The notes beneath the pieces were generated by a model. The model was given only the letters and a program-made list of their open reading frames with translations, searched no databases and had not been told where the DNA came from. The position numbers were made by a program, and so were the translations under genes. This document shows, one piece after another, positions 1 through 64,000 of a stretch of DNA of 64,000 nt (position 1 is its first letter; each line of letters begins with the position of its first letter). This DNA is from Obrimoposthia wandeli (taxonomy: Eukaryota): the NCBI GenBank assembly GCA_977020255.1, contig CDROCS010006174.1, positions 1-64,000 on the forward strand, written 5' to 3'.

Positions 1-294
1 AAATTGCTTTTTTCTCGATCAGTCTTCTTCAATGGGATATACTTTTTAAAGAATCTAACTATTAAATCAGGAGGACTTAATTTTATCTTATTTGATGTGA
101 ACGTGACTCTAATATTTTGCGAAGACTTATTTCTTACCCTATAAGCTTGGCTTTCTGTAAAGCGGTTAACACTAAATCCAAAGCTTTCTTCTTTTTTCTG
201 CCAGCACCAGCCATTTTTATATATTACTCCTTCAGTATCTCTACTAATAATTTTGTATAGCTTGAGGTACCTTTAATTAACTCTTTTGTGCCTT
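1..294 (-). pseudogene. Fragment of an unknown prophage-associated gene running off the left edge
   Basis: Minus-strand frame KLYKIISRDTEGVIYKNGWCWQKKEESFGFSVNRF...KKTDREKSN is open to position 1 but has no start codon. It is out of frame with ORF 295-693 upstream. Confidence 0.4.
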
Positions 295-693
295 CTAAAT
301 TATTATTATCTTCCAGGGAGTTTGTCTGTTGTCGCTGTAATATAGGCTTCGGGAAACCTCTCCCCAAAGATCTGTAAAATCAACAGGATTTGCTGCCATA
401 TGAAACTTAATTTTATCATCAATATCTTCCTCATTGTGATAAATGTTTTTTAAATGAGACTCACTTTTGATGGAAACTTTTATATATAAACCACATTGAG
501 ATACTTCGTTTAAATCAATATAGCGAACAGATTTAGTTGCTACGCACGCTAGAGCACCTATTTGTTCTTTTATATGATCTGATAGAGGGGTGTTTCTACT
601 AGCTTCTGGAAAGATATAGTGAATTTTTTTTAATATCTTCATCCTCAGGTTTTTACTTTGGAAACAATAAATAAAATTAATCAATAGTTGCAA
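295..693 (-). pseudogene. Hypothetical prophage-remnant ORF, probably the middle fragment of a frameshifted gene
   Basis: ORF track 132 aa in AT-rich DNA. It overlaps ORF 677-901, and an alternative frame (EDNNNLEGTKELIKG) continues past its stop. Confidence 0.4.
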
Positions 694-901
694 AAAATAT
701 AATATTATCAGTCGAAGAGGCTAAATAAGACTCAAGTATTGTATAGTTAAACTCAATACCAAATAAAGTGAACTTGTCTTGATTAGCTATTGTCTTGTAC
801 GCTAGTTTGTAGAGTATTCCTAATAAAATGCTGTATAGAATTATAGCAATTAATAGAATTTTATAATTTCCATTGAACCTCCCTTTAAAGCTATTTCTCA
901 T
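677..901 (-). CDS. Small membrane-anchored hypothetical protein or N-terminal fragment
   Basis: 74 aa with one hydrophobic stretch (ILLIAIILYSILLGILY). The start overlaps the stop of the upstream Zn-ribbon gene. Confidence 0.45.
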   Translation of the reverse strand: MRNSFKGRFNGNYKILLIAIILYSILLGILYKLAYKTIANQDKFTLFGIEFNYTILESYLASSTDNIIFFATID

Positions 902-1208
902 CTTTCTTTTCCTTTTTCTTTTCTTTGTTAACTATAATGTCCTTTGCTACAGAAATTGCATTAAAATGCCTAACGTGATGACAATTTGAACATTGAATAG
1001 AAGCATAGTTGTAAGCAACATTATTTGGAGCATTTATTATAGGGTTTTCTATCACATTTATGATATCAGTGCCTTCCTCATTCTTGTGCGTAAGAAGGTT
1101 TGGTTTGTTTGTTTTACACTCGCTACATGTTGTACTTAGCCCTTTACGTGTTAAAAATTCTTTAAAGTCTTCGAAAGTTATATTGAATGCTGGTTCACTT
1201 GAATTCAT
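891..1208 (-). CDS. Zn-ribbon (two CxxC) hypothetical phage protein
   Basis: CSEC and CSNC motifs. The ATG at 1208 lies 2 nt after the stop of the repressor fragment, suggesting coupling; the ORF track extends it to 1232. Confidence 0.6.
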   Translation of the reverse strand: MNSSEPAFNITFEDFKEFLTRKGLSTTCSECKTNKPNLLTHKNEEGTDIINVIENPIINAPNNVAYNYASIQCSNCHHVRHFNAISVAKDIIVNKEKKKEKKDEK

Positions 1209-1210
1209 TT

Positions 1211-1480
1211 TTATATTCTCTGTCTGGACCACACTATGCGGCCAATTAATTCTATATCTGTTCCATTCAAATGCTTTTTATTAATTTCCTAAGGTTCATA
1301 TATTGTGTTATTAGATGTAACTTTGATAATTCCATCGGGTAATAACTGCAGCCTTTTCACTAATAAACAGTGATCATGTCTTATGACATAAACTCCATCA
1401 CTTAAGCCATTAAAATGTTTATTCACCATTAGCATTCCACCGCTCTTTAATTAGCCATCTATAGATCATGCCCGCGGCAG
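1211..1480 (-). pseudogene. Phage CI-like repressor C-terminal S24 peptidase domain, pseudogene
   Basis: Manual translation: LKSGGMLMVNKHFNGLSDGVYVIRHDHCLLVKRLQLLPDGIIKVTSNNTIYEP*EINKKHLNGTDIELIGRIVWSRQRI*. Contains S24 motifs DGVYVI, LLVKRLQ and IIGRVVW-like end, an internal TAG, and no N-terminal HTH. Absent from the ORF track. Confidence 0.8.
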
Positions 1481-1496
1481 CTAAGCAATGAAGTTG

Positions 1497-2165
1497 TTAC
1501 TTTTCGCCGCAATACATTTGCTTTATTTTTATAAACCATTGCTCAACAGGTTCACTGAAATCTGACACGATGAATGTTTGGCTAGTAGTTATAAGCCATT
1601 GTAAGGTGCCGAAAGCGATAAAGTCAGCATACAAAGGAGTGGGGCCGCCGATAAACTCTGATTTGGTTAAGTAGGCATCTAAAATACTGAGCTTGCTTAA
1701 TAGGCTTGTTTTGGCTGTTTGATAATTTTCTGCTTGTATTAATTCTAAGTTTTCACCGAAAAACTGCTCTCTGGATGTTCTAAAGTAATTTTTATCTTTT
1801 TCCTGCAAACAATCATGAATATCTGCAATGACCATTTTCGCTATATCGCCATGTAAAGAACTTGCCCAAGCGTCAATAAATTTAGCTAAGGTTTTGCCTT
1901 CTGGAGAATTAAATAACGAGGGTGCTAAAGGATACTTTTCTTCTAAATGTTCAACAATATGAAAAGAGTCGTTAATGGCAATGTTGTCATCAACTAACAC
2001 CGGGACCGCTTTAAACTCGCCATGAGGTATTTTTTCTATCTCGGTAAATGCGGTATCAAGGCCAGCAAAGTCTACTTGCTTGTGTAATAAGGCTAAGCGC
2101 ACTCGCCAGCAATAAGGGCTAAATATTAGGTTGTTTTTACCGGCTAATTCATAAAGCTTGATCAT
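1497..2165 (-). CDS. Glutathione S-transferase family protein, beta-etherase (LigE)-like
   Basis: FSPYCWRVRLALLHK, VPVLVD and DSFHIVEHLEEKYP thioredoxin-fold GST N-domain motifs; C-terminal YADFIAFGTLQW. Confidence 0.8.
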   Translation of the reverse strand: MIKLYELAGKNNLIFSPYCWRVRLALLHKQVDFAGLDTAFTEIEKIPHGEFKAVPVLVDDNIAINDSFHIVEHLEEKYPLAPSLFNSPEGKTLAKFIDAWASSLHGDIAKMVIADIHDCLQEKDKNYFRTSREQFFGENLELIQAENYQTAKTSLLSKLSILDAYLTKSEFIGGPTPLYADFIAFGTLQWLITTSQTFIVSDFSEPVEQWFIKIKQMYCGEK

Positions 2166-2538
2166 TTTTAAGTCTCATTGATTAACGTTGTTAGGGGTAT
2201 TTGATTTCATCATTATTTCATCACAAGTTGGCTAGCCGTTTATGTCACTTTTATGTGTATCATGATAATACTTTCAGCTGTAGACCTTGTTAAGCCATTC
2301 AAGCTACATTAAAAACTGATGATTTTCAATTTCTTGAATTCGCTTTTTGCCATAAATTAAGGTGAGTTCTTTTTTACGGAATATTTCAGATTCTCAGTGT
2401 ATAATCGCCATGTTTTTTACTATGATGTATCGAGTCGATAAAGCCATTATTAGCTTTTGAGGACTTTGCCATTGTTGGTGAAATCATCATGATTTATATC
2501 GTTTATAGTTTTTAAAGTACATCGAACAAGGTAATAGT

Positions 2539-3561
2539 GTGTCAAACCAAGTAAAACAGTCAAGCCTAACAAACCCAATTAGTCACCGTCTTTCCATAGC
2601 ACCCATGCTCGATTGGACCGATCGTCATTGCCGCTACTTTTATCGCGTTATGTCTAAGCATACTGTGCTTTATACCGAAATGGTGACGACTGGCGCAATA
2701 CTGCATGGTAAAGGTAATTACTTAACCTATAACGAGCAAGAACATCCGTTGGTGTTACAGCTAGGTGGCAGTGATGTTAAAGCGATGACTGAGTGTGCAA
2801 AAATGGCTGAGCAGCATGGTTATGATGAGATCAACATTAATGTTGGTTGTCCGTCAGACCGTGTGCAAAACGGTAAGTTTGGTGCTTGTTTAATGGCTGA
2901 GCCAGAACTTGTTGCTGATTGTGTGGCGAGTATGCAAAACGCGACGAATATCCCCACCACAGTAAAGTCTCGCATCGGTATTGATGACTTAGACAGCTAT
3001 GAATTTTTACAGCAATTTTTAACCACGGTGAGCGCAGCAGGTTGCCAGCATTTTATTATTCATGCGCGTAAAGCTTGGTTGAGTGGTTTAAGCCCAAAGC
3101 AAAATAGAGATATTCCGCCGTTAGACTACGAAAGAGTGTATCAACTTAAACGAGACTTCCCTAAATTAGAAATCTCAATTAATGGCGGCATAACGACTTT
3201 CGAACAAGCGAATGCGCATATGCAACATATTGATGGCGTAATGATTGGTCGTGAAGTTTACCAAAATCCTTATATGTTGGCTGAAGCTGATAATGCTATT
3301 TGGCAAGCCGGTGTCGAGGTTAAGTCGCGCGAAGCTGTGATGAATGAAATGATCACTTACATCGAGCAGCATGTGGCAAGTGGTGGTCGCGCCTGGCATG
3401 TTGCGAGACATATGTTAGGTTTATGTAATGGTTTAGCTGGCGCTAAGCAATTTCGTCGTTATTTAAGTGAAAACGCGAATGGCCAAGGTGTTGGCGGCGA
3501 AGTGCTAGAGCAAGCTTTTGCTAGGGTAGTACAGCTTAATCCTGATTTAGCGGTTATTTAG
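2539..3561 (+). CDS. dusA: tRNA-dihydrouridine(20/20a) synthase DusA
   Basis: [23 protein letters not shown] and HARKAWL motifs; 340 aa; GTG start. Confidence 0.95.
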
Positions 3562-3680
3562 CTAACGGCTAGCCGTTTGCCTTAAGTATGGCTTAGCTAG
3601 CCTTAGTTATTCTTTAATGACGGCTAGCTGCGCTGTTTTCTGCTTTTTTACCCTCTGAAATATTGCGTATCACTTTTGTT

Positions 3681-3823
3681 AAAAGTCACTACTAATTAGT
3701 AGATTTAACCACCTGAGCGTAATCTCGTCATTTATTTAATCTTTAGTTCACTTTATGGTGAAATAAATTTCTTTTTAAAACAGCAGTTTAGTGTTTTGTT
3801 CGATCCTTGGCACAACCTTTGTA
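3681..3823 (+). promoter_or_regulatory. sigma54 promoter (-24/-12) with a putative upstream PspF-type enhancer
   Basis: TTGGCACAACCTTTGTA at 3807-3823 has GG at -24 and the GT variant at -12 seen at E. coli pspA/pspG. Enhancer-like ACTACTAATTAGTAGATTTAACCA lies ~110-125 bp upstream. Confidence 0.65.
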
Positions 3824-3895
3824 AGTGTTTATGCAACTTAACTTGTAACAAGTTATAAATTACAGCTGTTTAAACTGCTAAAAAGGAATGATGCA

Positions 3896-3994
3896 ATGCC
3901 AAGCTTGACCATGTTATTTACTTTATTTATGTTACCGGGCGTTTGTATGCTGGCCACTTCATTAATTGTGGCTCGATTAGAACAAGGGAAATAA
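3896..3994 (+). CDS. Unannotated 32-aa single-TM micro-protein MPSLTMLFTLFMLPGVCMLATSLIVARLEQGK
   Basis: AAGGA RBS upstream, ATG 3896, TAA 3992-3994, hydrophobic core, directly downstream of the sigma54 promoter. Confidence 0.6.
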   Translation: MPSLTMLFTLFMLPGVCMLATSLIVARLEQGK

Positions 3995-4081
3995 TATTGC
4001 GTTGCTTACGCTAAACGTTACATGCTTTATCTTTATTGACTCGAGATAGTAAACACTGACCATGGGGTGTTCACAACCTTG

Positions 4082-4262
4082 TTCTTAATCGTGTTTCTAA
4101 TTGTCGCTTCTAAGTGTTGCTTTCAATCATTACTTTCAATGTTAGCTTTCAATGTTATTTTTCAAGCGCAACTCCTAATGTACTCCTCAAACGCAATTTT
4201 CAAATGCACTTCTTAAATGAAACTCTTAAACGTAATTATCAGCAGTAACTCTTAATTATCAC
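4082..4262. repeat. Degenerate tandem array of about 15 units with a 12-13 nt period
   Basis: Repeating YTYYWAA cores, e.g. TTTCAAT-CATTAC-TTTCAAT-GTTAGC-TTTCAAT-GTTATT-TTTCAAG-CGCAAC-TCCTAAT. Confidence 0.55.
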
Positions 4263-4394
4263 TCTATGCCGCTATTGAAAGTTCAACTCGGCTTACTGGG
4301 ATCATTGCCTGAAATATCCCTGTATCTAAATGCTGTACATTGAGCTTGAACTCGGCTAATTTTGCAAGATATTGATGAGTGAGGCTTTTAGATT

Positions 4395-5273
4395 ATGACG
4401 TATTTTCAACAAGTAATTTCCTGTGTCGACTTGCACGCTATCCTTGATAGCAAAGATCTGGTGATATTAGATGCGAGTATTCCGCCTGTGGGTAATATGG
4501 CCGCAGCCAAGCATAGTTGGCCCAAGTATCGTCTGCCAAATGCTCAGCGTTTCGATTTAAATCAAGATTTTTCGGACTTAAGTAGCCATTTACCTCATAC
4601 CATGCCATCTGCTGCGCATTTTGAAGCGGCAGCGAAAAAATTGGGCATTAATCAAGAAAGCCAAATCGTGGTTTACGATGATTTAGGACTATTTTCTGCA
4701 GCACGCGCTTGGTATATGTTCAAAGCGATGGGCCATAAAAATGTTGCGGTACTTGATGGTGGTTTACCACATTGGATGAAGTTAAATAAACCTGTTGCAA
4801 GTAAATCTATTAACTTTAATACAGATAAAGAGCAAGGTTTAGGTAACTTTGTCGCAAAAGAAGACGAAAGCTATTTTTGCGACTGGAACGAAATTGAAGC
4901 GCAAACACGATCAAAAAATAAAGTTATTCTCGATGCACGTGCTAGTCGACGCTTTAAAGGTCTAGATGCCGAACCTCGCGAGGGTGTGCGCAGTGGTCAT
5001 ATGCGTAACGCTAAAAACTTACCTTATAATGGTTTGTTAACCGAGGGGCTGTTGAAGTCACCGGAAGAGCTTGAACAAATTTTCACTAAAATTAATAGCG
5101 GTGATGACGGCATGATCATGAGTTGTGGTTCTGGTGTCACGGCTTGTATTTTGGTTTTAGCTGCTGAGCTATGTGGCCGTAAAAATGTGCAAGTATATGA
5201 CGGTTCATGGAGCGAGTGGGGCTCATTGCCAAATACACGCGTAGAGTCTGACAGCGATAATACTACGACTTAA
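4395..5273 (+). CDS. Two-domain rhodanese / 3-mercaptopyruvate sulfurtransferase (SseA-like)
   Basis: HLPHTMPS, VLDGGL, GHM, active-site CGSGVTAC and YDGSWSEWG motifs. Confidence 0.9.
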   Translation: MTYFQQVISCVDLHAILDSKDLVILDASIPPVGNMAAAKHSWPKYRLPNAQRFDLNQDFSDLSSHLPHTMPSAAHFEAAAKKLGINQESQIVVYDDLGLFSAARAWYMFKAMGHKNVAVLDGGLPHWMKLNKPVASKSINFNTDKEQGLGNFVAKEDESYFCDWNEIEAQTRSKNKVILDARASRRFKGLDAEPREGVRSGHMRNAKNLPYNGLLTEGLLKSPEELEQIFTKINSGDDGMIMSCGSGVTACILVLAAELCGRKNVQVYDGSWSEWGSLPNTRVESDSDNTTT

Positions 5274-5585
5274 GCCTCTTTGAGGTGATTTGCCATGCAC
5301 TTTTGTAAGTTATTGGCAAATCACTGGCAAGTTATTAGCCAAGAATAGCCTGTGTTTCCTCATTACTCATTTAGTATTTCTACTTCTACTCCTAGCTATC
5401 CAACAGCAGTAATTTAGCCATTCAAGCAATAACTCAATCGTAATCTACCAAGCAAGCAGCCATTCAATTAATGACAAGCAGCAATAAAATACCAACCTGA
5501 AACTCATCTTTGATTCAGCCATTTAGTCATTTGGATCTTACGGGGGACTTTTGATTATCTCCGTCTCAGAAAGTCAGCATTACCT

Positions 5586-5733
5586 TTAGTCAATTTCACT
5601 AATTTTAATGGCATTTTTGACTAAAATATAGCTCGACATATTATGTCGTAAAATTCCTTAAAATAACATTTTTCAAAAATACATTTAATTACAAGGTGTT
5701 AAAAAACTATCACGGATTGGCACAGCACTTGTA
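5586..5733 (+). promoter_or_regulatory. PspF enhancer sites plus sigma54 promoter of the psp operon
   Basis: Palindromic TTAGTCAATTTCACTAA (5586-5602) and TAATGGCATTTTTGACTAA, then TTGGCACAGCACTTGTA (5717-5733). Confidence 0.8.
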
Positions 5734-5803
5734 ATAGTAATGTCAGATACCAGCACGATAAGTTAATAATTAACGTCATGCTACCAACATAAGGATATTA
5801 ATA

Positions 5804-6097
5804 ATGAAACTACTACCACGTAAATACGCTTTGAGCACCGTTTTATTATCTTGTACGTTGCTACTTACTTTCAATGCGTCAGCAGAAGAAGTCTCTTTAG
5901 AGAAAAGTTTAGCCGCAACTGTACAGGCACAAGGACAAAAGGCCGTGCGTGATTTATCGGTACAGCTAGCCAATTCAATTAGCGATGAGTTACAGCGTTT
6001 TTCAATGCGCTATACAACAGCGAAAGTACAACATGTAGCTGCCGTTTCAACGCAAACAAAATTACGTCAACAAAAACAATTAACTTCAGAAGATTAA
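5804..6097 (+). CDS. Secreted hypothetical protein, first gene of the psp operon
   Basis: 97 aa, Sec signal ending NASA/EE, AAGGA RBS, 13 nt before pspA. Confidence 0.75.
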   Translation: MKLLPRKYALSTVLLSCTLLLTFNASAEEVSLEKSLAATVQAQGQKAVRDLSVQLANSISDELQRFSMRYTTAKVQHVAAVSTQTKLRQQKQLTSED

Positions 6098-6110
6098 TAG
6101 GGGAAATACC

Positions 6111-6773
6111 ATGGGCATGTTTTCAAGATTTACTGACATTATTAACGCTAACATTAACGCAATGCTAGACAAGGCCGAAGAGCCAGAAAAAATGATCAAG
6201 CTGATCATTCAAGAAATGGAAGAAACGCTAGTTGAAGTTCGTTCAACCGCAGCCAAGCAAATTGCTGAAAAGAAAACGGTGATGCGTAATGTTCGTGATA
6301 TGGAAAAACGTGTCGATAATTGGCAGAAAAAAGCCGAACTTGCACTGAGTAAAGGCCGTGAAGATTTAGCAAAATCAGCGTTAATCGAAAAACAAAATTG
6401 CACACAAAAATTAGTTGAATTTAATGCTGAATTAGCACAGTTAGACGAGTATTTAATGGCTGTTCAACAAGATAGCCAACGTTTGCAAGACAAGTTAACA
6501 GAAGCTAAGCGCAAACAAGAAGCCTTTGCTATGCGTCAACAGTCTGCTGAAGTACGTTTGAAAGTTCGTGAGAAAGCCGCCATTTATAATATAGATGAGG
6601 CGATTAGCAAGTTTGAACGTTACCAGCAAAAAATCGACCGCGTTGAAGCTGAAGTGGAAGCGTACGATATGACCGCTTCAAAAGATTTAGACAGTCAATT
6701 TCGTGAACTAGAGAACGATGAAAATATTGAGCAAGAGCTTGAGCAGTTGAAGAAAAAAGTTGCTAATGGCTAA
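6111..6773 (+). CDS. pspA: Phage shock protein A
   Basis: MGMFSRFTDIINANINAMLDKAEEPEKMIKLIIQEMEETLVEVRS N-terminus; 220-aa coiled coil. Confidence 0.95.
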   Translation: MGMFSRFTDIINANINAMLDKAEEPEKMIKLIIQEMEETLVEVRSTAAKQIAEKKTVMRNVRDMEKRVDNWQKKAELALSKGREDLAKSALIEKQNCTQKLVEFNAELAQLDEYLMAVQQDSQRLQDKLTEAKRKQEAFAMRQQSAEVRLKVREKAAIYNIDEAISKFERYQQKIDRVEAEVEAYDMTASKDLDSQFRELENDENIEQELEQLKKKVANG

Positions 6774-6914
6774 GTCATCGCACGACGTTAATAGGCAGTT
6801 TTATTATAGCTTATCGCGGGTATTATTTTTAAACCCGTGATTAGCGCCTTTACGAGCGTCAAGTTAGTCGTATTTTATGTTTAGAAGTCCAGAGTTGGGT
6901 AATAGGAGTCAGTT

Positions 6915-7127
6915 ATGAGTTTCAATCGCGAGTATTCGGTAAACAAAACGTTAACGAAAGACGTAGTACATAAGAAATTATCAGGTGTGTGTGGTGGTAT
7001 TGCTAAGCATTATAACTTACCTCGCATCGCGGTTAGAGTCGCGGCTATTGTTGCTTTATTAATTTTTCCTGTTGCTACTGGCGTAGCTTATTTAGTCGCT
7101 ACGATGTTAATGCCGACTAAAGCTTAG
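6915..7127 (+). CDS. pspC: PspC domain-containing protein (short, N-terminal domain only)
   Basis: KKLSGVCGGIAKHY and GVAYLVATMLMP PspC motifs; 70 aa. Confidence 0.8.
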   Translation: MSFNREYSVNKTLTKDVVHKKLSGVCGGIAKHYNLPRIAVRVAAIVALLIFPVATGVAYLVATMLMPTKA

Positions 7128-7229
7128 ATGTAATAAATTTTATTTATCAGTAAGTAAGCCTATTTTTGTTGTGCTGCGATTAATAGCTAGGTTCGAACGC
7201 GAAATAGGCCATAGAAGGGGAGAGAAGAT

Positions 7230-7568
7230 ATGTCATTTTTTAAAGCATTATTTTTAGCGATATTTGCCACTATATTTTTAACTTACGTTTTAGGTACTAG
7301 TTTTATCGATTTGCTAAATGTTGACATTTACATGGATGAGAAATTGATTGAACCTTTAAAAGCTATCAGTATCTCAGCTTTGGTGGTTGTTATCTTGGTG
7401 TTGGTTGCTTTAGCAATAGCGATGAGTGTATTTGGTTCATTAATTTTTGTTGCTATGCTGGTGTTAGGTGGTTGCGCTATGCTATTAGTGGGTGTGTTTT
7501 GGCCAATATTTTTAGCCGCTGGTGTTATTTGGTTAATCACTCGAGATAAGAGGGCCGTGCAATATTAA
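7230..7568 (+). CDS. Multi-TM membrane protein (possibly PspG/LiaI-like)
   Basis: 112 aa, highly hydrophobic, ends FWPIFLAAGVIWLITR, strong GGGAGAG RBS. Confidence 0.65.
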   Translation: MSFFKALFLAIFATIFLTYVLGTSFIDLLNVDIYMDEKLIEPLKAISISALVVVILVLVALAIAMSVFGSLIFVAMLVLGGCAMLLVGVFWPIFLAAGVIWLITRDKRAVQY

Positions 7569-7605
7569 TATTTTCTAACGTAATAATAAAAATACAGGAT
7601 GTAAA

Positions 7606-8583
7606 ATGAAGAATAAATTAATGGTGTTAGCATTTTTAGCCGCAATGAGTGCGACCAGTTACGCTGATGTTCAAGCAGTACAAGCCGCATTAGATCTTGA
7701 TAATGCGGAGTTGGCGCAAACAGAGTTTAATGCCTTATCGGCAGCAGAAAAAAATGACATATCTGGGCAAGTACTAAAAGGCCAGTTGTTACTCGTTAAT
7801 GATGAACCTGAAGAGGCTTTTGATTACTTTGAAGCGCTGCAAGAAAAGCATGAAGATAACGTCGATGTTAACTATTACTTGGGCGTAAGCGCGGTGATTA
7901 TGGCGCAAAAAGCCAGTATATTTTCAAAACTGGGTTACGCAAAAGATTTTATTAAAGCGATGGAAAGAACCGTCGTGTTAAAGCCTGATCATCAAGATGC
8001 ACTGAATACCTTGATAGGTTTTCATTTAAATGCCCCGGGTATTGCCGGTGGAGATAGCGATAAAGCGTTAGTTTATGCCAAGCAGTTGCAGCAATATGAT
8101 GCTGAGCAAGGTTACAGTCAAATTGCTAATGTTTATTGGCAAACAGAAAAAGCTGAGTTAGCACAGCAAACGATCACCGATGGCCTGGTAAAATACCCTG
8201 AAAGTGGCACGTTGTATTTCGCTCGTGCGATGGCAAGTATTACGGCTGAAACTTGGGAGCAAGCCAGAGCTGATTTAATTTTTGCTGCTAAATATGCCAA
8301 AGATGATGAAAAGAAAGGTGAAGCTTTGTACCAACAAGGTAAGGTTTCGGTTAAATCTGGTGCAGAAGCTGAATTGGGTATTGATGCCTTAACCCAAGCT
8401 TTGCCTTTAGCGGGCGAACGATACCTGCCATGGGTAAATTACCGCTTAGCACAATTATATTTACAGCAAAAAGATCAAATTAAAGCGAACGAAGTTATCG
8501 CAAAAATTGATATTAGCGAAGATGACGATCTTGAAGATAAAGTTAAAAAGTTAAAGAAAGAACTCAAAAAACTGATGGGTTAA
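7606..8583 (+). CDS. Exported tetratricopeptide-repeat protein
   Basis: Signal peptide, repeated TPR-like helices (YYLG, ALYQQG, YRLAQLY). Confidence 0.75.
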   Translation: MKNKLMVLAFLAAMSATSYADVQAVQAALDLDNAELAQTEFNALSAAEKNDISGQVLKGQLLLVNDEPEEAFDYFEALQEKHEDNVDVNYYLGVSAVIMAQKASIFSKLGYAKDFIKAMERTVVLKPDHQDALNTLIGFHLNAPGIAGGDSDKALVYAKQLQQYDAEQGYSQIANVYWQTEKAELAQQTITDGLVKYPESGTLYFARAMASITAETWEQARADLIFAAKYAKDDEKKGEALYQQGKVSVKSGAEAELGIDALTQALPLAGERYLPWVNYRLAQLYLQQKDQIKANEVIAKIDISEDDDLEDKVKKLKKELKKLMG

Positions 8584-9059
8584 CTAAGTTTATCGCCAAT
8601 ATTATTTTAATCGTATTAGCATGATGTTGGCGTTAAAACTTAATTTTTTAATTCAATGTATAAGAAGGGCGGGTTAACCTTTATGGTGAGTTTTTTAAGT
8701 AAATGGCAACATAGCCTTTTATTTAATGTTATTGCTAGCGCTTTGTTCATAGCATTAGTTCGCTGAATGATTGGCGGAACTTCCCATTATTATCCTTTAT
8801 AGTGATTATATTAATTTGATTAGCATGGCGGCTTGTTATGCTGCTTCCTTAATTCCTCTCAAATAAATTATTTCGATCAGATTAATGCGTGTGCAGAAGC
8901 TAATATTAGCTAAAAGCCGTATTAATCATCTTTACGTAATATGATAAGGAAAGCAGCATTGTGTTGATTTGAACTAATTAAGTTATCCATTTTGTTCAAG
9001 CTTAGTTACAATAGTGAGGACGATTCATCATAGAGATTAAAAGGGATGTGTGACAGCTT

Positions 9060-9530
9060 ATGAAGAATATATTTTCAACCAGTGCTTTACTGGTTTTATT
9101 CGTAGTTAGTATTTTTTCTAGTGCAGGTTTTGCCGGTGAAAATACGAGAGTTTCAGTTGAAAACGGTTATGCAAGAGAAAGCATTCCGGGTACATCCATT
9201 TCTTCGGCCTATATGGCCATCAATAATTTATCAGCAAAAAATATCCGACTAATCGCAGCCTCAAGCGTTGTGAGCGACCGAATAGAAATTCATGAACACA
9301 CAATGGCAGACGGATTAATGCGTATGCGCCAACGTGACTATGTGGAGATTTTGGCGAAAGATACAACTTTATTTCAGCCATCAGGATTTCATTTAATGAT
9401 TTTCGATTTAAAGCAGCCTCTAAAGGCAGAAGAAAATATTATCATAACGTTGTTTTTTGATGATCAATCTAGCATCGATGTGAATTATTCAGTTAAAGGT
9501 CTTAAGCAGAAAAAGCACCATCATCATTAG
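9060..9530 (+). CDS. Periplasmic copper chaperone PCu(A)C
   Basis: EIHEHTMADGLMRMR (HxxxxxxxMxM) and GFHLM motifs; C-terminal HHHH. Confidence 0.9.
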   Translation: MKNIFSTSALLVLFVVSIFSSAGFAGENTRVSVENGYARESIPGTSISSAYMAINNLSAKNIRLIAASSVVSDRIEIHEHTMADGLMRMRQRDYVEILAKDTTLFQPSGFHLMIFDLKQPLKAEENIIITLFFDDQSSIDVNYSVKGLKQKKHHHH

Positions 9531-9539
9531 GAGTTTGTT

Positions 9540-10532
9540 ATGAGCGTTAACATTTCAACAAAAACAGTAGTTTCGGGATTTTTAGCATTATTTATTGCGC
9601 TGTATTTATTGGGCATTTATTGGAGCTTTGAACCTGAACAATTCGATATTCGTGCTGAAGTAGCTAAAGCGGCAACAGCAGAAAATGTAAAACCGGTTGT
9701 TGGTTACACGACTACAACGGCATTAATTCTTGTTACCGAAACTTTACTAAATAAGCCTGGTGGTTATTTATCAAATGATGCACTGCCGCCGTCGGTATTT
9801 TTAGATAATATTCCAGCATGGGAGTTTGGTGCATTAGAGATGGTCAGAGATATGTCTTTGGTTATGCGCCAAGAGTTTAGTCGTTCACAGTCTCAATCAG
9901 CTGAAAACAAAAACTTAAAAGTTGCTCAACCACAGTTTAATATTGATCACACCAGTTGGGCAATTCCGAGCGCAGAAGGTGAATATCAAAAAGCTATTAA
10001 TGAGCTGTATGCTTACAGAACCGCGTTAACTGAAGTTAATAATCAGTCAGCTCAGTTTTATGCTCGCTCAGATAATTTACGTGGCTGGATCCAAGAAGCA
10101 ACAAAACGCTTAGGCAGCTATTCTCAGCGCTTAAGCGCAAGTGTAGGCCGTGAACAAATTAATGTTGACTTAGCGGGCGACAGTGTTGCACAACAATCAA
10201 CAGCAAGCGCTTCAAGCATGCAATTAAAAACCAGTTGGTGGGCAATCGATAACGAGTTTTATGAAGCGCGTGGCGCTTGCTGGGCTTTACTACATTTTTT
10301 AAAAGCAATCGAAATCGACTTTAATGACGTACTAGAAAAGAAAAATGCGAAAGTCAGCGTGCAACAAATCATTCGTGAATTAGAAGCTAGCCAAGAGTCT
10401 ATATGGAGCCCAATGGTGCTTAATGGCGATGGTTTTGGCATGCTTGCTAATCATTCATTAGTAATGGCAAATTATATATCACGTGCAAATGCGGCACTGA
10501 TCGATTTAAACGACTTATTAAGTCAAGGGTAA
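9540..10532 (+). CDS. DUF2333 family protein
   Basis: LLNKPGGYLSND, FLDNIPAWEFG, FSRSQSQS and NHSLVMANYISRANAA motifs. Confidence 0.85.
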   Translation: MSVNISTKTVVSGFLALFIALYLLGIYWSFEPEQFDIRAEVAKAATAENVKPVVGYTTTTALILVTETLLNKPGGYLSNDALPPSVFLDNIPAWEFGALEMVRDMSLVMRQEFSRSQSQSAENKNLKVAQPQFNIDHTSWAIPSAEGEYQKAINELYAYRTALTEVNNQSAQFYARSDNLRGWIQEATKRLGSYSQRLSASVGREQINVDLAGDSVAQQSTASASSMQLKTSWWAIDNEFYEARGACWALLHFLKAIEIDFNDVLEKKNAKVSVQQIIRELEASQESIWSPMVLNGDGFGMLANHSLVMANYISRANAALIDLNDLLSQG

Positions 10533-10538
10533 TTAAAT

Positions 10539-11306
10539 ATGAAAAAATTAGCACTAGCTGTAACGCTTGCATCACTTTTATCTACAAATGTTCAAGCGGA
10601 TGCCATCGGTATCTATTTAGGCGGTCAAATTTGGGATAATAAGGCATCAGGAACACTTGGAGATGGTACTTCACTCGTTGATTTTAACTTAGCTGATGAA
10701 AAACAAAATAGCTTTTTTATTGCCTTTGAGCACCCATTACCATTAATTCCAAATATACGCATTGCTTCTACATCGTTAGAAACTAAAGGTATGACAACAC
10801 TAGCGACTAATTTTGAGTTTGAAGACGAAACCTTCACTACTGGTGCGGATGTTCGAGCTAACTTTGATGTTAGCTATGTTGATTACACGCTGTATTATGA
10901 ATTGTTTGATAATGATTTATTATCATTTGATTTTGGCTTAACTGCTCGTGATTTTGACGGTGACGTAACCGTTTCTGCTCAAACTACTAGTGGTTCAACG
11001 ACCGTAACGCAATCAGATAGCATCGCAGTAACAGACATTGTGCCTATGTTGTACGTGAGAACTAATGTGGGATTACCGTTAACGGGTTTCAATCTTTATG
11101 CTCAAGGCAACTTTTTATCAATAGATGACCATACGCTTTACGACTACGAAGTAGGTGTAAGCTATGAACTTATTGATAACCTTGCTGTTGATATGAATAT
11201 TAACTTAGGCTATCGCGCTGTTAAGTTAGAACTAGAAGACTTAAATGATCTATATACCAATATTGAATTTGATGGTGTATTTATTGGTACGACTATTCAC
11301 TTCTAA
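10539..11306 (+). CDS. TIGR04219-family outer-membrane beta-barrel protein
   Basis: Signal peptide, FEHPLPLIPNIR motif, alternating beta-strand pattern, terminal F. Confidence 0.8.
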   Translation: MKKLALAVTLASLLSTNVQADAIGIYLGGQIWDNKASGTLGDGTSLVDFNLADEKQNSFFIAFEHPLPLIPNIRIASTSLETKGMTTLATNFEFEDETFTTGADVRANFDVSYVDYTLYYELFDNDLLSFDFGLTARDFDGDVTVSAQTTSGSTTVTQSDSIAVTDIVPMLYVRTNVGLPLTGFNLYAQGNFLSIDDHTLYDYEVGVSYELIDNLAVDMNINLGYRAVKLELEDLNDLYTNIEFDGVFIGTTIHF

Positions 11307-11329
11307 TTTTTAATATTAATGATGTTGAT

Positions 11330-11362
11330 AAAGCAGCACTGAGTGATCAGTGCTGCTTTTTT
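11330..11362 (+). terminator. Rho-independent terminator
   Basis: AAAGCAGCACTGA-GTGA-TCAGTGCTGCTTTTTT. Confidence 0.85.
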
Positions 11363-11498
11363 ATTGATTTTTTTTAGACTTTTTATCTATTAATACTGTT
11401 CGGTAACCAAAGAGCAGGTCTTATGCACAGCAAGCCTATCATTTATTGTTAAGTCTCAATTTTACGCCACTTGAAAGTGCCTATCAGATTTTATTACT

Positions 11499-11676
11499 TA
11501 ACCTGAGCTCTGAATAATGAGTGCTTGATACTCAAGTGAATCAAAAACTTAGGTGGCAAAGTAAATGCTATAACAAGGTGAACATCACGAATAGATACCA
11601 TCAATGCTTCATTTAACGCAAGTAATGGGTTAAAAGGGAGGATTGAGCAAGTGCTGCTTATCCAGAGTTCAGGTGA
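11499..11676. mobile_element. MITE family A, copy 1 (internally deleted)
   Basis: TIRs AACCTGAGCTCTGAATAA and TTATCCAGAGTTCAGGT. Body is collinear with 16485-16718 but lacks about 55 bp. Confidence 0.8.
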
Positions 11677-12146
11677 CTTAGTTAGAGGTTGGTCATTTTA
11701 AGAGGTTGATCGTTAGTATTATTCTTCTTGAGCGATTTATACATTATCAGCACTTAGAAGCTAAGCTTTTGGACTACTCACGCTGAGCATTTCTTTATTT
11801 ATCATTTTGTTTAGTCAAAAGTACAGCGACTTATCCTCAGGTCTTAAAAGCAGCAAGAGTCACCTTTATCTACCATGCTAAACACTATGCGTTTACGGTA
11901 TTCTTCTTATCAATATCTTGGCTCGACAATTCGCACTAGCATTGCTGATTAGTTTGGCTTTATAGCAAATGAATGAAGCTTTTAAGATTGAATATTATTT
12001 TCACTTAACTTATTCAAAAACTATAAATTATCGCTTGGTACTTCATCTAAGGCATGTATCGCTATGGTATTCGACTGCGGTTAATGAATTTATGTTTGAA
12101 GGGCTATGGAGGATCTTATTGATACCTTATCTGGAGTTGCGAGCAA

Positions 12147-12180
12147 TAAAAAAGCCATCAACATAATGTTGATGGCTTTT
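12147..12180 (-). terminator. Terminator of the S8 protease gene (bidirectional shape)
   Basis: AAAAAAGCCATCAACA-TAA-TGTTGATGGCTTTT. Confidence 0.8.
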
Positions 12181-12219
12181 GCTTTATAGGTTTTTAATTA
12201 ACAACCATAAACTATGAAA

Positions 12220-15200
12220 TTATACTTTTTTACGACGAGTAAATAACATAGGAGTAAGTAGCAACATTAACCAACCGAATGAACCACCGCTTGATTTTTC
12301 ATTAACAACTGATATAGAAGCAACAGTTGTATCTGTGTTGCCTTGGCCATCATCTACTGTTAGTTGGAAAGCAACAGTTTCATCTTGTTGAACTTGTGGT
12401 GCAACAAAGTTTAATGATGCTGAGCTATCATTGAAGCCTGCAGGAGTGCCTGATAACTGTACCCATGAATAAGTTAATTCATTGCCGTTAGCATCAGAAG
12501 ACGTTGAACCATCTATCGTAACATTACTGCCTTCAGTTGCAGTGCTCAACCCAGTTATTTTTGCAACAGGAGCTACTTCTACAACACCAAAAGAATAACT
12601 AGTTTCAATTGTATCACTACCTAATGTGTTTGTTAGGTTGATTTCATTACCCATACTTGCAGTGCGGGGAATTAAATCAAAACCTACAGATAGCATTTTA
12701 GTAGATTCACCAACAGCACGCGTAATTGACCAAGTCACAGTGTTTCCAGTAACAACACCTTCATTATCAACATTTGCTATTTCCTGACCGGCTGTAACAT
12801 CAGCTGTTAATGTATACACTTTATCTTCGTTCGTGAAGTTAGGCTCGATGTCAAAGCTAACTCTGTTAGCAACTCCAGGAGTCATTGTTTGGCTACCAGC
12901 CATTAATTCGTCAGTAGCGACGACTTTAATATCTGCTTGACCTAAAATGATTGTCCAAGGAAGTAAAATGCTACTATCCGCATCTTTTATTTCGATTAAA
13001 CCCGCAGAGTTTTCTGCGCCCGACCAGTTCAACGTTAAATCAAAATCTTTCTCATTTTGAGTCAGAGCTGATGTCATAGTCTCACTAATTGAATCATCAC
13101 TAAGTTCAGCTGTTGTTAGTACTTTCACATCAACTTTATCAGTAGCACCAGGAGCAGAAGCCGTAATTGCATCGGCGACAACATAGTAGGTATCTATTGG
13201 CAAGTTAGTAAAAGAAACTACTTCGTTAGCAGTAGAGCTACTACTTCTACCTATCGTAGTAAATGCTGAGTTTAATACACGCAAGTTGATATTAGGAGCT
13301 TCATTAGAACTAGCAGAGAATGCTGTTTGAGGTACTACATCCGCAACGTCAAAAGTGAAGAAAGCAAAACCACCATCTTCAACATCTAGTGAATTTTCTT
13401 GAATCACTTTAGCTTCATAAGCTTTAGTCGTTAAAGTGCCGGTTAGATCAGCAGACTTTATACCTGAATAAGTAATTGAACCGTCAGCACGATTTGCAAC
13501 AACAGACATTTGCGTTGGCAAGTTACTTCCAGCCGCTTGAACTAGCACTGGCAATCTAGCATCTGGAATGCCAGCAGACGTTAATGTAATGTCACCGAAG
13601 TTCCATACATTTGCATCAGCTTCAGTTACATCAGCAGTAACAGTAATAGTTTTAGTTTCACCAGCTTTGATATCAAAACTTGCCGGAGTGGCCGTAAGTT
13701 TCATCTTATTAGCGATTGGAGCCGCTACTGTTCCAGTTGCAGGCGTATTAGCCGTTACTACCCAATTTGCATCTTTAGTTGCTGTAAATGTACGAGTCCA
13801 AGTACAGGTATCAATACATTTAGTATTGGCCATTGAAGGGATGTTTAACGATGAAGGAACACCAGCAACAGCAGGATTTGCTTTTATGTAGTTAGCAAAT
13901 GTTTCATTCATAACTAGACCAGTATTTGACGCTAAGTTAACACGAATGCTACCAGAGCCCATATCAAATACATCAGCGTCTGTTTTGCCATCTTCTTTAC
14001 GAACATCTTGTGAAGCTGTAAGCATTAATGCTGAACGAATGTTATCAGCTGTCCATGTTGGATGAGCTGATTTTAATACTGCACCTGCGCCTGATGTATG
14101 AGGCGCTGACATTGATGTACCTTGTAAAAAGTTAAAATCTGCTGGCGATGTACCTGTAACATCATGACCATATTGTTCATCAGCATAGGCTGCATAAATT
14201 GAAACACCTGGTGCTGTCACTGATGGAGACATTATGTCAGCAGCGGTTAAGTTTGGTCCGCGCGATGAAAACTCTGCCATATCATCGCCTTTGGCGAGTA
14301 CAACTGTAATTACTGGATCTATTGTCAATTTCAGAGCAGGATCAGTCGCTAAGTCAGCTAATATAGCATTACCAGACTTTAGAGAAACCATAGCAGACGG
14401 AATTGTAGTTGCTTCTAATGAACCCATTACAAATGCTTCATCTTGATTCTCAGTATTGTTATTGTAAACAATAACTGAGGTTGCGCCAGCTGTAGTAGCA
14501 TTGTTTACTTTAGCTAAGAAGCCACATCCACCACGGCTGATTAGCGCCATAGAGTCTTTAAATGCATCTGCTGCAAATGCAGTACAACCATTAAAATTTG
14601 CTGGTTCAACATTAATTGCAGCGACTGGCGTACTTGTGATCACTTCACTGATAACTGGTCCTGTACTTGCAGTGAATTTATAGTTTTTATCATTAAATGT
14701 AACTACGGTATCTAATGTTCTACCGTGCGTAGAAGCACCAACAATGGTGTACCATGGCGCATTTTTAGATGTAGTGTAGGCGTTTGGACCACTGTTACCT
14801 GCAGAAACTGCAGAAAATATGCCCGCTTCTTGTGCAGCAAGAAAACCTAATTCAGTTGCACTTGTCCAAGGATTACCACCGCCACTAATTGAATAGTTAA
14901 GCACGTCAACACCATCTTTTACTGCATCATCAAGTGCGGCAATAATTGCAGAACCAGAACAGCCAGCGTATGTATCAGTGCCAGCTGCAGTTCTGGTTCC
15001 CGGGCTACAAATTTGATACGCTACGATGTTAGCATGTGGTGCAACACCTGATATTTGCTCAAAAGAAAAATCTTCATTCACAATACCGTCGCTTTGTGCC
15101 TTGCCGTTATCACCGGAAACTAAAGGAACATCTTTAAGAATGTTACCACCAGAGGTACTCGCCGTATGAGAACCATGTCCGCCGTAATCTTCACCGTTTT

Positions 15201-16086
15201 TAGCTGGAGGAGTGTCACCAAATACTTCGGTATCATCGTAATCATCAGTTATTGAGGCATATGAGCGCACACCAATTAATTTATCATTACACATTGAAGC
15301 AAAGTCGCCAGCACAATCACCAACGTATACACCCGCACCCCAAGGGTTTGTATGATCGTAGCCATCGCCACCAACATCTGCAAATGAAGCATGGTCTGAA
15401 TTAATACCACTATCGAGTACACCGATAATAACACCTTCACCCATGTTAATAGCCGTCGGGCCTTCACCTTCCCATACTTCTGTGGCACCAATGAAAGTAG
15501 GGCCAGTATCCGTATCCATTTGTTCCATGCGTTCACGTTCAACAAATGCAACACCGCTAATTGTCGCTAATTTTGCAGCTTCATCTTGCGTTAAGCGTAA
15601 AGCAACACCATTGAAGGCATTCTTATAACGATAAACAACTTCGGCTTTTTTACCTATTTTTCCCGCAGCTTGTGAAAGAAAATCTTGTTGTTTATTATCA
15701 AGGAAATTTGTGTATTGAATTGCTTCTTGTGAGTTAATATCTAAGCGTAATTCATCACGAACTTGTTGTGATGACATTTTGCTTTTTGCTAACTTAGCAA
15801 ATAACTCTTTTTTAGCTATTCTAGGGCTTGTTGCGGCAAGTCCTGCGATGCTACCGTCATAAGTAGCTAAGGCCAAATCGTTAAGACGAACAATATAAAT
15901 ATACTCTCCTGCCGCTAAATCTTTTTCAAAAAAGAACTTTTGAACAACGCTGTTGTTAACAGAAGCTCTAATGTTATCAGCTGTTGTTGCAGCGATCGAC
16001 TGACGAGCATCATCAATATTTGCTACTGAACTCAACGAAACTGACATTAATGCTGTCGATACAGCTAATGCGACTTTATTTCTCAC
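12220..16086 (-). CDS. Extracellular S8 subtilase with I9 propeptide, PA domain, Ig/PKD-like domains and GlyGly-CTERM
   Basis: Catalytic triad GVLDSG, HGSHTAST, GTSMSAP; PA domain (ISRGGCGFLAKV); C-terminus SSGGSFGWLMLLLTPMLFTRRKKV. Confidence 0.92.
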   Translation of the reverse strand: MRNKVALAVSTALMSVSLSSVANIDDARQSIAATTADNIRASVNNSVVQKFFFEKDLAAGEYIYIVRLNDLALATYDGSIAGLAATSPRIAKKELFAKLAKSKMSSQQVRDELRLDINSQEAIQYTNFLDNKQQDFLSQAAGKIGKKAEVVYRYKNAFNGVALRLTQDEAAKLATISGVAFVERERMEQMDTDTGPTFIGATEVWEGEGPTAINMGEGVIIGVLDSGINSDHASFADVGGDGYDHTNPWGAGVYVGDCAGDFASMCNDKLIGVRSYASITDDYDDTEVFGDTPPAKNGEDYGGHGSHTASTSGGNILKDVPLVSGDNGKAQSDGIVNEDFSFEQISGVAPHANIVAYQICSPGTRTAAGTDTYAGCSGSAIIAALDDAVKDGVDVLNYSISGGGNPWTSATELGFLAAQEAGIFSAVSAGNSGPNAYTTSKNAPWYTIVGASTHGRTLDTVVTFNDKNYKFTASTGPVISEVITSTPVAAINVEPANFNGCTAFAADAFKDSMALISRGGCGFLAKVNNATTAGATSVIVYNNNTENQDEAFVMGSLEATTIPSAMVSLKSGNAILADLATDPALKLTIDPVITVVLAKGDDMAEFSSRGPNLTAADIMSPSVTAPGVSIYAAYADEQYGHDVTGTSPADFNFLQGTSMSAPHTSGAGAVLKSAHPTWTADNIRSALMLTASQDVRKEDGKTDADVFDMGSGSIRVNLASNTGLVMNETFANYIKANPAVAGVPSSLNIPSMANTKCIDTCTWTRTFTATKDANWVVTANTPATGTVAAPIANKMKLTATPASFDIKAGETKTITVTADVTEADANVWNFGDITLTSAGIPDARLPVLVQAAGSNLPTQMSVVANRADGSITYSGIKSADLTGTLTTKAYEAKVIQENSLDVEDGGFAFFTFDVADVVPQTAFSASSNEAPNINLRVLNSAFTTIGRSSSSTANEVVSFTNLPIDTYYVVADAITASAPGATDKVDVKVLTTAELSDDSISETMTSALTQNEKDFDLTLNWSGAENSAGLIEIKDADSSILLPWTIILGQADIKVVATDELMAGSQTMTPGVANRVSFDIEPNFTNEDKVYTLTADVTAGQEIANVDNEGVVTGNTVTWSITRAVGESTKMLSVGFDLIPRTASMGNEINLTNTLGSDTIETSYSFGVVEVAPVAKITGLSTATEGSNVTIDGSTSSDANGNELTYSWVQLSGTPAGFNDSSASLNFVAPQVQQDETVAFQLTVDDGQGNTDTTVASISVVNEKSSGGSFGWLMLLLTPMLFTRRKKV

Positions 16087-16484
16087 GGATAATCCCCTTG
16101 GCGCTTAGATGCGCACTTTATTATTTTTTAGCTGATAGAGTCGTTATGAATATATATTATCAACTAGTTTATATTTTTATACTTAGAGCCTAATATTTGA
16201 GACAGCTTCAAGAATTCGCAAAAATGCGACGAGTAAACATAGCAATATGTAAAGATAATGTAAATATATTGTCAGTAAAGGTTTGCTGAAATTTTAAATT
16301 CTGTCTGAAAAGTGGAAGATTGTATTTACAGTGCTGTTGTTTTTTATTTAGAAATGCGGCTTTATCTGAAAATTGAATCAAATTATTTTGGAAAGTACAG
16401 GAGATAATAACGATTCGAACGATAATGTGATCTATTTCTTCACCAAAAAAAAGTGATAAATATAAGATAACAGGGGTTAGTAAC

Positions 16485-16718
16485 TAACCTGAACTCTGGA
16501 TGATGAGTGCTTGATACCTCAATAGAATCAAAAGCTTAGATGGCAAAATAAATGCTATAGCGAGGTGAACATTACTAATAGACACCATCAACGCTTCATT
16601 TTATGCCATTTCCAAGGCAAAACGTTGATGAATAGCGAGCTATTTATCGACGTTTTAAAGCAGATAATGGGTTAAAAGGTAGGATTGAGCAAGTGCTGCT
16701 TATCCATAATTCAGGTTA
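16485..16718. mobile_element. MITE family A, copy 2
   Basis: TIRs TAACCTGAACTCTGGAT and ATCCATAATTCAGGTTA; same orientation as copy 1; non-coding. Confidence 0.8.
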
Positions 16719-16809
16719 ACTATTCTTATTCTAAATTTTATAGCTCAGATATTGTAATTTTTACATGTAAAAACTAATCACTAATTAACCATTTGAATAT
16801 ATACCAAAC

Positions 16810-18130
16810 CTGAGGGATCCCCACAAAGATTTATTCATGTAATCCCTCAATATTAACGGTTAAGTTTGATAGTTGAGATAATACATATACGTACTCTTCG
16901 AGCGGTATAAAATATCGGTCATCATCAATAATTTCACGACCAATCGTTATCATTGATAATACCATCCTTCCTTTTTCTGTATTCGCTTGCAGTGAGAAAT
17001 GAAGCTTTTTCATTACCGCGGTGCAACCAATACACCACAATAAGTATAGAATAAGTGCCGCAATAAGAAGTAAGTTGTCAAAACGCTCAACACTTCGGGA
17101 GTTAGCACATTCTAAACCAACGCCTAACTTGTTGTTTTTTGTATCTCTAAAATTTTCTTCTATTTGCATCCGTTGACTGTAAAGGTTAACCGCTGTTTTT
17201 GCATTCTTCATGAATTTCTCAGGTAACCGAAAAACCAACAGCCAAGGCTCTTTTGCATCCTTTTTATGAATTTTATCTGTTGTTCTATTCGATATACCAC
17301 CACGCATTTTTTTAGCATTTCTTCCCTTAGCGCTTCGCTTATAAATAACGGCATTACACGGGAATTTAGCTTTCTTACCATAGTAAATTGAACCAAGATG
17401 TTCAGCTTTACCAACGCGCGCTTGGCTAAACCATTCATAGCTAGTTTTCCAATCCTTTTTATCTTGTGAAAGTGACACTCGACCTCTTACTCGCCCCATC
17501 CAATACCAGTTTTTTTCTTCGACAATTTTAAACCACGGTGAGCGATAAATGGCATCGGACACGATAATTGGCTCACATCCTTCAGTAAAATCAAAGGTCC
17601 AAAAACTTGTGCGCCTTTGTTGGTAGGTTCGCTTTCAGTAATATATAAGGTTAAACTTCTTCCCCTCATTGGAATACTTGCACGCAACACTTGAAATATT
17701 TCTTGTCCATTAATCGGTGACCAATCAACTAAAATGATTGGAAACTTTTGATGACCAATTAATTGGTTTGTCATGTACTCATAAAAATTCGGTCGTTCAA
17801 AATGTAGTAATGAGTTTCCTACTAGGCGATCTGCCCGTTTGATGTCATTCTTCTTTGTTGTTTTAGAAAGACTTTTTAAACCGCGACCTAAATAAGTCAC
17901 GGAAACACGTTGGTCATGCATACCTGAATGAACAAAAGTTAATAACGTATTTAATCGGGTCGCATGTATTTCAGGGTAGGCAGCGGCAATATCATTCTGT
18001 ATTATATCTGTGATCTTCATGGCTCATGTGGCTAGTTGCTTATGAAGTAATTTTGGATCGCTATTTTGAAGCATGAAGGTCTCCCTAAGCAAAACACTTT
18101 TTTCTTATTATTTTGTGGGGGAGGCTTCAA
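16810..18130 (-). mobile_element. IS4-family (IS10-like) insertion sequence, ~1.32 kb
   Basis: Left IR CTGAGGGATCCCCACAAAG, degenerate right IR (reverse complement TTGAAGCCTCCCCCACAAA), transposase inside. Confidence 0.85.
16831..18020 (-). pseudogene. IS4/IS10-like DDE transposase, split by frameshift(s) near 17570-17650
   Basis: N-part KNDIKRADRLVGN/ILVDWS (17487-18020) and C-part DAIYRSPWF/YSQRMQIEENFRDTK (16831-17562) are in different frames. Confidence 0.85.
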
Positions 18131-18464
18131 ACCACTTGAATATGAAGCCAGGAGCTGCTTAGAACAGCCTCGGGCGCGCAGAACAGATACTGGTTATTCT
18201 CCTCGGTAATTGCTCCTGCATTACCCTAATGTCCTACATCCATGTAGGAACCTGTGATCAAGTGCTGCACAGCTTTTTTGCTCCAGGCGTAAAAGCTATA
18301 CATACATCCGTGTATGCAACGCTGAGCTGGTTTCTAGCTTAGCCTTTTCGCAGGTAAAGGGTTATCGAATGGCGTTAGTCAATGGAACACCATCTTCTAA
18401 CTGCCTTGTGCTACCCTTTCGGACTTCTACAATCCTGCATCTTCAAGTGGCTTCTGATAGTATA
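18129..18464. mobile_element. MITE family B (~330 bp)
   Basis: TIRs AAACCACTTGAATATGAAG and CTGCATCTTCAAGTGGCTT; internal palindromes such as CCTACATCCATGTAGG; non-coding. Confidence 0.7.
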
Positions 18465-18496
18465 GGGCATGATATAACCACCAAGCCAAAAGTAGA

Positions 18497-19360
18497 TTAA
18501 TGTGTTCTATCGTTAATGAACTGCTCAAGTTGAGGGCGTTCAAATTTGTAGGTTGTAATACAATAATCACACGTCATTGAAACACTACCTTGTTCGACAA
18601 GAATGCTGTCAAGTTCGCTCGGTGCAATTTGAGAAATAGCACTTAAGCACTTTTCTTCAGAACAGCTGCACTTGTAAGTTACTGCCTGAGGTTCGAATAG
18701 TCGAACTTCTTCTTGATGATATAATCGATAAAGCAGATCTTCCGTTGCTAATGAAAATATTTCTTCAGGTTTTATGGTATTAGTTAATTGACACAGGTGT
18801 TCAAAGTCAGCTTGTTGTTGCTCTTTATCACCCGCATCTGGTAGTAATTGAATTAAACTACCAGCAACCTGTGAAGTTTCTTCGTCGCTATAAAGCCATA
18901 TTTTAGTCGGTATTTGTTCTGAAACTTCAAAATAGTGCGCTAAACATCCTGCTAAAGTGTCTTGCTCAAGAGCTACAACACCTTGATATGGTTCGCTATT
19001 ACTTGGGCGTATCGTAATAACCATATTACCTTTACCGATCAAATCTTTTAATTTGGTGGCATTAGTTTCGCCTGCCATACGCGCAATTCCGCGCATTTCT
19101 TGCAGGTTATTACCATTAACAGCCATGTAACCTACAGGACCATCGCCTTGTAATTGCACGGCTATTTCACCTTCAAATTTTAGGGTTGCCGTTAACAGAC
19201 ATGTTGCTGCAACTAACTCACCTAATAATTGCTTTACACCTAAAGGGTAATCATGTGCGGTGACAATTTCTTGAAATGTGGTGCTTAAATTAACCAATTC
19301 ACCTCGGGCGTGCAGGTTATCAAATAAATAGCGATTTAAGACATCTTTTTGCATGGTCAC
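18497..19360 (-). CDS. hslO: Hsp33 redox chaperone
   Basis: LQGDGP and PYQGVV motifs; C-terminal CSC...CDYC zinc motif. Confidence 0.95.
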   Translation of the reverse strand: MTMQKDVLNRYLFDNLHARGELVNLSTTFQEIVTAHDYPLGVKQLLGELVAATCLLTATLKFEGEIAVQLQGDGPVGYMAVNGNNLQEMRGIARMAGETNATKLKDLIGKGNMVITIRPSNSEPYQGVVALEQDTLAGCLAHYFEVSEQIPTKIWLYSDEETSQVAGSLIQLLPDAGDKEQQQADFEHLCQLTNTIKPEEIFSLATEDLLYRLYHQEEVRLFEPQAVTYKCSCSEEKCLSAISQIAPSELDSILVEQGSVSMTCDYCITTYKFERPQLEQFINDRTH

Positions 19361-19363
19361 TGT

Positions 19364-19777
19364 TTATATCCTTTCTTTTAAGTGCCGAATTTGTCGGCGT
19401 TGTTTCTTATCGGGTTTAGTGTCACTGGCTGGACTGAGTAAAATACCCTGCTTGCGAGCTAAGCTATTTTTTTCACGAGTTTCTAAACTGTCGAGTGTTT
19501 CTTCATAAAGAGTTTGGGCAAATGCTGCATCACGACGCTTATCTGCTAGTGCCTTTACAATAACGTGTTTTTCTTCAAAGCCTTGTCTAATGGTAATACG
19601 ATCGCCCAAAGCTACCGCTTTTCCTGACTTACTGCGCTGACCATTATAGAAAACTTTACCACCATCAATCATCTGTTTTGCAATGGCGCGAGTTTTATAA
19701 AAGCGCGCGGCCCATAGCCACTTATCTAAGCGGGTTGAAAGCTTGGCTTCAGCATCATTATCGTTAGATTTAGTCAT
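19364..19777 (-). CDS. hslR: Ribosome-associated heat shock protein Hsp15
   Basis: RLDKWLWAARFYKTR S4 domain; KPDKKQRR. Confidence 0.95.
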   Translation of the reverse strand: MTKSNDNDAEAKLSTRLDKWLWAARFYKTRAIAKQMIDGGKVFYNGQRSKSGKAVALGDRITIRQGFEEKHVIVKALADKRRDAAFAQTLYEETLDSLETREKNSLARKQGILLSPASDTKPDKKQRRQIRHLKERI

Positions 19778-19978
19778 TGCTTTACTTTTACTCTATGTCG
19801 GTGGTATAAAATTGTCGAAAGTTAACATAACACCAATATATACGCCAGTTTGATTATATTTGTTTACATTTTTTTAACTTATTCTTGTTAAAAGATAATA
19901 TGACGTCTTGTTGCTAAGCGTTAGGTCAAGTATCATCAAAGTGAATTGAAATTTCCAGATAATAAAAAATTATAAAAA

Positions 19979-20929
19979 ATGTCTTTAGCGAATAATTTAT
20001 CAAGCGTGTTTGAACAGCTCTCTAAGCTCCCCCAAAAAAGAATTACTCAGGTAATTATTTTGGTGTTACTTAGTTATATCGCCTATTTGTGTGCGCAATT
20101 TACTTGGTTAGGTTTGTCAGAATCTAATTATAATCCTAACTTACAATTGCAGACCTCATCTTCAGTTTCATCTTCATCTTCAAAACAAGTGAAGGTTAAA
20201 GATATTCAATCACTTAATCTCTTTGGTGCTTTTTCTCAAAACAAACAAGAGAAAGTTGCAGAAGTTGTTATCGAAGATGCCCCTGAAACACGTTTAAAAC
20301 TGATTTTAAGTGGTGTTGTTGCCAGCAGTGATAAAGCAACAGCCGCTGCGGTTATTGAAAGTTCAGGTAAACAAGAAACCTACAGTGTTGGTGAAAACAT
20401 TAAAGGCACGCGAGCCGTACTAGAAAATGTTTTTAACGATCGTGTAATATTGAAAGTATCAGGACGTTTAGAAACGCTAATGTTTGAAGGCTTAGTTTTT
20501 GACAAAAATGTCCAGCCTATGAATGTAAAAAGTAATAAGCCACAGCCAACAAAATCTTCTAGAATAAGTGCTAATTCTCCTGATGTCCTTGATCAACGAA
20601 ATAATAAATCATTAACTCAAACAACCAAGTCGCTGCAAAAGCAATTAGATGCTGACCCAGGAAAAATCACTGATTATTTGAAAATTTCACCGAAACGAGA
20701 CAATGGCAAGATTACGGGTTACCAATTAATGCCAGGAAAAGATCCAACCTTTTTCCAAACCGCTGGTCTCAAGTCAGGTGATGTTGCCGTACAAATGAAT
20801 GGTTTTGATTTAACCGCGCCAAGAGAAGCTGCTCAGGCGTTAAAATCTTTAAAAGAAGAACGCGAAATTTCGCTGTTACTCGATCGTAATGGCGAGATGA
20901 CAGAAATACTTTTCAGTATTAATAACTAG
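19979..20929 (+). CDS. gspC: T2SS protein C
   Basis: TM segment, HR domain (APETRLKLILSGVVAS), C-terminal PDZ. Confidence 0.93.
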   Translation: MSLANNLSSVFEQLSKLPQKRITQVIILVLLSYIAYLCAQFTWLGLSESNYNPNLQLQTSSSVSSSSSKQVKVKDIQSLNLFGAFSQNKQEKVAEVVIEDAPETRLKLILSGVVASSDKATAAAVIESSGKQETYSVGENIKGTRAVLENVFNDRVILKVSGRLETLMFEGLVFDKNVQPMNVKSNKPQPTKSSRISANSPDVLDQRNNKSLTQTTKSLQKQLDADPGKITDYLKISPKRDNGKITGYQLMPGKDPTFFQTAGLKSGDVAVQMNGFDLTAPREAAQALKSLKEEREISLLLDRNGEMTEILFSINN

Positions 20930-20955
20930 AATAATTAGAATAAAAGGAATAATAC

Positions 20956-23049
20956 ATGCGCAAATTATTAAGCGCACCTTGGTATAAGCGAAGCCTTACC
21001 GGGGTTGTTACTGCAGTTTTACTCAATAGTGTTTTGCTCTCTACTCATTTAAGTGCTGCAGAATACTCTCCTAATTTCAAAGGTACTGAAATTGCGGAAT
21101 TTATTAATATTGTTGGTAAAAATTTAAGAAAAACCATGATCGTTGATCCCAACGTACGTGGCAAAGTTAATGTGCGTAGTTATGACTTATTAACTGAAAA
21201 ACAATATTACCAATTCTTCTTAAATGTTTTAGAAGTGTATGGCTTTTCCGCGGTTGAGATGGAAAACAATATTGTTAAAATTATTCGTAATAAAGATGCA
21301 AAAACGTCTTCAATTCCAGTAGTGGGTAATGAAAACCCAGGTTCTGGTGATGAAATGGTGACACGTGTTGTAGAAGTTAAAAACGTGACGGTGCGTGAAC
21401 TTACCCCTTTACTACGTCAACTGTCAGACCAAGCGGGTGGTGGTAACGTAGTTAACTATGATCCCGCTAACGTTATTATGTTAACCGGTACGGCCGCGGT
21501 GGTTAACCGTTTAGTACAAATTATTGAGCGAGTTGATAAAGCAGGCGACCAAGACGTACAAATTATTAGTCTTAAATATGCTTCGGCCGGTGAAATGGTG
21601 CGTATTATCGAAGCTATGAATAAGTCGACGCAAGGCAAAGGCTCAGGAACACCAACCTTCTTAATTCCTAAAATCGTTGCAGACGAACGTACCAATAGCG
21701 TTATCGTCAGTGGTGAAGTGAAAGCACGTGAACGTGTCGCTAGATTAGTTTCACGCTTAGATAGCGAGTTAGAGTCAAATGGTAATACTCGTGTTTATCA
21801 TTTGAAGTACGCAAAATCAGAAGATATGGTCAAAGTATTACAAGGTGTGAGTGAGTCTATTGAAGCAGATTCTGCTGGTGCCAGTACTTCATCTAAAAAG
21901 AGCAAAACAAGAAATGTCAGTATTGATGCCCACGAAGATACCAATACATTGGTTATCACGGCTCAACCCGATATGTTGCGTTCACTTGAGGCGGTTATAC
22001 GCCAATTAGATATTCGTCGAGCACAAGTACTCATTGAAGCGATTATCGTTGAAGTGTTTGAAGGTGACGGTGTTAATTTAGGTGTACAGTGGTATCACGA
22101 GTCTGGCGCTATGTCGCAATTTACCAATGGCGTTACGCCAATAAGTTCGATTGCTGCAGCAGGTGAAGCAGCTAAAACAACAAAAGGTGATATAGTTCCT
22201 GCCGTATATTCTTCGGAAACGGGGAATTTGATTAGTGCTGAATATACAAAAAATGATATAGAGGGCGACTATAGCTTAGCTGCTCAAGTGTTAGGTTCAG
22301 TAAGTGGCACATTGTTTGGTATTGTGAAGAACGATTGGGGTGCAATCATTCAAGCGGTAAGTTCTGATACTAATTCCAACTTACTCTCTACACCAAGTAT
22401 TACAACGTTGGACAATGAAGAAGCTTACTTTATTGTTGGTCAAGAAGTACCTATTATCACAGGTTCTCAAACCGGTAGTAATAATAGCAACCCATTCCAA
22501 ACAGTTGAACGTCAAGAAATTGGTATTAAATTGAAAGTTACGCCGCAAATTAACGAAGGTAGTGGTGTGCAATTAACTATTGAGCAAGAAGTTTCTTCAG
22601 TAAGTGGCGCAACCGGTGTTGATATCTCTATTAATAAACGTGAAATTAAAACCACGGTAATGGCAGATGACGGTGCGACCGTTATTTTAGGCGGCTTAAT
22701 TGATGAAGACGTGCAAGAAAGTGTACAAAAAGTACCGTTGCTTGGCGATATCCCCATTCTAGGTCACTTATTTAAATCAACCAGTAACACTAAGCGTAAG
22801 CGTAATTTGATGGTGTTTTTACGTCCGACCATTGTTCGTGACGGCAAGTTGATGAACGACTTAAGTAAAGAGAAATACAACTATATTCGTGCGCTAGAAA
22901 TTGAAAAGAAAGCGGCCGGTTTAGAGTTAATGTCGGATGAAAAGCTACCAATTATGCCTGCATGGAACGATCAATTGTCATTACCACCATCGTTTGATGA
23001 ATACATGGAAAAGCGTGCTGAAGAAAAATCATCGGATAAAAGCGAATAG
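20956..23049 (+). CDS. gspD: T2SS secretin D
   Basis: N0-N3 domains, secretin core ([25 protein letters not shown]). Confidence 0.96.
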
Positions 23050-23051
23050 CC

Positions 23052-24632
23052 ATGAGTGATATCGATCCACAAACACAGGCTTTTGTTGAGGCAAGCGAAA
23101 CCACTGCAGTTGCTTCCGTTAATGATGACTTGTTAGCGTTAGTAGAAAATGACGTGCAAGAGGGTATTCGTTACCGTTTGCCTTTTGGTTTTGCCAAGCG
23201 CCATAGCGTATTAGTAGAAAATAATGACGGTGTATTGCGTTTAGTTTGCACCGACTTACTCGCTGCTAATATTTTATTGGAAGTGCGTCGCGTGCTGAAA
23301 GCACCATTTACTATTGAAATAAAAAGCGCTGAACAGTTTGAAAAAATGCTGACCATTGCTTATCAACGAGACTCTTCAGAAGCACAACAGATGATGGAAG
23401 ATATTGGTAATGAGGTTGATTTATATTCCCTTGCCGATGAAATGACCGTCACCGAAGACTTATTAGAAAACGAAGATGACGCGCCGATTATTAAGTTAAT
23501 CAATGCCATGTTAAGTGAAGCTATCAAAGAGAACGCCTCTGATATTCATATTGAAACTTTTGAGCAAGCGCTACAAATTCGTTTCCGTGTTGACGGTGTT
23601 TTACGTGAAGTATTAAAACCGAACCGTAAATTAGCCTCGCTATTGGTTTCGCGTATCAAAGTTATGTCAAAACTCGACATTGCCGAAAAGCGTATTCCAC
23701 AAGATGGTCGTATATCACTAAGAATAGCGGGTCGCGCTGTTGATGTTCGTGTTTCAACTATGCCAACAGGTCATGGTGAACGTGTAGTTTTACGTTTATT
23801 AGACAAAAACTCAACACGGTTAGATTTACAAGACTTGGGCATGACCGATGGTAACCGAGCCCGTTTTTCAGAGTTAATTGAAAAACCGCATGGCATCATT
23901 TTAGTCACTGGGCCTACTGGCTCGGGTAAAAGTACCACTTTGTATGCCGGTTTAAGCCAAATTGATAGTAAAGAACGCAATATACTGACCGTTGAAGACC
24001 CTATCGAGTATGCGATTGAAGGTATCGGCCAAACCCAAGTAAACACCAAAGTAGACATGACTTTTGCGCGTGGTTTGCGTGCCATACTGCGTCAAGATCC
24101 TGATGTTGTTATGGTTGGTGAAATTCGAGATTTAGAAACCGCACAAATTGGTGTACAAGCGAGTTTGACCGGTCACTTAGTGTTATCAACATTACATACT
24201 AACTCGGCTGCTGGTGCGATAACTCGTATGGAAGATATGGGTGTTGAACCCTTTCTACTTTCATCAAGTTTACTCGGGGTGTTAGCGCAACGGTTAGTGC
24301 GAACATTATGTCCGCATTGTCGTGAGTGTTGTCCAACAACAGCAGAAGAACGCAAATTGTTGCAACTTGATGATGACGACCAATCGCCAATTTTTAGAGC
24401 GGTTGGTTGTGTGGAGTGTAGCTTTAAAGGCTATCGTGGCCGAACCGGTATTCATGAATTAATTGTGGTGGATGATAAAGTACGTGAATTGATTCATAAC
24501 GGTAAAGGTGAACAAGTCATTGAGAAATTTATTCGTAAATCTACACCGAGCATCCGTCGTGATGGCTTTGATAAAGTCATGCGCGGTGAAACCACCATTG
24601 AAGAAGTATTACGTGTAACGCGTGAAGACTAA
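23052..24632 (+). CDS. gspE: T2SS ATPase E
   Basis: Walker [27 protein letters not shown]...CVEC zinc motif. Confidence 0.96.
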
Positions 24633-24723
24633 CGAGTACACAGGCGTTGTTTTTACAACCACGCCAAGGGCTATAGCTCAATAACTATCGCCCGATAACT
24701 AGGTATCGATTAAATTGTAAATT

Positions 24724-25947
24724 ATGGCAGCATTTGATTATCAGGCAGTAGACAGCCGAGGCAAAAATAAAAAAGGGGTTATCGAAGGCGATACACCCAG
24801 ACATGTGCGCAATTTACTACGTGAACAGGGCTTAATGCCGACTGAGGTTACGCCATGTTTGCAAAAAAATAAAAAAGAAACCAAAAAGTCTATTTTTAGT
24901 GCCAGTAAAAAGATATCGGCAACAGAATTAGCGTTAATTACCCGTCAACTTGCAACGCTGGTTGAGTCAGGGTTGCCAATAGAAGAATCTCTAATGGCAG
25001 TTGGCGAGCAGTGTGAAAAAAATTCTTTAAAAAGTATGATCATGGCCGTGCGCACGAAAGTGACCGAAGGTTACGGTTTAGCTGAAAGCATGGCTGAGTT
25101 CCCACAAGTGTTTAATCGCTTGTTTCGTGCCATGGTGGCTGCAGGTGAAAAGTCAGGCCATCTCGATAAAGTACTAGACCGCTTAGCCGATTATACCGAG
25201 CAACGTCAACAATTGCGCTCTCAACTTATTCAAGCATTAGTTTACCCCATTATTATGACGGTTGTGGCAACCGGAGTTATCGCAATATTATTGACCGCAG
25301 TAGTACCAAAAATTGTTGGGCAGTTTGAGCACATGGGTGCTAATTTACCTGCAACCACTAAGTTTTTGATTGCTAGTAGTGATTTTCTTCGTGATTATGG
25401 TTTAGCGTTAGTTATGATTGTTGCCGTGCTAATGATGGTTTGGTCTCAGTTACTAAAAAAAGACAGTTTCAGGTTTGCCTTTCATCAGAAGTTTCTGGCT
25501 ATACCCGGAATTGGTAAAGTCGCTAAAAGTGTAAATACCGCAAGATTTGCCCGTACCTTGAGTATTTTAACCGCCAGCGCAGTGCCGCTTTTAGAGAGTA
25601 TGAAAATATCAGGTGAGGTGTTAGACAATTTATATATTAAGAAAAGCGTTCAAGAGTCGGCCGACAAAGTCAGAGAAGGCGCAAGTTTACGTGTGTCATT
25701 AGAGCAAACAAAGTTGTTTCCTCCCATGATGTTACATATGATCGCCAGTGGTGAAAAAAGTGGTCAACTTGAACATATGCTAGGACGAGCCGCAGATAAC
25801 CAAGATCGTGAGTTTGAAGCTATTGTGAATATTTCATTAAAAGCTTTTGAACCTGCGTTAATGGTGGTGATGGCTGGTATTGTATTATTTATCGTTATGG
25901 CTATTTTACAGCCAATTCTTCAGTTAAATACGTTAATAGGAAGTTAG
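24724..25947 (+). CDS. gspF: T2SS inner membrane platform protein F
   Basis: Duplicated T2SSF domains, AGEKSG motifs. Confidence 0.95.
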   Translation: MAAFDYQAVDSRGKNKKGVIEGDTPRHVRNLLREQGLMPTEVTPCLQKNKKETKKSIFSASKKISATELALITRQLATLVESGLPIEESLMAVGEQCEKNSLKSMIMAVRTKVTEGYGLAESMAEFPQVFNRLFRAMVAAGEKSGHLDKVLDRLADYTEQRQQLRSQLIQALVYPIIMTVVATGVIAILLTAVVPKIVGQFEHMGANLPATTKFLIASSDFLRDYGLALVMIVAVLMMVWSQLLKKDSFRFAFHQKFLAIPGIGKVAKSVNTARFARTLSILTASAVPLLESMKISGEVLDNLYIKKSVQESADKVREGASLRVSLEQTKLFPPMMLHMIASGEKSGQLEHMLGRAADNQDREFEAIVNISLKAFEPALMVVMAGIVLFIVMAILQPILQLNTLIGS

Positions 25948-25949
25948 AA

Positions 25950-26384
25950 ATGAAAGCAGTAAGAAATATTCGAGGTTTTACCCTGTTAGAAGTTATGGTT
26001 GTTATTGTTATTTTGGGTATTTTAGCCAGTATGGTGGTACCAAATCTCATTGGCAGTCAAGAACGAGCGAACGTGCAAAAAGCGATTTCAGACATTACTG
26101 CTCTAGAAACGTCATTAAGCATGTACAAAATGGACAACTATAAATACCCGAGCACTGAACAAGGTCTTGAGTCATTAGTGGCTGAAACTGACATTGAACC
26201 AGCGCCACGTCGTTTTCCTGAAGGCGGCTATGTAAAACGTTTACCTAACGACCCGTGGGGCAGTGAATATCAATTATTAAATCCAGGAGAGCACAGCTCT
26301 ATGGACGTATTTTCAATGGGACCAGATGGTGAAGCCGGTACCGATGATGATATTGGTAACTGGAACCTTGGCGATTATCAATAA
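25950..26384 (+). CDS. gspG: T2SS major pseudopilin G
   Basis: GFTLLEVMVV prepilin motif, DPWG, DDDIGNW. Confidence 0.96.
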   Translation: MKAVRNIRGFTLLEVMVVIVILGILASMVVPNLIGSQERANVQKAISDITALETSLSMYKMDNYKYPSTEQGLESLVAETDIEPAPRRFPEGGYVKRLPNDPWGSEYQLLNPGEHSSMDVFSMGPDGEAGTDDDIGNWNLGDYQ

Positions 26385-26424
26385 TCACAGATTGTTGATA
26401 ACAGATAAGTAGTAATTGACTATT

Positions 26425-27054
26425 ATGCAGCTTAACCAAAGCCGTTTTCTTATTCGAAAACAGCGTCCTCAATCAGGGTTTACCCTCATCGAAGTGATGC
26501 TTGTTATCGTACTGATTGGCCTTATGGTGTCTGCGGTACAATTTACCTTTTCTAGTAGTAAACCAGAGCAAGTTTTACAACAAAACAGTGCCCGCTTTGC
26601 GGGCATTTTTGACGTTGCAGCGGAATATGGTCTGCTAAATAATGTCGAACTAGGGCTTTTTGTTAAAGAAAACAGTTATCAGTTTTTAGGATACGATGGC
26701 GTTAGTTGGTCACCGGTTGCTGACAATCCACTATTTGAAGAGTTTACTTTACCTGAAGGCATTGAAATTGCTCTACAACTTGATGATTTACCGATAGACG
26801 AACCCATTTTATTCGATTCATCTTTATTAATTAATGAAGACGATGACAGCTTTACGGATGACGAAGATGAAGAGAAGAAAATTATTCCACAAGTTTATAT
26901 TCTCTCAGGCGGTGAAATAACGCCGTTTAGCTTAACGTTTTCATTTGCCGAGTTTGCTTTTGACGAAGATGAAAATGTTAGCTTTAAAGTTTCGGGCATT
27001 TATAGCACACCGTTAACGGTTGAGGGGCCTTTATCCGATGCTAACCATCGTTAA
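26425..27054 (+). CDS. gspH: T2SS minor pseudopilin H
   Basis: GFTLIEVMLV motif and gene order; start moved to the ATG at 26425. Confidence 0.9.
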   Translation: MQLNQSRFLIRKQRPQSGFTLIEVMLVIVLIGLMVSAVQFTFSSSKPEQVLQQNSARFAGIFDVAAEYGLLNNVELGLFVKENSYQFLGYDGVSWSPVADNPLFEEFTLPEGIEIALQLDDLPIDEPILFDSSLLINEDDDSFTDDEDEEKKIIPQVYILSGGEITPFSLTFSFAEFAFDEDENVSFKVSGIYSTPLTVEGPLSDANHR

Positions 27055-27436
27055 TCGTACTATAAAACAATGGCAAAAAGGTTTTACCTTAATTGAGGTA
27101 ATGCTAGCCATGGCGGTATTTTCTATTGCCGGTATCGCAATTTTGGGTACTGCAGATACTAACGCCCGAAATCTAGGTTATTTAGAAAGTAAAATTGTGG
27201 CAAGTTGGGTGGCATCAAATCAGTTAGTCGAAGTGACATTAGATACCTCATGGCCACCAAAAAATAATAAAAAAGGCAAAGTAGAGCTTGCTGGACAAGA
27301 ATGGTATTGGCAGCAAAAAGTTGAGAAAACTACCGATAAAAACCTACGCTCTATCGTGATGGAAGTTCGACTTGATGAAAAAGACCCATCGGCTTTGTCC
27401 ACGTTAGTCACCTTCATTGCTAAGCAACAACCATGA
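27038..27436 (+). CDS. gspI: T2SS minor pseudopilin I
   Basis: GFTLIEVMLAM and WVASNQL motifs. Confidence 0.9.
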   Translation: MLTIVNRTIKQWQKGFTLIEVMLAMAVFSIAGIAILGTADTNARNLGYLESKIVASWVASNQLVEVTLDTSWPPKNNKKGKVELAGQEWYWQQKVEKTTDKNLRSIVMEVRLDEKDPSALSTLVTFIAKQQP

Positions 27437-28113
27437 AGATTAAGTCGCGAGTTTTGAAACACACCTTACATAGCTATTCTCAGTGTAATGAACGTGGTTT
27501 TACCTTATTAGAAGTACTGATTGCAATTGCAATATTTTCGGTGATCAGTATGGCCAGTTTTAGTATTTTTCAAACCGTGCTTAATAGCGATACGGTAACT
27601 AAAGAGCGTACCGATCGTATTAATGAGTTGCAGCGCGGATTTCTTATTATCGAACGTGACATGATACAAATTGCTCGTCGTAGTATGCGACTTAACGGCG
27701 AAGCTCCGCTAGGTGCTTTTTTGCATACCGATAATGAAAACTTTAGCTCTGGCGAGAAAGGCATTGCCTTTGTACGTAACGGCTGGACTAATCCAGGTCT
27801 ACTGTTACCGCGCAGCGATATGCAGTCAGTAGCTTACAAACTAAATGATACGGTACTTGAGCGCTTACATTTTAACTTTGTTGATGCTGTATTAGGTGAA
27901 GATCCAAAAGTTAGGCCATTGATCACACAAGTTGAAAAGTTAGATTTTGAATTCTACGATGGCAAAAAATGGCAAAAAACATTAGAAGAGAACACGTTGC
28001 CTATCGCGATTGCTATGGAAATAGACACAACAGATTATGGCGTTATTCGTCGCCAGTTTCTGGTTGCGGGTGATAGTCTGCAAGACAAAAGCGATGCTAA
28101 CGATGATAATTAA
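27433..28113 (+). CDS. gspJ: T2SS minor pseudopilin J
   Basis: GFTLLEVLIA and RNGWTNPG...PRS motifs. Confidence 0.92.
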   Translation: MKIKSRVLKHTLHSYSQCNERGFTLLEVLIAIAIFSVISMASFSIFQTVLNSDTVTKERTDRINELQRGFLIIERDMIQIARRSMRLNGEAPLGAFLHTDNENFSSGEKGIAFVRNGWTNPGLLLPRSDMQSVAYKLNDTVLERLHFNFVDAVLGEDPKVRPLITQVEKLDFEFYDGKKWQKTLEENTLPIAIAMEIDTTDYGVIRRQFLVAGDSLQDKSDANDDN

Positions 28114-29107
28114 GCAACAAAAAGGCGTCGCATTAATCACGGTAATGCTGATTGTTGCACTGATCGCTATTTTAGCTACTCAGATGACAGCGCGTTTGCA
28201 ATTACAAATGCAACGAACGACAAATATAGGTTCAAATCAACAGGCTTATTGGTATGCCATGGGGGCGGAAGCCTTCGCAAAACGTGTATTACTACAATCA
28301 TTAGAAGATGATGCCGAAGTGACACACTTAGGCCAAATATGGGCTCAAGGCGAGAACACCTATCCGGTGGCTTTGGGGCAAATTACCGGTGAAATATCAG
28401 ACTTACAAGGCTGCTTTAATTTAAATGCTTTGCGTGCTGATGAAGACGATAATGATAACGCAAGTGCTGTAACTACCGCTAAAAAATCGATAACAAGAAC
28501 GGCTTTTGAAGAGCTGTTAATTGCATTGGCCATTGAAGGTGTTGGCAGCTTTGAAGCAGAATATATGGCAGATGCACTAACGGATTGGCTAGACACTAAT
28601 AGTGGTATTTCGGGCTCTGGTGGTGCTGAAGATAATGACTATGCCTCGAAAGAGTTTCCTTATCTCGCGGCCAATAACTATCTTGCCAGCTTTGCTGAGT
28701 TAAGAATTATTGAGCACTTTACTGTGCCAGTCATCAATAAGCTGCAGGAATATACCTGCATTTTGCCAAATACAAACTTGAATAAAGTCAACATTAATAC
28801 CATTGCGGAAGATAAACCTGAAATACTTGTAGCCATGTTAGGGATAAGTCAAAATGATGCATCAGAGGCATTGTCTGCCCGTGGAGATGAAGGCTTTCAA
28901 ACAGTTGAAGACTTTTTTAGTTTGGCTGAGTTAAGTAAAGCCGATATTTCTGCAGAACAAAAAAAACAGTTTGCCGTTAAAAGCGAGTATTTTAAGCTTA
29001 AAGCAACGGCAAGTTTTAATAATAGTTACTTTGCTTTGAATACCATTATGAAAGTAGACAATAAAAATAATATAAGTGTGATCAGTCGCATCATAGGACG
29101 AGAGTAA
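28094..29107 (+). CDS. gspK: T2SS minor pseudopilin K
   Basis: QKGVALITVM and DLQGCFNLN motifs; start refined from 28037. Confidence 0.92.
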   Translation: MLTMIIKQQKGVALITVMLIVALIAILATQMTARLQLQMQRTTNIGSNQQAYWYAMGAEAFAKRVLLQSLEDDAEVTHLGQIWAQGENTYPVALGQITGEISDLQGCFNLNALRADEDDNDNASAVTTAKKSITRTAFEELLIALAIEGVGSFEAEYMADALTDWLDTNSGISGSGGAEDNDYASKEFPYLAANNYLASFAELRIIEHFTVPVINKLQEYTCILPNTNLNKVNINTIAEDKPEILVAMLGISQNDASEALSARGDEGFQTVEDFFSLAELSKADISAEQKKQFAVKSEYFKLKATASFNNSYFALNTIMKVDNKNNISVISRIIGRE

Positions 29108-30423
29108 TGGGTGAAACCTTATTTATCCGTTTAGGCAGCCAAGCTGAAAATAGAATTCATTGGCTGATTAAAACCAACGGACAAGACGAAATTATCGCGA
29201 GTGGTGAGTTACCTAATGCGCAAGCCTTAGAGCAACTGACTGAAAAATCCCTTGCGAGGGAAGTTATCGCATTTGTGCCGGCAAGTGATATTGCCATTAA
29301 AAGCTTAAAAGTACCGGGCTCATCTCAACGAGCTATTCGGTTAGCCGCACCTTATATGCTAGAAGAAGAGTTAGCAGAAGATGTTGAGCAACTATTTTTT
29401 GCCTTTAATGATATCAAGCCAGATGAGCAAGGCCATAATTGCTTTTTAGCTGCACTTGAACGCAAGCAGTTAATGCTTTGGCAACAGTGGCTAAGTGACG
29501 CGGATATTTTTTGTAAATTAATTATTCCTGATGCGTTGGCATTACCGACTGATTTGGTTAATAGCACCGCGGTCATGCTAGGCGAACAAGTCTTGATTAG
29601 ACTTGGGCCATGGCAAGTGATGGCGTTTGAAACCAATGCTTGGCCCATTATTGCAAAACAGTTCACCGGGGGGCATGAAAATGCCAGTTCCAGTGACAGT
29701 TCAAATGGCAGTAAAAGTGATGATAAGCACGATACTAAAAATGAAGCAGGTGTTGAAGAAGAAGTAGAACGTGCTATTCAAGCCTACTCATTATTACCTG
29801 AAGTGCCAACAGAATTAGCGGTTGAATATTTACCGGAAGAACTGCCGTTAGCGATTTTAGCAAACCACCATTCACGTAAATTTAATTTGCTGCAAGGTGA
29901 ATATCAAGTAAAAGAAAAGCGCTCTGCAACTAACACCAATTGGCTTTGGGTTGCCGGTATTGCTTGTTTAGCGTTAGTCATGAACTTTACGCTTAAAGGG
30001 ATTGAATTATATAGTTTATCTAATCAGCAATCGGTTATCGAAGATAAGATTATCGCTAATTATAAAGACGCTTTTCCGAAAACTAAGCGGGTAAAAATTT
30101 CGACTATTCGTTCACAGTTACGCCAAAAGTTAGCTGAAATAGGTAACAGCGGTGAGTCAGCTGGTTTCTTACCGTTACTGGTTAAGCTTGAACCTGCGTT
30201 AGCAAGCGTTCCTGAAATTAAACCACAGACCTTAAAGTTTGATGGCAAACGTCAAGAAGTACGTATGCAAACTATTGCAAAAGATTATCAATACTTTGAA
30301 AAATTGAAAGTGGCGCTAGAGAAGGTTGGTTTGACCGTAAACTTGGGTGCACAAAATAATCAAGGTGATCAAATTTCAGGTTCATTCAGTATTACAGACA
30401 CTTCAGCTAAGGGGCGCTCATGA
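29107..30423 (+). CDS. gspL: T2SS protein L
   Basis: PYMLEEELAEDVEQL, IIPDALALP and FNLLQGEY motifs. Confidence 0.92.
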   Translation: MGETLFIRLGSQAENRIHWLIKTNGQDEIIASGELPNAQALEQLTEKSLAREVIAFVPASDIAIKSLKVPGSSQRAIRLAAPYMLEEELAEDVEQLFFAFNDIKPDEQGHNCFLAALERKQLMLWQQWLSDADIFCKLIIPDALALPTDLVNSTAVMLGEQVLIRLGPWQVMAFETNAWPIIAKQFTGGHENASSSDSSNGSKSDDKHDTKNEAGVEEEVERAIQAYSLLPEVPTELAVEYLPEELPLAILANHHSRKFNLLQGEYQVKEKRSATNTNWLWVAGIACLALVMNFTLKGIELYSLSNQQSVIEDKIIANYKDAFPKTKRVKISTIRSQLRQKLAEIGNSGESAGFLPLLVKLEPALASVPEIKPQTLKFDGKRQEVRMQTIAKDYQYFEKLKVALEKVGLTVNLGAQNNQGDQISGSFSITDTSAKGRS

Positions 30424-30890
30424 AAGCTTGGTGGCAACAGTTAAATCTTCGCGAGCAACGTTTGGTGATGGCAATGTCAGCCGTTATCGCTGTTTTTGTT
30501 TTATATGGTCTTATTTGGCAACCACTGAATGAGAGTATAGCCGCGAGTAAGTTAAAGCTTGAGCGTCAACAAGCTTTGTTAGCTTGGGTAGAAGAAAACA
30601 CCCAACGTTATCAACAGGCAAAGCGTAACGGCGCTATGAATAGCTCAAGTGCGAGCTTGTCGAGCATTGTTAATCGTACATCGAGAGCAAACGATATAAC
30701 CATTACTCGTATGCAGCCTCAAGGCGATGACCTACAAGTGTGGATTGATGAAATATCATTTAATCAATTATTATCATGGTTAGAGCAATTAGCGAGTAGA
30801 GAGAATCTGCAAGTAAAAAATATTGATTTGAGCTCAGCTGACCAAGAAGGTGTAGTTCGTGTTCGTCGATTACAGTTAGGAAAGAGTTAA
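30420..30890 (+). CDS. gspM: T2SS protein M
   Basis: WWQQLNLREQRL, N-terminal TM, ferredoxin-like C-terminus. Confidence 0.92.
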   Translation: MKAWWQQLNLREQRLVMAMSAVIAVFVLYGLIWQPLNESIAASKLKLERQQALLAWVEENTQRYQQAKRNGAMNSSSASLSSIVNRTSRANDITITRMQPQGDDLQVWIDEISFNQLLSWLEQLASRENLQVKNIDLSSADQEGVVRVRRLQLGKS

Positions 30891-31633
30891 TGAAAAAGAA
30901 GTTTGCTTATACGGCAATGTTTCTGGTCGCGTACAGTATTTTTGTTTTAGCGCTAATGCCCGCCAGTTGGGTTATGACCCAAGTTAAACTACCAAACAAT
31001 ATCGTTGTTGCTGGAGTAGAAGGTACTATTTGGCATACGAGTGTTGGGCAGGTGATGGTTGATGATGTCGTGATTAATAACGTACAGAGCAATTTGTCAG
31101 TGCTATCAGTGTTAATGTTTAACCCTAAGCTTGATATTAACTTTGGGGATGCTTTAGTTACTGGGCCTGAAGGGCAATTGACACTTAGCGGTTTGTTATC
31201 AGAACTTGTCGTTGAAAATGCGCAAGTAAACGTGTCGGCTAACACCGTCGCAGCACGACTTAATTTACCTATTGATGTTATTGCACACGAGCAATTAACG
31301 CTGAATGTGGAACGCTTTGTTATGGGCGCTCCGGTATGTAGTGAGTTAAAAGGTGAATTGCAATGGCGTGATGCTGCTATAACGGCATTTGAAGAAAAAG
31401 TTGAGCTAGGTGGGTTTTTAGCGACATTGAGCTGTGATAAAGGCGAACTTGTTGCTGATGTCGACCCTAAAAATGACTTAGGCCTAAGTTATCGTGCGCA
31501 ATTAAAGCAAGGTGGTCGTTTTACCGGTAGTGGTTATTTAACCCCTGCTGAGAAATTCCCAGAAGCGCTAAAAGCGACATTAAGCTTTTTGGGTAAGCCA
31601 GACAATAAAGGCAGATACCGTTTGAAAATGTAA
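30890..31633 (+). CDS. gspN: T2SS protein N
   Basis: LMPASWV and VEGTIW motifs; last gene of the gsp cluster. Confidence 0.88.
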   Translation: MKKKFAYTAMFLVAYSIFVLALMPASWVMTQVKLPNNIVVAGVEGTIWHTSVGQVMVDDVVINNVQSNLSVLSVLMFNPKLDINFGDALVTGPEGQLTLSGLLSELVVENAQVNVSANTVAARLNLPIDVIAHEQLTLNVERFVMGAPVCSELKGELQWRDAAITAFEEKVELGGFLATLSCDKGELVADVDPKNDLGLSYRAQLKQGGRFTGSGYLTPAEKFPEALKATLSFLGKPDNKGRYRLKM

Positions 31634-31642
31634 CGACACTTT

Positions 31643-31680
31643 TAACAGTCATTAACTGCTAGAAGTGTTAATGACTGTTA
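31643..31680. terminator. Hairpin terminator after gspN
   Basis: TAACAGTCATTAAC...GTTAATGACTGTTA, flanked by T and A runs. Confidence 0.65.
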
Positions 31681-31960
31681 AAAAAACAAAAAGCTTGATT
31701 CAATCAAGCCTTATCTAAATAGCATCCCCCCATTTCAGTGCAAAAGTTCTACCCATACCCGTTACTTATATCCGCTAGTCATATCATTAAGTTAAAGCGC
31801 ATCCCTAGTTTAGCTATATTCTCTTCAGGTATATTTCAGATATCGACAGAGCATTTTATTTACTACAGTCTACATAGTGAAATTAGCTACTAAAACTCAA
31901 CAGTTTTACTCTTTTGAGTTACTATAAACACTTTACGATATAAACGAGTACTGAGCATAT

Positions 31961-32629
31961 ATGTTCGACTGGAAAACAATTAATACTGTCTTGTTAGATA
32001 TGGATGGCACGCTACTAGACCTTCACTTCGACAATTACTTTTGGCAAGAGCACTTGCCTATGCGCTATGCTGAGCAAAATAATATCAGTTTTGATGACGC
32101 TTTAGCCTATATCCAAATAGAAGTAGATAAAGTGGCAGGGCAGATTGAATGGTATTGCTTAGACTTTTGGGCTGAAAAACTAAATTTACCCATTACCAAG
32201 TTAAAGCGTGAGATTAAAGATAAAATATCTTTGCGACCTGATACCTTACCTTTTTTAGATGCGCTTAAAAAAGCCGGTAAAGAAGTGGTACTTGTGACGA
32301 ATGCACATCCAGATAGCTTGTCATTAAAGGTTGAGAGAACCGCTTTAGATAGTCACATCGACCGCTTAATTTCCACTCATCAGTATGGTGTAACGAAGGA
32401 ATCTCAACGACTTTGGCAGGCGTTACAAGCAGACTTGAACTTTGATAACAACAGCACCTTGTTTGTTGATGATAGTCTCGTTATTTTAGATAGCGCGAAA
32501 ACCTTTGGTATTAAACACATTTTAGCCGTAGCGAATCCAGATCTACAAAGTAAGGTTGTCGATAAAGAAAAGTTTATCAACTACCCTTATATCACTGACT
32601 ATCGAGATATTATTGCTGATATTTGTTAG
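31961..32629 (+). CDS. yrfG: GMP/IMP nucleotidase (HAD family)
   Basis: DMDGTLLDLHFDNYFW and LVTNAHP motifs. Confidence 0.9.
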   Translation: MFDWKTINTVLLDMDGTLLDLHFDNYFWQEHLPMRYAEQNNISFDDALAYIQIEVDKVAGQIEWYCLDFWAEKLNLPITKLKREIKDKISLRPDTLPFLDALKKAGKEVVLVTNAHPDSLSLKVERTALDSHIDRLISTHQYGVTKESQRLWQALQADLNFDNNSTLFVDDSLVILDSAKTFGIKHILAVANPDLQSKVVDKEKFINYPYITDYRDIIADIC

Positions 32630-32919
32630 CGGTATCCTTTATGTTTAGCTAATTGTTAATCGTGGCTATGAACTTATCGGTGGGGCAGGCTAAAGTTGGG
32701 TGAGAACGAAACGAAAGTGCAAGTAACGATCTCTCATGAAATAGTTGTTGTTTTTGTGTAATCAAGCATAGATTTTATCCTAGAAACACGTTTATTATAG
32801 GTCTATTCCAAAGAGTCTAGTGGCGTATTCGATGTCTCTAACGTTTGTTAGATTTTAGCTTGCTGTTTATTTTTGTTCTAAACATATCGAATACTTAAGC
32901 TGTTGCAATAAAGGGCGTT

Positions 32920-33477
32920 ATGACAACAAAAAAAGTACTACCGCAAATTACTGCGCGCAAGCAGGTTGCCAAAAGCCGCTTATTTGCTATTGAGCAAATC
33001 GACTTAACGTTTACCAATGGTGAAAATAGAGAATACGAACGTATGTCTGGCACCGGAAGAGGTGCGGTCATGATTGTTCCTATGCTCGATGCAGACACTA
33101 TGTTACTGGTGCGAGAATATTGTGCCGGTACACATGCTTATGAATTAGGTTTCCCCAAGGGGCTGATTGATGCTGGCGAAAGTGCAGCAGAAGCGGCTAA
33201 CCGAGAGCTAAAAGAAGAAATTGGCTACGGTGCTGAAAAACTTACCCTAGTACATACTGTTGCCATGGCACCGGCATTTTTTGATGCTCAAATGACCATT
33301 TTTCTCGCTGAAAATCTCTATGCTGAAAAGCTTGTTGGTGATGAACCCGAAGCACTAGAAATAGTACCTTGGTCATTAGCCAATTACCGTCAGTTATTAC
33401 AAGAGCCAGACTTTAATGAAGCACGTAGTCTCGCAGCATTATTATTAGTTAAAGATCAATTGGGAGGTATTTCATGA
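32920..33477 (+). CDS. nudE: ADP compounds hydrolase NudE
   Basis: Nudix box GLIDAGESAAEAANRELKEEIG; SRLFAIEQIDLTF. Confidence 0.92.
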   Translation: MTTKKVLPQITARKQVAKSRLFAIEQIDLTFTNGENREYERMSGTGRGAVMIVPMLDADTMLLVREYCAGTHAYELGFPKGLIDAGESAAEAANRELKEEIGYGAEKLTLVHTVAMAPAFFDAQMTIFLAENLYAEKLVGDEPEALEIVPWSLANYRQLLQEPDFNEARSLAALLLVKDQLGGIS

Positions 33478-34292
33478 GCCCGGAAATGTTACTGTCAGTG
33501 GCACTTGAAAGTGCCAAAAAAGCCGGGCAAGAAGTCGCCCGCTATTATAAAAAAGGTGATTTCACCGCCGAAATGAAAGCTGATAACAGTCCAGTAACCT
33601 GCGCCGATATTGCCGCTAATGACGTTTTAATGGATGCGCTAAAAACGTTAACACCTGATATTCCGATTATTTCTGAAGAAGTGGGTACCGTCACGCTAAC
33701 TGAGCGCAGTAAATGGTCTCGCTACTGGTTATTAGACCCAATCGATGGCACCGGTGAGTTTATTATTGGTAGCGGTGACTTTGCGGTGAACGTGGCGTTA
33801 ATAGAGAATGGTTGGCCAAGCATTGGGGTTATACATGCGCCTGATCATCAACTGACCTATTATGCTCAAAACAATTTAGGCGCTTACAAAGAAAACGATA
33901 TTGCTAGCCACAGAATCAGAGTGGCGGAATATGATGGTCAACGCCGGATAAAAGTGGCGATTAGTCGTCGACAAGATATTAATCTCATGGGGCAGTACTT
34001 AAATGACGATTATGAGTATGATCGTGTTGCTTTGGGCAGTTGCTCGTTAAAAAATTGTTTAATTGCTGAAGGGGGCGCGGATTGTTATTTGCGTGTCGGT
34101 CCAACAGGTGAGTGGGATACGGGCGCGAGCCATTGTATTTTAGAGCAAGCTGGCGGTAGTATTATTGATAGTGAATTTAATCCATTAACTTATAACCAGC
34201 GTGATACCTTAATGCAGCCTGATTTTTTATCACTAGGTAACAAACAAATCCCTTGGCATAATATTATTAAGCCACACCGAGCTACACGCTAA
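33474..34292 (+). CDS. cysQ: 3'(2'),5'-bisphosphate nucleotidase
   Basis: SPVTCAD, ISEE, LDPIDGT and EWDTGA motifs. Confidence 0.92.
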   Translation: MSPEMLLSVALESAKKAGQEVARYYKKGDFTAEMKADNSPVTCADIAANDVLMDALKTLTPDIPIISEEVGTVTLTERSKWSRYWLLDPIDGTGEFIIGSGDFAVNVALIENGWPSIGVIHAPDHQLTYYAQNNLGAYKENDIASHRIRVAEYDGQRRIKVAISRRQDINLMGQYLNDDYEYDRVALGSCSLKNCLIAEGGADCYLRVGPTGEWDTGASHCILEQAGGSIIDSEFNPLTYNQRDTLMQPDFLSLGNKQIPWHNIIKPHRATR

Positions 34293-34385
34293 ATTCTGAT
34301 ACTAATACAAGCCTAAGCACTGACGTTAATGTTCATTACTTAGGCACAACCGTTAGATGAAAACCTAATATACATGGAGTGCATT

Positions 34386-34970
34386 ATGCGCCAAACAGCT
34401 TTAATTTCCATCGTCCTACTTGTTACCGCTATGACCAGTTTTCCTACGCTAGCGGCGTGGAAACTTGATAATTCTTCTTCTGATCTTACATTTATCTCGG
34501 TTAAAAAAGGCACGATTGCAGAAAATCATCACTTCGCAGCCATTGCTGGCACTATTGATGAGCAAGCTAAAGTAAAGGTTAGTGTTGATCTAGCCAGTGT
34601 GAATACTAATATTGCGATTCGTGACGAACGCATGAAACAGTTTGTTTTTGAAACCAGCAAATACAGTTCAGCCAATTTTACTGCACAACTTGATCAATCA
34701 ATGCTGGCAACGTTAAGCGTTGGTGACAACAAACAGCTAATGGTCAATGGTCAGATTGATTTTCATGGTTTACAGCAGGATGTTGCTCTTGAGTTGAGTG
34801 TTAGCCGTTTATCAGATAATAAAATTATCGTTAATACCGTAAAGCCATTCTTTATTAAAGCCGATGCTTTTGGCGTTGTCGCTGGTATTACTAAGCTCAA
34901 AGAATTAGCCGCACTACCAAGCATTGATTATGTAGTACCGGTAAGCTTCTCAGTAACCTTTATCCGTTAA
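34386..34970 (+). CDS. YceI-family periplasmic lipocalin-like protein
   Basis: Signal peptide, VNTNIAIRDERM, LAALPSI motifs. Confidence 0.85.
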   Translation: MRQTALISIVLLVTAMTSFPTLAAWKLDNSSSDLTFISVKKGTIAENHHFAAIAGTIDEQAKVKVSVDLASVNTNIAIRDERMKQFVFETSKYSSANFTAQLDQSMLATLSVGDNKQLMVNGQIDFHGLQQDVALELSVSRLSDNKIIVNTVKPFFIKADAFGVVAGITKLKELAALPSIDYVVPVSFSVTFIR

Positions 34971-34996
34971 CATTCGCTATAAAGTTGTAAATCTAC

Positions 34997-35022
34997 AAGG
35001 CACTTATTCAGTGCCTTTTTTT
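34997..35022 (+). terminator. Rho-independent terminator
   Basis: AAGGCACT-TATTC-AGTGCCTTTTTT. Confidence 0.7.
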
Positions 35023-35260
35023 ATTCTGTTGTTTCTTCTGCGTCTGCAACAAATTGATCTGCTGGCATAATATTAACGGTTTCATGTAGTTCAGAATAAA
35101 CCAGTAATGCTGAACCTTGCTTTAATTGCTGATGAACTTGCGTAATTTTATCATTTAACGAAACATCTTCGCTGCCATATTCTGTACCTTCTCGAAGGAC
35201 AAAATTTTCAATAATCGAACTTAAAGTTTCAGGTGATAATTGTTCTAATGGAATAATCAT
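35021..35260 (-). CDS. yheU: YheU family protein
   Basis: MIIP...[14 protein letters not shown]. Confidence 0.9.
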
Positions 35261-36228
35261 AAATAGCTCGTAAAAAACTCAGGAATGCGTTGCTCAAGCC
35301 AATATTGCGGCTTGAACGGGTTTTTGCCACTAATAAAGCCAACATGACCGCCTCGTTCGCTCACTTCAAAAATAATATGTTTGGGTAGTGTCGAGATAGC
35401 GGTAGTGTTTTTATGGCAGAGAAAAGGATCGTCACTAGCGTGAATGATCAAGCATGGCGGTAATATATGTTTGAGAACATCACGACCACTCGATTTTTGG
35501 TAATAATCGTTAGCATCTTTAAAGCCATTAATAGGCGCTGTGATCATTTGATCAAAGTCTCGAATCGAACGTAAACTATCTAAATTTTTTCTATCGATAT
35601 TATCTAATAACTTCGCATCTATTTTTTCTACCGTGCTTGCACGCAGCATATCAACCAGATATTTTTGATAAACACGAGAAAACCCTTGGTTGATTCTGTC
35701 GCAGCAACTGGATAAATCAAGTGGGGCACATATAACACAGGCCGCTTGGTAAATGCTTTGCTTTTGCTCTGCAAGGTATTTTGCTAAAACGTTACCACCT
35801 AATGAAAAACCAATAATTGCTTTTTTTGCTTCAGGGTAACTCGTCGCAATATATTGGCTAAAATAATCTACATCACATGTTTGGCCGCTATGATAAGACT
35901 TTGCCATGCGATTTGGGCGACCACTGCAACCACGAAAGTGCATTAAAACGCCGACCCAACCTTTTGCCTTGATGGCCGATAACATACCTTTAGCATAATG
36001 ACTGTTTTTTGAGCCTTCTAAACCATGTAACACCGCAACAATAGGGCGATTACATGTGGCATTAACTTTTTCAGTCCACGCCAAATCAATAAAGTCACCA
36101 TCGGGTAACTCTAACGTTTCGTTAAATGTTTTAATGGTGTGATGACGCCTAAAAAATTTGGCGGCAATCGTTTGTAGGTGAGGGTTTTTCAGCCACCAAG
36201 CCGGGCTAAAAGTACTTTTGGTAAACAT
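35257..36228 (-). CDS. yheT: YheT-family alpha/beta hydrolase
   Basis: NPHLQT, HGLEGS, GFSLGG and GGHVGF motifs. Confidence 0.9.
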
Positions 36229-36436
36229 AACGTGGTAATAGTGCGTAATACAAAAAGTTATTGTACGTTAAAAAACCGCTAATGCCCACTGCTAGCAAAA
36301 TGGTGAAACCATAGGCAGTAGCAGCGAGATGCGTGTTTAAAATAGCTAAACAGTTATATAAACTGTAAACAGAGATGACTTTTGTTGAATTTTAGTTTTA
36401 TTATCTTCACATGACTTAAGCGTGGCTCTGCTCTGA

Positions 36437-36571
36437 TTAACTATTGGTGTCTTCACTGATGTGTTTTAAAAAGTAGTAAATATAAAAACCACCAATGCCT
36501 AATAGAATACCTAAGCCAGCAAAAGAGTAAAGTACAACAGGGTCGTTGAGTAGCATATCTATAATGTTCAT
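36437..36571 (-). CDS. 44-aa single-TM protein, DUF3149-like (not in the ORF track)
   Basis: MNIIDMLLNDPVVLYSFAGLGILLGIGGFYIYYFLKHISEDTNS*; GGAG RBS 6 nt upstream. Confidence 0.75.
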   Translation of the reverse strand: MNIIDMLLNDPVVLYSFAGLGILLGIGGFYIYYFLKHISEDTNS

Positions 36572-36616
36572 AATTCGCTCCAGAATGTATCGAAATAATA
36601 ATTAGGTGATAACGCT

Positions 36617-36658
36617 ATTGTAAATAATAACGCTACGCTACTTATTGATTTAGATCAC
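36617..36658 (-). promoter_or_regulatory. Class II FNR/CRP-type promoter
   Basis: TTGAT-TTAG-ATCAC (36645-36658) is centred at -41.5 relative to a TSS at ~36610 implied by the -10 TACAAT (36622-36617). Confidence 0.65.
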
Positions 36659-36760
36659 TGTCGCGGTCACTTTATCGTAATTGGAATATGATATTGAGTG
36701 TTTGCCTTTTCTCGTAAGTACTCTGAAAAATTAAAGTAATCGTTAAGCCGAAGGCAGGTC

Positions 36761-38104
36761 CTAAAAAACAATTTCTAGTGCAATTGGCACTACCAATACC
36801 ACTGCGCAGGTATACGCTAAGCGCTGACTGAATACGCTGTCAGTTTTTTTCATTCGCAGACCAAAACAAGGCCTTAATATATTAATTCGTTTAATAATTT
36901 CAAAACTTAAGACACAAGCTAAACATGTGGCTAATATCAGTATTGAGGCTTCCAATACTGCGCCCAAGTGTAGAGCGGAAAGATAATAGCCGAACACAAT
37001 AATGAATGTTTGATGCAATATGTAAAAAGTATAAACCGCCGTATTTAAATAATTTAAATACGGCGAATTTTTATTTAAATATTTGCAAGCTATGCTAAAT
37101 AACAATAAAACACCCAGTATGCTTAACACGCTATAAATGACAGTCCCTAGCATTAATACCAAAGCTGAGTAGCTGCCCGGTGTTATTTTCTCTACCGACC
37201 AAACCTGATGGTAAAAATAGATAACACAGACATAAGCCAGAATGAAGCTAAAAATTAATCCGCTTGAATTAACTTGCAAGCGTCGCCAAAAATTTGGTTG
37301 CCAACCAATAACATAGCCATAGAGCATAAAGGTAAAGCCTAACGGATAGCGCACTTCACTGGTTTGCCAATTAAGTTCAATAATCACTAAGGGTAAAGCC
37401 GCTAGCACAATAGCAATAAACGCTCGCTGCTTGAATATGGTATCACTTAAGCTTTCAACCCAAGACGAATTAAGTAAAGGTGAAATACACAGGATAACTA
37501 ATGAGTATTGCCAAAGTGAGCGAAGAAACCAGAGGTGATTAACGTCGATATGCGGCCAAATTCCAGCTTGGTACTGTGCAAATATGCCAGTGCCATCGTC
37601 TTCGCTGAAAAATACACGAATGAATTGCCAATAGCTGATATTAAGGTCGCCATTACTGGTCATCTCAATATACAGCTGAGGCGGTACAATAACGAGAATA
37701 CCGAATAATAAGGGTAATAAAATTCGTAACGTACGTAAGCTAATAAAATGCCAAATTGAAACTTTTGCCATAATAAAGCGCATAGCAATACCAGAAATCA
37801 GCCACAGTAAAGGCATACGCCAAGGAGCGATAATAAGCAGAATGTTTTCTAGAAAAGCAGAGCGATACTGGCTTTTAATATGCCAGCCCCAGTTTTCCAC
37901 ATAGAACATGCCGCAATGAAATAAAATTAAAAAAGCGAAGGCTATCACCCTTAGCCAGTCAATGTCATATCGCCTTACGGGCATGTTGCTTGAGTCAGGA
38001 ATAAATAGTTTAACGAGTGTGGGAATAAAATGTTTCAGCATAAAGCTAAGAACTCTAATAACTTGTGATGCAGACATCTTCACTGATACACTCGCTAAAT
38101 ACAT
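36761..38104 (-). CDS. Acyltransferase-3 family (OpgC/MdoC-like) membrane protein
   Basis: RRYDIDWLRV, WRMPLLWLISG, HLWFL and YILHQT motifs; about 10 TM segments. True start may be downstream (~38041). Confidence 0.85.
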   Translation of the reverse strand: MYLASVSVKMSASQVIRVLSFMLKHFIPTLVKLFIPDSSNMPVRRYDIDWLRVIAFAFLILFHCGMFYVENWGWHIKSQYRSAFLENILLIIAPWRMPLLWLISGIAMRFIMAKVSIWHFISLRTLRILLPLLFGILVIVPPQLYIEMTSNGDLNISYWQFIRVFFSEDDGTGIFAQYQAGIWPHIDVNHLWFLRSLWQYSLVILCISPLLNSSWVESLSDTIFKQRAFIAIVLAALPLVIIELNWQTSEVRYPLGFTFMLYGYVIGWQPNFWRRLQVNSSGLIFSFILAYVCVIYFYHQVWSVEKITPGSYSALVLMLGTVIYSVLSILGVLLLFSIACKYLNKNSPYLNYLNTAVYTFYILHQTFIIVFGYYLSALHLGAVLEASILILATCLACVLSFEIIKRINILRPCFGLRMKKTDSVFSQRLAYTCAVVLVVPIALEIVF

Positions 38105-38186
38105 GCCTTAAAGGCTGTAAAAACAATGAGTAGGGACAAGAGGCGATATAGAGGGATAAAAACTCTTGCCCAGGGGAAAGTATGTT

Positions 38187-39068
38187 ATGAATAAGCTATT
38201 ACATTTTCAAAAATATAAACTTCGGTATGAAATTTTAATCTTCATCAGCTATTTTTTTATTAATAGTAGCTTACTTGCTAGCTCTGAAATTATGGAAGCG
38301 CAACGTGAAGATCCCTCACTTCCCTTTGCACTATGGGAACCCTTCGTATGGGAATATTCCAGTGCTATAAGTACCTTAGTATTATTACCTTTTATTTTTA
38401 TGTTGCTGCGAATTATGCCTTTTAATTGGCAGGCTATTAGATATTCATTATTACAATACTTTGTTGCAGCTACGGTGTTTTCATTACTACATGTCGGCAT
38501 TATGGTCGCGCTCAGGAAGTTATTTTATGTTGCCGTGCAGCGTAGTTATGATTTTGGCCATGTAGGTACTGAGCTTTTTTACGAATACCGTAAAGATCTC
38601 TGGGGTTTTATTTTCTTAATTATCTTTTTACAAGGATACCACTTTATTTTGGCACGCTTGCAAGGTGAGGCTAACCCCGTAGCCCAAAGTGAAAAAGAAA
38701 GTGAGAACGACACTAACCTTCTGCCGGCGCTAAAATCTATTGATCGCTTGTTAATCAAAAAATTAGGCAAAGAGTTTATTATCAAGATAACGGATGTTGA
38801 ATGGTTAGAGTCAGCGGGAAATTATGTCAATTTGCATATTGATGGCCGTATTTATCCGATACGAGCAACATTAACGCAGTTAAGTGAGCAAATAGCTGAT
38901 AAAGGTTTTTGTCGTATTCATCGCTCGCACGCCATTAATGTAAACTTTGTCGAGTCGATTACCCCCTTGAGTAGTGGTGACAGTGAAGTTAAATTAAAAA
39001 ACGGTAAGCATTTAAACTTGTCTAGACGCTATAAAGATAACTTTAAAACGCTGCTATCGGGTGATTAA
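38187..39068 (+). CDS. Membrane-bound one-component LytTR transcriptional regulator
   Basis: N-terminal TM helices (PFVWEYSSA), C-terminal LytTR (SAGNYVNLH, RIHRSHAIN, LSRRYK). Confidence 0.85.
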   Translation: MNKLLHFQKYKLRYEILIFISYFFINSSLLASSEIMEAQREDPSLPFALWEPFVWEYSSAISTLVLLPFIFMLLRIMPFNWQAIRYSLLQYFVAATVFSLLHVGIMVALRKLFYVAVQRSYDFGHVGTELFYEYRKDLWGFIFLIIFLQGYHFILARLQGEANPVAQSEKESENDTNLLPALKSIDRLLIKKLGKEFIIKITDVEWLESAGNYVNLHIDGRIYPIRATLTQLSEQIADKGFCRIHRSHAINVNFVESITPLSSGDSEVKLKNGKHLNLSRRYKDNFKTLLSGD

Positions 39069-39153
39069 ATAACCCCGCTGATACTATGCGGGGCTGTCCT
39101 TTCAATCGCGTGTTTCTAGCAGATGCTGATAACGCGGCATTCCAATGCGTATG

Positions 39154-39882
39154 TTATAAATATTTCTTTAATTTTAAGTCACGTTGCTTGACTATTTTTT
39201 CATGAATAACATCCGCTTTTTCTCGGGCAACTTTAATGTCTTCTATGCTTAACTTATGCTCGTCCATGTCGCGGCTTTTTACTGCGGCTTGATAACCATT
39301 TCTCGCTGAAATAGTATTCCAAATGTAAGACATTTCAGTGCTTTGAGGAACACCTTCACCTTCAAAATACATTAAGGCTAGGTTAAATTGAGCTAGCGCG
39401 TAGTTTTGATCTGCAGCTTTTTGATACCAACGTGATGCGAGTAAATAATTACGTGGTACACCATAACCGTTATACAGCATCACGCCTAAATTATATTGTG
39501 CACGCGCTAAGTCTTTATTGGCGGCTTTTTCCATTAAGGCATAGGCTGTTTTTAGATCTTTTTTAGTGGCTTCGCCTTCACTATAAAGTAACGAAAGATC
39601 AAATAAGGCTTCTGAATAGTTTTGTGCTGCGGCTAAGTTAAATAATTCTAAAGCTTTTTTCGCATTTTTAGCCACACCGTAACCATTTAAATAAACTAAA
39701 CCCATTTGGTATTGTGCTGGCGCATATTGCTCAGCAACTAAAGGTTCAAATTCGGCGATAGCGGCTTTAAATTCACCACGATTGAGTTCATATATACCTA
39801 GATCTAGGTCGGCAGTGTATGCCGAACCTTGCGCGAATAGAGCAATACTAAGCGCGAGTAAGGTTAATTTTTTCATTATCAT
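39154..39882 (-). CDS. Exported Sel1-repeat protein
   Basis: Signal peptide and repeats AQYQMGLVYLNGYGV, AQYNLGVMLYNGYGV, AQFNLALMYFEGEGV. Confidence 0.9.
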   Translation of the reverse strand: MIMKKLTLLALSIALFAQGSAYTADLDLGIYELNRGEFKAAIAEFEPLVAEQYAPAQYQMGLVYLNGYGVAKNAKKALELFNLAAAQNYSEALFDLSLLYSEGEATKKDLKTAYALMEKAANKDLARAQYNLGVMLYNGYGVPRNYLLASRWYQKAADQNYALAQFNLALMYFEGEGVPQSTEMSYIWNTISARNGYQAAVKSRDMDEHKLSIEDIKVAREKADVIHEKIVKQRDLKLKKYL

Positions 39883-39964
39883 CTCCTATAGTCTGATGTT
39901 GTCACTATGAGAGAATGTGACAACTTAATATGCTGCGATAATTTAAGTGTAGCAATAAAACGTA

Positions 39965-41863
39965 TTATGCTTGTGACATTATCTCTTCAATTTGCTCTTC
40001 AAGATCCAACCACTGCATTTCATTTTCTTCTAGTATTTGTTTAAGTTTAGCTTGATGTTTTAGCAGCTCAGTGAGTTTGCTTTTATGCTCTGCTTGATAA
40101 ATATCACTATCAGCCAATTGCGCTTCAACGCTGGTTAACTCATCTTGTGCTTTTTGTACTATTTTCTCAAATTTATCTGCTTGCTTGCGCAGTGGCGAGG
40201 CTTTTTTACGTAACTCAGCTTGCTCTTTACGTTGCTGTTTTTTGTCAATTTGTGGCTCGCTGACAATCTTGTTTGCTTTGACTGATTGTTTCTTATCATC
40301 ATTTAACCATTGTTGATAATCATCAATGTCACCATCGAAATCAGTGACATGGCCATTGGCCACTAAATAAAATTCATCAACACAGGACTCTAATAAAAAT
40401 CTATCATGGGCAATAAGAATGATCGCACCTTCAAAGTCTTGTAAAGCTAACACTAAGGCTTGACGCATTTCTAAGTCGAGATGGTTAGTTGGCTCATCGA
40501 GTAGGAGCAGTTGTGGTTTTTCTAAGACAATAAGTGCCAGTACTAAGCGCGCTTTTTCGCCACCAGACATAGTACCAACTTTGCCTAATGCTTGGTCGCC
40601 ACTAAAGCCAAATCGTCCTAAAAACGATCGTGCTTGTAATTCGGTGGTATCAGGTTTTGCACGGGTAATATGCTCAATGGCACTACTCGGCATATGTAAT
40701 TGCTCAAGTTGGTGCTGTGAAAAATAACCCACTTTGAGGTCTTGTGCGCAGTAACGTTCGCCTTTTAGTAAGGTTAAATCACCGGCTAATGATTTTATTA
40801 ATGTTGATTTACCTGCACCATTACGGCCCAGTAAACCGATGCGGCTACCAGGAACTAAGGTCATGCCAACGTCTTTTAAAATAATGGCTTCATCATTATA
40901 ACCACACTGGCTCTCCGTTAATGCTAATAGCGGATAAGGTAGTGTTTCAGGTTGTTCAAAGCTGAAGGTGAATTGGCTATCAACATGCGCAGGTGCTAAA
41001 TCAGGTAATTTTTGCAAGCGTTTCAAGCGACTTTGCGCCTGTTTTGCTTTACTGGCTTTGGCGCGAAAACGATCAACGAACGAGGTTAAATGGGCAACTT
41101 CTTTTTGTTGCTTTTGGTATTGCGCATCTTGCTGAGCTAAATGCTCTGCACGTTGACGTTCAAAGGCACTGTAGTTACCTGAGTATAATTTTGCTGTTTG
41201 ATGCTCAATATGCAAAATTTGACCAATGACATCATCAAGAAAATCTCGGTCATGTGAGATCAACACTAAGGTGCCGGTAAACCTTTTTAGCCAGCGTTGT
41301 AACCAAATAACGGCATCTAAATCTAAATGGTTAGTCGGCTCATCCAATAGCAATAAGTCAGCACGACTGATCAAAGCTTGCGCTAAATTTAAGCGCATAC
41401 GCCAACCACCTGAGAACGATTTAACAGGGTTTGCTAGTTGCTCTTGCATAAAGCCTAAACCGTGCAATAACTCAGCGGAACGAGCGGGTAAACTGTAGCC
41501 ATTGACGGCATCTATCTGGTTGATTATAGTCGCTTCAAGTGTACCGTTGTCATCTTCACGTGCTTGGTCTAATTTTACCTCTAGCTGGCGAAATTCAATG
41601 TCACCATCCATGACATAATCTAAGGCTGATTGCTCTAGCGCCGGTGTTTCTTGCTTAACGGTGGCAATTTTCCAGCTACTCGGCATCGATAGATTACCCA
41701 AGTCAGGTGGCAACGTGCCAAGCAAGCTGGCGAACAAAGACGATTTTCCACAGCCGTTCGCCCCAACAAGTCCAACCTTATGATTTGGATGTATGGTAAA
41801 ACTTGATGATTTTATGAGGTATTTTGCGCCTCGGGCTAAACTTAAATCTGTGGCTATGATCAT
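39965..41863 (-). CDS. yheS: ABC-F family ATPase YheS
   Basis: Two ABC cassettes (GANGCGKS/FSGGWRMR, GRNGAGKS/MSGGEKAR), no TM. Confidence 0.9.
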   Translation of the reverse strand: MIIATDLSLARGAKYLIKSSSFTIHPNHKVGLVGANGCGKSSLFASLLGTLPPDLGNLSMPSSWKIATVKQETPALEQSALDYVMDGDIEFRQLEVKLDQAREDDNGTLEATIINQIDAVNGYSLPARSAELLHGLGFMQEQLANPVKSFSGGWRMRLNLAQALISRADLLLLDEPTNHLDLDAVIWLQRWLKRFTGTLVLISHDRDFLDDVIGQILHIEHQTAKLYSGNYSAFERQRAEHLAQQDAQYQKQQKEVAHLTSFVDRFRAKASKAKQAQSRLKRLQKLPDLAPAHVDSQFTFSFEQPETLPYPLLALTESQCGYNDEAIILKDVGMTLVPGSRIGLLGRNGAGKSTLIKSLAGDLTLLKGERYCAQDLKVGYFSQHQLEQLHMPSSAIEHITRAKPDTTELQARSFLGRFGFSGDQALGKVGTMSGGEKARLVLALIVLEKPQLLLLDEPTNHLDLEMRQALVLALQDFEGAIILIAHDRFLLESCVDEFYLVANGHVTDFDGDIDDYQQWLNDDKKQSVKANKIVSEPQIDKKQQRKEQAELRKKASPLRKQADKFEKIVQKAQDELTSVEAQLADSDIYQAEHKSKLTELLKHQAKLKQILEENEMQWLDLEEQIEEIMSQA

Positions 41864-41992
41864 TTATATTTACTCTTTTTAATGCAAGGCGCTATTGTCG
41901 CTTTTCCTTGGGGGGTTGTTCAAGGTAAAATAGAAACACTGAGCAGATATCTTGCTAAAACGAATTAAAAATTACCTAAAATTGAGTAAAAC

Positions 41993-42187
41993 GTGAAAAA
42001 ACGATTTATATCCGGGGCTATTTGCCCAAAATGTAAGGCAATGGACACCATGGGACTAACCAAAGAAAATGGTGTCGAGACAGTAACCTGTGTCAGTTGT
42101 GGTCACTTAATGTCGCAACCTGAAGAGCATGTGGTACAAGAAGTAAGACCTAATGAGCAGGTTATTGGCATTTTCAAGCAAGAGTAA
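41993..42187 (+). CDS. yheV: YheV family Zn-ribbon protein
   Basis: KRFISGAICPKC...CVSCGH. Confidence 0.9.
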   Translation: MKKRFISGAICPKCKAMDTMGLTKENGVETVTCVSCGHLMSQPEEHVVQEVRPNEQVIGIFKQE

Positions 42188-42418
42188 ACTCGCTAACCGC
42201 TAATAACAGAGCAAGAGCATTTTGAGATTTTTTGATTAGTTAATCTAAAAATAGCGTAGGTTGAATTAGTCGGTATTTAAAAGTGCGTCTAGATATGTTT
42301 GCATCGCACTGAATTTGCATTGTTGGTTGAACTGAAGTCATCTTATCAGTAGTGCTAAGTATCGACATTAATGAGTCCCGATATATAAACAGGTAAACTG
42401 AATGCTAGTTAAAGGCTA

Positions 42419-44548
42419 TTACTGTCGATAAACCTGAGTTGAAAACTCCAATAACTGCGCAGCGGGTATCGGCTTACTAAAGTAATACCCTTGCACGATG
42501 TCGCAACCTAAATGCTCTAGTAATTGAAGTTGCTCCTTGGTTTCAACGCCTTCTGCAATTACCGTCAATCCTAAACTATGCGACATGGCTATGGCTGCTT
42601 TTACTAAATCACAGTCGGCTTTATTTGTGGTGATGCCATTAATAAAACAGCGATCAATTTTTAGCACATCAAAAGGATATTGTCTCAGGTAACTTAATGA
42701 CGAATAGCCTGTACCAAAATCATCCATCGACAACTTTATTCCTAAGGCATTAATGCTAATTAAAGCGTCATGAATGTAAGATTGACCACTCATGAGTACA
42801 CCTTCAGTAATTTCCAACTCTAAAGCCGTTGCGCGAATACCTGTATCACTAAGTACCTTTTTAATGAAGGGAATTAACTCATTATCTCTAAACTGACGAG
42901 GTGATAAGTTAACTGCCATCGTGTAATTATTTAGATCACTTTTTTGCCACAGATTCAAAAAACTAAGCGCTTGCTCAATAACATATTCACCCATAGCGAC
43001 AATTAAGCCAGTATGTTCAGCAATCGGGATAAATTCATCAGGTGTAATATTACCTAATACTGGATTATGCCAACGTAATAACGCTTCTGCGCCAATGATG
43101 CTTGCACTTTTAACATCCAGTTGTGGTTGGTAATGTAACTCGAACTCGTTACGCTCTAAGGCACCACGCATTTGTTCTTCAATCTCAAAGCGGCGTTGCA
43201 TCACAATATTCATTTCGGGAGTAAAAAATGAAGAAGTATTTCGTCCCAAAGCTTTTGCCTGATACATCGCAGTGTCAGCACTACGTAATAAATCAGAAGC
43301 GCAGCTTCCATCTTTAGGGTATATAGCAACACCAATACTCAAGGTTAAAATAAGTTCTCTACGATCAATTTTAAAAGGTTGGCGAAATAAGTTAAGTAGG
43401 TTCTCAGCAACGGCTAATGCATCTTGATGATCGGTTAAACCTCTTAATAGGATGATAAATTCGTCACCACCTAAACGACCAACCGTATCCTCTTTTCGTA
43501 ATACTTGTTGTAGTCTATGAGCCGACTTAACCAATATCTTATCGCCTACTTCGTGACCTAGCGAATCATTAACTTTTTTAAAATCGTCTAAATCTAAAAA
43601 AAGTACCGCGGCTTTTTCATCGTTTCTTTCTGCTTCAACTAGTATTTGCGATAAGCGATCGAGTGATAAAAATCGATTGGGTAATAGGGTTAAGCTGTCA
43701 AAGTAGGCTTGATGGCGAATAATTTGGTCTGATTTATGTTGTTCAGTAATGTCGCGAATAATCACCATGACTTGATTAGGTTTTTTTAAGTGGCTGATCC
43801 TTGCCTCGAAATATAGTAGACCACTAGGCATACTAAGCTCATAGTCAAAACTTGTCATGTTGTCGTGAGTTAATGATTTATTAATATGAGTTTTAAACTT
43901 ATTAGCAACGTCATTAGGTAATACATCAGACATATTTCTGCCGATGAATTGTTTTGGCGAAACGTAGAGGTCACTTGTGTTGCTAGTATGGTAATCGCAG
44001 ATAGTGCCGTTAGGCTCCATCAGGAAAAATAGATCGGGTATGGCCTCAAATATAGTCTCAAGCATATTTTCTTTCAATGTTGCCTGAGCTTGTGCTTTTC
44101 TGACATCAGTAAGGTCAATATCAATACAATACATTTGCTTGTTATTATATTGATTAGTAAACATGACATGGCTGGAAAAAACAGAAATTTCATGACCGTT
44201 TTTTTTGCATAAAGTAATTTCTGCTGCGGGGATTTCAATACCTTTTTCTACCCAGTCACTGTGTGCAGATATGACTAGGTCACACATGGATTTTGGTATA
44301 ATAAGTTTTTCAATTTTTTGACCTATAGCGTCTTCTTTTGTATAGCCATAGAGTAATTCGCTGCCTTTGTTCCAATAAATAACTCTACGTTGCTCGTCAT
44401 ATCCCTGAACAGATATCACATTGACAGCATTAAATACCTGGTGCAATGGGTCATTGATAACATATTGATGAGTTAGCATATTGCCAACATTGCTTGGTTC
44501 CATTAGTGCGTCCAATAGTGATATTACAACTACTTTCAGCATAGACAC
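42419..44548 (-). CDS. PAS-PAS-GGDEF-EAL c-di-GMP enzyme
   Basis: RKED I-site then RLGGDEF; AEALLRW and DDFGTGYSS. True start is probably further downstream. Confidence 0.9.
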   Translation of the reverse strand: MSMLKVVVISLLDALMEPSNVGNMLTHQYVINDPLHQVFNAVNVISVQGYDEQRRVIYWNKGSELLYGYTKEDAIGQKIEKLIIPKSMCDLVISAHSDWVEKGIEIPAAEITLCKKNGHEISVFSSHVMFTNQYNNKQMYCIDIDLTDVRKAQAQATLKENMLETIFEAIPDLFFLMEPNGTICDYHTSNTSDLYVSPKQFIGRNMSDVLPNDVANKFKTHINKSLTHDNMTSFDYELSMPSGLLYFEARISHLKKPNQVMVIIRDITEQHKSDQIIRHQAYFDSLTLLPNRFLSLDRLSQILVEAERNDEKAAVLFLDLDDFKKVNDSLGHEVGDKILVKSAHRLQQVLRKEDTVGRLGGDEFIILLRGLTDHQDALAVAENLLNLFRQPFKIDRRELILTLSIGVAIYPKDGSCASDLLRSADTAMYQAKALGRNTSSFFTPEMNIVMQRRFEIEEQMRGALERNEFELHYQPQLDVKSASIIGAEALLRWHNPVLGNITPDEFIPIAEHTGLIVAMGEYVIEQALSFLNLWQKSDLNNYTMAVNLSPRQFRDNELIPFIKKVLSDTGIRATALELEITEGVLMSGQSYIHDALISINALGIKLSMDDFGTGYSSLSYLRQYPFDVLKIDRCFINGITTNKADCDLVKAAIAMSHSLGLTVIAEGVETKEQLQLLEHLGCDIVQGYYFSKPIPAAQLLEFSTQVYRQ

Positions 44549-44640
44549 AAAGCGCTAATTTATCACTTTAAAACTTGATTGATATTTGAACAATTAAATA
44601 ACAATCAAGGCTAATTTAAAGTTATCACTTATTGATGTGA

Positions 44641-44862
44641 TTAATAGTGAGGAGGAGGTGGTTCTATTTCTTCTTTGCCTGATTGTTCAGGACTGTTTTC
44701 TTTCATTCTATTCGCGAGTAGGGAGACTTGATGCCTAAGTTCTGCTATTTGGCCTTGATGAATCGATAACTCATGATTAAGTTGCTCAATTACATCATCT
44801 TGAAATGCATTACGTGTTTCAAGTGTTTCTATCGCTTGTGCTAATTCATTAACTGATTTCAC
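44641..44862 (-). CDS. slyX: SlyX family protein
   Basis: LETRNAFQDDVIEQLN and EPPPPHY. Confidence 0.92.
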   Translation of the reverse strand: MKSVNELAQAIETLETRNAFQDDVIEQLNHELSIHQGQIAELRHQVSLLANRMKENSPEQSGKEEIEPPPPHY

Positions 44863-45884
44863 TATTTATTTACCTGCCATAATTCGGCGTATCCAGAGGA
44901 GCTTTCGGTGATTACTTGGTTATTATCTCTAAAAGCAACACTATAAACAACTGCGCCGGCGGGTCTAATATCTTCGCGGGGCATAACTCGCCAACTTGTT
45001 AAGCGATCGCCAGTGGCAATATCCCAAACACTGACCTTACGAGACGGGGCGCCAGTGAGTAACTTAGTGCCATCGGGAGAGAATTGCACGGCACTAAAAA
45101 TTTCTTGGCGATTAAAGTAATTTAACGTTGAAACAAGCTCTCCGGTCTTTAAATCCCAAATGTTAGCTGCTTTTTTACTGTCAGCTGTGAAGGCATATCG
45201 GCCTTTAGGGTCGAGCGCAACCATAGTGACACGGCTAGGATGATTGAAGCGATAAATCACTTGTCCTGATTGTGTGTCCCAAACATAGGCAACAAAATCA
45301 TTAGAGCCAGAAATAGCTACTCGGCCATTGGGTATCATATCAACGGCGTTAATTTTTTCTTGATGTCCTAAAAACTCAAGGCGCCTGCCACTATCAATAG
45401 TTACGTGTACAACTTTACCGTTGCTTTGGCCGATAAGTAAGTAGTCGCCATTATTTGATACTGCAACATCGCGAATGGTTGATTCTGTGATGGACCAAAA
45501 ACCTTCAGATTGGCCATTGTTGATATTCCATAATGAAAAGTCATTGCGATTAGCGGTTAGCACATGGCTGTTATTGTCAGATATATCAGCAACTAGTACA
45601 AGATTGTCAGCGCTGTCTTGCTGTTGAGACCAATTGTATTTCAATGCGTTTTTGTCTAAATCCCATAAACTAATGCCGTGATGTATGGATGAAACAACAC
45701 TGTATTTTCCGTCATTAGAAATATTAGCCGCATACGAGCCTTCTACAGCATGTTGCCATCTTTGCTCAGGTGCTTGGCCTGAGGGCTGACAACCGACAAG
45801 CAATAGCAATAAAAACAGAAGCTTGGCTTTAAGAAATTTTAAGTTACAGTTCAGCAAAATATTAATACTTTTTTCTTGGTGCAT
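44862..45884 (-). CDS. WD40-repeat lipoprotein
   Basis: Lipobox LLVGC; repeated WD/GH motifs (GHQEKINAV, YVWD, IWD, VWD). Confidence 0.85.
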   Translation of the reverse strand: MHQEKSINILLNCNLKFLKAKLLFLLLLLVGCQPSGQAPEQRWQHAVEGSYAANISNDGKYSVVSSIHHGISLWDLDKNALKYNWSQQQDSADNLVLVADISDNNSHVLTANRNDFSLWNINNGQSEGFWSITESTIRDVAVSNNGDYLLIGQSNGKVVHVTIDSGRRLEFLGHQEKINAVDMIPNGRVAISGSNDFVAYVWDTQSGQVIYRFNHPSRVTMVALDPKGRYAFTADSKKAANIWDLKTGELVSTLNYFNRQEIFSAVQFSPDGTKLLTGAPSRKVSVWDIATGDRLTSWRVMPREDIRPAGAVVYSVAFRDNNQVITESSSGYAELWQVNK

Positions 45885-45976
45885 TTATAGTTAGTATAAG
45901 CCGCATTGTTTAACAATTCACACATATTTAAATGACTTAGCGGAAATTTCCGACTGAGTAGTAAACGGAGATGTAA

Positions 45977-46735
45977 ATGAGATTTTTTAAACCGACTGTA
46001 GTCGCTGTTGCTTTATTATCAGTAATGGGTTGTCAAGAACCAGCTAAACAAGAAGAACAAGCTGCGGTGCTTGATACAGAAATACAAAAACAAGCCTACG
46101 GTTTAGGCGCTTCAATTGGTATGTACATGGAGCGTAATTTAGAAGAGCACGATAAAGTAGGCTTAACATTAGATAAGACACTTATTATTCGTGGTTTTAC
46201 GGATAGCATGGCGGGTAAATCGCAAATTGAAAAAGAAGACATTCAAGCGTTATTGATGAACTTAGATCAAGCCATGAAAGCGAAACAACAAGAACAAGCC
46301 ACTATTAGCGCTGAAGAAAGCTTAATGGCCGGTCAAAAATTCTTAGACGAAAATGCTAAGAATGAAGGCGTAGCTGTTACTGAGTCTGGTATTCAGTACG
46401 AAGTATTAACGGCAGCTGAAGGTGATAAGCCAGTAGCAACAGATACGGTTAAAGTTCACTACAAAGGTACGTTCTTAAATGGCGATACTTTTGATAGTTC
46501 ATACGATCGTGGCGAACCTGCTGTATTTCCACTGAACCGTGTTATTAAAGGTTGGACTGAAGGCGTACAACTTATGTCAGTAGGTGCTAAATATAAATTT
46601 ACCATTCCTTCAGACTTAGCTTACGGACCAAATGGTAATCCACCACGTATTCCGGGTAACTCAGTACTACAATTTGAGATTGAATTATTAGAAATTCAAA
46701 AACCTGAAGCTGCAGCGCAGGTTGGTGGCAAGTAA
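45977..46735 (+). CDS. fkpA: FKBP-type peptidyl-prolyl isomerase FkpA (lipoprotein-like N-terminus)
   Basis: VHYKGTF, FDSSY and VIKGWTEG motifs; VMGC lipobox. Confidence 0.92.
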   Translation: MRFFKPTVVAVALLSVMGCQEPAKQEEQAAVLDTEIQKQAYGLGASIGMYMERNLEEHDKVGLTLDKTLIIRGFTDSMAGKSQIEKEDIQALLMNLDQAMKAKQQEQATISAEESLMAGQKFLDENAKNEGVAVTESGIQYEVLTAAEGDKPVATDTVKVHYKGTFLNGDTFDSSYDRGEPAVFPLNRVIKGWTEGVQLMSVGAKYKFTIPSDLAYGPNGNPPRIPGNSVLQFEIELLEIQKPEAAAQVGGK

Positions 46736-46808
46736 AGCGAATATTTATCGCTAAATTTTAAGTTCTTGCTATAAGTCTTAAGCCTTAAATATTAGCTTTC
46801 GCTAACCT

Positions 46809-46837
46809 AAAAACCAACCGCTAAGGTTGGTTTTTTT
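46809..46837 (+). terminator. fkpA terminator
   Basis: AAAAACCAACC-GCTAA-GGTTGGTTTTTTT. Confidence 0.8.
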
Positions 46838-46890
46838 ATTTCTGTTATCTGCTCATTTGATGTCTTTCTTTACCAATCCACTGTTTACTA

Positions 46891-47051
46891 ATACCAAATG
46901 TAATAAGTTATTGATCAATTTTAAGCGCGAATAAATTGTTCAAGAACAAGGCGTTTGATTGAGTAATAGCGGGCTATTGGGATTGAAAACAACGCAGTTA
47001 TTGACGATTTAAACCGCCTTAAAAAGATCGATTGCTTATTTCAATTGGTAT
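46891..47051. mobile_element. MITE family C (~160 bp)
   Basis: TIRs ATACCAAATGTAATAAG and CTTATTTCAATTGGTAT; non-coding; lies between convergent genes. Confidence 0.7.
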
Positions 47052-47091
47052 AATTAATTTACTAACCCAACCGATTAGGTTTACATAGCAA

Positions 47092-47946
47092 TCATGAGGT
47101 CTTAAGTTTCATTTGTAATAAGGCAATAGGTAACTGTTGAATTAATGCTTGCGATGCGAAGTAAATAATCCAATTAATATGGCTTACCAAAGGGAAGTAA
47201 CCTTTGCCGTGATCAGCAAAAATCCAAAACTTACCAATAACAGCATCAGCAACCATAGCCAACACTAAGCCAATAACAGCGCACCAAAGACGAAAAGGCA
47301 CTTTATACTGCGACAGTGACTTTATAAGCCACAGTGCTGATAGGGCCAAAATACTGACCAATACAGAGTAAGATGCGGTGATTAGTGTCAATAAGCTTCC
47401 GGTGCCTGATAAATGCATATCTTGATAGGTTATTAATGCAATAGCGGTGGTTATTACTGCGGTTGTAACCATCAACTTTTTTGAGAGTCCATGCTGAATA
47501 GCTAGATTGGCAATAGCGATAACTAAAATCAGATAACCAGGAAAAAAGAACACAACGGAGTCGGCTAAATAGCTGTGCTTAATAATATTGTCGTATTGAT
47601 AGAATAGTTGAGGAAAGTTTCTATTTACTATATCGCCTAATGCACAAAATATTAATGAATATAAACATAACTTACTGAAGCTAGAGGCAATAGCGCAGTT
47701 TTGTTTAACGATAAAATTACGAATAGCGACCGCGTTGAAAATTAGTAAAGCCATGGTGGTTAATTCAACAACACCAAAAAAGATACGTTCAGTATTACCT
47801 TGAGCAATATTAACGATCCCCATCATAGCCATGACGCTTTGTATCACTGCAAAAATCCAAAAGTACAGCGCTGCTGTTGTAAAGCGATTAAGGGCAACAT
47901 TTGATGGCATATTATACTCTAGTGTTATGTTTATGGTGTTTACCAA
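47092..47946 (-). CDS. Multi-TM protein, YhhN/lysoplasmalogenase-like
   Basis: CALGDI, LAMVADAVIG and IYFASQALI resemble YhhN motifs. Confidence 0.6.
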   Translation of the reverse strand: MVNTINITLEYNMPSNVALNRFTTAALYFWIFAVIQSVMAMMGIVNIAQGNTERIFFGVVELTTMALLIFNAVAIRNFIVKQNCAIASSFSKLCLYSLIFCALGDIVNRNFPQLFYQYDNIIKHSYLADSVVFFFPGYLILVIAIANLAIQHGLSKKLMVTTAVITTAIALITYQDMHLSGTGSLLTLITASYSVLVSILALSALWLIKSLSQYKVPFRLWCAVIGLVLAMVADAVIGKFWIFADHGKGYFPLVSHINWIIYFASQALIQQLPIALLQMKLKTS

Positions 47947-48143
47947 GTTGATTAATTAACAGCTCATTTTTAATGGTTAACATTAATAAGTAGAATAACT
48001 ACTGACTAAATTTTATGCCTTGTCATTATCCATTTTTACTGATGAAAAAATAGATCACTTAATTAATCAAATTGGAATTAAATTTACAGCAAGTGCGACT
48101 GATTAAAATAGTTTCTTCTAAGAACGGTTTTACCGATTTTAGG

Positions 48144-48252
48144 CAATAAAAAAGCCTTACCGAAGTAAGGCTTGAAATGCTCGCTTTGTGGTCTAGTAAA
48201 CTAGCTTCTTTTTAGTTATTTCTTTATTTTTATTATTGTTTTTCTTCAGCGC
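48144..48252 (-). ncRNA. Candidate ~105-nt sRNA with an (AAN)8 tract
   Basis: Own sigma70 promoter, no ORF, body AAGAAAAACAAUAAUAAAAAUAAAGAAAUAAC, UUCG-capped terminator. Confidence 0.65.
48148..48173 (-). terminator. Terminator of the candidate sRNA
   Basis: Minus strand AAGCCTTAC-TTCG-GTAAGGCTT-TTTT. Confidence 0.85.
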
Positions 48253-48259
48253 GGGACAA

Positions 48260-48288
48260 TTTATAGCAAAGGCTTTTTCTCTGCGCAA
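48260..48288 (-). promoter_or_regulatory. sigma70 promoter with GC-rich discriminator
   Basis: TTGCGC-17 bp-TATAAA followed by TTGTCCCGC on the minus strand. Confidence 0.7.
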
Positions 48289-48853
48289 CAACTTTAATAG
48301 AGTATATATTCCACGAACATTTTCGTATAAAAATTTAGTGATCTCTAAGAGTTAGCTGATTTTTTCGTTCACAAGCGTAGTGTCGATTAGAAAGTTAAAC
48401 TTTTAATAAAGTAAGTTATATTAAATAATGGTTATTTTTAATTAAAATTGTTATATATCAAGGGTTAATTTTTTTTGTTAGCTGGCTAAAATCGTGTTGA
48501 TAATCGCCTGTCTGGTACACCAGTTGAACTGGTTTAGCGCTATTTTATCAAAAAAAATGATCACTGCAGGGTAAAATTCAATTTTTTAAAAGTTGATTAT
48601 TTTCCAGGAGAATTGTTTCGCTAATGTAACAGGTTGTTTATTGAGCAAGTTATGCTGGTGTTGTTCTAAGCTGAATAGTCTACAAATTATCGCATTACAG
48701 GTAACCTTGCCATTTTCTCTTTGCTTAAGTGCTCTTTTCTACTAAAAAAAATGCTGAACACTGCCGTCAGCGGTGCTAGATTTGATTTAGGACATAGATC
48801 AATAAAATTTGAAGTGATAGAATGCGCGCATATTATAGCGGAGAAGAATTTTC

Positions 48854-49921
48854 ATGACTGAATTAAAAAACGATACTTATTTGCGTGCGCTATTGCGCCA
48901 ACCTGTTGATTACACTCCTGTGTGGATGATGCGCCAAGCCGGTCGTTATTTGCCTGAGTATCGTGCAGTACGTAAAGACGCTGGCGATTTCATGTCGGTT
49001 TGTCGTGATGCCGATTTAGCTTGTGAAGTGACAATCCAGCCATTGCGCCGTTTTCCGCTTGATGCGGCTATTTTATTTAGTGACATTTTAACTATTCCTG
49101 ATGCTATGGGTTTAGGGCTTTACTTTGAAACAGGTGAGGGGCCAAAGTTTGAACGTCCGATCACATGTAAAGCTGACGTTGATAAAATAGGTATTCCAGA
49201 CCCTGAAGGCGAACTGCAATATGTTATGAATGCGGTACGTACTATCAAGAAAACGTTGAATGGCGATGTGCCATTGATTGGTTTTTCTGGCAGCCCTTGG
49301 ACGCTTGCAACATATATGATCGAGGGTGGCAGTTCAAAAGCATTTACTAAAATCAAAAAAATGATGTTTGCAGAGCCACAAACCCTACATTTATTACTCG
49401 ATAAGTTAGCTGACTCAGTTATTTTATATCTTAATGCACAAATTGCTGCTGGCGCTCAGTCAGTGATGGTATTTGATACTTGGGGTGGCGTACTTTCTCC
49501 TCGCGACTATAAAGAGTTTTCTTTGCAATACATGGCGAAGATTGTTGATGGTTTAACGCGTCATAATGATGGCCGTAAAGTGCCAGTAACATTGTTCACT
49601 AAAAATGGTGGCATGTGGTTAGAAGATATCGCTGCAACAGGTTGTGATGCAGTAGGCCTTGATTGGACCATTGATATTGAGAATGCCAAAGCACGTGTTG
49701 GTGATAAAGTTGCACTACAAGGCAATATGGACCCATCAATGCTTTACGCACCATTACCGCGTATTGAACAAGAAGTGTCAAAAATATTAACTGGTTTTGG
49801 CGATGGTGGTACTGGGCATGTCTTTAATTTGGGACACGGTATACACCCAGATGTAAACCCTGACCATGCAGGTCACTTTATTGAATCAGTTCATCGTTTA
49901 AGTAAGCCATTTCATAAGTAA
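48854..49921 (+). CDS. hemE: Uroporphyrinogen decarboxylase
   Basis: [15 protein letters not shown] and FNLGHG motifs. Confidence 0.97.
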
Positions 49922-49960
49922 GTCATGTTATGAGTAAGTGGTAGCATTAAGTGATTAGAT

Positions 49961-49988
49961 AAAAGGAGCCTCAGGCTCCTTTTTTTTG
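49961..49988 (+). terminator. hemE terminator
   Basis: AAAAGGAGCC-TCA-GGCTCCTTTTTTTT. Confidence 0.85.
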
Positions 49989-50138
49989 TTAACTAAACCT
50001 ATCAATAGCGCAAGGGTGAGACAAAGATAAGATTAATAGAGTCATTGATTTTTTATAAATTTGTATATTTTGCCTTTGGTTATTACTTTTAGATTAGGGT
50101 ATGCTTGAGCAAGAAACTGATTATTAATGGATATTATA

Positions 50139-50621
50139 ATGACAAAAAGCAAAAATCTTTTATCTACGTTAACTGTCGCTTTATTATTAAGTGCTTGTGG
50201 CAGTGGTACTGCTGAAAAAGCAGAAGACAATACCGCTAAGACAGAACAAGCAGCACAGGAAAATACAATTTCACAGGAAGCGACTAAGTTAGTTGCCACA
50301 CCAATAAATAAAGGCAAAGTAGTGGCAGATGAAAAAATGGCCGAGCTAAAAGATAAGTTAAAAGATGGAGTTATCGACTGGCAACGTGGGCGTGTGCAGT
50401 TTTTAAATCTAGAAGGTGGTTTTTACGGCATTATTACTGATTCAGGTCAGAAAATATTACCACTGAACATAACGAAAGAGTTTGCTCAAAATGGCGCTAT
50501 TGTTCGTGTTAAAGGTAAAATAAAAAATATTATGACCATTCAACAATGGGGTACACCTTTTATTATTACCGACATTGAGCTTATTACACCAGGTAGTAAA
50601 ACAACTGAAGCTGATATGTAA
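50139..50621 (+). CDS. Hypothetical lipoprotein with OB-fold-like C-terminus
   Basis: Lipobox LSAC; C-terminal FLNLEGGFYGIITDSG. Confidence 0.75.
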   Translation: MTKSKNLLSTLTVALLLSACGSGTAEKAEDNTAKTEQAAQENTISQEATKLVATPINKGKVVADEKMAELKDKLKDGVIDWQRGRVQFLNLEGGFYGIITDSGQKILPLNITKEFAQNGAIVRVKGKIKNIMTIQQWGTPFIITDIELITPGSKTTEADM

Positions 50622-50754
50622 TCATCAGTCGAACATTTTTTAAATGCTATTGAGTGTATTTACCCGGTGACATTTACTTGAGTCACTTACTTGAGTGTAT
50701 TCAACTAACTTATTCAATTGTTTACACTTAACCGTGAATATTGATATGAGTGCA

Positions 50755-51252
50755 TTAATGACAAGTTAGTGGCTGCCTAAACAGTGTTAATGTTTTACCA
50801 CTGTCGCTAACTTGAATCTGATACAAGTGGCCATATTCTTCTTCCGTTATGCTCGCTACTTCCTGCTCACTGAGTAATGCTGCCAATTGTGGCGTCGTAT
50901 TGCTGTGTCCTACCACCAAAACATTCTCTTTTTGTTTAAGCAACTGGTGCGTAAACTGATTAAGTTTTGCTGGAGAATATTGTTTAATGGCTAATTTTTG
51001 TTGCTGAGCAAAAGGCGTTGCTGTTTCCATTGTGCGTCGGTACGAGGTGCTATACACTTTTTTTATCTTGGCGTGTGTCAGTAGCGTGGCTAGTTGCTCG
51101 GCCCTTATTTTCCCACATAGTGTCAGTTTTGGGTTTTCTTGGTCTGCTTGCTTTTCAGCATGGCGAACTAAGTAAAGACTAAAGCTGTCTTGCGCTTGTG
51201 CTGGTAATATCGACAACAATAACAAGGGGGCGAGTAAAAGATATTTCATCAC
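50755..51252 (-). CDS. Exported histidine phosphatase (phosphoglycerate mutase/SixA-like)
   Basis: LVRHAEK and VGHSNT motifs; signal peptide. Confidence 0.88.
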   Translation of the reverse strand: MMKYLLLAPLLLLSILPAQAQDSFSLYLVRHAEKQADQENPKLTLCGKIRAEQLATLLTHAKIKKVYSTSYRRTMETATPFAQQQKLAIKQYSPAKLNQFTHQLLKQKENVLVVGHSNTTPQLAALLSEQEVASITEEEYGHLYQIQVSDSGKTLTLFRQPLTCH

Positions 51253-51342
51253 TGGATAGGCTCAGGTTAAATTAAATAGTAGATAGTAAAGCAGCAAGAC
51301 AAAGCGGCCGGCAAGGGGGCTTTGTTTTACTGCTATTGATGT

Positions 51343-52785
51343 TTAGAAAAGTCGGTTCAAACCGTTTAATGCTGCAACCCTGAACGCTTCAGCCATTGTT
51401 GGGTAGTTAAATGTGGTTTCAACAAAGTATTCAATAGTATTGCCACCATTCGTTTGTTGCATAATCGCTTGGCCGATGTGAATAATTTCAGCCGCATTTT
51501 CACCAAAACAATGAATACCCAAAATTTCTTTTGTTTCACGATGAAATAGAATCTTCAATGAACCAACTAAGTTATTTGAAATTTGTGCTCTCGCTAAATG
51601 CTTAAATTGCGCGCGGCCTACTTCATACGGAATTTTTGCTTCAGTCAGCTCTTGCTCAGTTTTACCTACCGAGCTGATCTCCGGAATAGTATAAATACCG
51701 GTAGGAATATCAACCGTAAGTTTAGTTTTTCCGGTACCATCAAGCATAGCGCTGGCACAAATTCGACCTTGATCAAAAGCGGCACTCGCTAAACTTGGAT
51801 AACCAATAACATCACCAACAGCAAAAATACCTTCTACTTCGGTTTGATACGCATCACTGACTTTTAACTGACCACGACCATCAGCTTTTAAGCCTGCATT
51901 TTCAAGTTTTAAGTCTGCTGTGTTGCCGGTACGGCCATTAGCAAATAACAAACAATCAGCACGCATTTTCTTGCCGGACTCTAAGTGAACAATAACAGAG
52001 TCTTCATTGGTTTCTACGCGCTCAATTTGTTCTCCATGGCGAATAACTACACCATTGTTCCATAGGTGATAACTTAAAGAGTCTGACATTTCATCATCTA
52101 AAAATGACAGTAGGCGATCACGTGTGTTGATCAAGTCAACTTTTACCCCGAGTCCTCGAAATATTGACGCATATTCACTGCCGATAACACCCGCACCATA
52201 AATAATGATATGGCGTGGCGAATGTTCAAGCGATAAAATACTGTCAGAGTCGTAAACTCTAGGGTGCGAAAAATCAACATTGTCAGGGTGATATGGGCGA
52301 GAGCCAGTAGCGATGATGATTTGTTTTGCCGTGATTTTTTCGATTGAACCGTCAGTTCGTAGTACTTGGATGGTGTTGGCATCAACAAATGAAGCTTCAC
52401 CGAAAAAATGTTCAACTTGATTACGATTATAGAAGCCGCTGCGTAAATTAACTTGCTTGCGAATAACCGCCGAGGCATGGCTTAAAATATCTTGAAAGGT
52501 TAATTGCTTAGCATTCTGACCAGCATTAAACAAAGGGTTGGAGTTATACTCAATAAGTCGACTTACTGACTGGCGTAGCGCTTTTGATGGGATTGTTCCC
52601 CAATGCGTACAACCACCGCCAACATTATGGTAGCGTTCAATGATGGCAACACGCTTGTCGCGCTTAGCTAAGTTCATAGCAGCACCTTCACCACCAGGAC
52701 CTGTGCCTATAATAATGGCGTCGAAATCATAACTTTTATTCGGACGTTGTGCTTTCTTAGTTTCAGCTTGCGCTTGCTTACCCAC
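51343..52785 (-). CDS. sthA: Soluble pyridine nucleotide transhydrogenase
   Basis: [25 protein letters not shown] and [22 protein letters not shown]. Confidence 0.97.
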
Positions 52786-52851
52786 GGTTAACCCTTAATT
52801 CCTGCTTCAATAGAAAAATTTTAGCAGGAATTAAATCTAAGGTAACTGTTT

Positions 52852-53970
52852 TTATGCTAGTTTTTCTACCATATTTTGCCAGCTTCGTTGTTGCTCGGCT
52901 AGTCGACGCTTAATTTCTTGATATTGTCCCATGACTTCTGAGTTCTCAACATCAGCAATTAACTTGTCACGCTTGGTCGCCATTAGTGCTTTACGTACGG
53001 CATAAAATTCGTTGATCTTATGAATAAGCTCATCGTATTCATGTTGTAACCTTTCTAATAACTGCTCAGCATCAGGGTGTGTTGCTATTTTTTCTTGGCT
53101 GCGTAATAAAATCATCGATAAACGTGCTTTTTCAATTTTATCTTCAGGTGTCACTCGTAGCTTTGATGTTAGCTTTAGATGCTCACAACCTTTGATCAAC
53201 CATTTTGTTGGGTCGAACTGCCACCAGCGAATACCATTACGATAATCGTTTTCAAATATATGATGATAATTATGGTACCCCTCGCCAAAGGTGAAAAATG
53301 CTAAAATACCATTATCGCGCGCCGTATTTTTTTCTGTGTAGGTTTGCTTACCCCAAATGTGCGCTAATGAATTGATGAAAAACGTAGTGTGATGGCTTAA
53401 CACTAAACGTAAGAAACCAAGCAACAGTAAACTATTGATCATATCACCATGCCATAAGCCAAATAATATAGGTACACCAAAATTCATCAGTATGGTGAGC
53501 AGTAAATAATGTTTATGTTGCCAAACAACAATAGCGTCTTTCTGTAAGTCGCGAACATTGCTGTAGTCGTTATATTTATTAGGTTGGTAATCTCTGAGCA
53601 TCCAGCCTATATGCGAATGCCAAAAACCCATTTTTGCTGAGTAAGGGTCAACATGATTTTTATCGACATGTTTGTGATGAATACGGTGATCCGAGGACCA
53701 ATGCAAAGCACTATTTTGTAAAGCAAATGCACCACCTAAAGCATAAATTAGTCTTAATGACCAATGCGCTTGATAGGTTTTATGAGACCACAAGCGGTGA
53801 TAGCCCGCGGTGATCGACATACCGCAATAAATAAAACAAATAATAGCTGCGGTAATTTCAGTGCCGTCAAAGCCATGGGTGAATGCACGGTAAGGTACTG
53901 CAATTGCAGCAAATAAAAAGGTAATGCTAAATACGAAAACATTTAACCAAATAATAGGTGGTTTCTTCAT
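52852..53970 (-). CDS. Acyl-CoA delta-9 fatty acid desaturase
   Basis: His boxes HRLWSH, HRIHH and HNYHH. Start refined to MKKPP (53970) because the ORF-track start lies inside the operator. Confidence 0.92.
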   Translation of the reverse strand: MKKPPIIWLNVFVFSITFLFAAIAVPYRAFTHGFDGTEITAAIICFIYCGMSITAGYHRLWSHKTYQAHWSLRLIYALGGAFALQNSALHWSSDHRIHHKHVDKNHVDPYSAKMGFWHSHIGWMLRDYQPNKYNDYSNVRDLQKDAIVVWQHKHYLLLTILMNFGVPILFGLWHGDMINSLLLLGFLRLVLSHHTTFFINSLAHIWGKQTYTEKNTARDNGILAFFTFGEGYHNYHHIFENDYRNGIRWWQFDPTKWLIKGCEHLKLTSKLRVTPEDKIEKARLSMILLRSQEKIATHPDAEQLLERLQHEYDELIHKINEFYAVRKALMATKRDKLIADVENSEVMGQYQEIKRRLAEQQRSWQNMVEKLA

Positions 53971-54007
53971 TAATCTTCCATCTGAGTTAACTACCGAATG
54001 AATTTCG

Positions 54008-54052
54008 GTGTACACATGTACGCTATTTTAACTTTACACGATACTGAGTCAA
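54008..54052 (-). promoter_or_regulatory. sigma70 promoter with overlapping FabR operator
   Basis: Minus strand TTGACT-16-TAAAAT immediately followed by AGCGTACATGTGTACAC, matching the FabR palindrome AGCGTACAnnTGTACGCT. Confidence 0.8.
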
Positions 54053-54199
54053 GTGTTCAATAGCTATTTATTGATTGTCATCAAAAATTCAAATACCAAA
54101 TTTGCTGATAATTAAAATCAATTTACTAGTAATATTGACTATTTTCAGTATCATATCAAGTCGGATTTAGGGTGAAAATAATGACTGGATATATTGGCT

Positions 54200-54856
54200 A
54201 TGAGTGGTATTCGTGCACTACAGAAAGAAAAAACGCGTCGACAGTTAATTGATGCCGCTTTGGGACAACTCAGCAGTGAACGCAGTTTTTCTAGCCTAAG
54301 CCTTCGAGAAGTCGCAAAAGAAGCGGGGTTAGCACCTACGTCATTTTATCGACATTTTTCTGATATGGACGAACTTGGCTTAACGTTAGTAGACGAGGCT
54401 GGCCTCACTTTGCGTCAATTAATGCGCCAAGCACGACAACGTATTGAAAAGGGCGGCTCTGTTATTCAAATATCTGTTCGTACTTTTATGGAGTTTATTG
54501 AAAATAACGGCAATATATTTCGTTTGTTATTACGAGAGCGTTCAGGAACGTCTGCGGCTTTTCGTGCCGCGGTTAATCGAGAAATTCGTTATTTTACCTT
54601 AGAGCTATGCGATTATTTGCAACAGGCAAATAAGTTAGACGGTGAAGTCGCGTACTTGCAAGCTAATGCTGCTGTTACTATTGTTTTTAGTGCCGGCTCA
54701 GACGCATTAGATTGTGACAAGAATGATTTAGCAGAGTTAGCACAACGAACAATCAAACAACTTAGGTTTATTGCTCGTGGTGCTTTTGAGTTCAGTGTCC
54801 GTAATGAAAATCGCAGTGAACAGCGCAGTAAAAGAATTAAAGGCGAGACAAAATAA
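54200..54856 (+). CDS. fabR: TetR-family fatty-acid biosynthesis repressor
   Basis: [24 protein letters not shown] and PTSFYRHF motifs. Confidence 0.93.
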
Positions 54857-55931
54857 CACCTGTTTCTATATGATGGGTATAAGGGAATTGGTCGAAAAGT
54901 GCGAAATGCTCAATTTTATGTGTTTTCACCAATTCAACTAGGTTGTCACGTAGCGTTTCTGGATTACATGAAATGTAAATGATGCGTTCAAAACGGCTAA
55001 CAAGTTCAACACTGTCAGGATCTAATCCCGCTCTTGGTGGATCAACCAACACGGTTTGGTAGTTATAGCTGGTCAGATCAAAGCCTTCTAATCGACGAAA
55101 TACCCGTTCGCCATTCATCGCTTGGCTAAAGTCTTCACTGGCCATTCTGACGATATCAACATTATCAAGACTGTTTTCCGAGATATTAACTTGCGCAGAC
55201 TTGACTGAGGTTTTCGATATTTCAGTACCGAGTACCCGATCAAAGTTTTCAGCCAGTGCAATACTAAAGTTACCATTGCCACAGTAAAGCTCAATTAAAT
55301 CACCACCAGTGCCGGTTGTTGCTTTTTGAGCCCAAAGTAACATTTTCTCATTTACCTTAGCATTAGGCTGAGTGAAGCTGTTTTCAACTTGCTGGTAATG
55401 AAACTCCTTATTGTTGACCGATAACCTCTCCATAACAAAGTCTTTATCCAAAATCACTTTTTGCTTTCGTGCACGGCCAATAATGTCGACAGGTGCTATG
55501 GTCGATAAACGTGACTTTAATTGTTTTGCTTGTTCAATCCATTCATCATCTAATTGCTTATGATAAAGCATACTTACCAGCATTTCGCCGCTTAACGTAG
55601 AAAGGAAATCAACCTGAAATAAGCGTTGGCGTAAAACTTCATTGTTTCTTATATCTATTAATAGTGCAGACATAAATTGATTAATGAGCACACTAGCAAC
55701 AGGGAAGTCATCCACTCTGAATTTTTGCTTGGTTTTGCTATCAAACATAATGTAATAAAGGTCATCGCCTTCATGCCAAACCCTAAACTCAGCACGTTGG
55801 CGATAGTTTAATGTTGGAGAAGTGAATATTTCAAATGTTGGCAATTCAAATTGAGCAAAATTTTCGGCAATACTTTGCTCTTTTTCGTCGAGCTGTTGTT
55901 GATAATTATCGGGATGAATGTGGCTAAACAT
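54837..55931 (-). CDS. trmA: tRNA (uracil-54-C5)-methyltransferase
   Basis: [33 protein letters not shown]; 3' end overlaps fabR by 20 nt. Confidence 0.96.
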
Positions 55932-56149
55932 TGAAGTACCTTGTTGATAGTGAATACGCGAACAAATTATGAGGCGAAGATTCTAGCGTTTGCACGATTC
56001 TCGTCTACTAATTTTTTGTCTACTAAATAGTGCCCGTATTCTAGAAGAATTACGTTTTCAAGCATAGCATTTAGTAAAATAGATTAGCTTATAGCGGGTA
56101 TGTAGCGATAAGAAATAGTAGAGGATACAGTTTTGATAGTACAGAATGC

Positions 56150-56178
56150 AAAAAGCCCACTGAAAGTAAGTGGGCTTT
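56150..56178 (-). terminator. Terminator of the RRM gene
   Basis: AAAAAGCCCAC-TGAAAGTAA-GTGGGCTTT. Confidence 0.75.
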
Positions 56179-56202
56179 AGTAATGAAAGTTATGTGAATA
56201 CT

Positions 56203-56649
56203 TTAGTCATCACTTTGTTCTGGACGTTCTTTTGCTTCACGAACTTTTAATGTTCTTTGTTGGAACTCGCTATCATTTAAAGATGAAACCGCTTTATCAG
56301 CATCTGCAGCTGATATTTCTACAAAACCGAAACCACGTCTTTTTCCGGTATGCTTATCTTTCATCAATCTGACTGATTGAACTTGGCCATACTCTGAAAA
56401 TAGTTCTCTAACGGCTGCTTCATTGGCTCTATATGGCAAGTTGCCAACATAAAGTGTTGAAATGCTAGTATCTGCTTCAAGTACATTTGCTTCGGCCTTT
56501 CCAACGAGAGGCGCGATAAATGCACAAACAAAAGCAACAACAGCTACGCTCATACTTGTTAGTTCAAATACACTACTGCTAGCTAGTAAATATATAGCAA
56601 CAGAAAATACTAACGCTACAATTAGCGTTAATGCTTGAGGAGACTTCAT
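56203..56649 (-). CDS. Membrane-anchored RNA recognition motif (RRM) protein
   Basis: Two N-terminal TM helices, RNP2 LYVGNL and RNP1 RGFGFVEI. Confidence 0.9.
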   Translation of the reverse strand: MKSPQALTLIVALVFSVAIYLLASSSVFELTSMSVAVVAFVCAFIAPLVGKAEANVLEADTSISTLYVGNLPYRANEAAVRELFSEYGQVQSVRLMKDKHTGKRRGFGFVEISAADADKAVSSLNDSEFQQRTLKVREAKERPEQSDD

Positions 56650-57026
56650 AATGGATACCTAATTATTATTTTATAAGAAACTTAAATTGCAATTCTATGT
56701 TACCCACCTTTTAACAATGTGCAACTATAAGTGCAAATATTATTCAATTTAATCAGACAAGTAACTTAATAATCAGTTAACACTCTACTTTGCTATGTAA
56801 ATGCACCTATATAGGTACTTTTCATGTCTATTTGCACTATATAAGCAATAGTATAAGGAAGGTTATTTGTAAAGTCGCAGGGATACATGAAGAAGGAAAA
56901 CACATAACTAACCTTTCTATTATTTACCACCTGGACGCTGCGCACTCGTCTTTAGCTCAATAAAAACACCGTTCGTACGAATAAGCAACAAACAAACATT
57001 AATTGATAATTAAATGCAATTAAGTG

Positions 57027-57215
57027 TTGACGTGTGGCGAAAATCTAAATGGCTCCACTTCTTCGGGACAAGTCGAAGAGGTTGTTTTAATAGTTATCTC
57101 TATCTTCGATTGATGATTTGGTTAACTCTCGCGTTTTTAAAGATTGGTTTGAAAGTTTTGCGTTTTTAAATAAATTCAAATAAAATGTTGACATTAAAAC
57201 AGAGTTGTGCAGAAT
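57027..57215 (+). promoter_or_regulatory. rrn P1 (garbled) and P2 promoters
   Basis: TTGACG at 57027; TTGACA-16-CAGAAT-GCGCATC at 57188-57215; boxA-like TCTTTAACAAT near 57318. Confidence 0.7.
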
Positions 57216-57559
57216 GCGCATCTCGCTTCAGGCAAGGCCTGCAGCAACGAATTACTTACGGTATAGGCAGGTAGAGATTCTGTATCGGTTAGTTCACCTC
57301 CTCGAGGAAGCTAACTTTCTTTAACAATTAGTTATCATTGTTGTGTGGACACTCAGCTAACGTTAGTTTTACATAGTTATCCTCGGATAACAAAAAACAG
57401 CAATATGATGCTCACGCAAAAAATAAAATATCTTTAAATCTTCAGTTTGAATCATACGTTTTATGTAGTCACTTAGTTCCTAAGTCAGGTTGGCTGCTTA
57501 CGACAAAAATTCATTGAGCAGTAACACATCGCTGATGAGGATTCCACTAAACGATTTTT

Positions 57560-57847
57560 AAATTGAAGAAGTTTGATCTATGGCTCAGATTGAACGCTGG
57601 CGACGAGCAACGCATGCAAGTCGAGCGGTAACAGAGATAGCTTGCACTATCTGCTGACGAAGCGACGGATGGTGAAAGATAGCAGGAATATGCCTTTGAG
57701 TGGGGGGACAACAGTTGGAAACGACTGCTAATACCGCATAACGTCTACGGACCAAGGGGGGGGGATTCGGCACCTCTCGCTCGTGATTAGCCCAAGTGGT
57801 TAGCTGGTGGTAAGGTAATGGCTTACCAGACGACGATCTCGCTGGTT

Positions 57848-57881
<34 letters not shown>

Positions 57882-58588
57882 GACTCCTGGAAGGCGTGAT
57901 GAGAATGTGCACAATGGGCGAAAGCTGTTACAGCCATGCCGCGTGTCTGAAGAAGGCCTTTGGGTTGTAAACAACAGCGGAGAAGGTTAGTAGTTAACTG
58001 CTAGCTGTACTGACGTTACTCGCGGAAAAACTCCTTCAACCTTCGTGCCAGCAGCCGCGTCAATACGAGGTGCAAGCGTTAATCATGATTACTGGGCGTA
58101 AAGCGTGCGTAGGTGGTTGTTAAGCAAGATGTTAGCCCGGTCATATGGGAACTGCATTTTGAACTGGCAAGCTGAGTTTTGTAGAAGGTGATGGAATTTC
58201 CAGTGTAGCGGTGAAATGCGTAGAGATTGGAAGGAACATCAGTGGCGAAGGCGCTCATGGAACGACACTAAGGCGAAAGCGTGAGGCAAACAGGATTAGA
58301 TACTGGTAGTCCGCATCAACGTCGTAAACTAGCCGTCTGTGGTCTTGAACCGTGGGTGGCTAACGCTATGCGATTGATATAGCCTGGGGAGTACGGCCGC
58401 AAGGTTAAAAACTCAAATGGAAGGTGTACGGGGGCCGCACCGTAAGCGGTGGAGCATGTGGTTTAATTCGATGCAACGCGAAGAACCTTACCATCCGCAG
58501 TATCCAGAGAAGAGACCCAAGACCAGGCTTGTGCCTTCTAAGACTCTGTGACAGGTGCTGCATGGCTGTCGTCGGCTCGTGTTGTGAA

Positions 58589-58623
<35 letters not shown>

Positions 58624-58668
58624 ATCCTTATTTGCCAGCGCGTGATGGCGGGAATAAAAAAGAAGGAG

Positions 58669-58721
<53 letters not shown>

Positions 58722-58984
58722 CTTACGGGATGGGCTACACGTGCTACAATGGCAAGTACAGAGGGCAGCAATACCGCGAGGTGGAGCGATCCACAAAGCT
58801 TGTCGTAACAGTCGGATTGGAGTCAACTCGACTCCATGAAGTCGGAATCGCTAAATCGTGAATCAGGAATGCTACGGTGAATACGTTCCCGGACCTTTGT
58901 ACACACCGCCCGTCACACCATGGGGTGGTTTGCAAAGAAGTGGCTAGTTTAACCCTTCGGGAGGACGGTCACCACTTTGTGATT

Positions 58985-59015
<31 letters not shown>

Positions 59016-59050
59016 CTAGGGGAACTTTGGGGGTTGGATCACCTCACTTA
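57560..59050 (+). rRNA. rrs: 16S rRNA (error-rich sequence)
   Basis: Conserved blocks GTGCCAGCAGCCGCG, GGATTAGATAC and AAGTCGTAACAAGGTA; many indels; ~45 nt shorter than typical. Confidence 0.95.
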
Positions 59051-59154
59051 TCTTGAAGTAAAAACAACATGAGAACCTCGGTTTACCACGGGTGTTCACA
59101 CAAATTACATGATAACAAATTAGAAGAAGAAACGTAAACCCTAATTGTAATAAA

Positions 59155-59231
59155 GGGGCCATAGCTCAGCTGGGAGAGCGCCTGCATGGCATGCAGGAGG
59201 TCGGCGGTTCAGGTCCTGCTTAGCTCCACCA
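59155..59231 (+). tRNA. tRNA-Ala(GGC)
   Basis: GGGGCCATAGCTCAG...CCTGC-ATGGCAT-GCAGG...GCTCCACCA; G3:U70 pair; A32/U38 loop; T-arm garbled. Confidence 0.8.
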
Positions 59232-59265
59232 CTTATTATACGAGTATCGATGTTTGATACGATGC

Positions 59266-59281
59266 AGGTCTGTAGCTCAGC

Positions 59282-59314
<33 letters not shown>

Positions 59315-59342
59315 GGCAGTTCAAGTCTGCCCAGACCTACCA
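59266..59342 (+). tRNA. tRNA-Ile(GAT)
   Basis: Clean cloverleaf AGGTCTGTAGCTCAG...CACCC-CTGATAA-GGGTG...AGACCTACCA. Confidence 0.97.
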
Positions 59343-59775
59343 ATCTTCTTCACTAAAGAAAGAGACCAAACTTAAGTTACGCTTTTTAAGCTACTTTAAG
59401 TTTGGTTTTTTAAACCACGATTTATGCCGAATGCGTGCATTAATTGAATTCTTTAACAATCTGGAAAGCTGATATAAATACCGGTATTTATATGGCAAAC
59501 ACGGTGTCGCGCTGTTGTTTGTAAATTATAAATACCAAGCTGTTGTTAATAGGAATATCGCCTGTTAATAATGGTGATTACGGGTCCTCCTCACTTTTGT
59601 TAGGTAGGGAATGTAATCAACCCGGTAGTTTATTTCGTTTAGTTTACTAAATGTAATGAATTACCACTCTTATTCAAGACACACTTTGTGTGCGTGAAAA
59701 TGTCAGACTTTACAATTGCATTGGTTTAGTCACCAGTGTGTACTTTGTGTCTTCCGAGACTACTTAGGGTTGTAT

Positions 59776-61672
59776 GGTTAAGTGACTAAGCGTATGTGGT
59801 GGATGCCTTGGCAGTTAGAGGCGATGAAGGACGTGTTAATCTGCGAAAAGCTCAGGTGAGGTGATAAAAACCGTTATAGCCTGAGATGTCCGAATGGGGA
59901 AACCCACCCGTCGTAAGGCCGGAAGTATCATTAAGCCGAAATACATAGCTTAATGAGGCGAACCAGGAAGAACTGAAACATCTAAGTACCCCGAGGAAAA
60001 AATCAACCGAGATTTCATATTAGCGGCGAGCGAACGGGAATTAGCCCTTAAGTGGTTTGCTTAAGTTGGTGGAATCTGGAAAGTAGAACGATACAGGGTG
60101 ATAGTCCGTACACGAAAATAAGCTTATCATGAAATCGAGTAGGTCGGCACACGTGAAACGTTGAGCTAGTTGTGGGGGACCATCACTCAAGGCTAAATAT
60201 ACAACTGACCGTGGTGAACCAGTACGTGAGGAAAGGCGAAAAAAGACATGTGAGAGTGAAATAGAACCTGAAACCACATACGTACAAGCAGTGAGAGCCA
60301 GGATTTAGTCCGGTGATTGCGTACCTTTGTATATGGGTCAGCGACTTATATTCTGTAGCAAAGGTTAACCGAATAGGGGAGCCGTAGCGAAAGCAGTGAG
60401 TAACTGCGCGTTTAGTTGCAGGGTATGGGCCAGAAACCCGGCGATCTACCCATGGGGCAGGTTGAAGGTTGAATAACATCAACTGGAGGACCGAACACAC
60501 GTATGTTGAAAAAATGCGGTGATGACTTGTGGGTCAGGTGAAAGGCTAATCAAACCGGGAGGCAGCTGGTTCTCCCCCAGAAATCTATTTAGGTAGAGCC
60601 TCGCACGAGGCACCATTGGGGGTAGAGCACTGTTAGGCTAGGGGGTCATCCCGACTTACCAACCCTTTACCAAGCTCGAATACCAATGAGTGATATGCGG
60701 GGAGACACTACAGGTGCTAACGTCCGTTGTGAAGGAAACAACCCAGACCGCCGCTAAGGTCCCAAAGTACTAGTTAAAGTGGGAAACGATGTGGAAAGGC
60801 ATAGACAGCTAGGAGGTTGGCTTAAAGCAGCCATCCTTTAAAGAAAGCGTAATAGCTCACTAGTCGAGTCGGTCTGCGCGGAAGATGTAACAGGGGCTAA
60901 ACTAGTCACCGAAGCTGCGGATTTGTATAGGGTCAGAATGTTGGGGAAGCGTTCTGTAAGCCGTTGAAGGTGAGTTGGCAAAAAGCTGCTGGAGGTATCA
61001 GAAGTGCGAATGCTGGCATGAGGAAGCCAACGATAAAGGGGAGTGAAAAACTCCCCCGCCGAAAAAGACAAGGTTTCCTGTCCCATGTTAATCAGGGCAG
61101 GGTAAAGTCTTCCCCTAAGGCGAGGCAGGAAGCTGCGTAGTCGATGAAACAGATTAATATTTCTGTACTTCTATATATTGAAGGAGGAGGGACGGGTAGG
61201 CTAGGTGAGCACGGCGTTGAGCAGTCCGTGTATGAGAAAGTAGGTAGGCTGGTTGACTTGGAATCCGGGTCTTCATTCAACGCTGAGATACGAGACGAGA
61301 CTCTACGGAGTTGAAGTCATTGATGCCATACTTCGGGAAAAGCTTCTAAACTTCAGATATATAGACTTAGCACCCACAAGCCGACACAGGTGGTTGGGTA
61401 GAGAATACTAAGGCCTTGAGAACTCGGGTGAAGGAACTAGCAAAATAGTACCGTAACTTCGGGAGAAGGTACGCTCTTCAGTGTGAAGCCCTTTGCGGCG
61501 TAAGCACAGGATATCGAAGCAACCAGGTGGCTGGAACTGTTTATTAAAAACACAGCACTGAAAAACGAGCGATGATTTATACGGTGTGGTCGCCCGGTGC
61601 GCCGGAAGGTTAATTGATTGCTAGTTTTCGGACGAAGCTCACAGATCGAAGCCCGAAACGGCGGCCGCAACT

Positions 61673-61703
<31 letters not shown>

Positions 61704-61707
61704 TGTC

Positions 61708-61738
<31 letters not shown>

Positions 61739-61997
61739 CATGGCCACACTGTCTCCACCCGAGACTCAGTGAAATTGAAATTGCGGTTAAGATGCCGTAT
61801 ACCCGCGGCTAGACGTGAAAGACCCCCGTGAACCCACTATAGCTTTATAGTGAACATTGCTCCTACATGTGTAGTGGATAGGGAGACTATGAAACCATGT
61901 CGCTAGATGGTGGAGCTCAATTTTGAAATACCTCACCCTTGTATGCGTGATGTAGCCTTGAACCTAGGGCCCCACCGGCTTGGGGACACCGTCTGGT

Positions 61998-62043
<46 letters not shown>

Positions 62044-62123
62044 GCGCGAAGCTTGGCTCAGCACGGTCGGACATCGTACGGTTAGTACAATGGCATAAGC
62101 CAGCTTAACTGCGAGACAGACAC

Positions 62124-62222
<99 letters not shown>

Positions 62223-62251
62223 ACCGCCCAAGAGTTCATATCGACGGCGGT

Positions 62252-62294
<43 letters not shown>

Positions 62295-62296
62295 TC

Positions 62297-62329
<33 letters not shown>

Positions 62330-62498
62330 TGGTACGCGAGCTGGGTTTAGAACGTCGTGAGACAGTTCGGTCCCTATCTGCCGTGGGCGTTTGAGAATTG
62401 AAGAGGGCTGCTCCTAGTACGAGAGGACCGGAGTGGACGAACCGCTGGTGTTCGGGTTGTTATGCCAATAGCATTGCCCGGTAGCTACGTTCGGAACT

Positions 62499-62529
<31 letters not shown>

Positions 62530-62665
62530 AGGCTTTGAGATGAGTTCTCACTGGAGCTTTAAGCTCCCTAAAGGGTCGTTGGAGACTACAACGTTGATAG
62601 GCAAGGTGTGGAAGTGCTGCGAGGCATTGAGCTAACTTGTACTAATTACCCGTGAGGCTTAACCA
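59776..62665 (+). rRNA. rrl: 23S rRNA (5' two-thirds error-rich, 3' ~600 nt clean)
   Basis: GGTTAAGTGACTAAGCG start, peptidyl-transferase centre GATAACAGGCTG...CCTCGATGTCGGCTC, end GAGGCTTAACCA. Confidence 0.95.
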
Positions 62666-62843
62666 TACAACACCCAAGTAGTTTTACTGAAAAGTGACTA
62701 TGAAGTGAATTGTAGGTAAGTTTGACTAACACTCGCAAGAGTGACACGTACATAAAGAATTGAATAAGAATTCGAACAAAAAACGTATTTATCATCACTG
62801 AGACAAGGTCTCACTGATACAGCTTTCAAGATTGTACCCTTTT

Positions 62844-62960
62844 TGTCTAGCGACAATAGCGACATAGTCCCACCTGATCCCATTCCGAACTCAGAAGTGA
62901 AATGTGTTAGCGCCGATGGTAGTGTGGGAGTTCCCATGTGAGAGTAGGACATTGCTAGGC
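62844..62960 (+). rRNA. rrf: 5S rRNA
   Basis: CCACCTGATCCCATTCCGAACTCAGAAGTGAAA...GCCGATGGTAGTGTGGG. Confidence 0.95.
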
Positions 62961-62970
62961 TTCTATTTAG

Positions 62971-63001
62971 AAAAGCCCGTTACGAAAGTGACGGGCTTTT
63001 T
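62971..63001 (+). terminator. rrn terminator T1
   Basis: AAAAGCCCGTTAC-GAAA-GTGACGGGCTTTTT. Confidence 0.9.
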
Positions 63002-63133
63002 GCTGTCTGTTGTATTAAAAAATACAGCAAAGGTAGCTATCAGTTTTGAGCTATCCGCTATCATTTTGAGGCATGAGAGACTTGCCGCTGACAGCTTTGA
63101 ACTTAAAAGTTTTCGTTTAGACTCAATTTATAG

Positions 63134-63162
63134 AAACCCATAGCTGATGCTAGGGGTTTTTT
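63134..63162 (+). terminator. rrn terminator T2
   Basis: AAACCCATAGC-TGAT-GCTAGGGGTTTTTT. Confidence 0.7.
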
Positions 63163-63646
63163 GCTTTCTGGCGTTTAAGAAACCACGTGCTTCATTGAAA
63201 GATTACTGACGTCGGTAATACAGCTTATGTGATTTAAATCATGCGAGATCAGGGCTTAACCCATTGCTATACATGTTCGTTCGAATATTTTAGCTAATAC
63301 TATGAGAGGTAGATCTGATAATTGATGTGGTGGTATCACTTATAAAAATATTATCGTCTTAACAAATATTTCAAAAAATTACTATGATGACACCTGATCG
63401 AGAGTGTATGTCACTAGTTTTTTGTATACGGCTACTATTCCACTTATGTTGTTCTTATTACATCCATATGCCGTATGTAATGAGAACAGTGAATATCTAA
63501 AAATGTTATCTATCTGATGTGTACTATAACTTGACTGCTATTTTTATTAAATACAACTGTGTGGTATTTGTATTGGTGAAAGGGTAGTAATAAAACGGAA
63601 CAAGATTAATATTCGTACTTGCTTGTTTAAATGATCTATTCAGGTG

Positions 63647-64000
63647 TTATAAAACTTTGTTTTTATTTGCTAAGTAGTTATTCGCTATGTAAACAAAATC
63701 ATTAATCGAACTATTCAAATTGCTAGCAGCAATAAAAAGATGTGCACCAAGAGCTTGGTGAAGTACCTCACTATGATGTAGAAAAGCGGCTAATGGACCT
63801 TTAATTATTTCGCCACTCTTTAAAACATAAGGTTCAAAATTTAAAATACCTTGTTCGAATGTCAGTAATTGGTGCTTAATACAGTATTGAATTAATGGCT
63901 TTTGTTCGTGGATCATGCGATTTGCTAAGCGCAGAGATATATTGTTGGCAAGAGCTTCTATAGAATTTAACTTAATACCAACGTAGTTGAGCTCTTCACG
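63647..64000 (-). CDS. C-terminal part of an unidentified gene running off the right edge
   Basis: Frame is open from 64000 (REELNYVGIKLNSIEALANNISLRLANRMIHEQ...) to the stop at 63647; the ORF track start at 63916 is internal. Confidence 0.6.
   Translation of the reverse strand, partial: REELNYVGIKLNSIEALANNISLRLANRMIHEQKPLIQYCIKHQLLTFEQGILNFEPYVLKSGEIIKGPLAAFLHHSEVLHQALGAHLFIAASNLNSSINDFVYIANNYLANKNKVL

What the first reader, a model, noticed from the sequence alone, without database searches (positions are those of the whole stretch)
48144..48288. Candidate stand-alone sRNA made almost entirely of an Hfq-type (AAN)n tract: possible CrcZ-like sponge
Seen: a well-spaced sigma70 promoter (TTGCGC-17-TATAAA) with a GC-rich discriminator like stable-RNA promoters and ~500 bp of AT-rich upstream DNA. 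The ~105-nt transcript has no ORF, eight consecutive AAN triplets (AAG AAA AAC AAU AAU AAA AAU AAA) followed by more A-rich sequence, a small CUAG-UUUA-CUAG hairpin, and a C(UUCG)G terminator with a U-tail. No upstream gene runs in this direction. Known: (ARN)n tracts bind the Hfq distal face, and Pseudomonas CrcZ uses AANAANAA motifs to titrate Hfq/Crc. Inference: a compact, possibly stringently controlled Hfq decoy or sRNA sponge that I do not recognise as a named family.
Basis: partly seen in the sequence, partly recalled or inferred. Interest (0 to 1): 0.78.

Follow-up and report, generated by a model that had tools for sequence, protein, structure and literature searches.

The report
Conserved small RNA gene beside hemE
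This is a real, strongly conserved small-RNA gene of Colwellia-family marine bacteria, back-to-back with hemE; it is probably the local counterpart of the Vibrio Hfq-dependent regulator VcrX/Vcr017 and not a CrcZ-like protein sponge.

Summary
On the minus strand, 48288-48145 carries a -35 TTGCGC, a 17-nt spacer, an extended -10 TGcTATAAA, an A-rich 5' part with eight in-phase AAN triplets, a small hairpin, an unpaired 11-mer and a strong terminator.

The whole unit is conserved, always divergent from hemE, in 41 Colwelliaceae genomes and about 100 metagenome contigs. Both helices show compensatory changes. The gene downstream differs between genomes, so this is a stand-alone sRNA gene and not a leader. 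Rfam has no match.

The same slot and strand next to hemE in Vibrionaceae holds Vcr017/VcrX. That is a 95-97 nt, Hfq-dependent, CRP-dependent sRNA that represses chitin-use mRNAs by base pairing. Promoter type, 5' end and architecture match. Sequence similarity between the two families is only sub-threshold, so I put orthology at about 0.6.

The AAN array is a Colwellia-lineage expansion of 20 to 139 nt and is nearly absent in Thalassotalea and Thalassomonas. The invariant part is the hairpin, the 11-mer GCGAGCAUUUC and the terminator.

My reading is a class-II-like, Hfq-binding, base-pairing sRNA. A CrcZ-type sponge is not supported. No RNA-seq was available, so expression is inferred.

The parts
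48312..48327 (-). Dyad-symmetric promoter-upstream site TACGA-N6-TCGTG, centred about -66.5 from the predicted +1. Probable binding site of an unidentified dimeric regulator.
   Evidence: Strict TACGA-N6-TCGT is present in 101 of 115 distinct family promoters, always at the same distance from the -10. It occurs only once in the window. Alignment.
48292..48302 (-). Conserved A/T-rich block CTCTATTAAAG just upstream of the -35 (UP-element-like).
   Evidence: At least 90% conserved across Colwelliaceae. The 43 nt upstream of the -35 are the only conserved part of the long spacer on the sRNA side.
48283..48288 (-). -35 hexamer TTGCGC.
   Evidence: TTGC is invariant in 115 distinct promoters, most often as TTGCAG, TTGCAC or TTGCAT. 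The spacer is 17 nt.
48260..48268 (-). Extended -10, TGcTATAAA.
   Evidence: TGnTATAAA is invariant in all 115 distinct promoters.
48145..48253 (-). Predicted sRNA transcript, about 105-108 nt. The +1 is inferred from -10 spacing, and the 3' end falls in the U-run.
   Evidence: Sequence and conservation as one unit. There is no expression data.
48206..48246 (-). A-rich 5' tract. It holds (AAN)8 at 48246-48223, then further A-rich sequence up to the conserved AAGAAG.
   Evidence: Unique in the window with 0 expected. A 3-nt periodicity of non-A positions is seen across 97 distinct tracts. The length varies from 20 to 139 nt in the family.
48193..48205 (-). Hairpin 1 (GCUAG / UUUA / CUAG).
   Evidence: 3 of its 5 pairs show compensatory changes, for example A-U to U-A in 14 of 40 sequences and C-G to U-A in 2.
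48174..48184 (-). Unpaired, nearly invariant 11-mer GCGAGCAUUUC. Proposed seed.
   Evidence: GCGAG is invariant and the rest is at least 90% conserved in 42 sequences. It is unpaired in the consensus fold.
48145..48173 (-). Intrinsic terminator: 9-bp stem, UUCG loop and a U6-A-UU tail.
   Evidence: Terminator scan. 97% of cells are paired, with compensatory changes at 3 pairs.

Best explanation
Window 48253-48145 (minus strand) encodes a stand-alone, trans-acting small RNA of about 105-108 nt.

Transcription is inferred to start from a sigma-70 promoter with an extended -10. An unidentified dimeric regulator bound at a conserved dyad near -66 probably controls it.

The RNA has three modules:
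1. An unstructured 5' tract of in-phase AAN triplets. I infer that it lies on the distal face of Hfq.
2. A small hairpin followed by an unpaired, nearly invariant 11-mer, GCGAGCAUUUC. I infer that this is the seed that pairs with target mRNAs. Its complement contains AUG, so pairing may fall at start-codon regions.
3. A Rho-independent terminator whose U-tail would bind the proximal face of Hfq.

This is the layout of a class-II-type Hfq-dependent base-pairing sRNA.

It is most likely the Colwelliaceae counterpart of Vibrio VcrX/Vcr017, which occupies the same slot and strand next to hemE. It has a diverged seed, and therefore probably different targets, plus a lineage-specific expansion of the AAN tract.

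Shown here: the sequence elements, their conservation as one unit, covariation in both helices, independence from the downstream gene, and the shared position with VcrX. Inferred: transcription, Hfq binding, seed function and orthology.
For: 1. The whole unit, from -80 to the U-tail, is conserved on the strand opposite hemE in 41 Colwelliaceae genome loci from Colwellia, Cognaticolwellia, Thalassotalea, Thalassomonas and Pseudocolwellia. In 120 metagenome loci, 95 have the promoter, 103 have the terminator and 81 have a divergent hemE.
2. Both helices are supported. 92.5% of cells are paired, against 28-68% when the 3' partners are slid. Six of 14 pairs show compensatory change, and 0 of 500 shuffles reach the observed covariation score.
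3. The nearest downstream ORF falls into 20 unrelated groups, on either strand. So the unit is neither a leader nor an attenuator.
4. The conservation pattern fits a base-pairing sRNA: the unpaired 11-mer, the AAGAAG block and the terminator are fixed, while the tract length is free.
5. The AAN phasing is real. Non-A positions co-occur at lag 3 (0.202 against 0.152 shuffled) and lag 6, and are depleted at lags 1, 2 and 5. In 47 of 97 distinct tracts the AAN run exceeds 95% of shuffles.
6. The same slot in Vibrionaceae holds an sRNA with a -35 TTGCnC, an extended -10 TGTTAAAAA, a 5' end GCUAGCGAAAA, a variable hairpin, a conserved unpaired stretch and a U8 terminator. In V. cholerae N16961 this is Vcr017 (350273-350369, minus strand, between VC0331 and VC0332). 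It is a hub in Hfq RIL-seq and represses five GFP reporters by up to about 17-fold. A 2026 preprint renames it VcrX and reports it as 95 nt, Hfq-dependent and absent in a crp mutant. It represses chitobiase and, more mildly, a chitosugar transporter. Its promoter motif CTTTGCnnnCnnGATCA is present in locus L064.
7. There are bridging forms. The Photobacterium 5' end (CUGCGCGCUAGCAAUAAUAACAAU) resembles that of Colwellia (CCUGCGCUAAAGAAAAACAAUAAUAA). Alteromonadaceae MAGs carry a unit between nudC and hemE, as in Vibrio, that the Colwellia covariance model finds at E 0.009-0.13 at exactly the syntenic place.
8. Eight of the 17 sub-threshold hits of the Vibrionaceae profile outside that family fall on the syntenic sRNA sites.
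Against: - No transcript evidence exists. No RNA run holds the locus, so the +1, the 3' end and expression itself are inferred.
- Sequence similarity between the Colwelliaceae and Vibrionaceae families is not significant on its own. Iterated nhmmer does not join them (best E 0.52). Pairwise body alignments give z-scores mostly between 0 and 2, with a few at 3 to 3.7.
- The proposed seeds differ: GCGAGCAUUUC here against ACGACAUCUUAC in Vibrio.
- The upstream promoter motif differs in sequence and position: TACGA-N6-TCGT at about -66.5 here, against CTTTGCnnnCnnGATCA at about -72 in Vibrio.
- No target could be predicted, because the genome outside the window is not available. The only seed complement in the window is the antisense of the gene itself.
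- The fold of the whole RNA is not unusually stable (z -1.1).
Confidence: 0.6

Rival explanations
1. Hfq (or Hfq/Crc) protein sponge. The AAN array would titrate the distal face of Hfq, relieving Hfq-mediated repression globally as CrcZ does in Pseudomonas, without needing base pairing.
For: - The in-phase (AAN)8 run is enough to fill one Hfq distal face, and it is unique in the window.
- The phasing is beyond what base composition explains.
- Arrays have expanded to over 100 nt in several Colwellia lineages, enough for two or more hexamers.
- The strong extended -10 promoter suggests high expression.
Against: - The array is the least conserved part. Thalassotalea and Thalassomonas members keep the gene with only 1-3 AAN triplets.
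- Selection acts most strongly on a non-A-rich unpaired 11-mer and a hairpin.
- There is one array, not several spaced A-rich motifs in a ~400-nt RNA.
- The promoter is sigma-70 type with a dyad site, not sigma-54/CbrB type.
- The sRNA in the same slot in Vibrio works by base pairing.
Confidence: 0.12
2. A real sRNA, but the AAN tract is functionally neutral: a slippage-prone A-rich spacer tolerated in an unstructured 5' end. The RNA would work with Hfq through the U-tail only (class-I-like), with ProQ, or without a chaperone.
For: - Tract length varies widely and clusters in modes of about 22, 42, 54 and 108 nt, as expected from slippage or duplication.
- Many runs are simple AAT or AAC repeats.
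- Basal members lack the tract.
- The preprint notes that many Vibrio sRNAs are little affected by loss of hfq.
Against: - The third position inside runs is heterogeneous (AAG AAA AAC AAU AAU AAA AAU AAA), so this is not a pure microsatellite.
- G and C stay rare and the tract stays unpaired in all lineages.
- VcrX itself is reported as Hfq-dependent.
Confidence: 0.17
3. RNA sponge or decoy for another sRNA. The conserved 11-mer would pair with a partner sRNA and not with mRNAs.
For: The preprint raises a possible VcrX-Spot 42 interaction. RIL-seq in V. cholerae found sRNA-sRNA pairs such as QrrX.
Against: No partner is identifiable here. The main documented partners of VcrX are mRNAs.
Confidence: 0.06
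4. Cis-acting 5' leader or attenuator of the downstream 272-aa membrane-protein gene (47095-47910).
For: It lies on the same strand, about 235 nt upstream of that ORF in this window.
Against: That ORF follows the unit only in the window and 3 close relatives. Elsewhere the nearest gene belongs to 19 other unrelated groups and is often convergent. A MITE-like insert separates the two here.
Confidence: 0.02
5. Not expressed: a conserved DNA-level element of the hemE upstream region, such as a curved A-tract or a protein-binding region, next to a leftover terminator.
For: There is no RNA evidence. It is always linked to hemE.
Against: Compensatory base changes in two helices and an invariant extended -10 at the right distance point to selection on an RNA. 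The hemE promoter is a separate conserved block next to hemE.
Confidence: 0.03

Closest known systems
VcrX / Vcr017 (VPnc0065) of Vibrionaceae. Sources: Hfq RIL-seq, Huber et al. 2022, PMC9732341; bioRxiv 10.64898/2026.08.28.747715.
   Same: - It occupies the same genomic slot and strand, immediately upstream of and divergent from hemE.
- It has a sigma-70 promoter with -35 TTGCnC and an extended -10.
- Its 5' end has the form GC(G)CUAG followed by an A-rich stretch with CAAUAAUAA-like words.
- It has the same order of parts: a variable hairpin, a conserved unpaired stretch containing CAU, and a U-tailed terminator.
- It is similar in size, at 95-97 nt.
   Different: - Profile similarity is sub-threshold.
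- The seed sequence differs.
- The upstream regulatory motif differs in sequence and position.
- Vibrio has nudC on the other side, while Colwelliaceae have variable genes there.
- Colwellia has a long, variable AAN array that Vibrio lacks.
- CRP and Hfq dependence and the chitin targets are shown only in Vibrio.
Class II Hfq-dependent sRNAs of enterobacteria (ChiX, MgrR, CyaR). The proximal-plus-distal face binding mode is stated from my own knowledge of Schu et al. 2015.
   Same: ARN/AAN motifs lie 5' of a U-tailed terminator, with an unstructured A-rich 5' part and a short conserved seed.
   Different: There is no sequence relationship. CyaR (RF00112) scores 16.6 bits against a gathering score of 47. 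The array here is longer and variable in length. Hfq binding is untested.
CrcZ/CrcY/CrcX of Pseudomonas (Hfq/Crc-titrating RNAs).
   Same: Both contain AANAANAA-type motifs that could occupy the distal face of Hfq.
   Different: By my knowledge CrcZ is about 400 nt, with several spaced A-rich motifs, and is driven by a sigma-54/CbrB promoter downstream of cbrB. This RNA is about 105 nt with one contiguous array, a sigma-70 promoter and a conserved non-A-rich seed. There is no Rfam hit.

Membership tests
VcrX/Vcr017 sRNA family (Vibrionaceae) | Located directly upstream of hemE on the opposite strand. | tested here: met
   The window gene lies 565 nt from the hemE start. Most Colwelliaceae have about 200 nt. 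Vibrionaceae units lie at the same relative place. Vcr017 coordinates lie between VC0331 and VC0332.
VcrX/Vcr017 sRNA family (Vibrionaceae) | Significant sequence or profile similarity to Vibrio VcrX. | tested here: not met
   Iterated nhmmer from V. cholerae reaches 28 Vibrionaceae loci but no Colwelliaceae locus (best E 0.52). The reverse search is also sub-threshold. Pairwise z-scores are mostly 0 to 2. Eight of 17 sub-threshold hits do fall on the syntenic site, which is suggestive only.
VcrX/Vcr017 sRNA family (Vibrionaceae) | Shared architecture: extended -10 promoter, GCUAG-type 5' end, hairpin, unpaired conserved stretch, U-rich terminator, about 95 nt. | tested here: met
   The Colwellia model R1 finds the Alteromonadaceae-MAG units at E 0.009-0.13, and the Photobacterium and V. 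superstes units at E 0.85-2, at the syntenic place.
VcrX/Vcr017 sRNA family (Vibrionaceae) | Promoter motif CTTTGCnnnCnnGATCA and CRP dependence. | tested here: not met
   The motif is absent. Colwelliaceae instead have TACGA-N6-TCGT about 6 nt closer to the -35. CRP dependence cannot be tested here.
VcrX/Vcr017 sRNA family (Vibrionaceae) | Same seed and same chitin-utilisation targets. | tested here: inconclusive
   The seeds differ in sequence but share a CG..CAU.UU skeleton. Targets cannot be searched without the genome.
Class II Hfq-dependent base-pairing sRNA | Rho-independent terminator with a U-rich tail (Hfq proximal face). | tested here: met
   A 9-bp stem followed by U6-A-UU, conserved with covariation.
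Class II Hfq-dependent base-pairing sRNA | ARN/AAN repeats in an unpaired region (Hfq distal face). | tested here: met
   (AAN)8, 3-nt phasing across the family, and an unpaired state in the centroid fold. Basal members have few triplets.
Class II Hfq-dependent base-pairing sRNA | Physical binding to Hfq, Hfq-dependent stability, and mRNA targets. | not testable with these tools
   No RNA or CLIP data exist for this organism. This is shown only for Vibrio Vcr017/VcrX.
CrcZ-type Hfq/Crc sponge | Several spaced A-rich (AANAANAA) motifs in a long RNA whose conservation rests on those motifs. | tested here: not met
   There is one contiguous array, it is the most variable part, and it is nearly absent in Thalassotalea and Thalassomonas members.
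CrcZ-type Hfq/Crc sponge | Sigma-54/CbrB-dependent promoter and linkage to cbrB. | tested here: not met
   The promoter is sigma-70 type, TTGCnn-17-TGnTATAAA. The neighbours are hemE and variable genes.
Rfam CyaR_RyeE (RF00112) | Score at or above the family's gathering threshold. | tested here: not met
   16.6 bits against 47. The E-value is 0.86 even when only 141 nt are searched. The Vibrio unit does not hit CyaR.

The most novel reading that the evidence does not exclude
The sRNA is bifunctional. It is a VcrX-type base-pairing regulator whose 5' AAN array has been expanded in Colwellia by repeat slippage, from about 20 nt to over 130 nt. This would make it a tunable Hfq-titrating module, in which array length sets how many Hfq hexamers one RNA occupies and so couples one regulon to global Hfq availability. 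That would be a repeat-length-tuned Hfq sponge grafted onto an ordinary sRNA.
Probability: 0.12. Interest if true: 0.7.

Novelty: new member of a known kind. Interest (0 to 1): 0.4.

Why it matters
- It adds an unannotated, very well conserved sRNA gene to Colwelliaceae, a family of cold-marine bacteria for which my one literature search on Colwellia sRNAs and Hfq found no sRNA study. The covariance model R1 built here can be used to annotate it.
- If the link to VcrX holds, the hemE-divergent sRNA predates the split of Vibrionales and Alteromonadales. It would then be a clear case of an sRNA that keeps its address, promoter type and architecture while its seed, its upstream regulator site and its Hfq-binding tract change. 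That speaks to how sRNAs evolve, the question raised by the 2026 Vibrio preprint.
- The length-variable, phase-preserving AAN array is a natural series for testing how distal-face Hfq binding scales with the number of triplets.

Tried and rejected
- **Rfam.** The whole window at gathering scores, the spacer and the 141-nt unit at permissive E-values, and 16 related loci gave nothing above threshold. The best hits were CyaR at 16.6 bits and GcvB at 17 bits.
- **Expression.** I did not use read laying, because contigs cannot show a transcript.
- **Leader hypothesis.** Rejected by synteny.
- **Small-protein hypothesis.** Rejected. There is no start codon in the transcript, and tract lengths are not multiples of three.
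- **Joining the two families.** Iterated nhmmer in both directions did not reach significance. Shuffled-control pairwise alignments were weakly positive only. I did not build a Vibrionaceae covariance model, because alignment A2 was too ragged for a reliable consensus structure.
- **Target search.** I looked for the seed complement in the window and in 1.44 Mb of fetched loci. Nearly all matches were the antisense strand of the gene itself, and none suggested a target.
- **Palindrome.** A search of the window for further copies of TACGA-N6-TCGT found none.
- **Literature.** Papenfort 2015 (PMC4343088) is not held, and the supplements of Huber 2020 are not held.
- **Earlier notes.** By sequence there was nothing. 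By words there were two other unverified A-rich or Hfq-type sRNA candidates on other pieces.

Full report
**What is there**

The element reads on the minus strand. Its parts are:
- -35 TTGCGC at 48288-48283, then a 17-nt spacer.
- An extended -10, TGcTATAAA, at 48268-48260.
- A G+C-rich stretch, CCCGCGC, around the predicted start (about 48253/48252).
- An A-rich tract whose first 24 nt are eight in-phase AAN triplets (48246-48223).
- A conserved AAGAAG block.
- A small hairpin, GCUAG/UUUA/CUAG, at 48205-48193.
- An unpaired stretch containing GCGAGCAUUUC at 48184-48174.
- A 9-bp terminator stem with a UUCG loop at 48173-48152, followed by U6-A-UU.

The terminator scan finds this terminator. 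The 23-nt core of the (AAN)8 run occurs once in the 64-kb window, with none expected in 100 shuffles.

The predicted transcript has no AUG, GUG or UUG start. The one minus-strand ORF crossing it begins upstream of the -35. The flanking genes are hemE (48854-49921, plus strand, divergent) and a 272-aa membrane ORF with no Pfam or NCBIfam match (47095-47910, minus strand).

**It is a conserved gene**

I used the hemE protein to fetch 80 genome loci. A blastn of the 171-nt unit then found it on the strand opposite hemE in 41 of them. All 41 are Colwelliaceae: Colwellia, Cognaticolwellia, Thalassotalea, Thalassomonas, Pseudocolwellia and related MAGs.

Of these, 95 carry the promoter motif, 103 carry the terminator, and 81 have hemE divergent upstream. 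Most of the rest are too short to tell.

Among 115 distinct promoters, TTGC of the -35 and TGnTATAAA are invariant. In 101 of them a dyad, TACGA-N6-TCGT, sits at one fixed distance, centred about -66.5.

In the 86-column core alignment A1, GCGAG, AAG and the terminator GCC/GGC are invariant.

**Structure**

For the two helices, 92.5% of cells form standard pairs, against 28-68% when the 3' partners are slid by 1 to 3 columns. Six of 14 pairs show changes on both sides. None of 500 shuffles reaches the observed covariation score. RNAalifold predicts the core of both helices (12 of the 14 pairs) and leaves the 11-mer unpaired. The fold of the single sequence is not unusually stable (z -1.1), which is normal for an A-rich sRNA.

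**It is not a leader**

The 272-aa ORF follows the unit only in the window and three close relatives. Across the loci the nearest downstream ORF falls into 20 unrelated groups, and it is often convergent. Only the link to hemE is constant. The hemE promoter is a separate conserved block next to hemE. The roughly 440 nt between the two conserved blocks are specific to this clade.

**The tract**

The distance from the predicted start to the AAGAAG block ranges from 20 to 139 nt, with modes near 22, 42, 54 and 108. Thalassotalea and Thalassomonas members have only 1-3 AAN triplets, while some Colwellia have runs of 14.

Across 97 distinct tracts, non-A positions co-occur at lags 3 and 6 (0.202 and 0.175, against about 0.15 shuffled). 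They are depleted at lags 1, 2 and 5. In 47 tracts the AAN run exceeds 95% of composition-matched shuffles.

So the AAN phasing is real. The array is nevertheless a lineage-specific and dispensable addition to a conserved core.

**Link to a known sRNA**

The covariance model R1 of the Colwellia core gave weak hits at exactly the syntenic place and strand in two groups. The Alteromonadaceae MAGs scored E 0.009-0.13. Photobacterium and V. superstes scored E about 1-2.

Reading those spacers showed a clear sRNA unit in all Vibrionaceae loci: -35 TTGCnC, TGTTAAAAA, a 5' end GCUAGCGAAAA, a variable hairpin, a conserved unpaired stretch and a U8 terminator.

The supplementary RIL-seq table of Huber et al. 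2022 places Vcr017 at 350273-350369 (minus strand), between VC0331 and VC0332. That matches the geometry of locus L064, where the order is nudC, then the sRNA on the opposite strand, then hemE.

Vcr017 is one of the most chimera-rich Hfq-bound sRNAs. It represses GFP fusions to vc2217 (about 17-fold), vc0911 (about 9-fold), vc2469, vc0036 and vc1442.

A 2026 preprint renames it VcrX. It reports a 95-nt, Hfq-dependent RNA that is absent in a crp mutant and accumulates in stationary phase. It represses chitobiase and, more mildly, a chitosugar ABC transporter. The preprint also describes an upstream motif, CTTTGCnnnCnnGATCA, and that motif is present in L064. Rfam has no model for it.

**How strong is the homology**

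Shared features:
- The position and strand.
- The promoter type.
- A similar 5' end, with Photobacterium as the best bridge.
- The order of modules.
- The size.

The Alteromonadaceae MAG units share the nudC-hemE slot with Vibrio and the core similarity with Colwellia.

Weak points:
- Profile searches do not join the families (best E 0.52).
- Pairwise alignment scores are only mildly above shuffled controls.
- The seed and the upstream motif differ.

Eight of the 17 sub-threshold hits of the Vibrionaceae profile fall on the syntenic sRNA sites. These hits are not independent, and they partly reflect generic promoter features. I rate orthology at about 0.6. That the element is a real sRNA gene I rate at about 0.9.

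**Mechanism**

The most likely reading is a class-II-like, Hfq-dependent, trans-acting sRNA. The U-tail would sit on the proximal face of Hfq, the AAN tract on the distal face, and the unpaired GCGAGCAUUUC would act as the seed. The complement of that 11-mer contains AUG, so start-codon regions are plausible targets.

Control probably comes from a dimeric regulator at the -66.5 dyad. Its CGA/TCG core recalls CRP-S sites (TGCGA-N6-TCGCA, from my own memory), but positions 5 and 18 and the spacing do not fit. That resemblance is a lead only.

The CrcZ-type sponge reading is not supported as the primary function. It remains possible as an added role in the long-array lineages.

**Limits**

There is no RNA data. 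The genome outside the window is not available, so no targets could be predicted. Whether hfq is present in this genome was not checked.

Noticed in passing
window 47943-48075: A ~133-bp element with 29-nt imperfect terminal inverted repeats lies between the sRNA terminator and the 272-aa ORF. Related copies occur three times in locus L006, and a short match occurs at window 16427-16459. It is probably a MITE-like repeat.
   Followed up: partly
window 47095-47910 (minus strand): A 272-aa multi-pass membrane ORF has no Pfam or NCBIfam match. It is present next to the sRNA only in the window and three close relatives (L001, L004, L005, 56-69% identity).
   Followed up: partly
L064 2749-2782 (V. 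cholerae): The 3' end of nudC (VC0331) overlaps the terminator of VcrX/Vcr017 on the opposite strand by about 33 nt. RIL-seq lists VC0331-Qrr1 chimeras at the nudC 3' end, just upstream of this overlap.
   Followed up: no
L162 about 14-64 and about 2200-2250: One metagenome contig carries a full copy of the sRNA gene. It also carries a second fragment holding only the terminator and seed, followed by unrelated sequence. This may be a partial duplication or a recombination scar.
   Followed up: no
L009, L010, L011, L013, L015, L021, L024, L030 (5' tracts): The long-tract Colwellia members carry an extra small hairpin inside the A-rich tract (for example UAGCU...AGCUA). The expansions therefore seem to include a duplicated stem-loop module and not only AAN repeats.
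   Followed up: no
window 44865-45884 (minus strand): A 340-aa bacterial WD40 beta-propeller protein lies next to an FKBP-type peptidyl-prolyl isomerase (45977-46735). The pair is kept in L003 and L006.
   Followed up: no
window 59155-59227: In the rRNA spacer, the first tRNA scores only 31 bits against the Rfam tRNA model, while its neighbour scores 70 bits.
   Followed up: no
other pieces of the same assembly (earlier notes s1-234679, s1-224411, s1-220451): The scan holds further unverified A-rich or Hfq-type sRNA candidates on other pieces. One piece was attributed to Oleispira, so the 'genome' seems to be a mixed assembly. Whether any of these is a paralogue of this family was not checked.
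   Followed up: no
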